The position numbers and the translations under genes are program-made. From Stramenopiles sp. TOSAG23-2 (lineage: Eukaryota), in contig LT649336.1 of NCBI GenBank assembly GCA_900128395.1, positions 1-36,528 of the forward strand: 36,528 bases of DNA. The letters are read 5' to 3'. How positions within the stretch are numbered: position 1 is the first letter of the stretch; the number at the start of each line of letters is the position of its first letter. A model generated the notes under the pieces. The model saw only the letters and a list, made by a program, of their open reading frames with translations, was not told the origin of the DNA and ran no database searches. Positions 1 to 36,528 of this stretch are shown here, in pieces.

Positions 1-279
1 TTTGAAATTCATTTTTTGATAAGATTTGGGTCCGCTTGATTTCGTTCCGCCTCTTCCGCATTTAGAATCTACCTAAGGCTGGCAAGCCTGGTTAGTATTA
101 CATACTTATATATCAATCATCAAATGAATTATTGTAGATAATAATTAATAATTATTATATATTTTACATTAATAATACATCCAGACGACTGCCAATATAT
201 TTAATATATATAGAGAGGTATATCCATATAATAGTTCTATCAAAAAGTAATAGTCAAAGGCAAAAAAAAAAGAAGCAAA

Positions 280-1197
280 ATGCAAGTACAAAACCGAACG
301 CAAAAAGTCATGGGATTAACTTTACCAGAAGATGCAGACGAAGGAGATGTGAAAAAAATTAAAATCACTATAGCAAGCGTTATTGGTTTAATCTTTTTCT
401 TTGTCGTATGGCACATTTTCGTTTTTAGCGGAGATCCGTCTAATTTTATTGGGTTAGCCATCAACCTACTGACAATATTTGGCATCGCCGGGTGCGCATA
501 TATGGGAATTTATACTAAAAATCCAACTATGTTGAAATTTCTATCTTGTTGCACCTTTTATATGGTATTCAATGTAATCTTAGGGATATTATTAGTTGTT
601 ATGCTTGTTAATGGGACAAAAAATCGTTGCGACGACTGCATAAAGAGGAACATTACAAAGTGTATCTCTGATCCGAGAAATGATAATAGTCCTGAGTTAG
701 ATACGTCTAAAAATTGCCAAAACTATCTGCTCGAGAACTCACCACGTGCAATAATATATATAGCATTTTGTGTTTTACATATGTTTTTATTTGCTGTTGT
801 GGGCGTAACTGGATGTCAATTAAGTGATATGAGATACTTTGTAAAACAAAAAAATTTTGCACAAGGAGGAGGACAAGTATATTCAACAGGTGCTGTTGTA
901 GTTCAATCTCAACCAATGGTGGTAACTGGACAGCCAATGATTGTTCAATCACAACCGGAAATAATATCATCTGGTCAACCACAGATCGTAACATCTGGTC
1001 AACCACAGATCGTAACATCTGGTCAGCCAGTATTTATGACATCAGGTCAACCCCGTAAGTTTTCTAAATATATTCTAAATTTTCTATTATACTAAAATAT
1101 GGATCATGTCTTTTCTAACAATAATTTATATTCACATCTATATATATATATTCTTACAGAAATCAGACAACCGGTTGTTAATCGACAACAACTTTAG
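280..1197 (+). CDS. Four-TM membrane protein with a Cys-containing loop (tetraspanin-like topology) and a Q/P/V repeat tail; exons 280-1054 and 1160-1197, ~270 aa
   Basis: Four hydrophobic segments and four Cys between TM3 and TM4 (no CCG motif). Splicing GTAAGT(1055)..CAG(1159) continues the SGQPQI repeat as ...SGQP-QIRQPVVNRQQL*. Confidence 0.75.
968..1025 (+). repeat. 24-bp coding tandem repeat (SGQPQIVT), ~2.4 copies
   Basis: catctggtcaaccacagatcgtaa at 968-991 and 992-1015, partial copy to 1025; degenerate copies flank it. Confidence 0.9.
1055..1159 (+). other. Spliceosomal GT-AG intron (105 nt)
   Basis: GTAAGT donor, CTAAC branch-like site at 1115-1119, TTACAG acceptor, AT-rich interior; splicing preserves the repeat frame. 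Confidence 0.75.
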
Positions 1198-2058
1198 AAA
1201 ATGGATGAAAAATAAGTATGTATACCTCTATATTTATGTTGTTATCATGATACACTCGGTCCAACCAAAAAGTTTTATTGGCGCGTGCGTGCGCTCGTCT
1301 GTGTACTTTTGTGCCAGTGTGCAGAGAGATACATGTGTTGATATAGGTGCTGTGTGTGATTTTAAAAAAATTGACTTATAAATAACTGTACTAAACATCG
1401 TACTAATATCTCAGCTATTATATTGTAAAACAACAAAACAACAAGTATCATATATCATAAAATCATAAATCATTAGGTACACATTTATATAGACGAGTAG
1501 ACTACATTTTTGTCCATAATCAAAAATCAAATAATTTCAACATTTCAACGTTCACGTTCAAGTATTTCTGTTACAGGCCATGATGGTACTTCACTGCTAT
1601 TTTACATTTATTTATCAATGTAATAGACTAAATGAAGACATATAATACTGTAATGTATAGATAGAGAGAGTGAGAAACATTCCATATATACATATATTAT
1701 ATACATTCTATGATACAAACATCTAGATATATACATATATAACGGTATAGTTATACATACATTATATCTCTCTAATCTGTAAAGTATACAACAGCAACCA
1801 AAACAAATCATAAGAGATTGATTGAATAACAATCATTGGTAAACTTTTTTCTTTTTATCAACATTTATTTTTGATATTCCCAATTCATCGAAACTAACTA
1901 CAAACCGTTAATTTAAAATATATAATATATATATCCTCCAACTGAATATATTGAAAACAAAACAAATATTGTTAAATAATACATCAAAATTGTTTCATAA
2001 AGCATACATAATTTAAGAAAAAGGAGGTATTGAATATATAAATATAAATATATACATA

Positions 2059-4377
2059 ATGAATAAATATGAAGTATTAGGTATCGTTGGTGAAGGGGCA
2101 TATGGTGTTGTGTTAAAATGTCGTAACAAAGATAATAGTGAAATCGTTGCTATTAAGAAATTTAAAGAAAGTGAAGACGATGAAATTGTAAGAAAAACTA
2201 CATTAAGAGAAGTAAAAGTGCTAAGGATGCTCCGGCAACGAAACATTGTGCACTTGATGGAAGCGTTTCGCCGGAAAGGTAAATTATACCTCGTGTTTGA
2301 ATACGTTGAGAAGAATTTATTAGAAGTATTGGAAGAAAAACCAAATGGTTTACCAAGTGACTTAGTTCGACGTTATGTTTATCAGCTATGTCGTGCTATT
2401 AATTTTTGTCATCAAAATAATGTTATCCATCGTGATATTAAACCAGAAAATTTATTAGTAAACCCGGATCATACATTAAAGTTATGTGACTTCGGTTTTG
2501 CGCGTACTGTGGCAAATAAAGGGCAACAATTAACCGATTATGTTGCAACTCGTTGGTACCGAGCACCTGAACTTTTATTAGGCTCAACAAACTATGACAA
2601 AACTGTTGATTTATGGGCGGTTGGTTGCATTATGGGTGAATTGGTCGATGGACAACCAATGTTTCCAGGTGAAAGTGAGATTGATCAATTGTACATCATA
2701 CAAAAAGTGTTAGGACCATTGACATCTGATCAAACAGAAATGTTTTTGAGAAATCCACGTTTTTTAGGTTTGAAATTTCCAGATATGTCACGACCAGAAA
2801 CATTGCAACGAAAATATGTTGGTAAATTAACGAAAAAAGCATATGGTATGATGTCGTTGTTCGTTAACATGAATCCAAAAGACAGGCCAACTGGGGAGAC
2901 GTGTTTGGAGGATCCATATTTCCACGGCTTACGTGAAGAGTACGATAAGAAAGATCGTTTACATAGTGGTAAAATAGGCAAAGGCAGTAGGAGCAGCCGA
3001 CCAAGTAGCAGGAACAAAAGAGACGATGATCGCGAAAATGATCGTTATGGTAATCGTCATCGCGATCGTGATGGTAGACGCAATGATTCACGCACTGGTT
3101 CTCGTGGTAGCAATAGCGGTGATCGAGGATATGGACATGGTCGCGATAGCAGACATGGTGGCGGAAGAGATAGTGATCGCGATGATCGTGATCGTGATAG
3201 TAGGGACTATCGTGAGAACAGGCGAAGGGAACGAGATAGTCGTGATTCTCGGGATAGGGAAAGAAGAGATCGTGATAGGGATTCTCGCTCGTACCGTGAT
3301 CGAGATGATGATAGTAGGAGCTCCAGAAGCTCAAGGCATAAAAGTGATCGTGATAGGGATTACGACCGTGGAAGCGATCGATCCTCTCCTCCGCCATCCC
3401 CTACTCCATCCAATAGATCTAGTTCAAGAGCACGTGTCAGCACGAAAAATATTGGGAAAAATCTTGGAAAAGGAAGTAAAAAATCAACTGGTGTTTCCTT
3501 ATTAAATGTACCTGCGAATTACGGTCGAAGTACGCAAGGAACGAAAGCATCGAGAATAAGCCGTAATGAAAATTTTCCAAGTCGACGCAAAGGCGTCTCT
3601 CCACCAATAACGCCACCATTGGGCAGCAATGCTAGTGGTAAGGGTTATAAAGTTAGCCACAGCCGTAATAAACGTGTTGATAGTCGCCAATCGCGTAAAG
3701 AACAGGAAAAGGAGCAAAGGCGAAAAGATCGTCGCAGGCGTGATGAAGAGAGAAAACATCGTAAAGCACGGGAACGTGATTCTGATTATGATCATGATTA
3801 TAACCACCATTCCAGTAGAAGAAGCAATCGGGATGATAGAGATCATCACCACCATCGAAGTAGTAATTATGATCGCCATGATGACGATGACAGCAGTTAC
3901 GATTCAAGGAGCCATGGACGACGTGGGCCAAATTCAAGACAAGGAGATGATTATCATTATGATAATCGTAGCAATTCCAGACGTGATCGATCGCCACGTG
4001 ATAATGGATATAGTAGTAGAAATAGTAAAAGCAAATATGGTTCAAAGAAATCTAGTAAACGCAATAATGATCGCCGTGGTGGTAGAGACAGCCATAGAGA
4101 TAATGATCGTGATCATCGTAAATCTTCGAGAGGAAAAGGCTCATCAAGACGTGAGGAAAAGAAAGAACAAGATGAGCCAGAGCGATACTTGCCACGTATG
4201 CGTGACGATGATAGTGAACATGGTAGTCAAGCTGGTGAATTTAATAGTAGTGAATATTATGTACCACCTATTCCTAGTTTTAAAGATGTTCATTCTCCAG
4301 GAACCCATAGAGGTGGTGGTAGTAAAAAAGATTCTTTCGCACCATTAGGATTTAGTCGTTTTGGCAATAAGTATTGA
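2059..4377 (+). CDS. CDKL5: Cyclin-dependent kinase-like kinase (CDKL5/LF5-like) with a long R/D/S-rich tail
   Basis: [32 protein letters not shown] helix [12 protein letters not shown] and [13 protein letters not shown] (TxY) are typical CDKL motifs. Confidence 0.9.
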
Positions 4378-4745
4378 AATCAAAAAGAAAAAAAAAGGAA
4401 GGAGAGAGAGATATCGATAAAAAATACTACGAAGCGGTACCGCGTACTAAATATATGTACTTCTTAAGAGATATATTTTAGATATATGCGCATTATATAT
4501 GATATTAAATGATGGTTAAAATCTAAAGAAGTGTTATCTTATGCATATAAATTTTACGAGTATTATTCTATCATATTCGTATAATAAAATATTACACTCA
4601 CGCATTTTCTAAAAAAAAATAAAAAAATATACTCTCTCTCGTAAAAAAAAATATTTTTTTAAATAAATACACGAGACACACTCTCTCGTATTTTTCTGTG
4701 TGGTATTCTCTCTCTCTCTCGCACTTTTTACTATTGGGGGTGTGT

Positions 4746-5318
4746 TTACAATAACAATGGTTCAGAAACGCCAAAAAGTTCCGTATCATAATACGCAATG
4801 ACTGATCTAAGCTTTTCGCTTGCTGTTTTTACTAAACTGTCATCTTCATTATTTTTCATTTCCATAACAGCCTCCTTTGCTCCAGATGTACCTTCATATA
4901 TCGCTAAATCTTTTGCATCGTCTGGGAACTCTTGAAGAAAGTATTTGATCCAAAATTCTATAAATGCAACATATTGCTCTGTTGATCCTCTTTCATATTG
5001 CTCTCCATTGTTTTTCAGTGTTTGTTTTAGTTGATTACTTCTCTGTATATCATTAAACGCGTTTACAGCACGTTGGCTACCTTTATACCTTTTTTTTACA
5101 TCTGAACTTTCACAAGCACTAATAATGGTTTCTAATATTGCAATACGCTCCACATCTGTATCCTCTTCTATCCACATCTCTCTGAATTTTCTTATTCCTT
5201 TATATATTTCTACTGGTAGTTCAAGCATATTATAAATTTGGGTTAAAAAATTGGCGTGAAAAGCTGGATCAGTACTAAATTTGCCATTAAGTCTTTTCTT
5301 TACTTCATCTTTTTCCAT
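4746..5318 (-). CDS. Hypothetical protein, 190 aa, probably helical
   Basis: ATG-initiated ORF with globular-protein composition between AT-rich flanks; no family recognised. Confidence 0.7.
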   Translation of the reverse strand: MEKDEVKKRLNGKFSTDPAFHANFLTQIYNMLELPVEIYKGIRKFREMWIEEDTDVERIAILETIISACESSDVKKRYKGSQRAVNAFNDIQRSNQLKQTLKNNGEQYERGSTEQYVAFIEFWIKYFLQEFPDDAKDLAIYEGTSGAKEAVMEMKNNEDDSLVKTASEKLRSVIAYYDTELFGVSEPLLL

Positions 5319-5582
5319 ATCGTAAGTATATTTCGTTTCTTACTTGGTTGGTTTATGTCGCAATTTGCAAAAAATCGTTGTATAAATACAGTTTTTTTAA
5401 TACCATCCGTTTATATAAAATGGTTTATATAATATTTATACTGTATAATAAAGTGTTTTATTTACATTTAGTGCTTTAATTTGTTTTAAAATTAATTTAC
5501 TATTTTATATGATGTGTTTTGTCACATACTACCCTGACATGGAAAACTAATACCTACCTTAACCTGTCTGTAAGGTGTAAGG

Positions 5583-5591
5583 TACCTGGTA
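5583..5591. promoter_or_regulatory. TACCWGGTA palindromic motif (candidate promoter element)
   Basis: TACCTGGTA in a divergent intergenic region; the motif recurs upstream of other genes. Confidence 0.4.
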
Positions 5592-5722
5592 ATTGGTATA
5601 ATAATGTTTAAACAAAAAGAATGTTTAAAAAAAAGCTGGAAACGTACAGGTAGCTCAACTACACCAGAGCACCAGTAGAACCAAGAGATTTTCCATGCCA
5701 GTTTTCCTGTTTTCCTTGATAA

Positions 5723-5731
5723 TACCTGGTA
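5723..5731. promoter_or_regulatory. TACCWGGTA palindromic motif (candidate promoter element)
   Basis: Second TACCTGGTA in the same divergent region. Confidence 0.4.
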
Positions 5732-5961
5732 GCATAATAGCAGAGAGAATATAATAGTTAAGGTTGCTAATAAGCGCACAAAATCTAAAAAAAATATGGC
5801 ATCCTATTATATCCAACGTTTCCTCCACTATCCACCCCGGCTGTATAATAATTTATTTATTTATTCAGAAGTATATATACATATTTTAATAACCAAAATA
5901 TAATATTTAAATACTTATATACAACAAGAGGAGGACATTGATTATTTCGTTATACATCATC

Positions 5962-6861
5962 ATGTCAGATCCAGAAGGTTTGAGGTTGCTAGCAAATCAT
6001 TTAGCAAAAGTGAAATTAGAAGCCGCAGAGCAAATATATACATTAACCACTAGAGGCAAATTTTTACAGCAAGAAAATGAAGAGTTAAATGTCCAAGTCT
6101 TACAATTAAAACAACAATGCAGGGAGAATACATTACACTGGCGATTACAAGAGAGAGACGATTGGAAAGCATTAGTAGAAGCAGTTCAAAGAGACCGTAC
6201 ACGCTTAGAAACTGAAAATGAAAATTTAATGGAAGAAATCTCAGTGTTACGTAAACAATTAACAACTTTAGGACATGTGCCAGAAGCACCCACAAACTCA
6301 TCTTATGTATCACCTTCTAGTAAGCAAAAAACAGCTGCTAGGTATAATTATAATAACAACAACACGGATGAACAGGAAGAGGTGTCGGAAGATGGCAATA
6401 GTAGGAGTCCATCTTATGACAAGAGCGACGTTTCAGACCATATCAATCATTTAGAAGAAGAATTAAGTAAATCAAAACGAAGAGAATCAGCCTTGCGAGA
6501 CAAATTAAGCACTTTAAAAGCACAATTAGAACAATGGCGTATTGAAAAGCAAACTGAGCTTGAATCCCAAATTGGTGCATTACGACTTAAATTAGATAAA
6601 GAATTAGAAGCTAAATGGGAAAGATCACAAGATAAAAGTATTTTGACTAGCGTATTTTCGAATATAATTGAAACAATTGCACCACATCCAACAATAACAC
6701 GGCGGAAATCTCAAATAATTGGATCAGCTATTGAGGAAATGATAAATGACGAATTAAATAATATTAACAGTAATGATAATAACAATAATGGTAATAATAA
6801 TGATAATAAAGATAACGATGATGAACAGAAGTTTGATTCAAAAAACTCACCTCAAGTTTAA
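5962..6861 (+). CDS. Coiled-coil protein, ~299 aa
   Basis: First ATG at 5962 (MSDPEGLRLL...; the track starts at an upstream TTG). Two heptad-rich E/L/Q/K segments and an Asn-rich tail. Confidence 0.8.
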   Translation: MSDPEGLRLLANHLAKVKLEAAEQIYTLTTRGKFLQQENEELNVQVLQLKQQCRENTLHWRLQERDDWKALVEAVQRDRTRLETENENLMEEISVLRKQLTTLGHVPEAPTNSSYVSPSSKQKTAARYNYNNNNTDEQEEVSEDGNSRSPSYDKSDVSDHINHLEEELSKSKRRESALRDKLSTLKAQLEQWRIEKQTELESQIGALRLKLDKELEAKWERSQDKSILTSVFSNIIETIAPHPTITRRKSQIIGSAIEEMINDELNNINSNDNNNNGNNNDNKDNDDEQKFDSKNSPQV

Positions 6862-7419
6862 ATATTTAGTAAAATATTTTTTGATCTTTCTGTGAAAAGT
6901 TTATTTGTATTTTATATGTATATGTGTAAAGTCTATGTACTATATATATATATATTATATAGTCTGTGCATACCAGCATAGCACCATATTATCATATTAA
7001 TTTTTAGGACTTTAAATAAGTTAAAAAAATTAGAGAAAGTACAAAATTAGAGTATCGCTATAACACTACCCGGTAAAACACTTAAATTCCCTATCATCCA
7101 TTTACATTTGGCGGCTTTGACGGCAACTTTTTTGAGAGACCCGTGCACCCGCCCGAAAGGCCCGCCGTTAAAAAATAATGCTGCTAATTCTATTTACCTG
7201 TAATAATATACCACATACTCACGAAACATACTCATATTATACGTATATTTTATATATATACTTATAACGTAAAGAGAAAAAAAGTTATTTTGACGTTTTA
7301 ACTACTATAGACATAAAGATATAAAACTAGATATACAATCTTCTCTAATATATATATATACTAAATAAAATATACCGATTACAGTTATTGTTAATATTCG
7401 TTGAAAATTGAACAAATTC

Positions 7420-8766
7420 ATGGAGAAACTACGTGAAATTAAATTGCCAACACTACATGCAAAGGAGTGGGCGACGATTGCAATAACGGCATTTCTAACT
7501 GTTGTTTCCACTTTATATGTAACATTTAGGACGACTAATACGGCAATCAATGAAAGAAATGAAAAAGAAAAAGATCAAGATCCCATATCAAACGATATTG
7601 AGGAGAATTCTAAAACATTATATGAAAACGAAAACGAAAACGCAGAAGATGACCTATTAACCAATTGGTTGGGAACAAGAAAAAATTTTCACATGATTAT
7701 TAGTGATGAGGAAGTTCGTTCAAGTTATTTATCGTTGAAAGAGAAACTTCAACAAATTGACATTGAAGAACAAAACGACATCAATGATAAAGTCAATCAT
7801 GAAGACAACAATAATATCTCAAATAATGTAAATGAAGTAAACAATGTAAATGACAATGAGAAAAAGTATCAATCGATTGGAACTTATTATTATGCACCTG
7901 AAAAACAACGACAAACAAATTACAATAATAATAAAACACCATCTCCTAAGGCAACAACAACGAAACAACAAGAGGATATTGTTCCATTTTACAAACAGGT
8001 TTATTATGGAAATCCTATGAATGCTGCATTCACACCGAGTACTACCACGCAATTATCTGGTGAATATAATTCATTAAATGTTGATCCTGATATTTATGTG
8101 AAACTTGAAGAGGTATCTCCTAATGCATGGCGTATGCAAATGACACCAACACCACTGAAATTATCAACTAGTAATAGTGAATGTAAGAAGACGAATAATA
8201 GCAGTAGTAGTTATTGTAATAATGATAATATTATTACCAACAATAATAGTGATTGTGGCACTCCAAGTAGTCATCACCATAATAATGAAAATAAACCAAC
8301 AAGACGTAGTATTAAATTTACTCCGACCAAAACATTAGCGAATACTAGTAAAAACAATATGCAAGAAGACAAAGAAAAAATTATGGTTGAATTGAATTCA
8401 CCTTCTTCTGCCATAAATAATACTAGTAATATTATTGGCACAAACAAGGAAGATGGTAAGGTAGTTAACATGGAAGTAAAAAGTACATCAAAGCGTTATA
8501 CACATGTTCCATTGTTTTCACCAGCAAAAGCAAAGCCATTACCAAACAAACATAATGATGGAAGATTGACCGCATTTAAAAGGGAGCAACAGCAAAAACG
8601 TCGTCAATATTTTTCGCCATCATCGCATCAAAAAGAAAATATGGTAACAACTACACCAACATCTGGGATGTATCTTAGCACTCCAATAAAAGGGAAATCG
8701 ACTTCGCAGCGGAAAAAAATTACAAATGTAACATATGGTGCACCAACACCAAATCGTTTACGTTAA
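7420..8766 (+). CDS. Single N-terminal TM anchor plus a long disordered, S/T-P-rich region
   Basis: ATG at 7420; hydrophobic WATIAITAFLTVVSTLYVTF; N/S/T-rich low-complexity remainder. Confidence 0.8.
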   Translation: MEKLREIKLPTLHAKEWATIAITAFLTVVSTLYVTFRTTNTAINERNEKEKDQDPISNDIEENSKTLYENENENAEDDLLTNWLGTRKNFHMIISDEEVRSSYLSLKEKLQQIDIEEQNDINDKVNHEDNNNISNNVNEVNNVNDNEKKYQSIGTYYYAPEKQRQTNYNNNKTPSPKATTTKQQEDIVPFYKQVYYGNPMNAAFTPSTTTQLSGEYNSLNVDPDIYVKLEEVSPNAWRMQMTPTPLKLSTSNSECKKTNNSSSSYCNNDNIITNNNSDCGTPSSHHHNNENKPTRRSIKFTPTKTLANTSKNNMQEDKEKIMVELNSPSSAINNTSNIIGTNKEDGKVVNMEVKSTSKRYTHVPLFSPAKAKPLPNKHNDGRLTAFKREQQQKRRQYFSPSSHQKENMVTTTPTSGMYLSTPIKGKSTSQRKKITNVTYGAPTPNRLR

Positions 8767-9046
8767 ATATGTGTATATATATATAAAAAAAATAAAACAA
8801 ATTAAAAATGAAAACAATAAAAAAAATAATGAAAACTAATTAAAGAGAGAAAAAATGACATTTTATAAAAATAAAGTGTAAAAAAATGTGAGAAAATTAA
8901 ATATAAGTATAAAATATTGAAAAATAAAATATGACCATAAAATATATTAAAAATATGTCATATTAATAAAAGTATAATTAAATGCATTAACTTATTTTTA
9001 TAAAAATATATTAAAAAATAGTAAAAATGTGAATCATATTTCTTTT

Positions 9047-10672
9047 TTACTCCTCCTCCTCTCCATTTAATTTAGCACTTGGTACAAATAACAAAAGTAA
9101 ATACAAAATAAAAGTTAAAAACGCAATAATAAAAAATGTAAAGTGGTGTGCAAATGGAAATGAATGATTATCTCCAGTGATGCTCCATGCAAAAATTACA
9201 GATGCAGTAATGGGGCCTAGTCCTTTAGCAGTTGATCCAATCAACATTGCTAATCCATTTGCTGCACCACGATTTTCATCATCGCTAGCATTATTTATTG
9301 CTAAAAAAATTGCTGTAAACATACACATTACTAGACACATTTGCAAACATCTTAAAAAAGTACAAAAAAATATAGCAAATTCGATTTCAAATGCAGATAC
9401 GAAAGGCATCAAAATGATACTTGGTACTAAGAATATCATAGCATACTTCATTAGTTGCGTAATTGAATATTTCTTGGCAAGCCATGGGTACACAAAAGCT
9501 TGAAATATGAGCAAAGAAAGTCCTACAATACTTATAATTGTCCCAATATAGGATGCTTGCAAATCTAAGCCACCATGTGCTTTACTTGATAATAACCATA
9601 ATGGGAAAATCTCTTGCAGTGCGATGGCATTAAATGAATGAAAACAATATATAAAACAAGCAATGATGACAGATGAATGAAAGTTATTACATGAAGCACA
9701 ACATATTGATATTTTTTTTCCCGGCCTGCTATTACTATTATCCAAAAGTATACTATTATCTGATTCATCGTCTTCAATATTATTATTATTACTACTACTA
9801 TTACCTTCCATCGCTTTTATCTCTCCTTCTTCTATCAATTCCAGATCATTATTTACATCCACTTGCTTATCATTATTTACATCCACTTGCTCATCATTAT
9901 TATCGTCAACCTGGACAACCAATTCTATTTCAACATAACTGCTTCCATGTTTTTGTCTACTCGTGCTCATTTTTTTCTTTAAAGTTTCAGGAAGAAAACA
10001 GAAAATCATTAATCCACTCAAAAGTGCTAAAAATGACGCCATTAAATTTGGAGCAAGATATGGAAAATTTTTAAATATTGTAGCATTTCCAAAATCAGAA
10101 TTTGGATACTGTTTATTTGGTTCAGCTAACCATCCTCCGAAAGCGGGACCAATCAAATTTGCTAAAGAAACTCCTAAGGACATATAAGACATAATTTTTG
10201 CCTGACGGACTTTTTGATCAGATGGTACTAATTCTGATGCAACAGTCTTTGCAGTTCCGCTTATTGCGTTAAAAATGCCTAGAAATAAACGAGACAAAAT
10301 AGCCATGCTAAAAGAATTTGAAAAACCAAATATTATCTGGAAGAAAGAGCTGCTTAAACAGCCAATGACTAAAACTGGCTTTCGGCCATATTTATCTGCA
10401 GCAAGTCCCCAAAAATAAGCAGAAAACGTCCTCCCAACCATAAAGCTAGATGCTAAAAATCCTGCATAAAAACCTGATTCTTCTTTTGTTTGTACGACCT
10501 TTAAATGAACAACCATGAACCCAACATAACTGAATAAATTACTCATTGCAATATTGTTAGCGAACATTGCAATACCTACAGATATCGTGGCCATGATTGG
10601 AAATGGCTCTGGCTTTGTTGCATGGTGATCGTTATGTATATCCATTCTGCTATTGTGTTTTAAATAGCGCAT
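9047..10672 (-). CDS. Major facilitator superfamily transporter, ZIFL1-like (DHA1-related)
   Basis: About 12 TM segments; motif A WGLAADKYGRKPV; ZIFL-like ESGFYAGFLASSFMVGR, IGPAFGGWLAEP and RGAANGLA. The start could be 10645. Confidence 0.9.
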   Translation of the reverse strand: MRYLKHNSRMDIHNDHHATKPEPFPIMATISVGIAMFANNIAMSNLFSYVGFMVVHLKVVQTKEESGFYAGFLASSFMVGRTFSAYFWGLAADKYGRKPVLVIGCLSSSFFQIIFGFSNSFSMAILSRLFLGIFNAISGTAKTVASELVPSDQKVRQAKIMSYMSLGVSLANLIGPAFGGWLAEPNKQYPNSDFGNATIFKNFPYLAPNLMASFLALLSGLMIFCFLPETLKKKMSTSRQKHGSSYVEIELVVQVDDNNDEQVDVNNDKQVDVNNDLELIEEGEIKAMEGNSSSNNNNIEDDESDNSILLDNSNSRPGKKISICCASCNNFHSSVIIACFIYCFHSFNAIALQEIFPLWLLSSKAHGGLDLQASYIGTIISIVGLSLLIFQAFVYPWLAKKYSITQLMKYAMIFLVPSIILMPFVSAFEIEFAIFFCTFLRCLQMCLVMCMFTAIFLAINNASDDENRGAANGLAMLIGSTAKGLGPITASVIFAWSITGDNHSFPFAHHFTFFIIAFLTFILYLLLLFVPSAKLNGEEEE

Positions 10673-10989
10673 ATGCTTAATGCATAGCTAAGATATGGAT
10701 TAATGTAAATGGATGTTATAATAATAATGAATAATACCTGGGTGCCTGGTTTTATTATTTATTTTATTTTATTTTATATATTTTTTTTTTATTAATTTTA
10801 TTATTATACCTGTGCACCTGTATGCACGTATGCACGTATGTATGTCCACTGTATATATAATAATAGCAAAAAATATATACATCATTATTATTAATTAATA
10901 TACCTTTATACTGAGGACACAACATATTAAAAATGTAACAAAGTAAAGATTATTGTATACAACAAAAATACTTGTCGCACATTATTGTC

Positions 10990-12141
10990 ATGAATTTTAT
11001 TCCACTTCATGATGCAAAAATATACAATGAAAAGAATGAAAGTATGGCAACCTTTGAATGGCTAACTATGCCGCATATATTAATTACAAATTTAGAGAAG
11101 AAAATAGTAGTAGTAGAACAACAACATGATAAAATTCACTTAATAGATTTTGGTTCTGGATCCTCGTTGTTATCAGTAGAATTGTTTAGAAAGAGAAAAG
11201 AGATGATACAGAAAGTTACAAATATAGATTATAATGATGCTGCCATGAAGATAGCTTGTTCAAATTTAGATGAAAGTATGTTAACATATCTAAACAAAGG
11301 TATAATACAATTTCATCAAGTTAATTTAGCAATTGAATTTTCAAAAACTGAATATGATGTGCTTTTTGACAATAACCATCATCAAGATGATAATAATACT
11401 ATTTTACCCGTCATGATATTAGACAAGTCGACTCTCGATTGTTTCTTGGCAACGCCAAATGTGGAAAGAGATGGAAAGAATGCTAGTCATTTAGCATACT
11501 TAGATGCAGCAACAATGCTTTTCAATGTATATCATGTTTTTGAGAAAAGCAATAATAATAATAATACGACGAAGAATAATTATTGTAAATATATTTGCTG
11601 TTCTTATCATGAGCCAAGCTTTCTAAAATCAATATTATCTATATTGTTTCATGTTGAAAGTATTGAAACAATTCCCAGATCAGATGATAAAAGTGTTTCA
11701 CATGTAAACATTAATCATACTATGGTATCATCTGATCCAAACTTTGTTTACCTATACACTTGCAGCTTTTCAAACAACAATAATAATAAATCAATTGAAG
11801 AAATACGGAAAGAAATAGAATATAATGTAAATTATTATTATAAACATACATGCACATATTCATCAACAATTAATTTAGATAAAGTAAAAAAAGAATGGCA
11901 AAATGATTATAATAATGTAAATGATGATGACCATAATAAATTGAAAATCAATGTTGTATATGATCTAATGATTGATGAAAATCTAAAGTCTATGTATTCT
12001 TTGAAAGACTTCATAGACGATTGGTTGGCTAATCATAATAAGAATGAAAAAAACGCCGATGATAAGAATGATGATAGAAATGAAAATGATATAAGATTCA
12101 CATATGAGGAAGCATTGGATTTTATCAAATCCATTGAGTGA
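10990..12141 (+). CDS. Class I SAM-dependent methyltransferase, EEF1AKMT4/METTL13-N-like
   Basis: FEWL, motif I LIDFGSGSS, VTNIDY and ILDKSTLDC (compare DKGTLD); ATG at 10990. Confidence 0.75.
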   Translation: MNFIPLHDAKIYNEKNESMATFEWLTMPHILITNLEKKIVVVEQQHDKIHLIDFGSGSSLLSVELFRKRKEMIQKVTNIDYNDAAMKIACSNLDESMLTYLNKGIIQFHQVNLAIEFSKTEYDVLFDNNHHQDDNNTILPVMILDKSTLDCFLATPNVERDGKNASHLAYLDAATMLFNVYHVFEKSNNNNNTTKNNYCKYICCSYHEPSFLKSILSILFHVESIETIPRSDDKSVSHVNINHTMVSSDPNFVYLYTCSFSNNNNNKSIEEIRKEIEYNVNYYYKHTCTYSSTINLDKVKKEWQNDYNNVNDDDHNKLKINVVYDLMIDENLKSMYSLKDFIDDWLANHNKNEKNADDKNDDRNENDIRFTYEEALDFIKSIE

Positions 12142-12188
12142 AAAATAGACAAGGATTTTAACACACTCTAGAGTCTGAATTAGATATA

Positions 12189-12232
12189 TTAGATATTATT
12201 GCCTCAGGGAACCTTGAGGCAATAATATCTAA
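12189..12232. repeat. Perfect 18-bp hairpin/inverted repeat
   Basis: ttagatattattgcctca (12189-12206), 8-nt spacer, tgaggcaataatatctaa (12215-12232). Confidence 0.9.
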
Positions 12233-12367
12233 CACTACATTATTCTTTTGGAGAGTTATGCATAGGAATTATCATGAGTAAATTTTAAAAAATTAAATTA
12301 TGCGTAAATTAAAAATAATAAAACGAGATGGATAAAAATCTACGAAAAGTGTTTTATACTTCTTCTT

Positions 12368-12521
12368 CGTAATAATTTTACTTCCCGCCGCAAAATCAAA
12401 ATATTATATTACGATTGTATATATATATAAAATATATATATATATATGAAATATTATTCTTGAGATTGAGTATTGAGCAGCAGTCATTATTATTTACCAC
12501 ACAGGAAGTAAAATTATTACG
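12368..12521. repeat. Perfect 18-bp inverted repeats bracketing a 118-nt (TA)n-containing spacer (MITE-like or foldback)
   Basis: cgtaataattttacttcc (12368-12385) and ggaagtaaaattattacg (12504-12521). Confidence 0.8.
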
Positions 12522-12647
12522 GCGGTATATAACACTTAAAGATTTTAACCATCAATATTTATATAATATTTTTCTATTCATATCATATATATCATATCAT
12601 ACATCATACGCTTCGTACGAAGTATACCAGTATACAACAATCAAAAA

Positions 12648-13658
12648 TTACTCCCTTCGATAGCGTTTGGTATCCCTTTCTTCATAATCATTATTATAAT
12701 TGCCATTGCCTTTTCGTTTATTAAAATCAAATTCTTCCCGACGATCTTTTCCACCCCTTCTTCCCCCATCATTATCATCATCTCCATAACCTGAACGTCT
12801 TAATTCTATAAAACCTAAACCACGTTTTTCAACTATATTAGAATGATCATAAGATATCAAAAATTGATCATAATCACTAATTTCCTTTATTATAGCACTA
12901 TAAAACAAATTATCTTTACTAAAACGTGCATCGACTCTGCTACCTACTATATGTAAATGCCTTATAGGCTCATTGCGTTTGGCACGGTCGCGAACAGCAT
13001 CATAATTTTCTTTACCATCTGCACCAGATATGATTGATGCAAATTTTTTCATTTGATCCATTGGTATTCGTGGTAAATGCATACTATTATATAAATTGGA
13101 TGTTAATATTTCTTCTATAATTTCACCTAATTTAATTTGTTTCTGTTTCTCGAAATCTACGTATAATAAATCGTAATCTGCTAAGACCGGCTCTAACCAA
13201 TCCCATAAATCTCCATAATCAAGTCCAAGTCTTAGATACAGTACACCAGCTAAACGAATATATGGTGAATCATATTGGTTCAATAAAAATTTTGCATTTT
13301 CAATAGTAATATTTGATACAAATAATTTATGTATTAAACATGCTAATTTTGATGGTTCTGTTCTGCTAGCATTTTGGTACAAGTTTCCATGATCAACATT
13401 ATTTATAATTTCCTCTACTAGATCTTCAAACGTTATAATATTTTCCAACGTTTTAAAATATTTAGAACGAGTTATTGCAAAGTGTAAAGGCGCACTAAAA
13501 TTAAAACGTTCGTTTGCTTTTACTGGTAACTCTTCACTTCCAATTTGTAATTTTTCCTCTATTTTTTTCGCATTCGCAGTGATGGTACCATTCTTCTTTG
13601 CTGATAATAGCTCCCGTATACGTTTTTTTTCTTTATATGCTTCTGCTGCACGTGACAT
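12648..13658 (-). CDS. PRP38: PRP38-family splicing factor with a C-terminal Tudor-like domain
   Basis: PRP38 core: SKYFKTL, PSKLACLIHKLF, DSPYIRLAGVLYLR, LWDWLEPVL, LPRIP. Tudor-like segment: VGSRVDARFSKDNLFYSAIIKEI...FLISY. Confidence 0.85.
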   Translation of the reverse strand: MSRAAEAYKEKKRIRELLSAKKNGTITANAKKIEEKLQIGSEELPVKANERFNFSAPLHFAITRSKYFKTLENIITFEDLVEEIINNVDHGNLYQNASRTEPSKLACLIHKLFVSNITIENAKFLLNQYDSPYIRLAGVLYLRLGLDYGDLWDWLEPVLADYDLLYVDFEKQKQIKLGEIIEEILTSNLYNSMHLPRIPMDQMKKFASIISGADGKENYDAVRDRAKRNEPIRHLHIVGSRVDARFSKDNLFYSAIIKEISDYDQFLISYDHSNIVEKRGLGFIELRRSGYGDDDNDGGRRGGKDRREEFDFNKRKGNGNYNNDYEERDTKRYRRE

Positions 13659-14134
13659 GTTGATCTGTCTATTATTATTGAACCTATTATTTTTTTGTTT
13701 GATATGTTTCTTTTGTTGTTGTTCTATTAAATTGTTTTCTATAATGATGGAATTATAATTTTCATTGTATTATTGAAATTGGAAGAAAGCTCTTCCTTAT
13801 TGTTGTGGACCAGAGAGAGAGATTTTCCTTGCCACAGTATATTATTATTTAATATTATTAATAGAGCTAGCATGGCCATAGGCCCTATCCTTAGGTATGG
13901 ATGGACACAAATCAAGGAGGACGATAAACGAAAAGGCAAAAAGCTGGCTGGCAGCAGCAGCATGCAGCAGCAAGAACCATCTATAATATATCTACAAGAA
14001 TATATATATATAGTATTATATTATATATTATTGTCCAATTACACAATAATACAGGTAAAACGAAGAGAGATAAATACAATTACATACATGTATACATATA
14101 TTTACATATTCATATATATAATTGTTAAATAATC

Positions 14135-14560
14135 ATGTCAAAGCCAGATGAGCCAAGAACACATATTGTATCTGTAAAAAGAGTTATTACAGATGGCAAA
14201 CCAATTAGTGGGCGTTTTTGGAAAAGTAAGCAGAAACGTACCTCTAATAGGAAATCAGCAAAAGACCGCAAGAGTCTATGGGAGCAAAAAGTTGAAGCAA
14301 AAAAGAGATTTAAACAAATGAAAGAATTAGAAAAGCAAGTCATTAATAATAGGAATGAAATGCTTACCAAGCGTAAAGAAAAGACATTGGCAAAAAAGAA
14401 GCGAAAAGCAGAAGCTGAACTAGAAAATTCCAGGTATCAGTTTATTACAAATGATAAAAAAATTAAAAAAATGAGCAAAAAACAACTTCGATTAGTTAAG
14501 AAATTGCGTATGAATCCTAAACTTGGCGTTGTTGAGATTGTTGGTGCATATGATAAATAA
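14135..14560 (+). CDS. CCDC86: Cgr1/CCDC86-family nucleolar ribosome-biogenesis protein
   Basis: GKPISGRFWK motif, K/R/E-rich coiled coil and KIKKMSKKQLR near the C-terminus. Confidence 0.8.
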   Translation: MSKPDEPRTHIVSVKRVITDGKPISGRFWKSKQKRTSNRKSAKDRKSLWEQKVEAKKRFKQMKELEKQVINNRNEMLTKRKEKTLAKKKRKAEAELENSRYQFITNDKKIKKMSKKQLRLVKKLRMNPKLGVVEIVGAYDK

Positions 14561-14713
14561 ATAAAAATTGGTATTTTAATTACTAGTATATTCGTATATA
14601 TATATATATATAGTATATAGATAGATAGATCGAGATCTATCATACTTCAGTATAATAATACTCTTAGAAATACACACACATTTTCCATTATATCAGGCGC
14701 GTATGCATTAGCT

Positions 14714-17700
14714 TTAGCACCATAAATTTAAACCATGCCATGCTCTGTAATGCACTCTATCATCAGTTGCTAATATCATCAATTGTTTGATTTGTTCTTT
14801 TACCTTTTTATTTATATCGTCTTCATTATTATTATTATTATTCATATTATCATTCTCATTTTTCTTATTATTGATTTTATACTCTTTTTCCAATCCTTTG
14901 ACAAAATTTTTTAAGTAATTTATGTTTGCTGGTACACATCGTTTGTTGGAATTAAGAGTATCATACAAAATAGAAAATGGTGACTCCATTGCAATTTTTC
15001 TCTCTACAAATTGTAAACAGGTTTTGTTTTGTGTATTAAGCTTCAGACTTTGAAAGCTTTGCACTAAATTGCTGGAGGATTTTTGACGCCATTCTAATAT
15101 TGGATCAGCAAGATACGACCTCATGGAACTTAATAGTAACGATTTCTCACTAATCATTGCTTTCATAACCGTGCACATATGTGCTTCCAACGCAGCATTA
15201 CGGTTGGGATGGGGTGCCATTAAATGAACCATCTGTTTTGAATGTCTAAATGGTATTAACTCAGGAACAGGCAAAAGAAATGTTGCAGAACCAAAGGTAT
15301 GTCCAAAATCAATTGGTATAAGTTCGCAATCACTTTTGCGTAATAAACAATTGCCTAAATGGCGATCGCCAATTCCCAATAAATATGTTGCGATATTTAT
15401 AACCGCTCGTGATGATATAATTTTGCTACGTAGAGTTACAAATGTTTCAGCTGTAGATGCTATCGAACGTAAATAATTTCTAAAGCGCAAATTGTTAAAT
15501 GTTGCCGTCGTCTCTTTATATTTACTACGAATTTTTTCTTCTCCTCTGGTACTTGCAGCATCTTTGTATATTTTATCATAAGCATCAGAACCAGATTTAT
15601 TGCCATGTTCTTTTATGAATTGGGCAATAGTGTCTCTATTTACATATGCTTCTTTATTTTTTTTTTCTGGGCCGTATGTATCAGATAGCGTGCATGTACC
15701 ATCAACCCATTCGATTAGCCCCGCTGTCATCGTAATAGGTACTACCGCGAATGTATTTACTTTCATATTATGCTTTCTACAATCTGGTTTTGAACGGAAA
15801 ATGCTATTCATTGCTTCAAAGACTTGTTGCACGCGCTGATCATTTCTTAAATCCTCGTCGGACTTGGCTAAAAAACGATATTCAACTGAATCGCTTCCAT
15901 AAAATGTTAAACGCTTTGGTGCGCGCATCGATGATAAAATTAACATTGATTCTTCAACATACGCAATTGCAGCATGCCCATTTGGTAATGGCATGCTTTT
16001 CGTATTACGGTATTGTCCTGGAATCTCAATATTAGAATGTAACAATGTCAATAAATATGGACTTTCTATTCTCATTTTTTGCCCTTTATATATGTCTGCA
16101 TACTTGTTTGTCATGATTGCCTTTTTATTTCTAATAATTTTCATTTTCTTGTACTTCGGATCAATTGGTGCTTTTCTTTGAGCAATTTCAATGATAGCAT
16201 CCGCAAATTGAGTCAAATTTGGTACTTTTTGAAATATTCGTTTTAACGGTACAACAAATATCGTATCGGAATCAGATAGATTCATACTTTCTTTTGCAAT
16301 GCGAAAATCGTAATAAACAGCCTGTGGGTATTTCTCTGCAACATTAATAATTATATCTTTCAATGCCATTCGCATACTGTGATTTTCTTTAAAAAATGCC
16401 ATCATTAATGGAATAAAACTTAAAAATTTCCAAGGTTCAACTTGATATTTTTTTGCTTGAGACGAGAAATACGAGCAAATTTTCATATTGCTATCTGGAT
16501 GTGCCATTAAGCTTAAAACTTTTGAAAAACGTTCTGATGCAACAATACTGCCCAATTTCATTGCATGCAATAAATTGTCTATGAATTTAGTGCTCAAATC
16601 ATAAAACTGTGCTTTGTGAAATTTCACCTCATCGGCATTCTCCTTGGTGCTGTTGTTGCTGCTGCTGCTCCTACCATTACTGTTATTACTCTTCTTTTCT
16701 AAATTATCCAACAACTTTTCATCAAATAATGCTAATGCACAGTATCCTGATGGACCGCCAGCCTGTGTATATGCAGTCCTTGCATTGTTACAAATATCAT
16801 GAATTATCATGTCATTGTATCCTTTAGACGTATCTTCATTTTGTTTTAAAAAATCTTCTAGATGTATATTCATTTTCTTTGAAAATATATTACCTTGCAA
16901 AATATAAAATTTCGCTTTTGTTGTTTCACTTTCTTGATCCAACAGTTTACTTATTTTCAAATCTTCTAAAATTGAGTTTGCTTTATTCAGCGCAGGTATA
17001 CTTTTATCATCTACTAAGTAGAAATATCGAGCGGTTATATAACCATCCTTAAAAGTTTTTTTAAGTTGGCTGTCCTTTCTAATTTTGCTTGCTGCGACGA
17101 TACTATTTCTTGCTTTCATCTTATTATTTTGAAGGAATGATCCTTCTGCAAGACGATATAGACAGCTCATTCTCGCCTCGTCCTTTCTATTGCTTTCTGG
17201 TATTGTATGAATACAAGCCATACGAGTCTGGTGTAAATCATCCCACGTTTTGACTGAATCGTATCTATGGGAAGGCCAACTTTTCTCCCAACTAGTTACT
17301 AGACGGTCAAAATCATCATAACCAGCATTATCATTTTCCTGTAAGGTTACAAAATCTTGGCATGAAATGAAAAGTGGAAGCATTGACAGAGCATCATGTC
17401 GTGCTGAAAACGAATATACATCTAAGCTTGAATAACGGTTTAGCAACTTATCTATTTCTTCCCAAACAATGCCATGCGCACCTTTCCATTCTCTTCGATT
17501 AACTTTACTGAAAAAGTCTTTTAAAAATAACTTCGTGGATTCATCATCAGATGAGGTATCTGAATTCGCTTGATTTAAAGCATCAGTTTCATATTGCTTT
17601 AATCCATCCATAATTTCCTCTTCTTTTAAAGTCTCGTAAATGCTATTTAAACATTCCCATCCATCATTTCCATCATTGGCTAATCTGTCGTTTGCAATTA

Positions 17701-20700
17701 TGTTTTCCTCTATAACAACTGCGCCAGCTGCTAAGTTTAGGCTACTTATTGCTTCGTTTTTTATAATTTCCAACTGCTCTATGCTAATATCATCCTTCGT
17801 AGGCCCAGATAATAATGTGAAACAGTTTCGAATGAAAGAGAAATCCCTTTTGTGGATATTATCGGTATTACTTCGTGCTAGAATATTTAGTATAGAATGA
17901 TAACCTTCATCCTTCAAGGCATACAAAAATATGCTATTCGCAGCCATATTAGCAAGCTTCTTATCAAATATGAATAAATTCAATAAAGGATCTATTAAAT
18001 CTTTGTATTTCAATTTAGTATCTGGTAGCTCGCCAATCCTGTAACTTCGATATAGTACCTTTCGTTTACTTTCCTTCTCGTACTTTCTCCGTTTGCTTCT
18101 TGAATACGGCATAGCGAAAGAGCCATTATTAGGATCCATTTTTCTTTTACGGTAAAGCTGTATTCCAAAGTTTTGTGATGCTAATTGTGTAGAAGCTCCG
18201 CTACTATTGGCTCCACCATCTTCGGACTGGGTTAGACTAAATAACATGTCACCGTCATTTTGTGTTGCCATTACCATATCGCCATAATTGCTGTTGTTGT
18301 TACTAGTGGCAGTTGACAAAGACTGAGAAGCCCAATTATCATCTATATCCATATTTGTCGATTGAGAAGTGGACGAAGGTATTATCATTGAGGATACCAT
18401 TGATGAAAATGCAGGTTCCATATACAAGGATTGCGTCATGTCAAATCCGTTTCCACTTCCCGCATTTATTTTTAAGTCTGTGAAATCACACTTGTGTATC
18501 TCTTTATTGCATCTTGGTAAGAATGAATTTTGACGATAATCAGCACCATTCTTTACCAAACAGAGCATTAAATAACTGGACAACTGAGAATGAAAGTCTT
18601 CCATATCTTCTCTGATAATATTTGGATTTAACAATGACAAAGCACGGTTGACACTACTTTTTTGTGGTAGAATTTCATTCCAGTATGATAGTAAACAATC
18701 TTTTACAACTCTATAACGATTTTTCAATCCTAATAGGAGAATGTCCCTCAAATATAGCGTACCTTTATCAAAGTATTGTAATTTAGCATCATCATCTGTT
18801 AGCATTGTTGCGGTGGTTGTACTCGTTGTAGTTGTAGTTACCGGTGTTACAACATTTTCCCTATTTTTTGCAACCAATCGTCGATCCATCGATATGCATA
18901 GCTCATAAAACAGTATACAAATATCAGGATTTTCATTAGTAATATATGCCATTGTAAAATTTGTATTTGTAATCACTGTAGTAGATGATTCTTTGTTAAT
19001 TTTAATTGAAACAAATGTTGATTTTGGCCATTCCTCTATCGGCTTTTTCTCAATCCACAATGTCATTATCTCTAATAAAAACCTTTTAGTTTTTTGATTA
19101 TCTTGTGAAGCTAGCATATCAAATGCTGTTTCCAAGTGCTCAAAACATAATGTTACAAGATCTACCGATACCTCCTCCCATGTCAGCATTTTGTGCGTAA
19201 TTTCTAACGCCAACGCCACGCTGTCGCTATCCAATAGCGACAAACGACCCAAAAAATTACTGAAGAAATCGCGGCTATTGCATAGGCGTGGGCCCAAATG
19301 CAGCGCCACTTGAAGCAGCTTTTTTGTTTCTGCCTTATTGTGAGGATTAAATTTGGTTTGTAACTTCATCCTTACTACATCATAGAATGCCTTGCCTAAA
19401 ATTTCATCTTCCTTCGATTCTTGTGCAATTGTACATATAAATCTAGAAGCATTAAACCGTATATCAATATATTTAGCTTCAAAGACCTTATTTCTAATAC
19501 CATGAACTTTGTCATATAAGAACGTGTCCTTATCCATGATGCTACTAATTTTCTCCCAATTCCAAGGTATAAATTCGTTAATAATACAATATATAGCAAG
19601 CGCCAGAGCTTGTAATTGTGACGCCCATCGCACATTGCTTTTTCTGTTTGATTCTTCCATCCACTTAAAAAGCCAATGGGAGTTATTACAAATTGCATTA
19701 CAGCCTACCATGTAAATATCAAAAATTAGCAACGTGTCGACAGATAGTATTTGAGAATTCATTTCTTGAAACCAATGCTTAAACAGTATTTTAAAATGAT
19801 CGAGTGCTTTTGACTTAATGACACCTTTCGTATATGCTAATACCTTGATCCAGTTATTGAAAAACGTCTTCAACTTGGACAACATCGACAAATCCGCTCT
19901 ACCACTATTTGCTACGTTCTTCATCATTACATCGCCGTGATCATCATGCCAGTCAGCTAATATTGATGTCATCCTTTTAAAAAAGTCTTGAAAGCGATCA
20001 TCAAACAGTCGTGTGTCGGCACTATAATCAACTAAAGTTGATATGCAAAATGCTTCCCATTCTGTTGAAAATGGTTTAAAGTACTCAGGCATTTCACTGA
20101 TTAAATGTAAAATAAAAATTTTCAAGCACAATGGTGTTTCGGTTGCATTCGTCCCAATATCTAGAAGGATTTTCATAAATTCTGGTTGAGGTTTGTCAGC
20201 AACCCTTATCCACATTTGTTGTTCTTCGTCAAATGTAGCCCAAGCGTTATATTCATAATTAGGTTCTGGATTTTTATTTTGATTCCAAAGATACTCAAAT
20301 ATACTACAAGTAGTAGTAACACAATCTGCATTAGCATTCCTCCAGTCTTGTGATGGGTACGGAACATCTACTATTAAATTTTTCCAATGCATCAAACTAT
20401 TGTCCGCTTTTTTGCTTTTGCTATTAATTAAATTTACTTGAGTTTGCATTTTCCTTTGTGTTTTAATAGCACAATGGCACAAACACAAGAAAGCAGCAAC
20501 TTTGCAAGAATGGTCAACACTGGGATCTTGGTGCAATATAATTTTCTTCGATTGAAGAATGATATGCATCGTTAACGCAGTGTCTTTTCCATCAGCAAAC
20601 CTTTTGCCGAGATGCGACTTACCTGTACCGTAACCTTGAACTAACTCGACGATTTGATTCTTAATTTCCTTATCATCTAATCGCTGGTATAAAATTTGTA

Positions 20701-23700
20701 GTAAAGAAAATGAATATTTAATGAAACTGGAATTTACGTTTCCAACTTTTGATGCATCTGACAGAGGAAGAAGCCAATCAAAAAGAGGCTGATTACCCGG
20801 TAAGCTCTTATAACCGGTGCGAAATATGTTTGAAATAATATCTTTTTGACAATGCAGCAAATATGGAATGCACACTTTTTTTAGAACCATCTCCTTTAAA
20901 TCCTCGCCATACAACTTCAAATTATTATTAAATAGAATTGAAGTCGAGAGCTCCATGATACTGGAGCGTAATCGTACAACCATATCAGGAGCAGGATCCT
21001 TCGCATATCTTGTAATAATCTTTTTAAGCATTTGATCAATTTTTTCACGCAACAAATGGTCTGGGTGTAGAATTTTCCTACACAAAATTGAAAAATATTC
21101 ATGGCAAAAAATACCACCAACATTTAAAACTAGAAGTCCGACTTCAACAGCTTTGCAATTTTCACGCTCGTCGCTCGATCCAGCATCTACGACTGAACTT
21201 GGGCCTGGGAAGTGGTATCTGAAAATTCTTTTTTTTAATATTTCACATGTTATTGCTGAACATTTTTTTGCGTCTCTTCGTTCTATCGTACTAGACGATT
21301 TTAGAAGTGTACCAGAAAGTCTGAAAGCCTCCATTTTCAATTCAAATGGTGGTTGATCACCAACATCCATTAACAAAAAGTGTAATAAATCCAAAAGGAA
21401 TGAATCTGTACGTTCATTGCTGACATACTTTTCACTTTCAATTATTGGTATTAAAATTTGTAAAAATGAAATCAAAGTTTGCAATATTGGATTAACTCCA
21501 TTCATAACGAAATTACTTTGAGAGTTACTGTTTCCATTACTTTGAAGTTGCGATCCCCAAAGACGATTTTGCTCTAAGAAATAATCATTAAATGCTTCGA
21601 TTAGTTGATCAAACGATAAAATTTCCGTCGTATTATACTTTTTATTGTATAAAATAAAACGAATAATAATTTTTCTTAACAAATGAAGAATGCGAGATGA
21701 TTGAAAAGCAAAACGGAACATATCCTTGGAGATGCTTATCCAAACGTTTGGCTGCATAAAAAACGATGTTATGGCTCCAATTATTGAGTTATCGTGACTT
21801 TTATTCTTGTCATTGATATTTTGCTGAAGATTTTCTGACATAGAAAGTATGTAACTCAAAAAGCTTGATTTTTCAATCATATACAATACATCCTTTGGCT
21901 CTAAGTGTATTTTATTAAAATTGAACAGAAAAAAAACAACGCATTCGTAAAAGTCCATCAGTAATGGGGATAAATTTCTTTCTGCAACAAGTTTTAATTC
22001 ATTTATGATGAGATTGCAAAACTTGTTAATGCAAGTATTGTAACGATCGTCGTTCGAAAAAATTAATTTTAAGACGCCATGTTTATTAGACAAGGTCAAG
22101 CCATTCAAAATTAACTTCTTCGATTTCAAAGTATATTTTACGTTTCCTTCCATATCCAGACCATCTCGAGTAACTCTCAAAGTCTCATCAATTTCATTAT
22201 AAATTAAATCTAGTTTCTTCACAACATTAATAGAATCAAAATCACTGCTACATAATGTCGATTTATGTTCCTAATATAAATTATAATTTCAGGTTAGTCA
22301 TTAAACTTAATTTAGTAGTGGAAATATATATGTTTATACATAAGGTCAAGAATTTCATGAATATTGGCTCAGAAACATATGTTATAGACGAATCCCATCT
22401 TTGTTTTACTTTCGATATCAAGGACGAACCTTTATCTCGGTCATGGATCATGTAAGATCCGAACAAAGATCAAATAAAACTCTGGTAATTAGTGACAACG
22501 TTTTCACCTTTTTTTTTTTTAGCATAAAAAATATATACCAAAACATAAGAAAAAAGACAAAAAAACTGAATTTCCACCTTTTGCATAATTAAATATCATA
22601 CAATGATGTATTGCATCCGGAAGGATACAAAATAAAAACCAAGTTAGGGTTAACAGTACCAACTTTGCCTTGCAAAGCCATACTACAACGGTAAAACGTC
22701 GGTCTAAAAACATATTGTTGTATCATCACAGCCAAACAGAAATCATATTGTCTTCAAAGATTTTAAAGTGTTTCAGATTTACATACCCCGCTAGCAATTG
22801 TAAACAACGTTTTACATGCTTCCTCTTGTAACGTTTCGTGAGGAACTTGCGCTTCATTTGAAATTGTGGTTGGATAAAAAAGTGCTGCAATTAATAATGG
22901 CACCACACCCTTTAACAAATCTCCGGCGTGTTTTGGATTTATGGTATTATTAGAGAAAGAAGCTAGAGCTTCCTTGTCTTGAAATAGATTATCAATGAAT
23001 TTGAACAATTCGCAAATCAATGTACCAGGCAATATTGTAGTGTTTGCTGTTCTACCAGCAATATTTATCAATTCATAAATATTGTCAATAATATGTGAGA
23101 CTGATGCTCTTGTTGAAACGGAGTCTCCATTAATATGTCGCTTTTTATTTATACTGGAACTTCCACCAATATCATGGTTGTATGATGCTAGGCTGCTCAT
23201 TTTAATCATGTGCTTTTCAATAGCCCAATTATATGCAAATAAAGATCCTTCTAGACCTCTATAATACGATTTCAAATCTCCTACCTGTAAACGATAACGC
23301 AAGCTGTTTTGATTTTCAAACAAATATACAAAGTCCGGCTTCTTTGTTAAACTATATCCAGCTTCAGATTCATATTTTGCTCTGGCTATAGAACTGAACA
23401 ATTTTGAACAAATAACGCGCATTTCTATAGATTGACTAGAGATCTGACATAAAATATATTCCATTAATTGATCCAAATTGTTCATAACTTCCCCTGTATA
23501 ATTGTCCCCACCACTTAGATGTTTGCATATAATCCTCGTAAAGTGTTCAATTATATCGCCCAATGATTTACAATTATCAAATTTATTATCTGTGAAGCTA
23601 TTCTCATTGCTTTTTAAAGCATTTAAAGTGTGGTATATGATATCTAACGAATACTTGCGTATTAGCTCCGGTTCTTCACGAAAATCTCTGTAAAATAAAT

Positions 23701-26700
23701 TGATTGTATTTGCAGCACCAATTTGTTTGTGCGTATTTGGATTTTTCAACATATTGAACAAACGCCGCATTAATGAATCAATCTGCACAGGGTTCGACTC
23801 ATTACTACCGCTGCTGGAACTGCTACTGCTTCCTCTACTTTTACGTGAACGAGAATTGTTTTGTTTTATAGCCCATTTCAAAAATTCCGCTAAAGCTCGT
23901 GTGCTTACATCCTTTAGTGCAGCATCCTTATCGTTGCTTGCTCCAATCACGACACAGTTCAACCACGTAACCGTCTCTGGTGCAGTTTGGTTAGTTTTAC
24001 GTGATTTAGCTCTGGAAAACCAATGGCAAAGTTGCTTTACAAGTGGTTCAAATAAATTTCTTGTAAAATCGTATGAATCTGTTGCTAAACGTAAAATGCA
24101 CGGGAAAACTTTTTCGTATATTTGACACAATTCTGGTTGATTCACCTGTGGTAACATATACAAGATAATAGTATGCAATGCTTCGCATGCAGTTGTTTTA
24201 ATATCATAGTCACCGCTCAGCTCTGCTAATTCAATTATTCGAGGAATAATTTCAGTAAGATCCAATTTATATTTAGCATTTATTTGGTCAAATATCAATT
24301 CAATTTTCAACACATCTTTTGAACTGGTCCATCGTAATCCTTTTGCAATGTCTTTCTCCGATGACCCAACTATGTCATGTACACGTCCACCAATTCTTCC
24401 TAGAAAATTCAGGATATATGTTCGTAAGCTGTCCCTTCCTTCTGCATTACTTTTACTTGCTTTCTTCGACTCTTGGTGCGCTTCTTCTTCATCTTCTAAT
24501 AAATATTCGTTTAATTTTGGTAAAATAGATGGTAAACATTCATCGAGCTTATCATCAGACAATGTTTGACGCCATTTTTCTAATGCTTTTACAGCAACCC
24601 ATGCCACTGGTCGATAAGAGCGGCCAATAGTTAATGCACTTTGTAAAATGGGGGTTTGAACTTTCAAAAAATATTCCATCATTTGATGCGGAGCGGACAA
24701 TATCATTTTTGCTGCAGAAACAAACAGTTCGTCGCGATATTGTGTAGAACGCCTTTGTATTGTTTCAACGTATGATAAAACAATTTCAAAGCACTTTTCA
24801 CGATCGTCTTTAATCACACTATTCTTATCATTCACATTGCCGCTGTTACTATTATTGCTAAAGAAGTTTCTCATTTGGTTCTTATCATTAAAAAAATTTC
24901 CTTCACTGCATAATTCAAAAAAAATTTGAATGATTTTATAAAAACCACTTACTTCATAATGATCTAGAGATAATGGTATTAGTTTTGTCAGGAATGGGAT
25001 GGCCCATTTCAAACTACATTGCACGTATCTGTTGTACAAGGTATTTGACAGTTTACGTTTTAAAATTTGATTAATTGACGTATAAAATTCAATTAAATTC
25101 AAAAAATGATTATAATCAATTGGATTTTGTGGTTCTTTTAAATGTTTTCGCAACATAAATTGTGTCACTTCATTTTCATTATTAGTAGATTGAGTCAGTG
25201 CCTCATTTTCATCATCCTTGTCCATATCATCTAATTCAGGATCCTTCAGTGCCAAATTGAAACTTTGCAACTTGTTTAATATAGACTTAATTAATGCATT
25301 TATGATACTTTGTGCCACATATAATTCATCTCTGCATGTCCATTTATGAGATGATGACTGTGCAATAATATTTCCTTCACCATTATTGCTGTTATTGCTA
25401 GTACTACGTTCGGATAAAAATATAAATGGTTCACTTAATGCATAAATTAAAATTTCACTCATAAATTTCGAGTATACATCAGATAATTTGAAATTTACGA
25501 AGGAATCCTCAACCTTATTACTGTTCATATCATAAGTGATTCTTTGTAATGCTTCAACTTTGTACATTGACATATTCATACACTCTACAACAATACTGTC
25601 TAAAGTTGCCAGGAAAGTTTCATTATTTTTCGTCGTAGCATCCATTAAATGAACCATTTCTTTAGCAAAATTTATACGATCACTATCTTTGTATCTTTTT
25701 TCCCATGTCTGGTAATAGTTATGGACGACATGGCGTAAAACTTTGCTCAACGGATCGTACAATGCAGCATCAAGACTCTCTTCCGGCATGTAGTATATTA
25801 TGGATGAACATGCAGATATCATTGCTTGTTCATCACTTCCTTTTGCATAAATTTCACTATACCCATTTGAGTAATAATTTGCCGCACTATTGCGCGATGT
25901 TAAAATATTGGACATGTAATTTTTGAGCAATTTATTAATAATTATGTCCTTCAGCTCTTGCGTTGAATCATTAAATTTTGCTTTCATTGCGCCAGCAAAA
26001 TCTCCAATGATATAAATACCAAGTTCTTGCGTTTTGCGACTTTTATCTTGTAAAAGATTCATTGTAGACTTCATAACCAGTTGGAATATAATATCATATC
26101 TTTTCATATCTTCACTATTGGCAACAATAGTAGTGTTTCTCTCTGAAGTAGTGGTAGTTGTATCCATTTCCATCATCATCATCATCATCATGCTATTATT
26201 GTTACTACTACTACTACTACTGCTATTATTGTTGTTGTTATTGTCATTATTTATCTTTTCGTTGTGAAAATTATATATTTCATTATTAAATACACGTATG
26301 ACAGCACGTAAACCAAATATTACAAATTCACGTAGTGTTTTTTTATCTTTACTTAAAAATATAGTTAATAGGAGACGATATATTTTTTCACCATTTTTAA
26401 TAATCCTTTTTGAAAATAAATGAGAATGTTTTGAAATAAATTCAATACCAGCTTTTGGTACGCTATAACGTTTTAAATCTTGACGAACATAAATGGTTTT
26501 TTCGTATATGCAAGAAAATAAATCATTCATTTCATTTTTTTTGCTGAAAATATCAGAAATACATGTACCATCTTTAAATTTATCGATTATTTCAATAGCA
26601 GCACTTAATCCATTAATAGCTCCTGAAATGATATTAGCTTTCCCATCGCCACCTTCTTTAGCATATTCACCAGTTAATCCGTTCAATAACGTACGATATA

Positions 26701-27400
26701 TTCCATCCCTATTGTTTTTCAATTCGAGTGGATAAACAGAATATAAACGACCCAGTAATTCCAATGCGGAACCTTTCAATACCCCATACGCTTTTGCACC
26801 TTTTCCAATGAGATTTAGTGTCATATCATAAAGCGGTCGTGACTGTCTACCGACATTATTAGTGAAAAAACCCACCTTGAACTGTGACGCCGTCACCAGC
26901 GGTGTTCCGTTATCATCCAATTCACTTGGTGAAGCTTTTAATATTTCAAACAACAGGTTAAATACAGGGGTGCGTACAGTTGCTGATTTATTTTCACGCA
27001 TTAAAACTTGATAAGATACCTCGATAATTTTATTGAGAAAAGTTTTATATTGTGCAAGATTATTGGTATCAGCTTTGAACAATGACGTAAGTTGAACGAC
27101 AACTTCTTTTCTAGCTTCATTCATTTCCTTATCTCCATTTCTTCGATTAATGGAAGCTTTATTCAAAAAGGTAAGGATATCCGGTGGATCATCAGAACAG
27201 AGTAAGAGTGAGATAGCACGTGTATGCAAAGACCTATTACTTTGAATTGTTTCTGTTTTACTAATGTTGAAAGCACTCTCCACTAATTGTTTTGGGCTAG
27301 CTTGCGATGTTTTGATTCCTTTCTCCGCAGAATCTGCAAGTTTTAATAAAACATCTTGAAGTCTTGATATCTCCAAGGAGGAGGTATTCATCGACGTCAT
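14714..27400 (-). CDS. PRKDC: DNA-dependent protein kinase catalytic subunit; exons 27400-22787 and 22270-14714, ~4056 aa
   Basis: PIKK motifs EIPGQY, FLAKSDEDLRNDQR, GIGDRHLGN and [23 protein letters not shown]; DNA-PK-like LYRSYRIGELPD and FEPLVKQLCHWF; FATC-like end. A phase-0 GT-AG intron joins the two track ORFs in frame. Confidence 0.93.
22271..22786 (-). other. Spliceosomal intron of PRKDC (516 nt, phase 0)
   Basis: GGG|GTATGT donor at 22786, branch site TGACTAAC at 22300-22293, TATTAG|GAA acceptor at 22271; joins ...IASG to EHKSTL... in frame. Confidence 0.88.
22364..22735 (-). ncRNA. Intronic box C/D structured RNA (~372 nt); candidate telomerase RNA
   Basis: TTGGC-T-GTGATGA (C box 22729-22723)...CTGA (D box 22372-22369)-GCCAA terminal K-turn; long-range helices; TAACCCTAAC at 22652-22643 directly 3' of a long hairpin. 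Confidence 0.7.
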
Positions 27401-27865
27401 TCTTCTCCTTACAATTTGTTTTTTGTATTTTCTGTTTTTGTTATATATGATATTACTATGTATTTTTATATATATATATATATTTATATATGTTCATTTT
27501 AGTGTTGACTATTAGCATTTAGCATGTAATTACTATATATATTGAAATTATAAAATTATCATTCATTTCTTAGTTAATAAAGTATTATTCATCATCAATT
27601 TTTTTTTGATGATTTTTAAAAAAATTTTTGATCAATAGATTTGATATTCCCTCCCGAACTGTATATATTAGTCTAATAACTAATTAGCCTATTTATTATT
27701 AATACTACTGGTATACGCCTAGACAGTATGTATATGACCTGCAAAAAAATAGCATATTAGATTTTTTTGGAAAGTGGTAGTTTTTTGAGATTACTACTGG
27801 ATTACCATGCCCGCATGCCCTTACCAACATAAACAGCATGGATTACAATTATTTTTCTTTCGAAA

Positions 27866-27874
27866 TACCAGGTA
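27866..27874. promoter_or_regulatory. TACCWGGTA motif in the PRKDC/NSE3 divergent region
   Basis: TACCAGGTA about 160 nt upstream of the NSE3 ATG. Confidence 0.4.
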
Positions 27875-28032
27875 ACACAATAAACAACAACACACCACAC
27901 AACACACAACAATGATAAAAATATATACAAATCAAAATATGATAGAATACACATATATTATCTAAAATAATATGTAATGCATTTTTGATAGAAAGAAACA
28001 AAACAGAAAACAAATAAACAACAAAGAAAATC

Positions 28033-29136
28033 ATGCCAAAAAAGCGTAATGTTGGAAGCTCTTCTTCTTCTTCTTCGAACAAACGTCGTAAAAAAAACGG
28101 TGCTAGTTCCACGACAACTACAACGACAACTACGACGACGACAACTACTACACGTCAAAATGAACAAAACGACCCTGCATTCAAATATTCACAAGGTAAT
28201 TTGAAATATCCACGTATGACATTAATACCAAAAAAAGGTTTAACAGTAGATCGTGAAGAATTATCATGTGAAATTGACACAATCAAAGAATACGAAAATT
28301 TAGTTAATCCAAATTCTCGAAATGCGTTGGAAATAAGTCTTTTCCGCTACGTTGTATTTACAGGTTTATCAGGTGAACAACTTAAAATAAATGAAAAATG
28401 GTATACTCAACAACGCTTGTTAAAAAATTATAAAGGTGGTGATAGGAAAATCATTAAAGAGGTATTACTTTACAGAACTAGAATAGCTGTTCGAGACGTA
28501 TTTGGCTTCGACGTCGTAAGAAAAGGTTGTTATGAAGAAGTTGAAGATGAAGGTGAGAAAAGCTTTGTATGGAAAGTGGATAGGCAAAAAAAAGATGCTC
28601 ATTATCTAGTAAATATTCTTGCAGACCCTCCAATTCGTGAGAAAGAAGAGGAAGACGACGACGAGGGGAATGATGATATTTCTGAAACATTTCAAAAAGA
28701 AGCAGATGTTGTTGACAATCACTATTTAGCATTAAAAACGACAGAGTATGACAAAGCAGAAAAGGGATTTTTACAAGTTGTATTAGCAATTGTAGATGCA
28801 TCTCGAGATCGAAAAATTGATGAGACTACGTTATTAAGAGAATTGAATGAGAATTTTTTTCCAAACTTGGATCTTACTGCAACAAAATCAAAATCAAAAA
28901 AAGGGAATGATCGTGATCCAGTCTTAGGAAATGTCAGAAAATTAGTTACGGAACAATTTGTTGCTGATGGATATCTTAGTAAAGAAAAAAATCGTGAAGA
29001 GGGTTCATCGATTGAATATAGATTAGGTGGTAAAGCATCTTATGTTATGAAGCCACAGGATATGATATCGTTTGGTTTAAATACTTCTAAAGTAAATATT
29101 GATAATCAAGAATGGAACAAATTAGTGGAAGCTTGA
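28033..29136 (+). CDS. NSE3: MAGE-homology-domain protein, Nse3/MAGE-G1 subunit of Smc5/6
   Basis: MAGE-like segments VRDVFGFDV, EKGFLQVVLAIV, LGNVRKLVTEQFVADGYL and IEYRLGGKA; basic, low-complexity N-terminus. Confidence 0.8.
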   Translation: MPKKRNVGSSSSSSSNKRRKKNGASSTTTTTTTTTTTTTTRQNEQNDPAFKYSQGNLKYPRMTLIPKKGLTVDREELSCEIDTIKEYENLVNPNSRNALEISLFRYVVFTGLSGEQLKINEKWYTQQRLLKNYKGGDRKIIKEVLLYRTRIAVRDVFGFDVVRKGCYEEVEDEGEKSFVWKVDRQKKDAHYLVNILADPPIREKEEEDDDEGNDDISETFQKEADVVDNHYLALKTTEYDKAEKGFLQVVLAIVDASRDRKIDETTLLRELNENFFPNLDLTATKSKSKKGNDRDPVLGNVRKLVTEQFVADGYLSKEKNREEGSSIEYRLGGKASYVMKPQDMISFGLNTSKVNIDNQEWNKLVEA

Positions 29137-29659
29137 AAAAAGATACGACGTTCGTATATATATAATTAATTTACGCGTTCGTATATATATATATAATATA
29201 TATGATATCCTATTTATAAATATTGATATAATCTCATAAATATAATCGTATATCATATCATACGTCGTATGATATTTAAAAATTTTTGAGTGTGGTGTGT
29301 TTTTGATATAATTAAATTTACACTTTTATAATTTTATATTTTTTAATAAAAAGGAGAAAAAATGTGACTATAGTATGTGTGTATTATATTTATGATACGA
29401 AAATAATATTACGAAATAATTTTATTGGTTTGATAACATCTCTATTTACCTCATCGGTAACTTTCTGTTACAGGGGTTATTGACACATTTTGTGAGAGAT
29501 AGATATTAATATTGGCTCAGTCACTGTATTCTTTTGAGAGTAGGAATTGTCAAAATGGGTTAGGAATAAAAAAATTAAAAAATAATTAAAATATATAAAT
29601 TTTATAAAAATTTTATAAATACGTAATACTCATAATTTTTTACGCGCGTATTAATTTTT

Positions 29660-31168
29660 TTACAACTTTGATGATTGTCTAAAATCATCAATTAAACTAG
29701 TCAACTTATTTGTACTATGATTACTATTTTGATCTAATCCAGATTCAATAAATCGTATTAAGCTACTTTTCATTTTCGTTTCTGTAGCATTTGCTGGTGC
29801 AGCTTGATACACACCTCCATCTTCACTTCCAGATGATTTACTATTACTAGTACTAGTAGCAATATTATTATTATTACTCAAAGTCTTTGCTTTTTCTATC
29901 AAATCTAACATTACATTATTTAAATCAGTACAAAACTTATTGCATGTATGAATATGCTGTTCACCAATACAAATACCAAGTGCTGAAGGGTTCTCTCCAC
30001 TAAATAATGCCCATCCTTTTTTTCGCATTTCTTTGTTAATTTGTCTGTTTGTAATTGTATTAGGCATGGATGATCGAAAACCAACTATACATATTTCGGA
30101 AGCGCCAATCGTCTCAACACCGACAATTGAATGAACTCCATCTTTCATTGTGATATACGCCTCGTGTATATGTTTTAATGTATTATTGTAATGTTTTAAC
30201 ATAAACTTCATAGTTGCCCATGACGCGGCAATTGGTCCACCACTTCTACTACCTTGTAATGTTGGTGTGATATAACCACCTCCGGTTGCTTTACCGCCTT
30301 TTACTGGGGCTACTGGATGAAACACAAATTGCCTTAGCTGATTGTTACGAAAGATTACTGCGCTTACACCTTTGCTGGAAAATCCATACTTATGCAAATC
30401 AATAGAGATGGAAGTAACACCTAGGTTTTCAAATCCATTTGCTGCATCGATTGCATACCCATCATGTGATAATAAATTCAAATTTCTTGTATATTGCAAC
30501 AATATCCCTCCTAAACAATTATCAATATGCAATCCGATATCGTATTCTTTTGCTAATTCTGATAAACTTTTGATATCATCAACAACGCCATGTGGAAACG
30601 TCGGTGCGGAGGAATAAATCATAATTGTATTTTTTGTTATGAGCGGCTCAACTTCATGTCTTGAGATTCTTTGCGTTATTTCATCTGGTTTCACTAAAAT
30701 CAATTTCATCCCGAAATAGAAACATGCTTTGTGACATGCGCCATGGCAAGTAGATGCAGCGATAATCTCCGGAGTCTTAATATTTTTCGAATATGCCCAC
30801 TCTCTATGTGCTAATAAAGCTAATAAAATACTTTCTGTTCCACCAGAGGCCAGTAAGCCTTTTTGAGCATCTTGTTGACCTTTACAGAAAGTAATACACA
30901 ATTTTATTAAATCTGTTTGCATGTTGGCAATTGATGGCCAAACAGTCGGATACAATGCATTTGTTGAACTAAATAGACGAAAAGCTTCATTTTGAATTTT
31001 GGCCACTGTCTTACCTATAGATTCATTGGACTCCTTATCATAGTAAATTCCACCCCATCTTTGCTTTGTTGCTTCACTTGATAAATCTTCTGTATCTTTT
31101 TCGTTTATTAGATCCAATAAACGTAAAACTTCATTGGAACTTTGTTCTATTAATTTGTTGCTATTCAT
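29660..31168 (-). CDS. SGPL1: Sphingosine-1-phosphate lyase-like PLP enzyme; no N-terminal TM; C-terminal SKL
   Basis: SGGTESILLA, HKACFYFG, SAPTFPHGVVDDI, LHIDNCLGG, SISIDLHKYG (PLP lysine) and TPTLQGSRSGG. Confidence 0.88.
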   Translation of the reverse strand: MNSNKLIEQSSNEVLRLLDLINEKDTEDLSSEATKQRWGGIYYDKESNESIGKTVAKIQNEAFRLFSSTNALYPTVWPSIANMQTDLIKLCITFCKGQQDAQKGLLASGGTESILLALLAHREWAYSKNIKTPEIIAASTCHGACHKACFYFGMKLILVKPDEITQRISRHEVEPLITKNTIMIYSSAPTFPHGVVDDIKSLSELAKEYDIGLHIDNCLGGILLQYTRNLNLLSHDGYAIDAANGFENLGVTSISIDLHKYGFSSKGVSAVIFRNNQLRQFVFHPVAPVKGGKATGGGYITPTLQGSRSGGPIAASWATMKFMLKHYNNTLKHIHEAYITMKDGVHSIVGVETIGASEICIVGFRSSMPNTITNRQINKEMRKKGWALFSGENPSALGICIGEQHIHTCNKFCTDLNNVMLDLIEKAKTLSNNNNIATSTSNSKSSGSEDGGVYQAAPANATETKMKSSLIRFIESGLDQNSNHSTNKLTSLIDDFRQSSKL

Positions 31169-31323
31169 TATTTTTATATTTATGTTTCAATTCTTTTTTT
31201 CTCTTTGATCTCTTGCCAACATAATGTTACAGTATATCATCTGTTGTTGCTTCTATAATTATTACGTAAAATACATTTTGACATAACCTATTATTTTGTA
31301 TACAAGTGCACAATAATATTATT

Positions 31324-31332
31324 TACCAGGTA
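31324..31332. promoter_or_regulatory. TACCWGGTA motif in the SGPL1/TPR divergent region
   Basis: TACCAGGTA about 155 nt upstream of the SGPL1 ATG. Confidence 0.4.
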
Positions 31333-31766
31333 AAGCAAAGCTGGAAAGCACGCGTTGTCCAGCTTAAGCTGTCGTCAGTTGCCTAGTCTAGCTACTGGCC
31401 TAACCAGCTAACACCGTGGTATAGACCAATTAACATACCATTTGTCATGTTTAAGGATTTTATCGATTACTTCTATTTTATAATCTAATTAGTATAAAAT
31501 TATGCATAAGAGATTTCCGGCTTGCGCTGTGGTACTTGGTATATTTCTGTACTCTGGTTATAAGTTTTTATAAGAAGCGCTAATAACGACGCGAGGCGTT
31601 ACAGTAAATATTTCATACATGTATCATATTTTTGTCTGTACTAATAATATATATATTTAATAATAATAGTCGTCGTCTAGGTACAAAACAGAAAAAAAGT
31701 GAAAAAAGAAACAAAACACAGAACACAGAACACAACAAACAGCATCATAAATCAATCAATTACAAG

Positions 31767-34217
31767 ATGGATGTAGATAATTTAGCTGATAGCAGCGTGG
31801 ATAAAACATTTTTGAAATCGAAGTTTGTATATAATGAAAATAAATCAATGGTAGCGAAGAAAAGATTATTGCAAGAAGTTAAAATGGATGTTATGACTTT
31901 TCATAATATACGTACACGTGCTAAATCGTTGCACCAACAAGGAAAATTTATTGAAGCAATCGCTGAGTATACAAAAACGATTGAAATATTAACAAAAATT
32001 ATTCATGTAGAAGCAGGACGAGCGGCTGAAGAAGAGATTCTAGAAGAAGAAGAAATACGTAGAAAAGAAGAAGAAAGATTAAAGTGGGAAAAATATGAAA
32101 ATGAAAAACAACAAAAGAAACTGCGTTTAACTAATAGAAGGAAGGTTAAAAAAGACAATAATAACATTAATAATGATAAAAAGAATGGAAATGATATAAA
32201 GAACGAAGGTGAAAGTGATAGTTTGCCTGAGCAACAGCAACACTCTTCTCCCATCGATAATGAACAACAAGATGATGATTGCGATGATAATAATAATAAT
32301 AATAACATTGAAGAATCTCCAATATCTCCAAGAAAATTAGCAGAACGTAAAAAGTTTCGAGCATATAAACTCTCAAAACATCTACAACAAATAGTGCCAA
32401 CTGAACAAGTTGTACGAATATATTTGGGCCGCGCATCTTGCTTCAGTAAATTAAGTGATCATCGTCGTTCTATTGAAGATGCAAATTCGGCGTTAAGTTT
32501 GGATCCATCTAATATTAAAGCATATGTTCGGCGTGGCGAATCATTAATGCAATTACAACAGTTTCGAGAGGCAAGTGATACATATCGTGATGGGTTGAAG
32601 ATCGATCCATCACATCGTTCGTTAAAAAAAGGGTTTCAAGATAGTTTAAGAGGTTTACGTGTGCAGTGGCATCAATATTTTCCAACTTATGGTCATACTA
32701 GTGCATCTACTGAAATTGCTGGAGATCCAACTGATGCGCCAAGTGGTGTAAATCGATTATTAGAAAGTTTTATAAATCCAACAGAGGCGCATCAAGATGT
32801 TGAAATAAAAGAAGTATGTGCACAGAGTGGTATGCATTTTGATATATTAGATTTATTAAAACAAGAAGCACAGTGGTGGACCACAAATGCTATGAGGTAT
32901 GCAGAAGCTGTTGCGCAATCAAGAGATTTTGATAGTGCACGCGTACAAGTAATACGAGCATTAATTAAGCATAAGAATGATATGTTATTACTGTTTACTA
33001 AATATTGTGAGGCTGACTATGATGAACGTTTAACTCGTTCATATCGATTATCATCCTTCGTTACTCAAGGGATGGATGGAGGAGACAACCATGTCTACGC
33101 TAATAATAATAATAATAATAACAACAACAACAACAACAACAACAAGGGCAATTTGCAACACACACCAAAACCACCGATATCGAAAACAAAGAACAATCTT
33201 AATAACAATAAATCATCACGGCATGGAAATAATCTTGCACCAGCTGCTATTCATCATCACCGCCCACCATATACTCCAAAAAGTGAAAGATTGACTTTAT
33301 CATATGAAATGTGCAAACGTATGTTCTTAGATTTTGGTTTAATAACACCATCTTTTGGTAAAACAATACTTGAAAATGCATGGAAACAAGCTAATTCAAA
33401 TTTGTTGAATGTTCCTAAAACCCCGTTGATAAATCGCCCATCTAATCCAAAAACGTTACTTGTACGTAAGGAGCAAAAGTTAATGCCGTTGCCGACATCA
33501 AACGATACTAATAATAACAAAAATGCAACACAAAAAAAACAATCACAAAAGAAAAACAATAGTAATAATAATAATGAAGATGATAGTTTGACCAACATGG
33601 CGCTAGGATTTACATTATTGTTTCCGAAGTTTTTAGAAGTGGTAGTCCGTGTATCATATGCACGGTATAAACCTATCACATCTGATGGAATAAAACCACC
33701 AACATTTGTGGAACGGTTAGAAAATGCATTGAATAAACATTTCATTCCATCAGCAATTGCTATACGTGCAGCATCGGAAGCTGGTACATCACAACCGTCA
33801 TTAGTCACCGCGGAAACAGATTCAGCATGGATTAATGAAAACGTGCTAGAAGTCATGGAGATCTACAAGCCGCGACTTGGTAAGGTGTTTGATTATTTCT
33901 CTCAGAAAGATCGTGCATCTAAAAAAATGGATTTAGTGGAATTTTTATATGTTCTTAAAAGTTTGGGCTTGGTAGATGTACAACGTGCTACATTACATGC
34001 TGGATGTAAAATATTTGTATCAATATGTGGTTACATTGGTGCTATTGATGTAGATAAAATAGATTTAGATGATTTTGTTGAAGCATTGGCACGATTTGGT
34101 GATATTCGCACACATGATGGTATGGTTAGTCTGCCAAAACGTTTAAATGCTTTTTTTAGTAATGTTGTATTGCAAAAGGCAAGGCATAGAACAGATATAG
34201 CTGCTTTATGGTTGTGA
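31767..34217 (+). CDS. TPR-repeat protein with C-terminal EF-hand-like helical modules, ~816 aa
   Basis: ATG at 31767 (the track starts at TTG). TPRs: AKSLHQQGKFIEAIAEYTKTI, YLGRASCF...ALSLDP, KAYVRRGE...GLKIDP. C-terminal FLEVVVRVS, MDLVEF and DFVEALARF modules. Confidence 0.85.
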   Translation: MDVDNLADSSVDKTFLKSKFVYNENKSMVAKKRLLQEVKMDVMTFHNIRTRAKSLHQQGKFIEAIAEYTKTIEILTKIIHVEAGRAAEEEILEEEEIRRKEEERLKWEKYENEKQQKKLRLTNRRKVKKDNNNINNDKKNGNDIKNEGESDSLPEQQQHSSPIDNEQQDDDCDDNNNNNNIEESPISPRKLAERKKFRAYKLSKHLQQIVPTEQVVRIYLGRASCFSKLSDHRRSIEDANSALSLDPSNIKAYVRRGESLMQLQQFREASDTYRDGLKIDPSHRSLKKGFQDSLRGLRVQWHQYFPTYGHTSASTEIAGDPTDAPSGVNRLLESFINPTEAHQDVEIKEVCAQSGMHFDILDLLKQEAQWWTTNAMRYAEAVAQSRDFDSARVQVIRALIKHKNDMLLLFTKYCEADYDERLTRSYRLSSFVTQGMDGGDNHVYANNNNNNNNNNNNNNKGNLQHTPKPPISKTKNNLNNNKSSRHGNNLAPAAIHHHRPPYTPKSERLTLSYEMCKRMFLDFGLITPSFGKTILENAWKQANSNLLNVPKTPLINRPSNPKTLLVRKEQKLMPLPTSNDTNNNKNATQKKQSQKKNNSNNNNEDDSLTNMALGFTLLFPKFLEVVVRVSYARYKPITSDGIKPPTFVERLENALNKHFIPSAIAIRAASEAGTSQPSLVTAETDSAWINENVLEVMEIYKPRLGKVFDYFSQKDRASKKMDLVEFLYVLKSLGLVDVQRATLHAGCKIFVSICGYIGAIDVDKIDLDDFVEALARFGDIRTHDGMVSLPKRLNAFFSNVVLQKARHRTDIAALWL

Positions 34218-34737
34218 TAGGATGTAAACATGTATACGTATCATTTGATGCTTTGAGTTGAGAGAGTAAGAATATTTCATACAAATAGATGTATAATAAC
34301 AATACCATTACTATTCGCATATTTTCCCTCAAATTTCATTAAAATCAACATTTTTGACCTAAATTCTTATAATTCCTTGTTATGATGGTGGATTTTTCAT
34401 TCTATTACAAGAAAACAAAGGAAAAATATTGAAAATACCTTTTGAAAGTTAGGCTCCACTAGTATACCATTTTTCCTATCAATTGGCAAAATAATTTTGA
34501 CATTTCTTGTTTTCAGAAATTAGGGATAGCAGAATTTCAGGCATCAAATTTATACATTAAAATTTGTACTTGACTAAATTATTAATTTACAGAAATGACT
34601 AAAAAAAACTATAAAATTCATAGAAATCATTAAATTATAAAAATATCCATTTTTTAAAACACAAAATACATATAAAAATAACATCGTCATTTGAACAATT
34701 TCATCCTTTTCTTACAATTACATATAATTACCATTAA

Positions 34738-34835
34738 TATGAAATCATACAAAATATCATATTTTAGATGGAAATTCACTTTTTCAACTATGAAATCATA
34801 CAAAATATCATATTTTAGATGGAAATTCACTTTTT
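34738..34835. repeat. Tandem duplication, period 51, 47 identical bases
   Basis: tatgaaatcatacaaaatatcatattttagatggaaattcacttttt at 34738-34784 and 34789-34835. Confidence 0.9.
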
Positions 34836-36528
34836 TACATAAATTATAAATATCGTTTTTGGAATATTGAAACCTATCAACAATTTAGTATAATATTTTT
34901 GTACTAAATAGTGTTAGACAAAGCCGACACTACAAGTGAAAACCACCTATCAAGTAGTGTTACAGCTATAGGGTTACGCGTTTTTTTCAACTTTTAACGG
35001 ATATTCAAATATGAAGTAGATACAAGAATATTGATATATTCAGTAAAATTATTACCAAACATATAAAAATTGATCGTGGATACTTATTTTTCTAAAGTTA
35101 TGTATATATATATGTAAAAAACTACCTTTTCTCATTTTCAAATTTTACATTTTTAGTCCATACTGTGTCCATACTAATTTGGAAAAAAATCACCATTTTG
35201 AAAAAAATTCGTTACCTTGTCAGTTTCATTTAAAACATAATTAGATCAAAATATGTATGCACTTCTTTCCTTTAGGGATGTGTTAAGAGATGTGTCTTAT
35301 TTTGAATCAATTCGTAGAAGATTTAGATAGAAAAAATCGACACATTGTATTTCGGTGATATTTCTGATAATTTTTCAATATTTTGGTGATTTCTTGGTCT
35401 ATAACCCTAAACTAACCCGATCTTGAAAATCACATATCGGTGTAAAGCTCGACTTATACGTGATGTATGGACAGGAGAACGGTCGGGGATTGTTTAGGTG
35501 ATCAGTATATAACTTTTAGGTATTGGTTTCAGCTTTGTATATAATGGGAAAGTATAGAAATGGCATTCGTGTGAGTGTATGTTGGTGTTGAGAAATAGAG
35601 TGAGAGGTCCCGTCATGTACGGGTATGACCCCACAATGCTAAGTAGTGCTAGCATCTCTAACCCTAACGTAAATGATCAAAATGCACGATATTTTTAGTA
35701 AACATGGTTTTACTGTTAAACTCCCCAGACCACGACCTACAGACATTATATACGTAATAAATAACGGATATGCAACGTTTCAAAGTCTAATTTTAATATC
35801 TTCAATGAAAGTTTTCAACCTTTCATGATTTTCACCATTTACATGGAAAAGTGCTCTAATACTAACTCCATGCTAACGTACGATTTAAAAAAAAAATTCA
35901 GCACTTTTCTTTAAAAACATAATTATACACGTAAACTCCCAGAGAAAAGTTAAATATATCACCTACGATATAGAATCTACGACATTTTATCAAAATTTTT
36001 TATGTTTTGTGTTAAAAAGGTAGATTTCTAGCTCCATTTAGAATTGTTGTGATTCAAAATCGATTTGGATTTCTAGGCCTTTTTCAGGCACATGGGAATC
36101 CATTACAAAATAGGGTATAGTCAACACAATATATCTCGAGTCAATGAAAATATTAATACAAAAGTAGTACGAGATCTCATTTTTACATATAAAGAGCCAA
36201 ACTTAAGAGTAAGTTGATGACAACTGAGTGCCAGGAACATACTTTACTAATGACGTTTCAATTGCATGTCAAAGTACCCTTACTATGGAATAGGCTTGTA
36301 AAACCTTAATAAAAGTGTCCAAAAATATGCATTTTTTAGTGAAAATTCACTTTGGGTCTAGCGTTTCATGTAAATGTAATATTTATTTTGGTTGGAGTTT
36401 AGAGATACAAGTTATATATATAAAGAAAGGATGTCGAAGTTTATATGACTTCAAAATGTTGGAAATGATGTTTGGAGACGAAATGCAAATTCGATATATC
36501 TGATGAAATTTCTCAATTTTCGTACCCA

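Follow-up and report, generated by a model that had tools for sequence, protein, structure and literature searches.

Does the single intron of a DNA-PKcs gene in a marine stramenopile encode a telomerase RNA? Most eukaryotic lineages still have no known telomerase RNA, since similarity searches fail to detect these RNAs. A promoter-based search that was successful in plants and ciliates yielded stramenopile candidates only in Blastocystis, as far as the accessible text of that study reports (PMC8287931), and a recent review takes transcription by Pol III to be deeply conserved in this supergroup (PMC12133305). An earlier note on a 36,528-nucleotide stretch of stramenopile DNA (the window) had proposed a telomerase RNA encoded as a box C/D RNA inside this intron. 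Every element on which that proposal was built could be located on the minus strand as described: the terminal stem, the C and D boxes, a closing helix, a 12-bp complementarity, the hairpin 22686–22653 and the putative template TAACCCTAAC. Our reading is that in this marine stramenopile, a relative of MAST-4, the locus quite probably encodes the telomerase RNA, and that this RNA matures as an intronic box C/D RNP.

The host gene lies on the minus strand. Its first exon (22787–27400) is an open frame of 1,538 codons with the Pfam domains DNA-PKcs_N and DNAPKcs_CC1-2, and its second exon (14714–22270) is an open frame of 2,518 codons with DNAPKcs_CC5 and PI3_PI4_kinase. Joining the two gives one open product of 4,056 amino acids. 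The only intron of the gene (22271–22786, minus strand, 516 nt, phase 0) contains the donor GTATGT (22786–22781), the branch site GACTAAC (22299–22293) and the acceptor TAG (22273–22271). RNA contigs from two of four RNA runs (X15 and X18) carry the spliced joint 22269→22786, which skips 516 nt. The intron is real and the DNA-PKcs pre-mRNA is spliced at it, as the placement of the RNA in the earlier note presupposed.

A box C/D-bounded RNA of about 360–370 nt (22364–22735, minus strand) sits 57 nt from the intron donor. Its 5′ end (22723–22735) consists of one strand of the terminal stem (22735–22731) and a C box of exact consensus, GTGATGA (22729–22723). Its 3′ end (22364–22372) consists of an equally exact D box, CTGA (22372–22369), and the second strand of the stem (22368–22364), which pairs with probabilities of 0.92–1.0. 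This combination of exact boxes with a 5-bp stem is unique in the whole window, and exact boxes with a terminal stem recur in 68 of 20,000 shuffles of the intron. All four RNA runs contain intronic contigs, with 3′ ends at 22366, 22370, 22368 and 22368, that is, within 3 nt of the D box. Among the contigs listed, 5′ ends coincide with the C box at 22724 (X15) and 22723 (X16), one single contig spans 22370–22723, and none of the pieces listed from the four RNA studies reaches into the intron flanks. RNA from inside the intron persists and ends at the C and D boxes; the earlier note had suggested looking for a discrete RNA of about 370 nt, and at the level of contigs such an RNA is present in four studies. 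These contigs have low depth (2–5 for this species) and do not report strand, exact ends or RNA level. Since such depth resembles that of scattered exon contigs and the contigs are strandless, they might represent pre-mRNA, lariat or DNA carry-over, with boxes, hairpin and template as chance features of an AT-rich intron. We find the idea that no stable RNA exists hardly credible, because four studies agree on the 3′ ends, two agree on the 5′ ends and the flanks are untouched among the pieces listed. Chance is also opposed by the frequency of boxes and stem in shuffles, by those of the template (15 of 20,000) and the fold (z −4.35) described below, and by conservation in relatives.

Boxes, stem, spliced-intron position and contig ends at the boxes assign this molecule to the intronic box C/D RNAs, with putative protein binding. 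The main rival to the telomerase reading starts from the same exact boxes, terminal stem and intronic position. It would have the RNA be a long orphan C/D snoRNA or scaRNA that uses its conserved single-stranded segment to pair with rRNA or snRNA, as a chaperone or for modification, the telomere-like 10-mer being coincidental or part of the antisense element. Typical C/D guides are several-fold shorter than the candidate, and long C/D RNAs of 330–420 nt occur among vertebrate scaRNAs. Eukaryotic 18S rRNA also has a conserved central stretch that should be able to pair with about 9 nt overlapping the template, and binding to rRNA could then account for some of the motif. We nevertheless judge this rival rather unlikely. 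The bases upstream of the D box, where a methylation guide would present a free antisense element, are locked in the closing helix, whose 5′ strand (22702–22719, minus strand) pairs with 22389–22373. This helix is present in both the MFE and the centroid structure, and two test pairs have probabilities of 0.92 and 0.98. There is no internal C′/D′ pair either: apart from the C box, the RNA contains no C-like 7-mer with one mismatch or fewer, and the conserved segment is not followed by a D-like box at the spacing of a guide. Within the RNA, a search of Rfam up to E 10 matched none of its snoRNA or scaRNA families. The longest Watson–Crick duplex with the 3′ third of an 18S rRNA from an unrelated eukaryote (L131, a fragment that excludes the central stretch) is 9 bp; 118 of 200 shuffles form one as long.

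The putative template TAACCCTAAC (22643–22652, minus strand) has 10 nt, which would provide one TTAGGG repeat plus four alignment bases and hence more than one telomere repeat. Among 20,000 shuffles of the RNA, 15 contain a TTAGGG-type template of at least 10 nt and 127 a template for any of six common telomere repeats. A second TAACCCTAAC is located on the plus strand at 35659–35668, within an 11-mer (35658–35668), giving two occurrences in the window versus 0.07 expected. Because the 10-mer recurs here without structure, the shuffles overstate the rarity of the motif in this genome. The second site itself was rejected as a candidate: it folds with z 0.12, 48 of 100 shuffles are as good, and it has no C/D arrangement. 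Telomeres of the labyrinthulid Aurantiochytrium consist of TTAGG. This organism is near MAST-4, and the candidate template would not make TTAGG, so these telomeres count against the telomerase reading. For stramenopiles as a group, TTAGGG was deduced to be the ancestral repeat, according to the available text of PMC3622300.

The 372-nt RNA folds at −97.1 kcal/mol (z −4.35), and none of 100 shuffles folds as well; as a yardstick, 66 other stretches of 370 nt were sampled in the window (8 shuffles each), of which 3 had lower z. The earlier note had recognized in this fold the shared architecture of telomerase RNAs, a claim that holds for the template and its neighboring hairpin (22653–22686, stable part 22684–22655, minus strand), but less so for the remaining core. 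The hairpin has pair probabilities of 0.97–1.0 and adjoins the 5′ side of the template, as would a template boundary element. In contrast, the proposed core-enclosing helix, in which the 5′ strand 22690–22701 (minus strand) forms 12 bp with 22508–22496 around one bulged base, is weak. Its pair probability is about 0.36 in the ensemble and 0.07 with the template forced single-stranded, and the bulged base (22505) is polymorphic in three of the four RNA runs. The U-rich segment 3′ of the template (22624–22642, minus strand) may serve as a pseudoknot strand and triple-helix loop; by ensemble probabilities several candidate stems compete for it, leaving its pairing partner ambiguous and no stem decisive. 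One candidate pseudoknot, proposed by inspection, would pair 22642–22639 with 22620–22617 (P2) and 22632–22625 with 22586–22579 (P3). Further along the minus strand follow a long U-tract/A-tract hairpin (22507–22567, inner stem 22543–22534 with 22526–22517) and a distal stem ending in a three-way junction (22392–22475). For the latter part the MFE equals the centroid, and in the modeled fold it occupies the position of CR4/5 or P4–P6 in known telomerase RNAs. No curated Rfam telomerase family matched, either at the gathering threshold in the window or at E values up to 10 around the intron. Since the Rfam telomerase RNA families are lineage-specific, we do not count this absence against function. 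One Rfam match to Phe_leader (E 0.87, 22474–22583) was rejected as U/A low complexity. Inside the RNA lie stretches of 5 to 7 consecutive U at which Pol III would terminate, following the U-run termination rule stated in the accessible part of PMC5175330; an independent Pol III gene of the Diaphoretickes type would be free of such internal terminators.

Evidence from relatives comes from both proteins and RNA contigs. Two relatives with about 35–40% protein identity, one of them labelled as a MAST-4 stramenopile, break DNA-PKcs at the same codon. Both stop aligning at the donor codon, with Val (GTN) next in each, and three second-half DNA-PKcs proteins start near the junction. These proteins support an intron position kept in distant relatives. 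Among the representative-search matches, inspection of estimated C-termini revealed no ends at the intron codon outside the three lineages, and gene model P0149, which skips the junction region, provided no spliced junction for a relative. The read-through peptide of protein P0122 back-translates to the hairpin before the template and reaches its stop where the template begins (SFVRQSLCC-stop vs GFARQSWYC-stop in the window). At the hairpin this tail fits 29 of 36 nt, the best among about 73,000 window positions. Its degeneracy-corrected score is 17.8 bits (runner-up 12.2), and of 5,586 control 12-mers 1 attains 17.8 bits within the RNA; at other places in the window, different 12-mers from this tail obtain as much as 19.7 bits by chance. 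This score replaced an uncorrected best-fit back-translation of every protein tail, which was rejected because peptides rich in Ser, Leu and Arg obtain good fits at any position; an unrelated section of the P0122 tail, for instance, reached 30 of 36. The back-translation would change hairpin pair 22682–22657 from U-A to C-G, one compensatory pair, and would put C-box-like codons 77 nt before the stop, which is the C box-to-template distance in the window. In P0122 the final base of this C box would not match, the stop may be a codon other than TAA, and the template, being beyond the stop, is outside the peptide. The last residues of the P0123 tail, HDE-stop, could be encoded by an exact C box; such a peptide occurs in 1 of 147 control tails.

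Diverged contigs from X18 can be aligned over the hairpin, template and U-rich segment (22624–22714), and the alignment is lost in 22623–22568. One such contig keeps the hairpin with at least three differences, and the template is without change in a diverged contig among the differences listed, six others being outside them. The U-rich segment is alignable in two (joints to 22624 and 22627). By inspection, one X18 loose end resembles the U-tract/A-tract hairpin and folds too, and one matches the distal stem (22414–22385) at 24 of 30 letters. The homolog evidence thus consists of peptides, one partial contig and two 30-letter loose ends, and it supports the template-adjacent hairpin and the template/U-rich segment as the parts still alignable in relatives, with the structure of the candidate boundary element apparently conserved. 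The earlier note had called for tests of template and helix conservation in relatives; the intron position, hairpin and template/U-rich segment have such support, and the core-enclosing helix and pseudoknot stay candidates.

A scan of metagenome contigs for the template followed by a U run gave 79 matches. Two of them (L053 and L126) are the same locus from the same species, with DNA-PKcs more than 99% identical to that of the window, and the other 77 lack DNA-PKcs and resemble the locus in nothing more than the motif or a 30-nt stretch; the pattern, which required GG and U5 behind the template, may have passed over relatives. Three patterns gave 0, 51 (chance calibration) and 0 matches in viral contigs, the pattern scan of prokaryote genomes gave 0 matches, and DNA-PKcs alignment against viral and prokaryote contigs yielded no confirmed locus. 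A single 25-nt match from a plasmid search was rejected as low-complexity.

The conserved locus also bears on the idea that this RNA is telomere-related without templating, either as an inactive telomerase RNA paralogue or as a decoy for telomere proteins or TERT, while the working RNA is encoded elsewhere, for example by a Pol III gene. Candidate Pol III-type telomerase RNAs with the template CCCTAA are reported for Blastocystis in the available text of PMC8287931, telomerase RNA paralogues occur in plants (PMC12133305), and the window contains the second template-like 11-mer. We consider this explanation very improbable, because the locus and its boundary hairpin persist between lineages with host proteins only 30–40% identical, unlike a decaying paralogue, and because the second site folds like shuffles and lacks the C/D arrangement. 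Furthermore, among the stramenopiles analysed, type-3 promoter elements are conserved only in Blastocystis and Proteromonas, according to the same part of PMC8287931. An intron-hosted discrete C/D RNA with a kept intron position and a conserved hairpin and template fits a telomerase RNA; this assignment, read from sequence, is a strong inference and not a demonstration.

How does this candidate compare with known systems? C/D-type telomerase RNAs in trypanosomes and intronic H/ACA telomerase RNAs in nematodes are already known separately. In Trypanosoma brucei and Leishmania, the C/D boxes of telomerase RNA are bound by Nop58, Snu13 and fibrillarin, and these RNAs share with the candidate the C/D boxes, a core-enclosing helix (proposed here), a template-adjacent hairpin, a distal stem and the lack of a proven pseudoknot (accessible parts of PMC5175330 and PMC11206666; the former describes the trypanosome RNA as lacking a pseudoknot). 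However, the trypanosomatid RNA is described there as an independent, trans-spliced Pol II transcript of about 1 kb from another supergroup, whereas the candidate has about 360 nt, comes from a cis-spliced intron and has its entire length enclosed between C and D boxes. The telomerase RNA of Caenorhabditis, located in intron 2 of nmy-2, is likewise released by splicing, trimmed by the snoRNA route and conserved in intron position, but it uses H/ACA boxes and dyskerin rather than C/D, a myosin host gene and an animal lineage; a C/D screen in that system found no convincing matches (PMC12921731, available text, also summarising Takeda et al.). The 3′ end of the candidate is a D box with terminal stem, as opposed to the H and ACA boxes at the 3′ end of H/ACA-type telomerase RNAs. 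Plant, ciliate and Blastocystis telomerase RNAs are Pol III transcripts with a type-3 promoter, proposed to be common to Diaphoretickes. The candidate shares the CCCTAA template with Blastocystis and the order of parts with plant-type RNAs (closing stem, P1c/core helix, P1.1 boundary hairpin, template, U-rich loop, distal three-way-junction stem), as far as the excerpt of PMC8287931 describes them, and differs in being intronic, C/D-bounded and interrupted by U runs. Intronic C/D snoRNAs and long scaRNAs have the same RUGAUGA/CUGA boxes, terminal stem and release from a spliced intron (PMC10557570, accessible sections); the candidate differs from intronic C/D snoRNAs by paired bases upstream of D, no C′ box, no Rfam match and a conserved core centered on the template. 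The earlier note knew of no description of this combination, and our literature search found no paper on a telomerase RNA that is both intron-processed and of the box C/D type.

From known snoRNA biogenesis, the spliced DNA-PKcs intron would be debranched and then trimmed by exonucleases until Snu13, Nop56/Nop58 and fibrillarin, bound to the C/D kink-turn that joins the 5′ and 3′ ends, halt degradation. Judging from the anatomy of the RNA, TERT would bind the core, the last four bases of UAACCCUAAC would align with the telomere end, and the next six would be copied, adding GGGTTA; copying would be halted by the hairpin, which ends 2 nt ahead of the template. The U-rich segment may play the pseudoknot role and the distal three-way junction that of CR4/5, while the C/D motif would serve stability and localisation, not methylation guiding. 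Telomerase RNA supply would be coupled to DNA-PKcs transcription. On balance, we think it likely that a clade of abundant, uncultured marine stramenopiles moved its telomerase RNA from the Pol III class proposed for plants, ciliates and Blastocystis into the single retained intron of DNA-PKcs, where it is closed end to end by a C/D kink-turn.

If true, this would be a new biogenesis route for telomerase RNA and would depart from the conserved Pol III origin that has been proposed (PMC12133305). It would be the first C/D telomerase RNP to be processed from an intron, and telomerase would have recruited C/D proteins a second time, independently. With about 360 nt, the RNA is small enough for direct reconstitution. 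For other stramenopiles the search recipe would be a C box, hairpin, template and D box in long conserved introns of intron-poor genomes. The finding, if true, suggests introns as the location of those stramenopile telomerase RNAs that searches by promoter have missed. For this organism, it would also mean that the supply of telomerase is tied to a gene for end-joining repair.

The candidate RNA (minus strand, 22364–22735) lies in the DNA-PKcs gene, which spans two minus-strand open frames, one with the N-terminal and the other with the C-terminal Pfam domains of DNA-PKcs. Removal of a 516-nt phase 0 intron (22786–22271, minus strand; GTATGT donor, GACTAAC branch site, TAG acceptor) joins both frames into one 4,056-residue protein, and contigs from two of four RNA runs skip exactly these 516 nt. 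These observations confirm the previously proposed host. This is the sole intron in ~12 kb of DNA-PKcs coding sequence; MAST-4 genomes contain 0.36–0.56 introns per gene (excerpts of PMC5269757). Donor base 4 (22783) is polymorphic within the species, and both variants, T and C, occur (contig L053; proteins P0121, P0135). In public protein sets the clade's DNA-PKcs is split into two halves (P0122–P0124, P0301–P0304) because the intron was not recognized; the EukProt MAST-4 model P0124 also runs on into it.

RNA contigs were examined from four of the six runs containing part of this stretch, each run from a different study. All four contain intron-internal RNA: X15 (22366–22539 and 22574–22724), X16 (22370–22723), X18 (22368–22611) and X19 (22368–22566). 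On the 3' side, contigs from all four runs end no more than 3 nt from the D box (22372–22369), both 5' ends (X15, X16) fall inside the C box (22729–22723), and none of the pieces listed from the four runs covers the intron flanks. Although these contigs have a depth of 2–5 and carry no strand, exact end or level, they reveal, at contig level, the discrete intronic RNA that the earlier note anticipated. Such box-bounded ends are expected when an RNA is trimmed out of its intron under C/D protection (PMC10557570, in part).

All elements named in the earlier note were recovered by sequence check. The whole window has a single instance of exact C and D boxes closed by a 5-bp terminal stem, an arrangement that shuffling of the intron produced in 68 of 20,000 cases. 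The fold beats 100 of 100 shuffles (z −4.35), with predicted pair probabilities above 0.9 for the terminal stem, the closing helix and the hairpin (22686–22653) before the template. The predicted core-enclosing helix (22701–22690 with 22508–22496) has the complementary strands, but a pair probability of only about 0.36; a within-species variant at 22505 (three of four RNA runs) is its bulged base. For the putative pseudoknot 3' of the template, several predicted stems compete. The template TAACCCTAAC (22652–22643) comprises one TTAGGG repeat and four alignment bases. A similar TTAGGG-type template appears in 15 of 20,000 RNA shuffles; counting templates for all six common repeats considered, the figure is 127 of 20,000. 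This rarity should be read with caution, given a second copy of the 10-mer at 35659 (two found vs 0.07 expected), where the surrounding DNA folds like shuffles. Telomere-like motifs occur at 35402–35417 and 35658–35668 (plus strand), where the right end of the window is non-coding over 2.3 kb; among them is a match of 11 nt to the complement of TTAGGG. They lack a C/D arrangement and are possibly interstitial telomere-like sites.

Two lines of evidence address conservation. First, X18 also contains two diverged contigs related to the candidate. Contig 1 (depth 21) aligns over about 22624–22714; of its differences, three are listed (22654, 22678, 22679) and six are not, and the listed ones are all hairpin-compatible by inspection, with none of them in the template. 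Its alignment is lost over 22623–22568 and regained over 22567–22541, and its loose end resembles the U/A hairpin. Contig 2 rejoins at 22627 and 22437, and its loose end, compared by inspection, agrees with 22414–22385 in 24 of 30 letters. What remains alignable is thus the hairpin, the template and the U-rich segment.

Second, gene callers that ignore introns read past the donor, so that their proteins record the intron start. In the related proteins P0122/P0124 (MAST-4 label) and P0123, alignment ends exactly at the donor column and the next residue is Val (GTN); P0302, P0303 and P0304 are second halves starting near the junction. The P0123 tail (HDE-stop) fits an exact C box lying 46 nt from the donor, vs 57 nt in the window; one of 147 control tails is compatible with such a box. 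The P0122 tail SFVRQSLCC-stop parallels GFARQSWYC-stop in the window (read in the frame set by the first three template bases), a comparison noticed after the fact. Among ~73,000 window positions, its terminal 12-mer fits best at the hairpin (29/36 nt; 17.8 bits after degeneracy correction, runner-up 12.2), a level reached inside the RNA by 1 of 5,586 control 12-mers, while other 12-mers of this tail score up to 19.7 bits elsewhere in the window by chance. C-box-like codons stand 77 nt before the stop, which equals the C box-to-template distance in the window; the implied box has a mismatch at its last base, and the template position lies beyond the stop. By back-translation, the codon-fixed letters would make a compensatory exchange of U-A for C-G at pair 22682–22657 and disrupt the two lowest hairpin pairs, leaving ~2 nt between stem and template. 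Among 79 loci from one metagenome scan, no diverged DNA homolog was found; only L053 and L126 represent this locus, from the same species.

We conclude that this is a real, expressed and conserved intronic box C/D RNA. Conservation and RNA ends agree poorly with an artefact lacking a stable RNA, which we find scarcely credible, and also with a non-templating paralogue of telomerase RNA, which is very improbable. An orphan long C/D RNA would account for boxes and intron, and 18S rRNA presumably includes a conserved region complementary to part of the template. Pairing with the 3' third of one unrelated 18S, a fragment outside that region, gave nothing above chance. The template beside a conserved hairpin would stay unexplained. 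Since the RNA also has no free guide before the D box, no C' box and no Rfam match, we consider this reading unlikely.

The window is AT-rich with long uninterrupted reading frames, and most DNA runs containing it are marine or seawater metagenomes. The source organism is probably MAST-4 or a neighboring clade, as judged from the closest named DNA-PKcs homolog, which carries the EukProt label Stramenopile-MAST_4 (~40% identity in the first half, 30% in the second). In a search of 1.84 billion proteins it scored 417 bits, vs 187 for the best other match bar a partial self-match; closer unnamed relatives have 57% and 45% identity. A sphingosine-1-phosphate-lyase-like enzyme (29660–31186, minus strand) belongs to a small cluster of marine relatives (67–70% and 43–49% identity) well apart from named homologs. 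Between two convergent genes lie a 21-bp hairpin with a 2-nt loop and 95% complementarity (12189–12232) and an inverted repeat of 18 bp, perfectly matched, whose arms are 118 nt apart (12368–12521); this region, the strongest folding signal among the window stretches sampled (z about −6), may be an RNA or what is left of a small transposon. Another convergent-gene gap (4380–4770; z about −4 on both strands, short direct repeats) likely reflects low-complexity 3' ends. A direct tandem repeat of ~45 nt was seen by eye at 34739–34828 in the non-coding right end. Contig L131 from a viral collection carries terminal eukaryotic 18S rRNA (3600–4543) with a ~125-nt insertion vs the Rfam model, and is probably non-viral or a chimera.

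The predicted order of parts follows the plant-type model: closing stem, core helix, boundary hairpin immediately upstream of the template, template, U-rich loop, and a distal stem bearing a junction (section 29 of PMC8287931). Trypanosomatid telomerase RNA is also of C/D type, but is an independent, trans-spliced transcript of ~1 kb (parts of PMC5175330, PMC11206666), and functions without a proven pseudoknot in trypanosomes (PMC5175330). Caenorhabditis telomerase RNA is likewise intronic, but with H/ACA boxes (PMC12921731, in part). In the sections of PMC8287931 covered, stramenopile Pol III-type candidates are proposed for Blastocystis only, and a review, as excerpted, reaches the conclusion that transcription by Pol III is a conserved trait of the supergroup (PMC12133305). 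Inside the RNA described here are stretches of 5–7 U, which speak against Pol III transcription and fit an intronic Pol II origin. In the open-access abstract openings and partial main texts covered, we found neither an intronic telomerase RNA of C/D type nor any telomerase RNA from MAST lineages or from a DNA-PKcs intron.

The earlier note had pictured a telomerase RNA made as an intronic C/D RNP. Splicing and the box-bounded RNA are observed; telomerase identity is what we infer, with good confidence. TTAGGG is deduced to be ancestral for stramenopiles, whereas Aurantiochytrium telomeres carry TTAGG (parts of PMC3622300; bioRxiv 10.1101/2023.06.15.545109). After splicing, the intron would be debranched and trimmed back to the C/D protein complex; the RNA would then bind TERT, the expected protein partner, and six template bases would be copied, up to the boundary hairpin.

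Follow-up and report, generated by a model that had tools for sequence, protein, structure and literature searches.

A structured box C/D RNA from the DNA-PKcs intron of a marine stramenopile-like protist as a candidate telomerase RNA

Does a ten-nucleotide stretch that resembles a telomerase template and lies beside a hairpin on the minus strand of a contig from an uncultured marine protist belong to a telomerase RNA (TR), and if so, from what transcript would such an RNA arise? Telomerase RNAs diverge fast, and we know of none for most protist lineages. The only stramenopile TR candidates in the literature examined are Pol III-type predictions in Blastocystis, as given in the available text of that source (PMC8287931). 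The window considered here is the whole stretch of DNA that was analysed, 36,528 nucleotides in length. For the PRP38 and CDKL proteins encoded in it, the nearest named relatives belong to the oomycetes, labyrinthulids, pelagophytes and brown algae, with one from a cryptophyte, the identity of 71-76% for the kinase domain being a taxonomic indication only. Across relatives, protein identities of 62-93% were seen. The reading towards which we lean, and which we hold to be fairly probable, is that the site belongs to a candidate telomerase RNA, one processed out of an intron and capped by C and D boxes.

The 10-mer and its hairpin are not intergenic; they lie, in sense orientation, within the intron of a DNA-PKcs gene on the minus strand (about 4,056 codons, a single intron). 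The first-pass annotation, made from the letters of the DNA, had missed this spliced intron, as well as the box C/D termini and the second conserved hairpin described below. The parts of the gene are as follows:

22787 to 27400, minus strand: DNA-PKcs exon 1 (open frame 22763-27493; 3′ end set by the splice joint)
14714 to 22270, minus strand: DNA-PKcs exon 2, stop codon included (2518-aa open frame, in a frame shared with exon 1)
22271 to 22786, minus strand: DNA-PKcs intron of 516 nt (3 x 172), defined by the splice joint in RNA contigs
22786-22781 (GTATGT), 22298-22293 (ACTAAC) and 22272-22271 (AG), minus strand: intron signals, read from the sequence

Exon 1, the first ATG of which is presumably that at 27400, matches the Pfam models DNA-PKcs_N (E 3.7e-44) and DNAPKcs_CC1-2 (E 2.8e-36), while exon 2 matches PI3_PI4_kinase (E 2.1e-43) and DNAPKcs_CC5 (E 4.5e-10) and is also supported by tblastn with animal and plant DNA-PKcs. 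The splice joint 22269|22786 ('skips 516, CT..AC') was found in one contig each of X2 and X3, runs that come from two marine metatranscriptome studies (depth 3.7, side 65 in X2; depth 3.2, side 78 in X3). A 54-aa frame at 22589-22753 spans the site in frame with both big exons, and a coding exon was considered; it was ruled out because all 516 nt are spliced out in the RNA contigs. The tblastn search with nine distant DNA-PKcs proteins gave no credible match in 22270-22786.

The intron RNA accumulates. In X2 the contig 22371-22648 has a depth of 85.3 vs. 3.7 for the spliced exon contig of the same run, a 23-fold excess. Two X3 contigs fall short of the termini predicted below, 22366-22539 by 2 nt and 22574-22724 by 11 nt. 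The contig ends 22724 and 22366 (X3) and 22371 (X2) thus lie beside the predicted termini 22735/22364 and away from the splice sites, which would locate the RNA ends to about 10 nt, although contigs cannot reveal the true ends of an RNA. The X2 contig of the window type breaks off at 22648, within the 10-mer, and among the X2 contigs listed none of this type covers 22649-22735. Contigs from X21 are 100% identical to the window, and X21 may be its source sample rather than an independent one. Of the words sampled from 21000-24500, a fraction of 0.14-0.20 also occurs in the RNA runs X1 and X4-X20, as word counts only. An ordinary intron, seen as a retained or lariat fragment with functionless structures, is a very improbable source of this signal, as the excess over the mRNA does not extend beyond the intron segment that the C and D boxes enclose; in favour of such an intron is its AT-rich composition, with which homopolymer runs are expected.

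The termini of the RNA were placed by the following elements:

22364 to 22735, minus strand: putative box C/D RNA about 372 nt long and telomerase RNA candidate (ends deduced from its C/D motif together with the terminal stem)
22735-22731, with one bulged U at 22730, minus strand: terminal stem, 5′ strand UUGGC, pairing with GCCAA
22729-22723, minus strand: C box GUGAUGA, the sole UGAUGA in the RNA
22702 to 22719, minus strand: inner closing stem of 15 bp, 5′ strand, predicted to pair with 22389-22374 (probabilities 0.87-1.0)
22374 to 22389, minus strand: inner closing stem, 3′ strand (from the fold and pair probabilities)
22372-22369, minus strand: D box CUGA, the sole CUGA in the RNA
22368-22364, minus strand: terminal stem, 3′ strand GCCAA (from the fold, pair probabilities and pattern scan)

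As judged from its letters, the RNA carries the hallmarks of the box C/D class, i.e., RUGAUGA, CUGA and a terminal stem with kink-turn spacing. The stem UUGGC/GCCAA has five Watson-Crick pairs (probabilities 0.73-1.0), with a one-base spacer 5′ and no spacer 3′; the 5-bp stem is followed by a 3-nt bulge (U, G, U) and GAUGA, and CUGA is followed directly by the other strand. The C/D pattern has one match in the whole window with both strands scanned. By itself it is frequent, at 0.75 matches per random window, which is what a chance occurrence would predict; against chance, the duplex of the inner closing stem (-12.2 kcal/mol) was matched by 3 of 2000 shuffles, and the folding of the inner 330 nt gives z = -3.61 (predicted MFE of the approximately 372-nt RNA, -97.8 kcal/mol).

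Two other classes of transcript were examined and set aside. An H/ACA-type TR, built on AGAUAA (22437) and ACA (22382), was dropped after the C/D termini and closing stem had been found, because that ACA falls within the closing stem, 15 nt ahead of the contig ends and not 3 nt from the 3′ end as in the order hairpin, H box ANANNA, hairpin, ACA, while the fold between the two motifs belongs to a predicted three-way junction. A Pol III gene is unlikely, since the abundant contig crosses several T5-T7 tracts (22638-22526), which are expected to stop Pol III. A TATA-like TTTAAAA is present at 22767-22761, about 30 nt upstream of the RNA 5′ end, so that an independent Pol II start is possible.

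If the RNA is of the C/D class, it may simply be an orphan intronic snoRNA or scaRNA with a non-telomerase role, e.g., as a chaperone of pre-rRNA folding or processing. Blocks 1 and 2, described below, would then bind a protein or some other RNA, and the likeness of the 10-mer to telomere sequence would be fortuitous. This is the main rival, and we regard it as possible though doubtful. Most intronic C/D RNAs are snoRNAs, and the intronic origin, the C/D termini and the accumulation are standard features of these; block 1 may also have a short partial complementarity to a conserved 18S segment. The search for exact boxes revealed no C'/D' pair, with no second CUGA or UGAUGA in the RNA, and the closing stem is predicted to engage the bases that lie 5′ of the D box, hence the RNA is not a canonical methylation guide, which counts against an orphan snoRNA. 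Its 372 nt, moreover, far exceed the size range of ordinary C/D snoRNAs. The Rfam search of the whole window gave no match at the gathering score, telomerase and snoRNA families included, and neither did the U3, U8 and U14-type models match, a further point against the snoRNA; the region 22200-22850 gave six matches at E values no higher than 10, every one scoring far under gathering. The lack of an Rfam telomerase match is also a point against a telomerase RNA, though such a match is not expected in a new lineage.

The elements on which the telomerase reading turns lie in the RNA's 5′ half, with a second conserved block downstream:

22653 to 22686, minus strand: template-adjacent hairpin, candidate template-boundary element (from RNAfold, pair probabilities and a homologue)
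22652-22643, minus strand: template-like UAACCCUAAC (RNA; DNA letters TAACCCTAAC), 1.67 repeats complementary to TTAGGG
22633 to 22656, minus strand: conserved block 1, 24 nt (CUGU, the 10-mer and UUGGUUUUUA); the homologue differs at one letter
22417 to 22437, minus strand: conserved block 2, 21 nt, with a hairpin inside; the homologue differs at one letter

The 10-mer has the letters that had been annotated, TAACCCTAAC read from 22652 to 22643 on the minus strand, and its complementarity is a comparison with TTAGGG, which may not be the telomere repeat of this organism. The claimed agreement in 10 of 11 positions with the vertebrate template is arithmetically correct for what we take to be that template, the preceding base being U and not C. 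In the full-length RNA fold the ten template bases are predicted to be unpaired with a probability of 0.46-0.86. The exact 10-mer has two copies in the window, the second at 35659-35668 on the plus strand, with 0.04-0.07 expected, and at least two copies occurred in 1 of 100 shuffles. The shorter TAACCCTAA has three copies, including those at 35402 and 35659 on the plus strand; these two are 257 nt apart in the gene-poor 35.4-35.7 kb and TCT precedes both. For AACCCTAA, about one occurrence is expected per window. The viral contigs gave no match to the 21-mer, and the three matches obtained there with an 18-mer were rejected, all being one phage coding sequence.

Extra copies of TAACCCTAA in a gene-poor stretch with a common TCT flank imply that the motif may serve otherwise in this genome. 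On that account the 10-mer would act in the DNA, as a telobox protein site or else as an interstitial telomeric repeat that has degenerated; its location in an intron RNA would be coincidental. Such an origin is improbable in our view: the intron copy is flanked by CTGT and not TCT, it stands in the RNA sense strand and in a conserved block of a homologue whose surroundings have diverged past 90% likeness, and a DNA motif would not account for the conserved flanks or for the adjacent conserved hairpin.

The hairpin in question had been described as a stem of about 15 bp ending one base before the 10-mer, which agrees with RNAfold at 13 bp, or 15 when two terminal G-U pairs are counted. The predicted pairs are 22685-22680/22659-22654 (6 bp) and 22678-22672/22668-22662 (7 bp), with a loop AAG, and their probabilities are 0.61-1.0 in the full-length RNA; the sole base that separates the 13-bp hairpin, on the 5′ side, from the 10-mer is U22653. 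Two tests of its significance disagree. Against dinucleotide shuffles of the 51-mer the hairpin is unremarkable (z -1.12; 25 of 200 shuffles fold equally well), which is a point for functionless structure, while at random window positions an upstream 40-mer at or below -12.0 kcal/mol is rare (15/4000), and such a fold that also ends within 2 nt was seen at 9 of 4000 positions. The hairpin occupies the place of a template-boundary helix in telomerase RNA, and a boundary role is putative.

A diverged homologue was found in X2 as a 376-nt contig with a depth of 77.7. It shares at least 90% likeness with the window only in two collinear blocks of 24 and 21 nt, which are 230 letters apart in the homologue vs. 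195 in the window. A homologue with collinear conserved blocks is hard to reconcile with an ordinary intron. The mismatch in block 1 was not placed and could fall inside the 10-mer, in which case the template reading weakens. The 30 letters of the homologue that lie 5′ of block 1 still fold, by eye, into a hairpin, in which one-sided, pair-preserving changes have replaced U-G by U-A as well as U-A by U-G, with the gain of a new U-A pair; in strain X22, A>G at 22665 likewise turns U-A into U-G (by eye). Population variants in X22 are few, too few for a contrast between the RNA and other parts of the intron. A metagenome scan with the hairpin pattern gave 64 loci, 62 of them chance and two (L003 and L059; 99.7% and 99.3% identity) from the same species, the introns of which are identical to that of the window except at 22783 and therefore carry no covariation information. 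In L003, L059 and X22, all of the same species, the 10-mer is identical.

These data bear on the orphan snoRNA in both directions. Two homologues of similar depth in one run may be paralogues, a situation commoner among snoRNAs than among TRs, whereas an exact 10-nt telomere permutation within the best-conserved 24 nt and 3′ of a conserved hairpin would be left unexplained by a non-telomerase role.

Returning to the telomerase reading, the part of the RNA that follows the 10-mer was searched for further TR-like elements:

22509 to 22566, minus strand: U7, U6 and A12 tracts (from the sequence; U:A helices in the nested MFE)
22397 to 22470, minus strand: predicted three-way junction (from the fold; pair probabilities 0.71-0.91)

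In a U-A-U triplex or pseudoknot these tracts could supply the strands. The search for H-type pseudoknots revealed no convincing one, a result that favours the orphan snoRNA; the single weak candidate (-8.0 kcal/mol) lies elsewhere than the U/A tracts. A candidate core-enclosing helix, 22701-22690/22508-22496, has pair probabilities of just 0.07-0.38. The three-way junction, predicted for one sequence, comprises a closing helix of 9 bp (22470-22462/22405-22397) and hairpins 22460-22445 and 22439-22413. Block 2 contains the hairpin AAGG-UUCGU-CCUU (22432-22420), for which 4 bp and a 5-nt loop are predicted, with stem probabilities of 0.78-0.90 and a loop unpaired at 0.93-0.94.

Taken as a telomerase RNA, the locus would work in the following way. 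After splicing and debranching of the sole DNA-PKcs intron, exonucleases would trim it back to a box C/D snoRNP core, composed of the terminal stem, GUGAUGA, CUGA and the 15-bp inner stem, that would stabilise the resulting non-coding RNA, some 372 nt long. The body of the RNA would be telomerase RNA, with UAACCCUAAC as the template, six nucleotides being copied and four serving alignment to yield TTAGGG repeats. Reverse transcription would be halted by the hairpin that precedes the template by one base on the 5′ side, a template-adjacent boundary element, and the conserved hairpin with 4 bp and a 5-nt loop in the downstream three-way junction may be a second TERT-binding element. What had been annotated as a telomerase template with a boundary hairpin holds in so far as a stable structured non-coding RNA is made from the strand proposed, with the 10-mer in its most conserved block; telomerase function itself remains the conditional part.

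Were the reading true, this would be the third snoRNP-type solution to TR biogenesis and only the second intron-hosted TR, and a telomerase template and an end-joining kinase would come from one transcript, DNA-PKcs being an end-protection and repair kinase. Three features so far known only separately, from the distant lineages of nematodes, kinetoplastids and vertebrates/fungi, would, in the full combination given at the close of this paragraph, meet in one RNA, and the CR4/5-P6.1 module, itself or as a convergent copy, would extend beyond opisthokonts. The RNA would offer an entry point for TR discovery in stramenopiles: the C/D termini, template block and conserved hairpin are anchors for homologue searches in marine metatranscriptomes, and such homologues could test the antiquity of the CR4/5-like element. 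Should the RNA prove to have no part in telomerase, it is still an orphan C/D RNA of unusual length, one that is conserved and that ocean samples contain in abundance. The full combination, i.e., a TR of a marine stramenopile-like protist that is hosted by DNA-PKcs and joins an intron host, a box C/D cap and a P6.1-type three-way-junction hairpin, is put forward tentatively, with no great confidence.

Among the known systems, intronic box C/D snoRNAs resemble the candidate in the C box, D box, terminal stem, intron location and a level above that of the host mRNA. The RNA 3′ end lies 69 nt upstream of the branch-site A, and spacing of this kind suits C/D processing. The candidate differs from them in having neither C'/D' boxes nor a free antisense element beside box D, and it is about 3-5 times the typical guide length.

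The TR of Trypanosoma brucei is much longer than the candidate, is trans-spliced and, unlike the candidate, is not intron-hosted. In the description of PMC8643685, a C/D box domain replaces H/ACA in that RNA, and a proximal helix stands 3′ of the template. The predicted fold of the candidate would match it in the 5′ stem-loop boundary element beside a single-stranded template and in a distal stem-loop as the second activity element; the template permutation, in contrast, is the C-rich CCCUAACCCUA, and helix IV as presented there has no P6.1-type hairpin (PMC8643685). In the candidate the C and D boxes close the entire RNA, unlike in the trypanosome one.

The Ustilago maydis TR comes from an mRNA transcript and is not known to arise from an intron. 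It is reported to be processed from a protein-coding mRNA, a Pol II transcript, and is thus alike in arising out of a Pol II protein-coding transcript, with no C/D boxes reported in the available text (PMC9564094). The C. elegans TR lies in sense orientation in an nmy-2 intron, and its release by splicing and exonuclease trimming is presumed in the source, which calls an intronic location unique among TRs (PMC12921731). The Caenorhabditis TRs share with the candidate an intron host in a protein-coding gene and a hairpin upstream of the template, and differ in the host gene, the lineage, the telomere repeat TTAGGC and the H/ACA-like motifs, no convincing C/D motifs having been found there according to the same text (PMC12921731). 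The Blastocystis candidates, possibly from the same supergroup and also short, are described, like plant and ciliate TRs, as Pol III genes under a type-3 promoter of the USE/TATA kind (PMC8287931), in contrast to the candidate, which is intron-derived and crosses T5-T7 tracts.

A template-adjacent helix is listed as the common boundary element, and P6.1 as a 4-bp stem with a 5-nt loop that is described there only in opisthokonts, the eCR4/5 of trypanosomes and echinoderms being without P6.1 (PMC4993307). [quoted passage not shown] It differs in that the 4-bp stem sits off the junction, on a GAUA/GAUA internal loop and a 3-bp helix. The predicted junction thus resembles CR4/5-P6.1, to which it may be homologous.

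The telomere-like 10-mer and the hairpin that the first-pass annotation had set against each other on the minus strand do adjoin, one base apart, by sequence reading and by RNAfold, which leaves U22653 as the sole base between helix and 10-mer; of the stem of about 15 bp drawn there RNAfold gives 13 bp, the two terminal G-U pairs being absent.

22652 to 22643, minus strand: 10-mer TAACCCTAAC
22685-22680/22659-22654 and 22678-22672/22668-22662, minus strand: hairpin directly 5′ of the 10-mer (RNAfold, 13 bp, loop AAG)

The 10-mer occurs twice in the window (second copy at 35659-35668, plus strand), while its mean count in shuffles was 0.07 and at least two copies were met in 1 of 100. Two chance tests for the hairpin disagree: compared with dinucleotide shuffles of the same 51 nt it is ordinary (z -1.12; 25 of 200 fold as well), whereas an upstream 40-mer equally stable was found at 15 of 4000 random window positions, and one also ending at most 2 nt away at 9. 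Chance is regarded as a very improbable explanation of the site.

Another view, that the 10-mer is a telomere-like motif acting at the DNA level, draws on TAACCCTAA occurring twice more, at 35402 and 35659, both times with a TCT flank, but it leaves the conserved flanks in RNA unexplained and is considered very unlikely. These plus-strand copies (35398-35415 and 35655-35672) lie 257 nt apart in a gene-poor stretch, each with TCT and then one variable base just ahead of it, and the copy at 35402 runs on into a degenerate telomere-like run, TAACCCTAAACTAACCC; the pair may be what is left of an interstitial telomeric sequence, or a telomere-like motif bound by protein. Within 34200-36528 no open frame of at least 110 aa was seen, and short repeats are abundant; among them a 47-nt unit is duplicated exactly in tandem (34738-34784, 34789-34835), and its core recurs as a 75% copy at 36322-36353.

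Two very long minus-strand open frames in a common reading frame (27493-22763 and 22270-14714) carry the Pfam domains DNA-PKcs_N, DNAPKcs_CC1-2, DNAPKcs_CC5 and PI3_PI4_kinase, and both are aligned by distant animal and plant DNA-PKcs proteins, which gave no alignment to the gap between them. Contigs of public runs were compared over window 21000-24500, the RNA runs covered being X2 and X3, from two marine metatranscriptome studies. In each, one RNA contig runs from 22269 straight on to 22786 and leaves out 516 nt (GT..AG, minus strand); since the joint is found in two studies, the 10-mer and hairpin lie in sense within the sole intron of the DNA-PKcs gene (14714-27400, minus strand, about 4,056 codons), whose frame is kept because the intron length is 3 x 172.

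22786 to 22271, minus strand: DNA-PKcs intron, 516 nt, from GTATGT to AG, ACTAAC lying 23 nt from the end (sequence reading)

A 54-aa frame across the 10-mer site was rejected as coding, being removed along with the spliced intron. The product contains homopolymer runs (N, S, M, T), and its closest full-length relatives in a protein search, from animals and a plant, are 23-33% identical. Position 22783 (minus strand, 5′ splice site +4) is polymorphic: GTATGT in the window and metagenome locus L059, GTACGT in locus L003 and strain X22.

The X2 run yields an intron contig of 278 nt (22371-22648, one other letter) at depth 85.3, against 3.7 for the spliced exon-exon contig; DNA contamination is excluded as the source, because the excess is 23-fold and confined to part of the intron. 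The X3 intron contigs, 22366-22539 (depth 4.7) and 22574-22724 (depth 2.0), reach neither splice site. X22, in which exons and intron are covered alike, unspliced and with 1-2% differences, behaves like DNA from a related strain. The intron portion bounded by C and D boxes thus accumulates far above the mRNA, the motif having been read on the minus strand at the X2 and X3 contig ends.

22735-22731, minus strand: UUGGC at the predicted 5′ end, followed by one U and GUGAUGA (C box, 22729-22723; sequence reading)
22372-22369, minus strand: CUGA (D box), followed at once by GCCAA (22368-22364) at the predicted 3′ end (sequence reading)

In the C/D kink-turn a stem is followed by a 3-nt bulge and then by tandem G-A, a spacing that the termini appear, by eye, to have. 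The pattern matches nowhere else on either strand of the window, yet alone it is not rare (0.75 per random window; at least one in 48% of them). Each box occurs once within the RNA. The inner closing stem (22719-22702/22389-22374) has 15 bp with pair probabilities of 0.87-1.0 and a duplex energy of -12.2 kcal/mol, equalled in 3 of 2000 shuffles; the predicted RNA (22735-22364, 372 nt) folds at -97.8 kcal/mol, its inner 330 nt with a folding z of -3.61. Rfam gave zero matches at gathering score over the whole window and, over 22200-22850, no credible match at E up to 10. No second CUGA or UGAUGA is present in the RNA and the closing stem takes up the bases 5′ of box D, so that the RNA is not a canonical methylation guide. 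Some 30 nt ahead of the predicted 5′ end is a TATA-like TTTAAAA (22761-22767, minus strand), and transcription may also start separately within the intron.

A diverged homologue in X2 (376 nt, depth 77.7) matches the window at two places only, which keep their order and orientation and are 230 letters apart, vs 195 in the window. Its block 1 differs in one letter, anywhere in the 24 nt including the 10-mer, and its block 2 (22437-22417, 21 nt) likewise in one.

22656-22633, minus strand: block 1, CUGU, the 10-mer and UUGGUUUUUA

The contig reaches 80 nt 5′ of block 1, which equals window 22736, one base off the predicted 5′ end. The 30 letters given for this extension align by eye to the window hairpin, with an identical inner stem and another loop; the outer stem has U-A in place of U-G and U-G in place of U-A, and a U-A pair, with an additional bulged base, replaces a G/G mismatch. 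In strain X22, A>G at 22665 turns a hairpin U-A pair into U-G. The structure of the hairpin thus persists while its 3′ strand varies by pair-preserving changes, and within the RNA the 10-mer lies in the best-conserved stretch. The homologue may be either an orthologue of a sister species or a paralogue.

The CDKL-family kinase (2017-4377, plus strand), whose long tail is rich in Arg, Asp and Ser, has relatives in metagenome sets at 92-98% identity, which points to several closely related species or strains in public data. Exact or near-exact copies of the window proteins were found only in metagenome and EukProt sets, and parts of 21000-24500 in many marine metatranscriptomes. The closest named relatives of the kinase (71-76%) are oomycetes, a labyrinthulid, pelagophytes, brown algae and one cryptophyte, and the PRP38 feature search gave Oomycota, Apicomplexa and diatom clusters; on these relatives the organism is called, with low certainty, a marine, probably stramenopile-like protist.

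Downstream of the template candidate a further fold is predicted.

22566-22509, minus strand: U7, U6 and A12 tracts, between template and junction
22470-22462/22405-22397, minus strand: 9-bp closing helix of a predicted three-way junction, with hairpin 22460-22445 and the block 2 hairpin as third arm
22432-22420, minus strand: block 2 hairpin AAGG-UUCGU-CCUU (4-bp stem, 5-nt loop)

The block 2 stem has probabilities of 0.78-0.90 and its loop is unpaired at 0.93-0.94. Its modelled resemblance to P6.1, the short hairpin of the vertebrate and fungal telomerase-RNA junction, is a lead only, as the stem rests on a GAUA/GAUA internal loop in a fold from one sequence. The U and A tracts could be strands of a U-A-U triplex; H-type pseudoknot enumeration gave a single weak candidate, away from them. 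A possible core-enclosing helix (22701-22690/22508-22496) has 12 bp and one bulge at probabilities of 0.07-0.38; the X2 contig carries G>A at 22505 (minus strand), the would-be bulge.

An orphan C/D RNA with another target would fit the biogenesis, but it leaves unexplained why the best-conserved 24 nt should contain an exact telomere permutation beside a conserved hairpin, and is considered possible, if doubtful. On balance, an intron-processed box C/D RNA whose body is a telomerase RNA seems the probable reading. The spliced intron would be debranched and then trimmed by exonucleases as far as a core of Snu13, Nop56, Nop58 and fibrillarin assembled on the kink-turn, as established snoRNA biology suggests. 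From anatomy and conservation, the body would be telomerase RNA, in which bases 22652-22643 would serve as the template for GTTAGGGTTA, the 5′ boundary would be set by the hairpin one base upstream and the conserved junction hairpin would be the second TERT contact. Of the original proposal of a template with its boundary hairpin, the site stands as part of a structured intron RNA with a conserved block and hairpin, while the telomerase role is one that we infer; the RNA makes a good, though unproven, candidate for a telomerase RNA of a novel variant type.

The C. elegans telomerase RNA is located in an nmy-2 intron and has H/ACA-like motifs; the intronic location is called unique among telomerase RNAs by the authors, who found no convincing C/D motifs there (PMC12921731). 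For stramenopiles the literature searched reports only the Blastocystis candidates, which are of Pol III type (PMC8287931); supplementary tables may list more. An intron host, a C/D cap and a P6.1-like hairpin were nowhere combined in the literature searched. A template-adjacent helix is described, in PMC4993307, as the common type of template boundary, and it is this type that the boundary hairpin proposed here would represent.

Follow-up and report, generated by a model that had tools for sequence, protein, structure and literature searches.

A probable box C/D-type RNA in the only intron of a marine stramenopile DNA-PKcs gene as a candidate telomerase RNA

Why should a long protein-coding gene hold a single intron, and what might that intron carry? 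The window analysed here, a stretch of 36,528 nt from Stramenopiles sp. TOSAG23-2 (contig LT649336.1), contains on its minus strand a gene of 12,687 nt (27400..14714) made up of two uninterrupted ORFs. Exon 1 (22787..27400, minus strand) is an open frame of 1538 codons matching the Pfam families DNA-PKcs_N (3.6e-44) and DNAPKcs_CC1-2 (2.8e-36), and exon 2 (14714..22270, minus strand) is open for 2518 codons plus the stop, with matches to DNAPKcs_CC5 (4.5e-10) and PI3_PI4_kinase (2.1e-43); judged by these likenesses, the gene is a DNA-PKcs homologue. The sole intron (22271..22786, minus strand) is 516 nt long and lies in phase 0, the frame running on into exon 2. Its donor GTATGT (22786-22781), branch box TGACTAAC (22300-22293) and acceptor TAG (22273-22271), all read on the minus strand, together with the frame, point to an intron with standard signals that is presumably removed by splicing. 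The original prediction that this is the only intron of a 12.7-kb gene, and five times longer than the other intron in view, agrees with what was found: the two ORFs have one interruption, and the claim on length holds because the two other introns of the window, recognised by motif and reading only, measure 105 nt (1055-1159, plus strand) and 70 nt (31438-31369, minus strand). A tRNA scan of the window found no tRNA. In the four RNA runs considered below, the exons and the remaining part of the intron were without a contig, a missing cover that is uninformative, and no exon-exon joint appeared among the contigs.

Inside the intron, in sense orientation, box C/D motifs delimit a candidate RNA of 372 nt (22364..22735, minus strand; position p of the RNA is 22736 minus the window coordinate). 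The 5' half of its terminal stem, UUGGC (22731..22735), pairs with the 3' half, GCCAA (22364..22368), the partners running from 22735-22731 against 22368-22364, and within this stem stand box C, GUGAUGA (22723..22729), and box D, CUGA (22369..22372), the latter being the sole CTGA in the RNA. The bulged bases U, G and U occupy 22730-22728, GUGAUGA starts at 22729, and UGAUGA extends over 22728-22723. Every pair and the bulge that had been described for a textbook C/D kink-turn could be located on the minus strand, namely five Watson-Crick pairs, the 3-nt UGU bulge, the G.A/A.G pairs, U.U, G-C and A-U. The proposed placement is likewise correct in all its distances, with the RNA beginning 51 nt after the donor and its last base (22364) lying about 70 nt before the branch A and 93 nt before the end of the acceptor. 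When both strands of the whole window were scanned for RTGATGA and CTGA 60-500 nt apart with five flanking Watson-Crick pairs, one match was obtained; the mean in 300 second-order Markov shuffles was 0.09 per window, or about 6e-4 per 516-nt sense intron.

Sequences from seawater RNA libraries bear on whether this stretch exists as an RNA. The 46 words sampled from the intron were present at the same share (0.74) in 18 seawater RNA runs from 13 studies and three year-groups. In each of the four runs examined, from four studies, the stretch between the boxes was found as a single contig of 353-356 nt within 22368..22723 on the minus strand (22368-22723 in X11, 22368-22722 in X2, 22368-22720 in X5, and 22369-22721 in X8), identical to the window with 0 differing letters. 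That the box-to-box stretch is a separate piece in RNA libraries is supported by these contigs. On the 3' side they end 1 nt after box D in 4/4 runs, whereas their 5' ends (22720-22723) coincide with the final base of box C or fall 1-3 nt inside it. Such coincident ends are a weak hint, and contigs cannot prove the end, strand or level of an RNA. Two DNA contigs, L001 and L002, continue across both end points. What we take to be Illumina adapter is carried by loose contig ends of X2 (22368 and 22722) and of X5 (22368); these adapter-like ends imply that sequenced fragments of X2 ended at both points, and a P5-type adapter on the low-coordinate side in this run fits a minus-strand RNA, provided that the library was of the usual stranded kind. 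The idea of a separate intron RNA is therefore borne out for the box-to-box stretch, seen as one contig in 4/4 runs, but not for box C, whose last base is the furthest point that the contigs reach, leaving this box outside the RNA stretch seen. The 5' end proposed at 22735 was not confirmed, as the contigs stop at 22720-22723.

These end points could also be read in another way: the C/D resemblance of the flanks would be accidental, no C/D particle would form, and an RNA beginning near 22723 would arise either from its own transcription or from some other processing of the intron. Contigs ending at 22720-22723 in 4/4 runs, the adapter abutting 22722 in X2, and a TTTAAAA motif 38-44 nt upstream of 22723 would all suit such an origin. 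However, the other end falls 1 nt past box D in the same four runs, a C/D pair with five flanking pairs would occur by chance in the intron with a probability of only about 6e-4, and, as described below, two relatives have box-C-compatible codons at the matching place, one of them at the same spacing. Internal T runs further oppose Pol III, and RNA-seq commonly loses the first ~10 nt; RNase-H-type second-strand libraries in particular usually lose ~10 nt at RNA 5' ends. A fragment with fortuitous flanks is accordingly considered quite improbable, and the stretch is very probably an intron-processed RNA of the C/D type.

The predicted fold of the 372-nt RNA supports a structured body. In the sense orientation the minimum free energy (MFE) is -97.1 kcal/mol (z -4.35, with 0/100 shuffles equally stable), whereas the antisense strand reaches -69.9 (z -2.38), and the GC content is 0.325 in the RNA versus 0.255 and 0.204 in the intron flanks. 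The RNA contains runs of T5, T5, T7, T6 and T6, and synthesis by Pol III is unlikely on account of these internal runs, as had been argued beforehand. The bases before box D (RNA 351-361) are paired with RNA 17-27, with an unpaired probability near 0, whether the MFE or the centroid structure is taken, and sequence reading found no second CTGA or TGATGA in the RNA and no C'/D' pair. On the modelled structure, then, the interval enclosed by the two boxes does not qualify as a methylation guide, in line with the earlier view. Further elements predicted from the fold include a hairpin at RNA 51-82 (22654..22685, minus strand), with high pairing probability in MFE and centroid, and a three-way junction at RNA 261-345 (22391..22475, minus strand), found in single-sequence MFE and centroid structures only, with a 4-bp stem and a 5-nt loop; this junction might resemble the vertebrate P6.1 stem-loop and, in a telomerase RNA, might stand for a second TERT-binding element of the CR4-5 or stem-loop IV type. 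Between them lies a U-rich and A-rich region at RNA 170-236 (22500..22566, minus strand; U7, U6, U4, U6, A12 and A4), which in a structural model might form a pseudoknot or triple helix, and a simple search for crossing helices in the RNA gave one H-type pseudoknot candidate, from a single sequence without covariation. The lengths of the U and A runs differ among population variants (A12, A13 or A10, and a U tract 4 nt shorter), P0008 and L002 being the variants that differ. This variability would run against a precise triple helix, and homopolymer assembly errors could also explain it.

Known families, U13 and U14 included, offered no name for the RNA. At the gathering score Rfam gave 0 matches in the window, and at E<=10 only 2 low-complexity chance matches were obtained for 22000-23000, so that the check proposed for U3, U8 and scaRNA matched no known family at either threshold. 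Identity with U3 was rejected, since Rfam gave no match and box C is not preceded by a 5' domain. None of the telomerase RNA families of Rfam matched either; these families are lineage-specific. Intron-encoded box C/D snoRNAs of yeasts, plants and animals lie in sense orientation, end beside their boxes and sit tens of bases before the branch site. The candidate resembles them as a sense intronic RNA with a terminal stem and boxes and in its similar distance from the branch site; if the RNA contig ends are a guide, its ends may also lie next to the boxes. In contrast to the usual members of that class, it is about 3-5 times longer, has no C'/D' boxes, has paired bases before box D and belongs to no Rfam family, and its host encodes a DNA-repair kinase rather than a translation-related protein. 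The original prediction that the length lies far above that of a typical C/D guide is correct for the 372 nt delimited by the motifs.

An RNA of this kind could be an intron-encoded box C/D RNA unrelated to telomerase, such as a processing or chaperone snoRNA (compare U8, U14 and U22), a Cajal-body RNA or an orphan, in which the hairpin and adjoining bases bind a protein or a target. It would share the C/D, RNA-library and conservation evidence with the explanation preferred here, and presence in 18 modest-sized runs suits an abundant snoRNA-like RNA no less than it suits a telomerase RNA; polymorphic lengths of the U/A tracts would also be in keeping with it. Against it stand a length of 372 nt far beyond that of usual C/D RNAs, the want of any Rfam snoRNA or scaRNA family even at E<=10, and the missing D' box and free guide before box D. 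Moreover, a snoRNA of ribosome biogenesis would not normally be expected in a DNA-PKcs gene, which likewise speaks against this assignment.

A role in cis was weighed as well, in which a kink-turn or kink-loop RNA delays excision of its host intron and so regulates the DNA-PKcs mRNA. Mammalian klRNAs bound by the 15.5K protein are proposed to act this way on their host intron (bioRxiv 10.64898/2026.08.03.742641), and the terminal C/D motifs, orphan status and intronic position of the candidate match that class as the preprint outlines it, its position, with the branch site some 70 nt downstream, being a further point in favour. However, the klRNAs portrayed there are compact and form a K-loop, whereas the RNA described here is long (372 nt) and has a full closing stem (K-turn) as well as a conserved hairpin beside a telomere complement. 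A terminal motif acting on host splicing would need neither the structured body (z -4.35) nor a distantly conserved hairpin, and the sections of the preprint drawn on here report the class for human and mouse only. We regard this role as very unlikely.

A candidate telomerase RNA template, UAACCCUAAC, lies at RNA 84-93 (22643..22652, minus strand), comprises 1.67 repeats complementary to TTAGGG and begins 2 nt after the hairpin at RNA 51-82. TTAGGG is inferred to be the ancestral telomere repeat of stramenopiles in the account given in PMC3622300. Over the two strands of the window 0.075 copies of the 10-mer would be expected, and the chance of finding it inside the RNA is about 1e-3 by composition. 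This figure rises to a few percent for one motif in the RNA when the local frequency of TAACCCTAA is used: 3 copies of the latter were seen in the window versus 0.46 expected, the two further ones at 35402 and 35659 (plus strand). Such recurrence means that the telomere-like motif may serve another role in this genome, and the over-representation favours a C/D RNA unrelated to telomerase, for which the 10-mer would be a chance occurrence or have another use. The region around the two other copies (35300-35990) showed no likeness to the RNA beyond the motif, and 150-nt windows over these copies gave no fold signal (z -1.5 to +1.7), values of z -2 to -3.5 being reached only in the last windows, from 35780 on, past the TAACCCTAA copies. 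Within the RNA, the modelled hairpin followed by UAACCCUAAC has the layout of a template boundary and then a template, a boundary function being what this order suggests. The best-conserved hairpin of the RNA, with one compensated pair, directly precedes a perfect 10-nt telomere complement, and this argues against a C/D RNA without a telomerase function, which we regard as possible but doubtful. A telomerase RNA role, as far as it can be read from sequence, is plausible, the case for it being evenly balanced.

Conservation was followed in relatives at the level of the intron and of the RNA. Three related ORF sets (P0004, P0006 and P0005), with 37-45% protein identity, are broken at the same phase-0 position, their homology being lost exactly at the end of exon 1 and followed by V (GTN); P0006 is Stramenopile MAST-4 in EukProt naming. 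The presence of the intron across relatives, for which a comparison had been suggested, was in this way found at an unchanged position in all three. The RNA itself was compared through back-translated read-through peptides, in which third codon positions are ambiguous and a stop may not be UAA. For the final 30 codons of the read-through in the MAST-4 type, the best fit to the intron is ungapped and lies at RNA -3..86, where 60/90 positions are compatible, versus 53 for the next offset (p ~0.001, 2000 shuffles). Agreement is concentrated at the 3' side of this stretch, RNA 58-86 having 3 forced differences in 29 positions. For the hairpin at RNA 51-82, 11/12 pairs remain possible, and pair 54:79 is changed from U-A to C-G in a compensated manner. 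By contrast, RNA -3 to 57 shows 27 forced differences in 60 aligned positions, which indicates little conservation there beyond box C, and the hairpin at RNA 35-50 is not kept, since 2/5 of its pairs cannot form. At the place of box C the codons allow UGAUGC in the MAST-4 type and AUGAUGA in the P0005 type, and both G of the 5' half of the terminal stem are kept in the MAST-4-type read-through. The spacing from box C to the template is the same 76 nt in the MAST-4 type, and its read-through stop codon falls exactly on the first three bases of UAACCCUAAC. At the level of these translated sequences, a distant relative is shown to have conserved the place of the intron, a motif compatible with box C, the hairpin and the spacing. 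The suggestion that the intron was kept for hosting the RNA fits these observations, since its position is conserved and a portion of the RNA can be recognised in the intron of the MAST-4 type.

A metagenome search with the protein of the exon-1 end returned two same-species contigs only, 99.3-99.7% identical, of which L001 has 0 differences in the RNA and L002 carries the A13 run, and a pseudo-ORF search with the 5' half of the RNA found one variant (P0008). The entry P0023, obtained in the pseudo-ORF search with the 3' half on the opposite strand, was discarded as a spurious repeat protein. A profile search with alignment A3 gave P0003 only, low-complexity words having probably crowded the candidate list, and the EukProt gene model P0032, of the P0005 cluster, offered no readable bridge across the junction. 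No relative was found when the DNA-PKcs alignment was compared with viral contigs. Matches of the 16-mer GTTAACCCTAACTTGG, at 13 loci of viral contigs and 64 loci of prokaryote genomes, were set aside as chance, the longest further likeness to the RNA at such loci being 46 nt at 76%.

Taken together, the explanation that we favour, with moderate confidence in the whole of it, is that the DNA-PKcs intron hosts a C/D-processed stable RNA acting as telomerase RNA. The host would be an AT-rich marine protist, probably a stramenopile related to MAST-4, whose intron carries a stable RNA of 355-372 nt. Boxes C and D, joined by the 5-bp stem, would form the kink-turn, to which Snu13-type and Nop56/58-type proteins may bind on the pre-mRNA or the excised intron. 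Exonucleases would then degrade the intron from either end as far as the C/D particle, as for intron-encoded box C/D snoRNAs, and processing of the RNA may depend on splicing. The hairpin at RNA 51-82 may act as the template-boundary element and UAACCCUAAC as the template, with the C/D particle serving, by analogy with trypanosomes, as the stability and biogenesis module of the telomerase RNA.

The telomerase RNA of Trypanosoma brucei has a terminal box C/D bound by Nop58 and Snu13 (PMC5175330, citing Gupta et al. 2013), and the candidate shares with it, as characterised in that article, the terminal boxes C and D, the closing helix and a core with a TTAGGG-type template, putative in the present RNA. 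In contrast, the T. brucei RNA is described there as about 1 kb long, transcribed from its own Pol II unit and trans-spliced, whereas the present RNA measures at most 372 nt, belongs to another supergroup and has a spliceosomal intron of a protein-coding gene as its location. The telomerase RNA of Ustilago maydis offers a parallel in origin, being cut from a protein-coding Pol II transcript and bearing a 5' monophosphate, but it comes from the 3' UTR, is 1,291 nt long and has no C/D motif mentioned in the parts of the article drawn on here (PMC9564094), whereas the candidate would derive from an intron and owe its limits to a C/D particle. In size the candidate is comparable to the Pol III telomerase RNAs of plants, ciliates and Blastocystis, which have a few hundred nucleotides, Blastocystis belonging to the same supergroup (according to PMC8287931). 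Unlike these RNAs, which have a type-3 promoter and end at a T run, it contains internal T5-T7 runs, and no promoter of its own was recognised. Among the stramenopiles covered by the relevant sections of PMC8287931, the promoter element used in the search for telomerase RNAs of the Pol III type was found only in Blastocystis and Proteromonas. The open-access literature searched contained no C/D-type or intron-encoded telomerase RNA outside kinetoplastids.

Should the telomerase reading fail, the locus would still provide an unusually long, conserved, non-guide C/D RNA, which would still explain the single intron of a 12.7-kb gene, and the read-through tails of ORF calls are usable as a proxy for the intron sequence of relatives. 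Telomerase RNAs diverge so strongly that they are still missing for most protist lineages, among them, according to the sections of PMC8287931 drawn on here, nearly all stramenopiles. That a box C/D particle from the one intron of DNA-PKcs, conserved in position, supplies the telomerase RNA of MAST-type marine stramenopiles is a proposition on which our judgement is equally divided. If true, an intron-encoded telomerase RNA would be seen for the first time and a C/D-type telomerase for the second, after that of kinetoplastids, whether of independent or ancient origin, with a C/D particle serving as telomerase scaffold outside trypanosomes. The intronic route would join Pol III genes, snRNA-like and H/ACA-like Pol II genes, spliceosomal cleavage and the mRNA 3' UTR as a source of these RNAs, and would count against a uniform Pol III origin in the supergroup of plants, ciliates and stramenopiles. 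The supply of telomerase RNA would be tied to transcription of a gene for DNA-end protection, and a compact candidate from an environmental genome would open the study of telomerase in abundant, uncultured ocean grazers.

The window has a GC content of about 31% and is eukaryotic DNA. Its minus strand carries two long open frames in succession, 27400..22787 and then 22270..14714, with Pfam domains in the order DNA-PKcs_N, DNAPKcs_CC1-2, DNAPKcs_CC5, and PI3_PI4_kinase, and on this evidence they jointly read as a DNA-PKcs homologue of 12,687 nt. Sequence reading places its sole interruption, a phase-0 intron of 516 nt, at 22271..22786 (minus strand), starting with GTATGT at 22786, carrying TGACTAAC at 22300-22293, and ending with TAG at 22271. 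Without the candidate RNA described here, this intron would measure 144 nt. The other two introns recognisable in the window by signals and reading, both positioned by signals only, measure 105 nt (1055-1159, plus strand, near the 3' end of ORF 280-1095) and 70 nt (31438-31369, minus strand, in a pyridoxal-decarboxylase-like gene, after a 10-nt first coding exon, ATGACAAATG).

The candidate RNA (22364..22735, minus strand, RNA position 1 being 22735) is delimited by a C/D motif that the original prediction had described as a textbook kink-turn, and sequence reading bore out every detail of that description: the terminal stem UUGGC x GCCAA (22735-22731 x 22368-22364), the bulge U, G, U, and the boxes UGAUGA (box C, 22728-22723) and CUGA (box D, 22372-22369), which form tandem G.A pairs followed by U.U, G-C, and A-U. 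The stated placement is likewise correct, with 51 nt between donor and RNA, about 70 nt between RNA and branch A, and 93 nt between RNA and acceptor, and so are the T5-T7 runs inside the RNA and the pairing, in predicted folds, of bases preceding box D with bases following box C. A scan of the whole window on both strands for RTGATGA...CTGA, 60-500 nt apart and with five flanking Watson-Crick pairs, gave the intronic pair as its single match, against 0.09 expected per window in 300 second-order Markov shuffles. Since sequence reading found a single CUGA and no repeat of box C, and box D is preceded by paired bases, the RNA is not a typical methylation guide; it matched no Rfam family, including U3, U8, U13, U14, the scaRNAs, and the telomerase families. 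It is possible that it acts on host splicing as an intron-derived orphan RNA with terminal C/D motifs, since RNAs of this kind with such an effect have been reported in mammals in a recent preprint, which, however, describes them as compact.

The intron was detected in 18 public RNA runs, all of them seawater metatranscriptomes, from 13 studies in three year-groups and possibly as few as three campaigns, and all 18 share the identical fraction (0.74) of its 46 sampled words. Comparison of the contigs of four runs (four studies) with window 21900-23200 gave exactly one contig in each, of 353-356 nt and with 0 differences, spanning 22368 or 22369 to 22720-22723. The contig of one run (X2) extends at both ends into sequence which we take to be Illumina adapter, so 22368 and 22722 would be ends of sequenced fragments; if this is a standard stranded library, the orientation of the adapters agrees with an RNA from the minus strand. 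L001 and L002, two conspecific DNA contigs, continue through both end points. Contigs prove neither end, strand, nor level, and their coincident ends are a weak hint; for this reason the evidence is taken as good for the box-to-box stretch being a separate piece in RNA libraries, and as fair for a 3' end 1 nt or slightly more past box D. It is weakest on the 5' side: the contigs reach no further than the final base of box C, which leaves 12-15 nt to the proposed 5' end, and box C is a putative part of the mature RNA. RNase-H-type libraries commonly lose about ten 5'-terminal bases, and the chemistry of the present libraries may differ. The predicted fold of the sense strand (MFE -97.1 kcal/mol, z -4.35) is much more stable than those of shuffles, the antisense strand being less stable (MFE -69.9, z -2.38).

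A metagenome scan returned the same species only, and the viral and prokaryote collections searched held no relatives. At the exon-1 end, protein relatives at 37-45% identity are P0005 and the pair P0004 (JGI) and P0006, whose C-terminal read-through tails are identical and whose proteins are otherwise near-identical; P0006 is labelled Stramenopile MAST-4 in EukProt. These ORFs match exon 1 approximately in length, homology is lost exactly at the exon-1 end, and the next residue is V, a reading of GTN, which places the intron at the same position in the relatives; the phase-0 position is thus kept across lineages with less than half of the flanking protein sequence identical. The automatic ORF calls in all three relatives run through the splice donor, and because the ORFs read on past it, their C-terminal tails are translated intron sequence. 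These tails are the sole comparative data for the candidate RNA, and all conservation between relatives is inferred from peptides. Exon 1 also carries a low-complexity insert with runs of N, S, and M (codons ~390-425, window ~26130-26230, minus strand), which has no counterpart in the MAST-4-type and P0005-type relatives and differs in length among population variants. Among relatives of the host protein, the closest with a name is MAST-4, which offers no more than a lead to the lineage of the organism.

The MAST-4-type tail (48 codons plus stop) was back-translated to degenerate bases and slid along the intron, a peptide-based comparison that does not cover third codon positions or the relative's sequence past the stop. 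The best ungapped fit of its last 30 codons was at intron 48-137 (RNA -3 to 86), with 60 of 90 positions compatible and 53 at the second-best offset; in 2000 intron shuffles the best score averaged 52.5 (sd 1.5), and 60 was reached at a rate of 0.001. The stop codon coincides with the UAA that begins UAACCCUAAC, the codons G-N-D-A lie over box C, where UGAUGC is possible, and the spacing of 76 nt between box C and UAA is equal in both sequences. Forced differences amount to 3 of 29 positions over RNA 58-86. In the hairpin at RNA 51-82, a candidate template-boundary element, 11 of 12 pairs are still possible, and pair 54:79 reads C-G in place of U-A, both bases having changed. The MAST-4-type sequence does not preserve the small hairpin at RNA 35-50, and divergence over RNA -3 to 57, apart from box C, is about that of random sequence. 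The short P0005-type tail ends S-H-D-E-stop and allows AUGAUGA at intron 47-53, compared with GUGAUGA at intron 58-64 in the window species. Population variants of the latter (41 cluster members, ~99% identity) added little; in one pseudo-ORF (P0008) the whole 5' half is peptide-identical, and the U and A runs differ in length.

The 10-mer UAACCCUAAC (22652-22643, minus strand, RNA 84-93), by sequence reading 1.67 repeats of the TTAGGG complement, lies two bases past the conserved hairpin, where folding predicts some of the bases to be unpaired; given the base composition, a 10-mer of this kind would occur within the candidate RNA with a probability of about 1e-3. On its 3' side follow U7, U6, U6, and A12 runs with one possible crossing helix, and then a three-way junction predicted by single-sequence folding; the runs with their helix could represent the pseudoknot, and the junction the second TERT-binding element, if the RNA belongs to telomerase. 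TTAGGG has been deduced as the ancestral stramenopile telomere repeat (PMC3622300), and trypanosome telomerase RNA reportedly has terminal C and D boxes and binds Nop58 and Snu13 (PMC5175330). Ustilago telomerase RNA is described as deriving from an mRNA 3' UTR (PMC9564094). For Blastocystis a Pol III-type candidate has been reported, and the promoter element that such genes need was noted in no analysed stramenopile other than Blastocystis and the related Proteromonas (PMC8287931). The open-access literature yielded no intron-encoded C/D-type telomerase RNA. A telomerase RNA is the best single functional reading of the candidate, and we consider it about equally likely to be right or wrong.

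Against the telomerase reading, however, population variants differ in the lengths of the U and A tracts, and TAACCCTAA has two extra copies at 35402 and 35659 (plus strand), within a 2.3-kb non-coding stretch; the resulting three copies in the window exceed the 0.46 expected, so the motif may serve another role. The telomere-like motifs there, TCTATAACCCTAAACTAACCC (35398-35420) and TCTCTAACCCTAACGTAA (35655-35672), both on the plus strand by sequence reading, are 257 nt apart, and the 2.3 kb around them, at the window's right end, contains no long ORF. Windows of 150 nt over both gave no Rfam match and no fold signal, and their region has no similarity to the intronic RNA outside the motif; the extra copies could be telomere-repeat relics or sites for protein binding, or could belong to another non-coding gene. 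What may be a short first exon, ATGGCATTCG, is followed by GTGAGT/GTATGT and, ~290 nt on, TACTAAC (35560-35905, plus strand); if this exon exists, an intronic location would follow for the second telomere-like motif as well, and no supporting ORF was found downstream. A perfect 51-nt tandem duplication also occurs at 34738-34835 (plus strand), each copy with an 18-20-nt stretch ~90% identical to RNA 157-176 (blastn E 0.002-0.008), a likeness that may be due to chance in AT-rich DNA.

The C/D kink-turn described in the original prediction is confirmed in the sequence. The intron very probably harbours a discrete RNA that is conserved, bounded by the C/D motif, and not a guide, and such a hosted RNA would be a good reason for the intron's retention.
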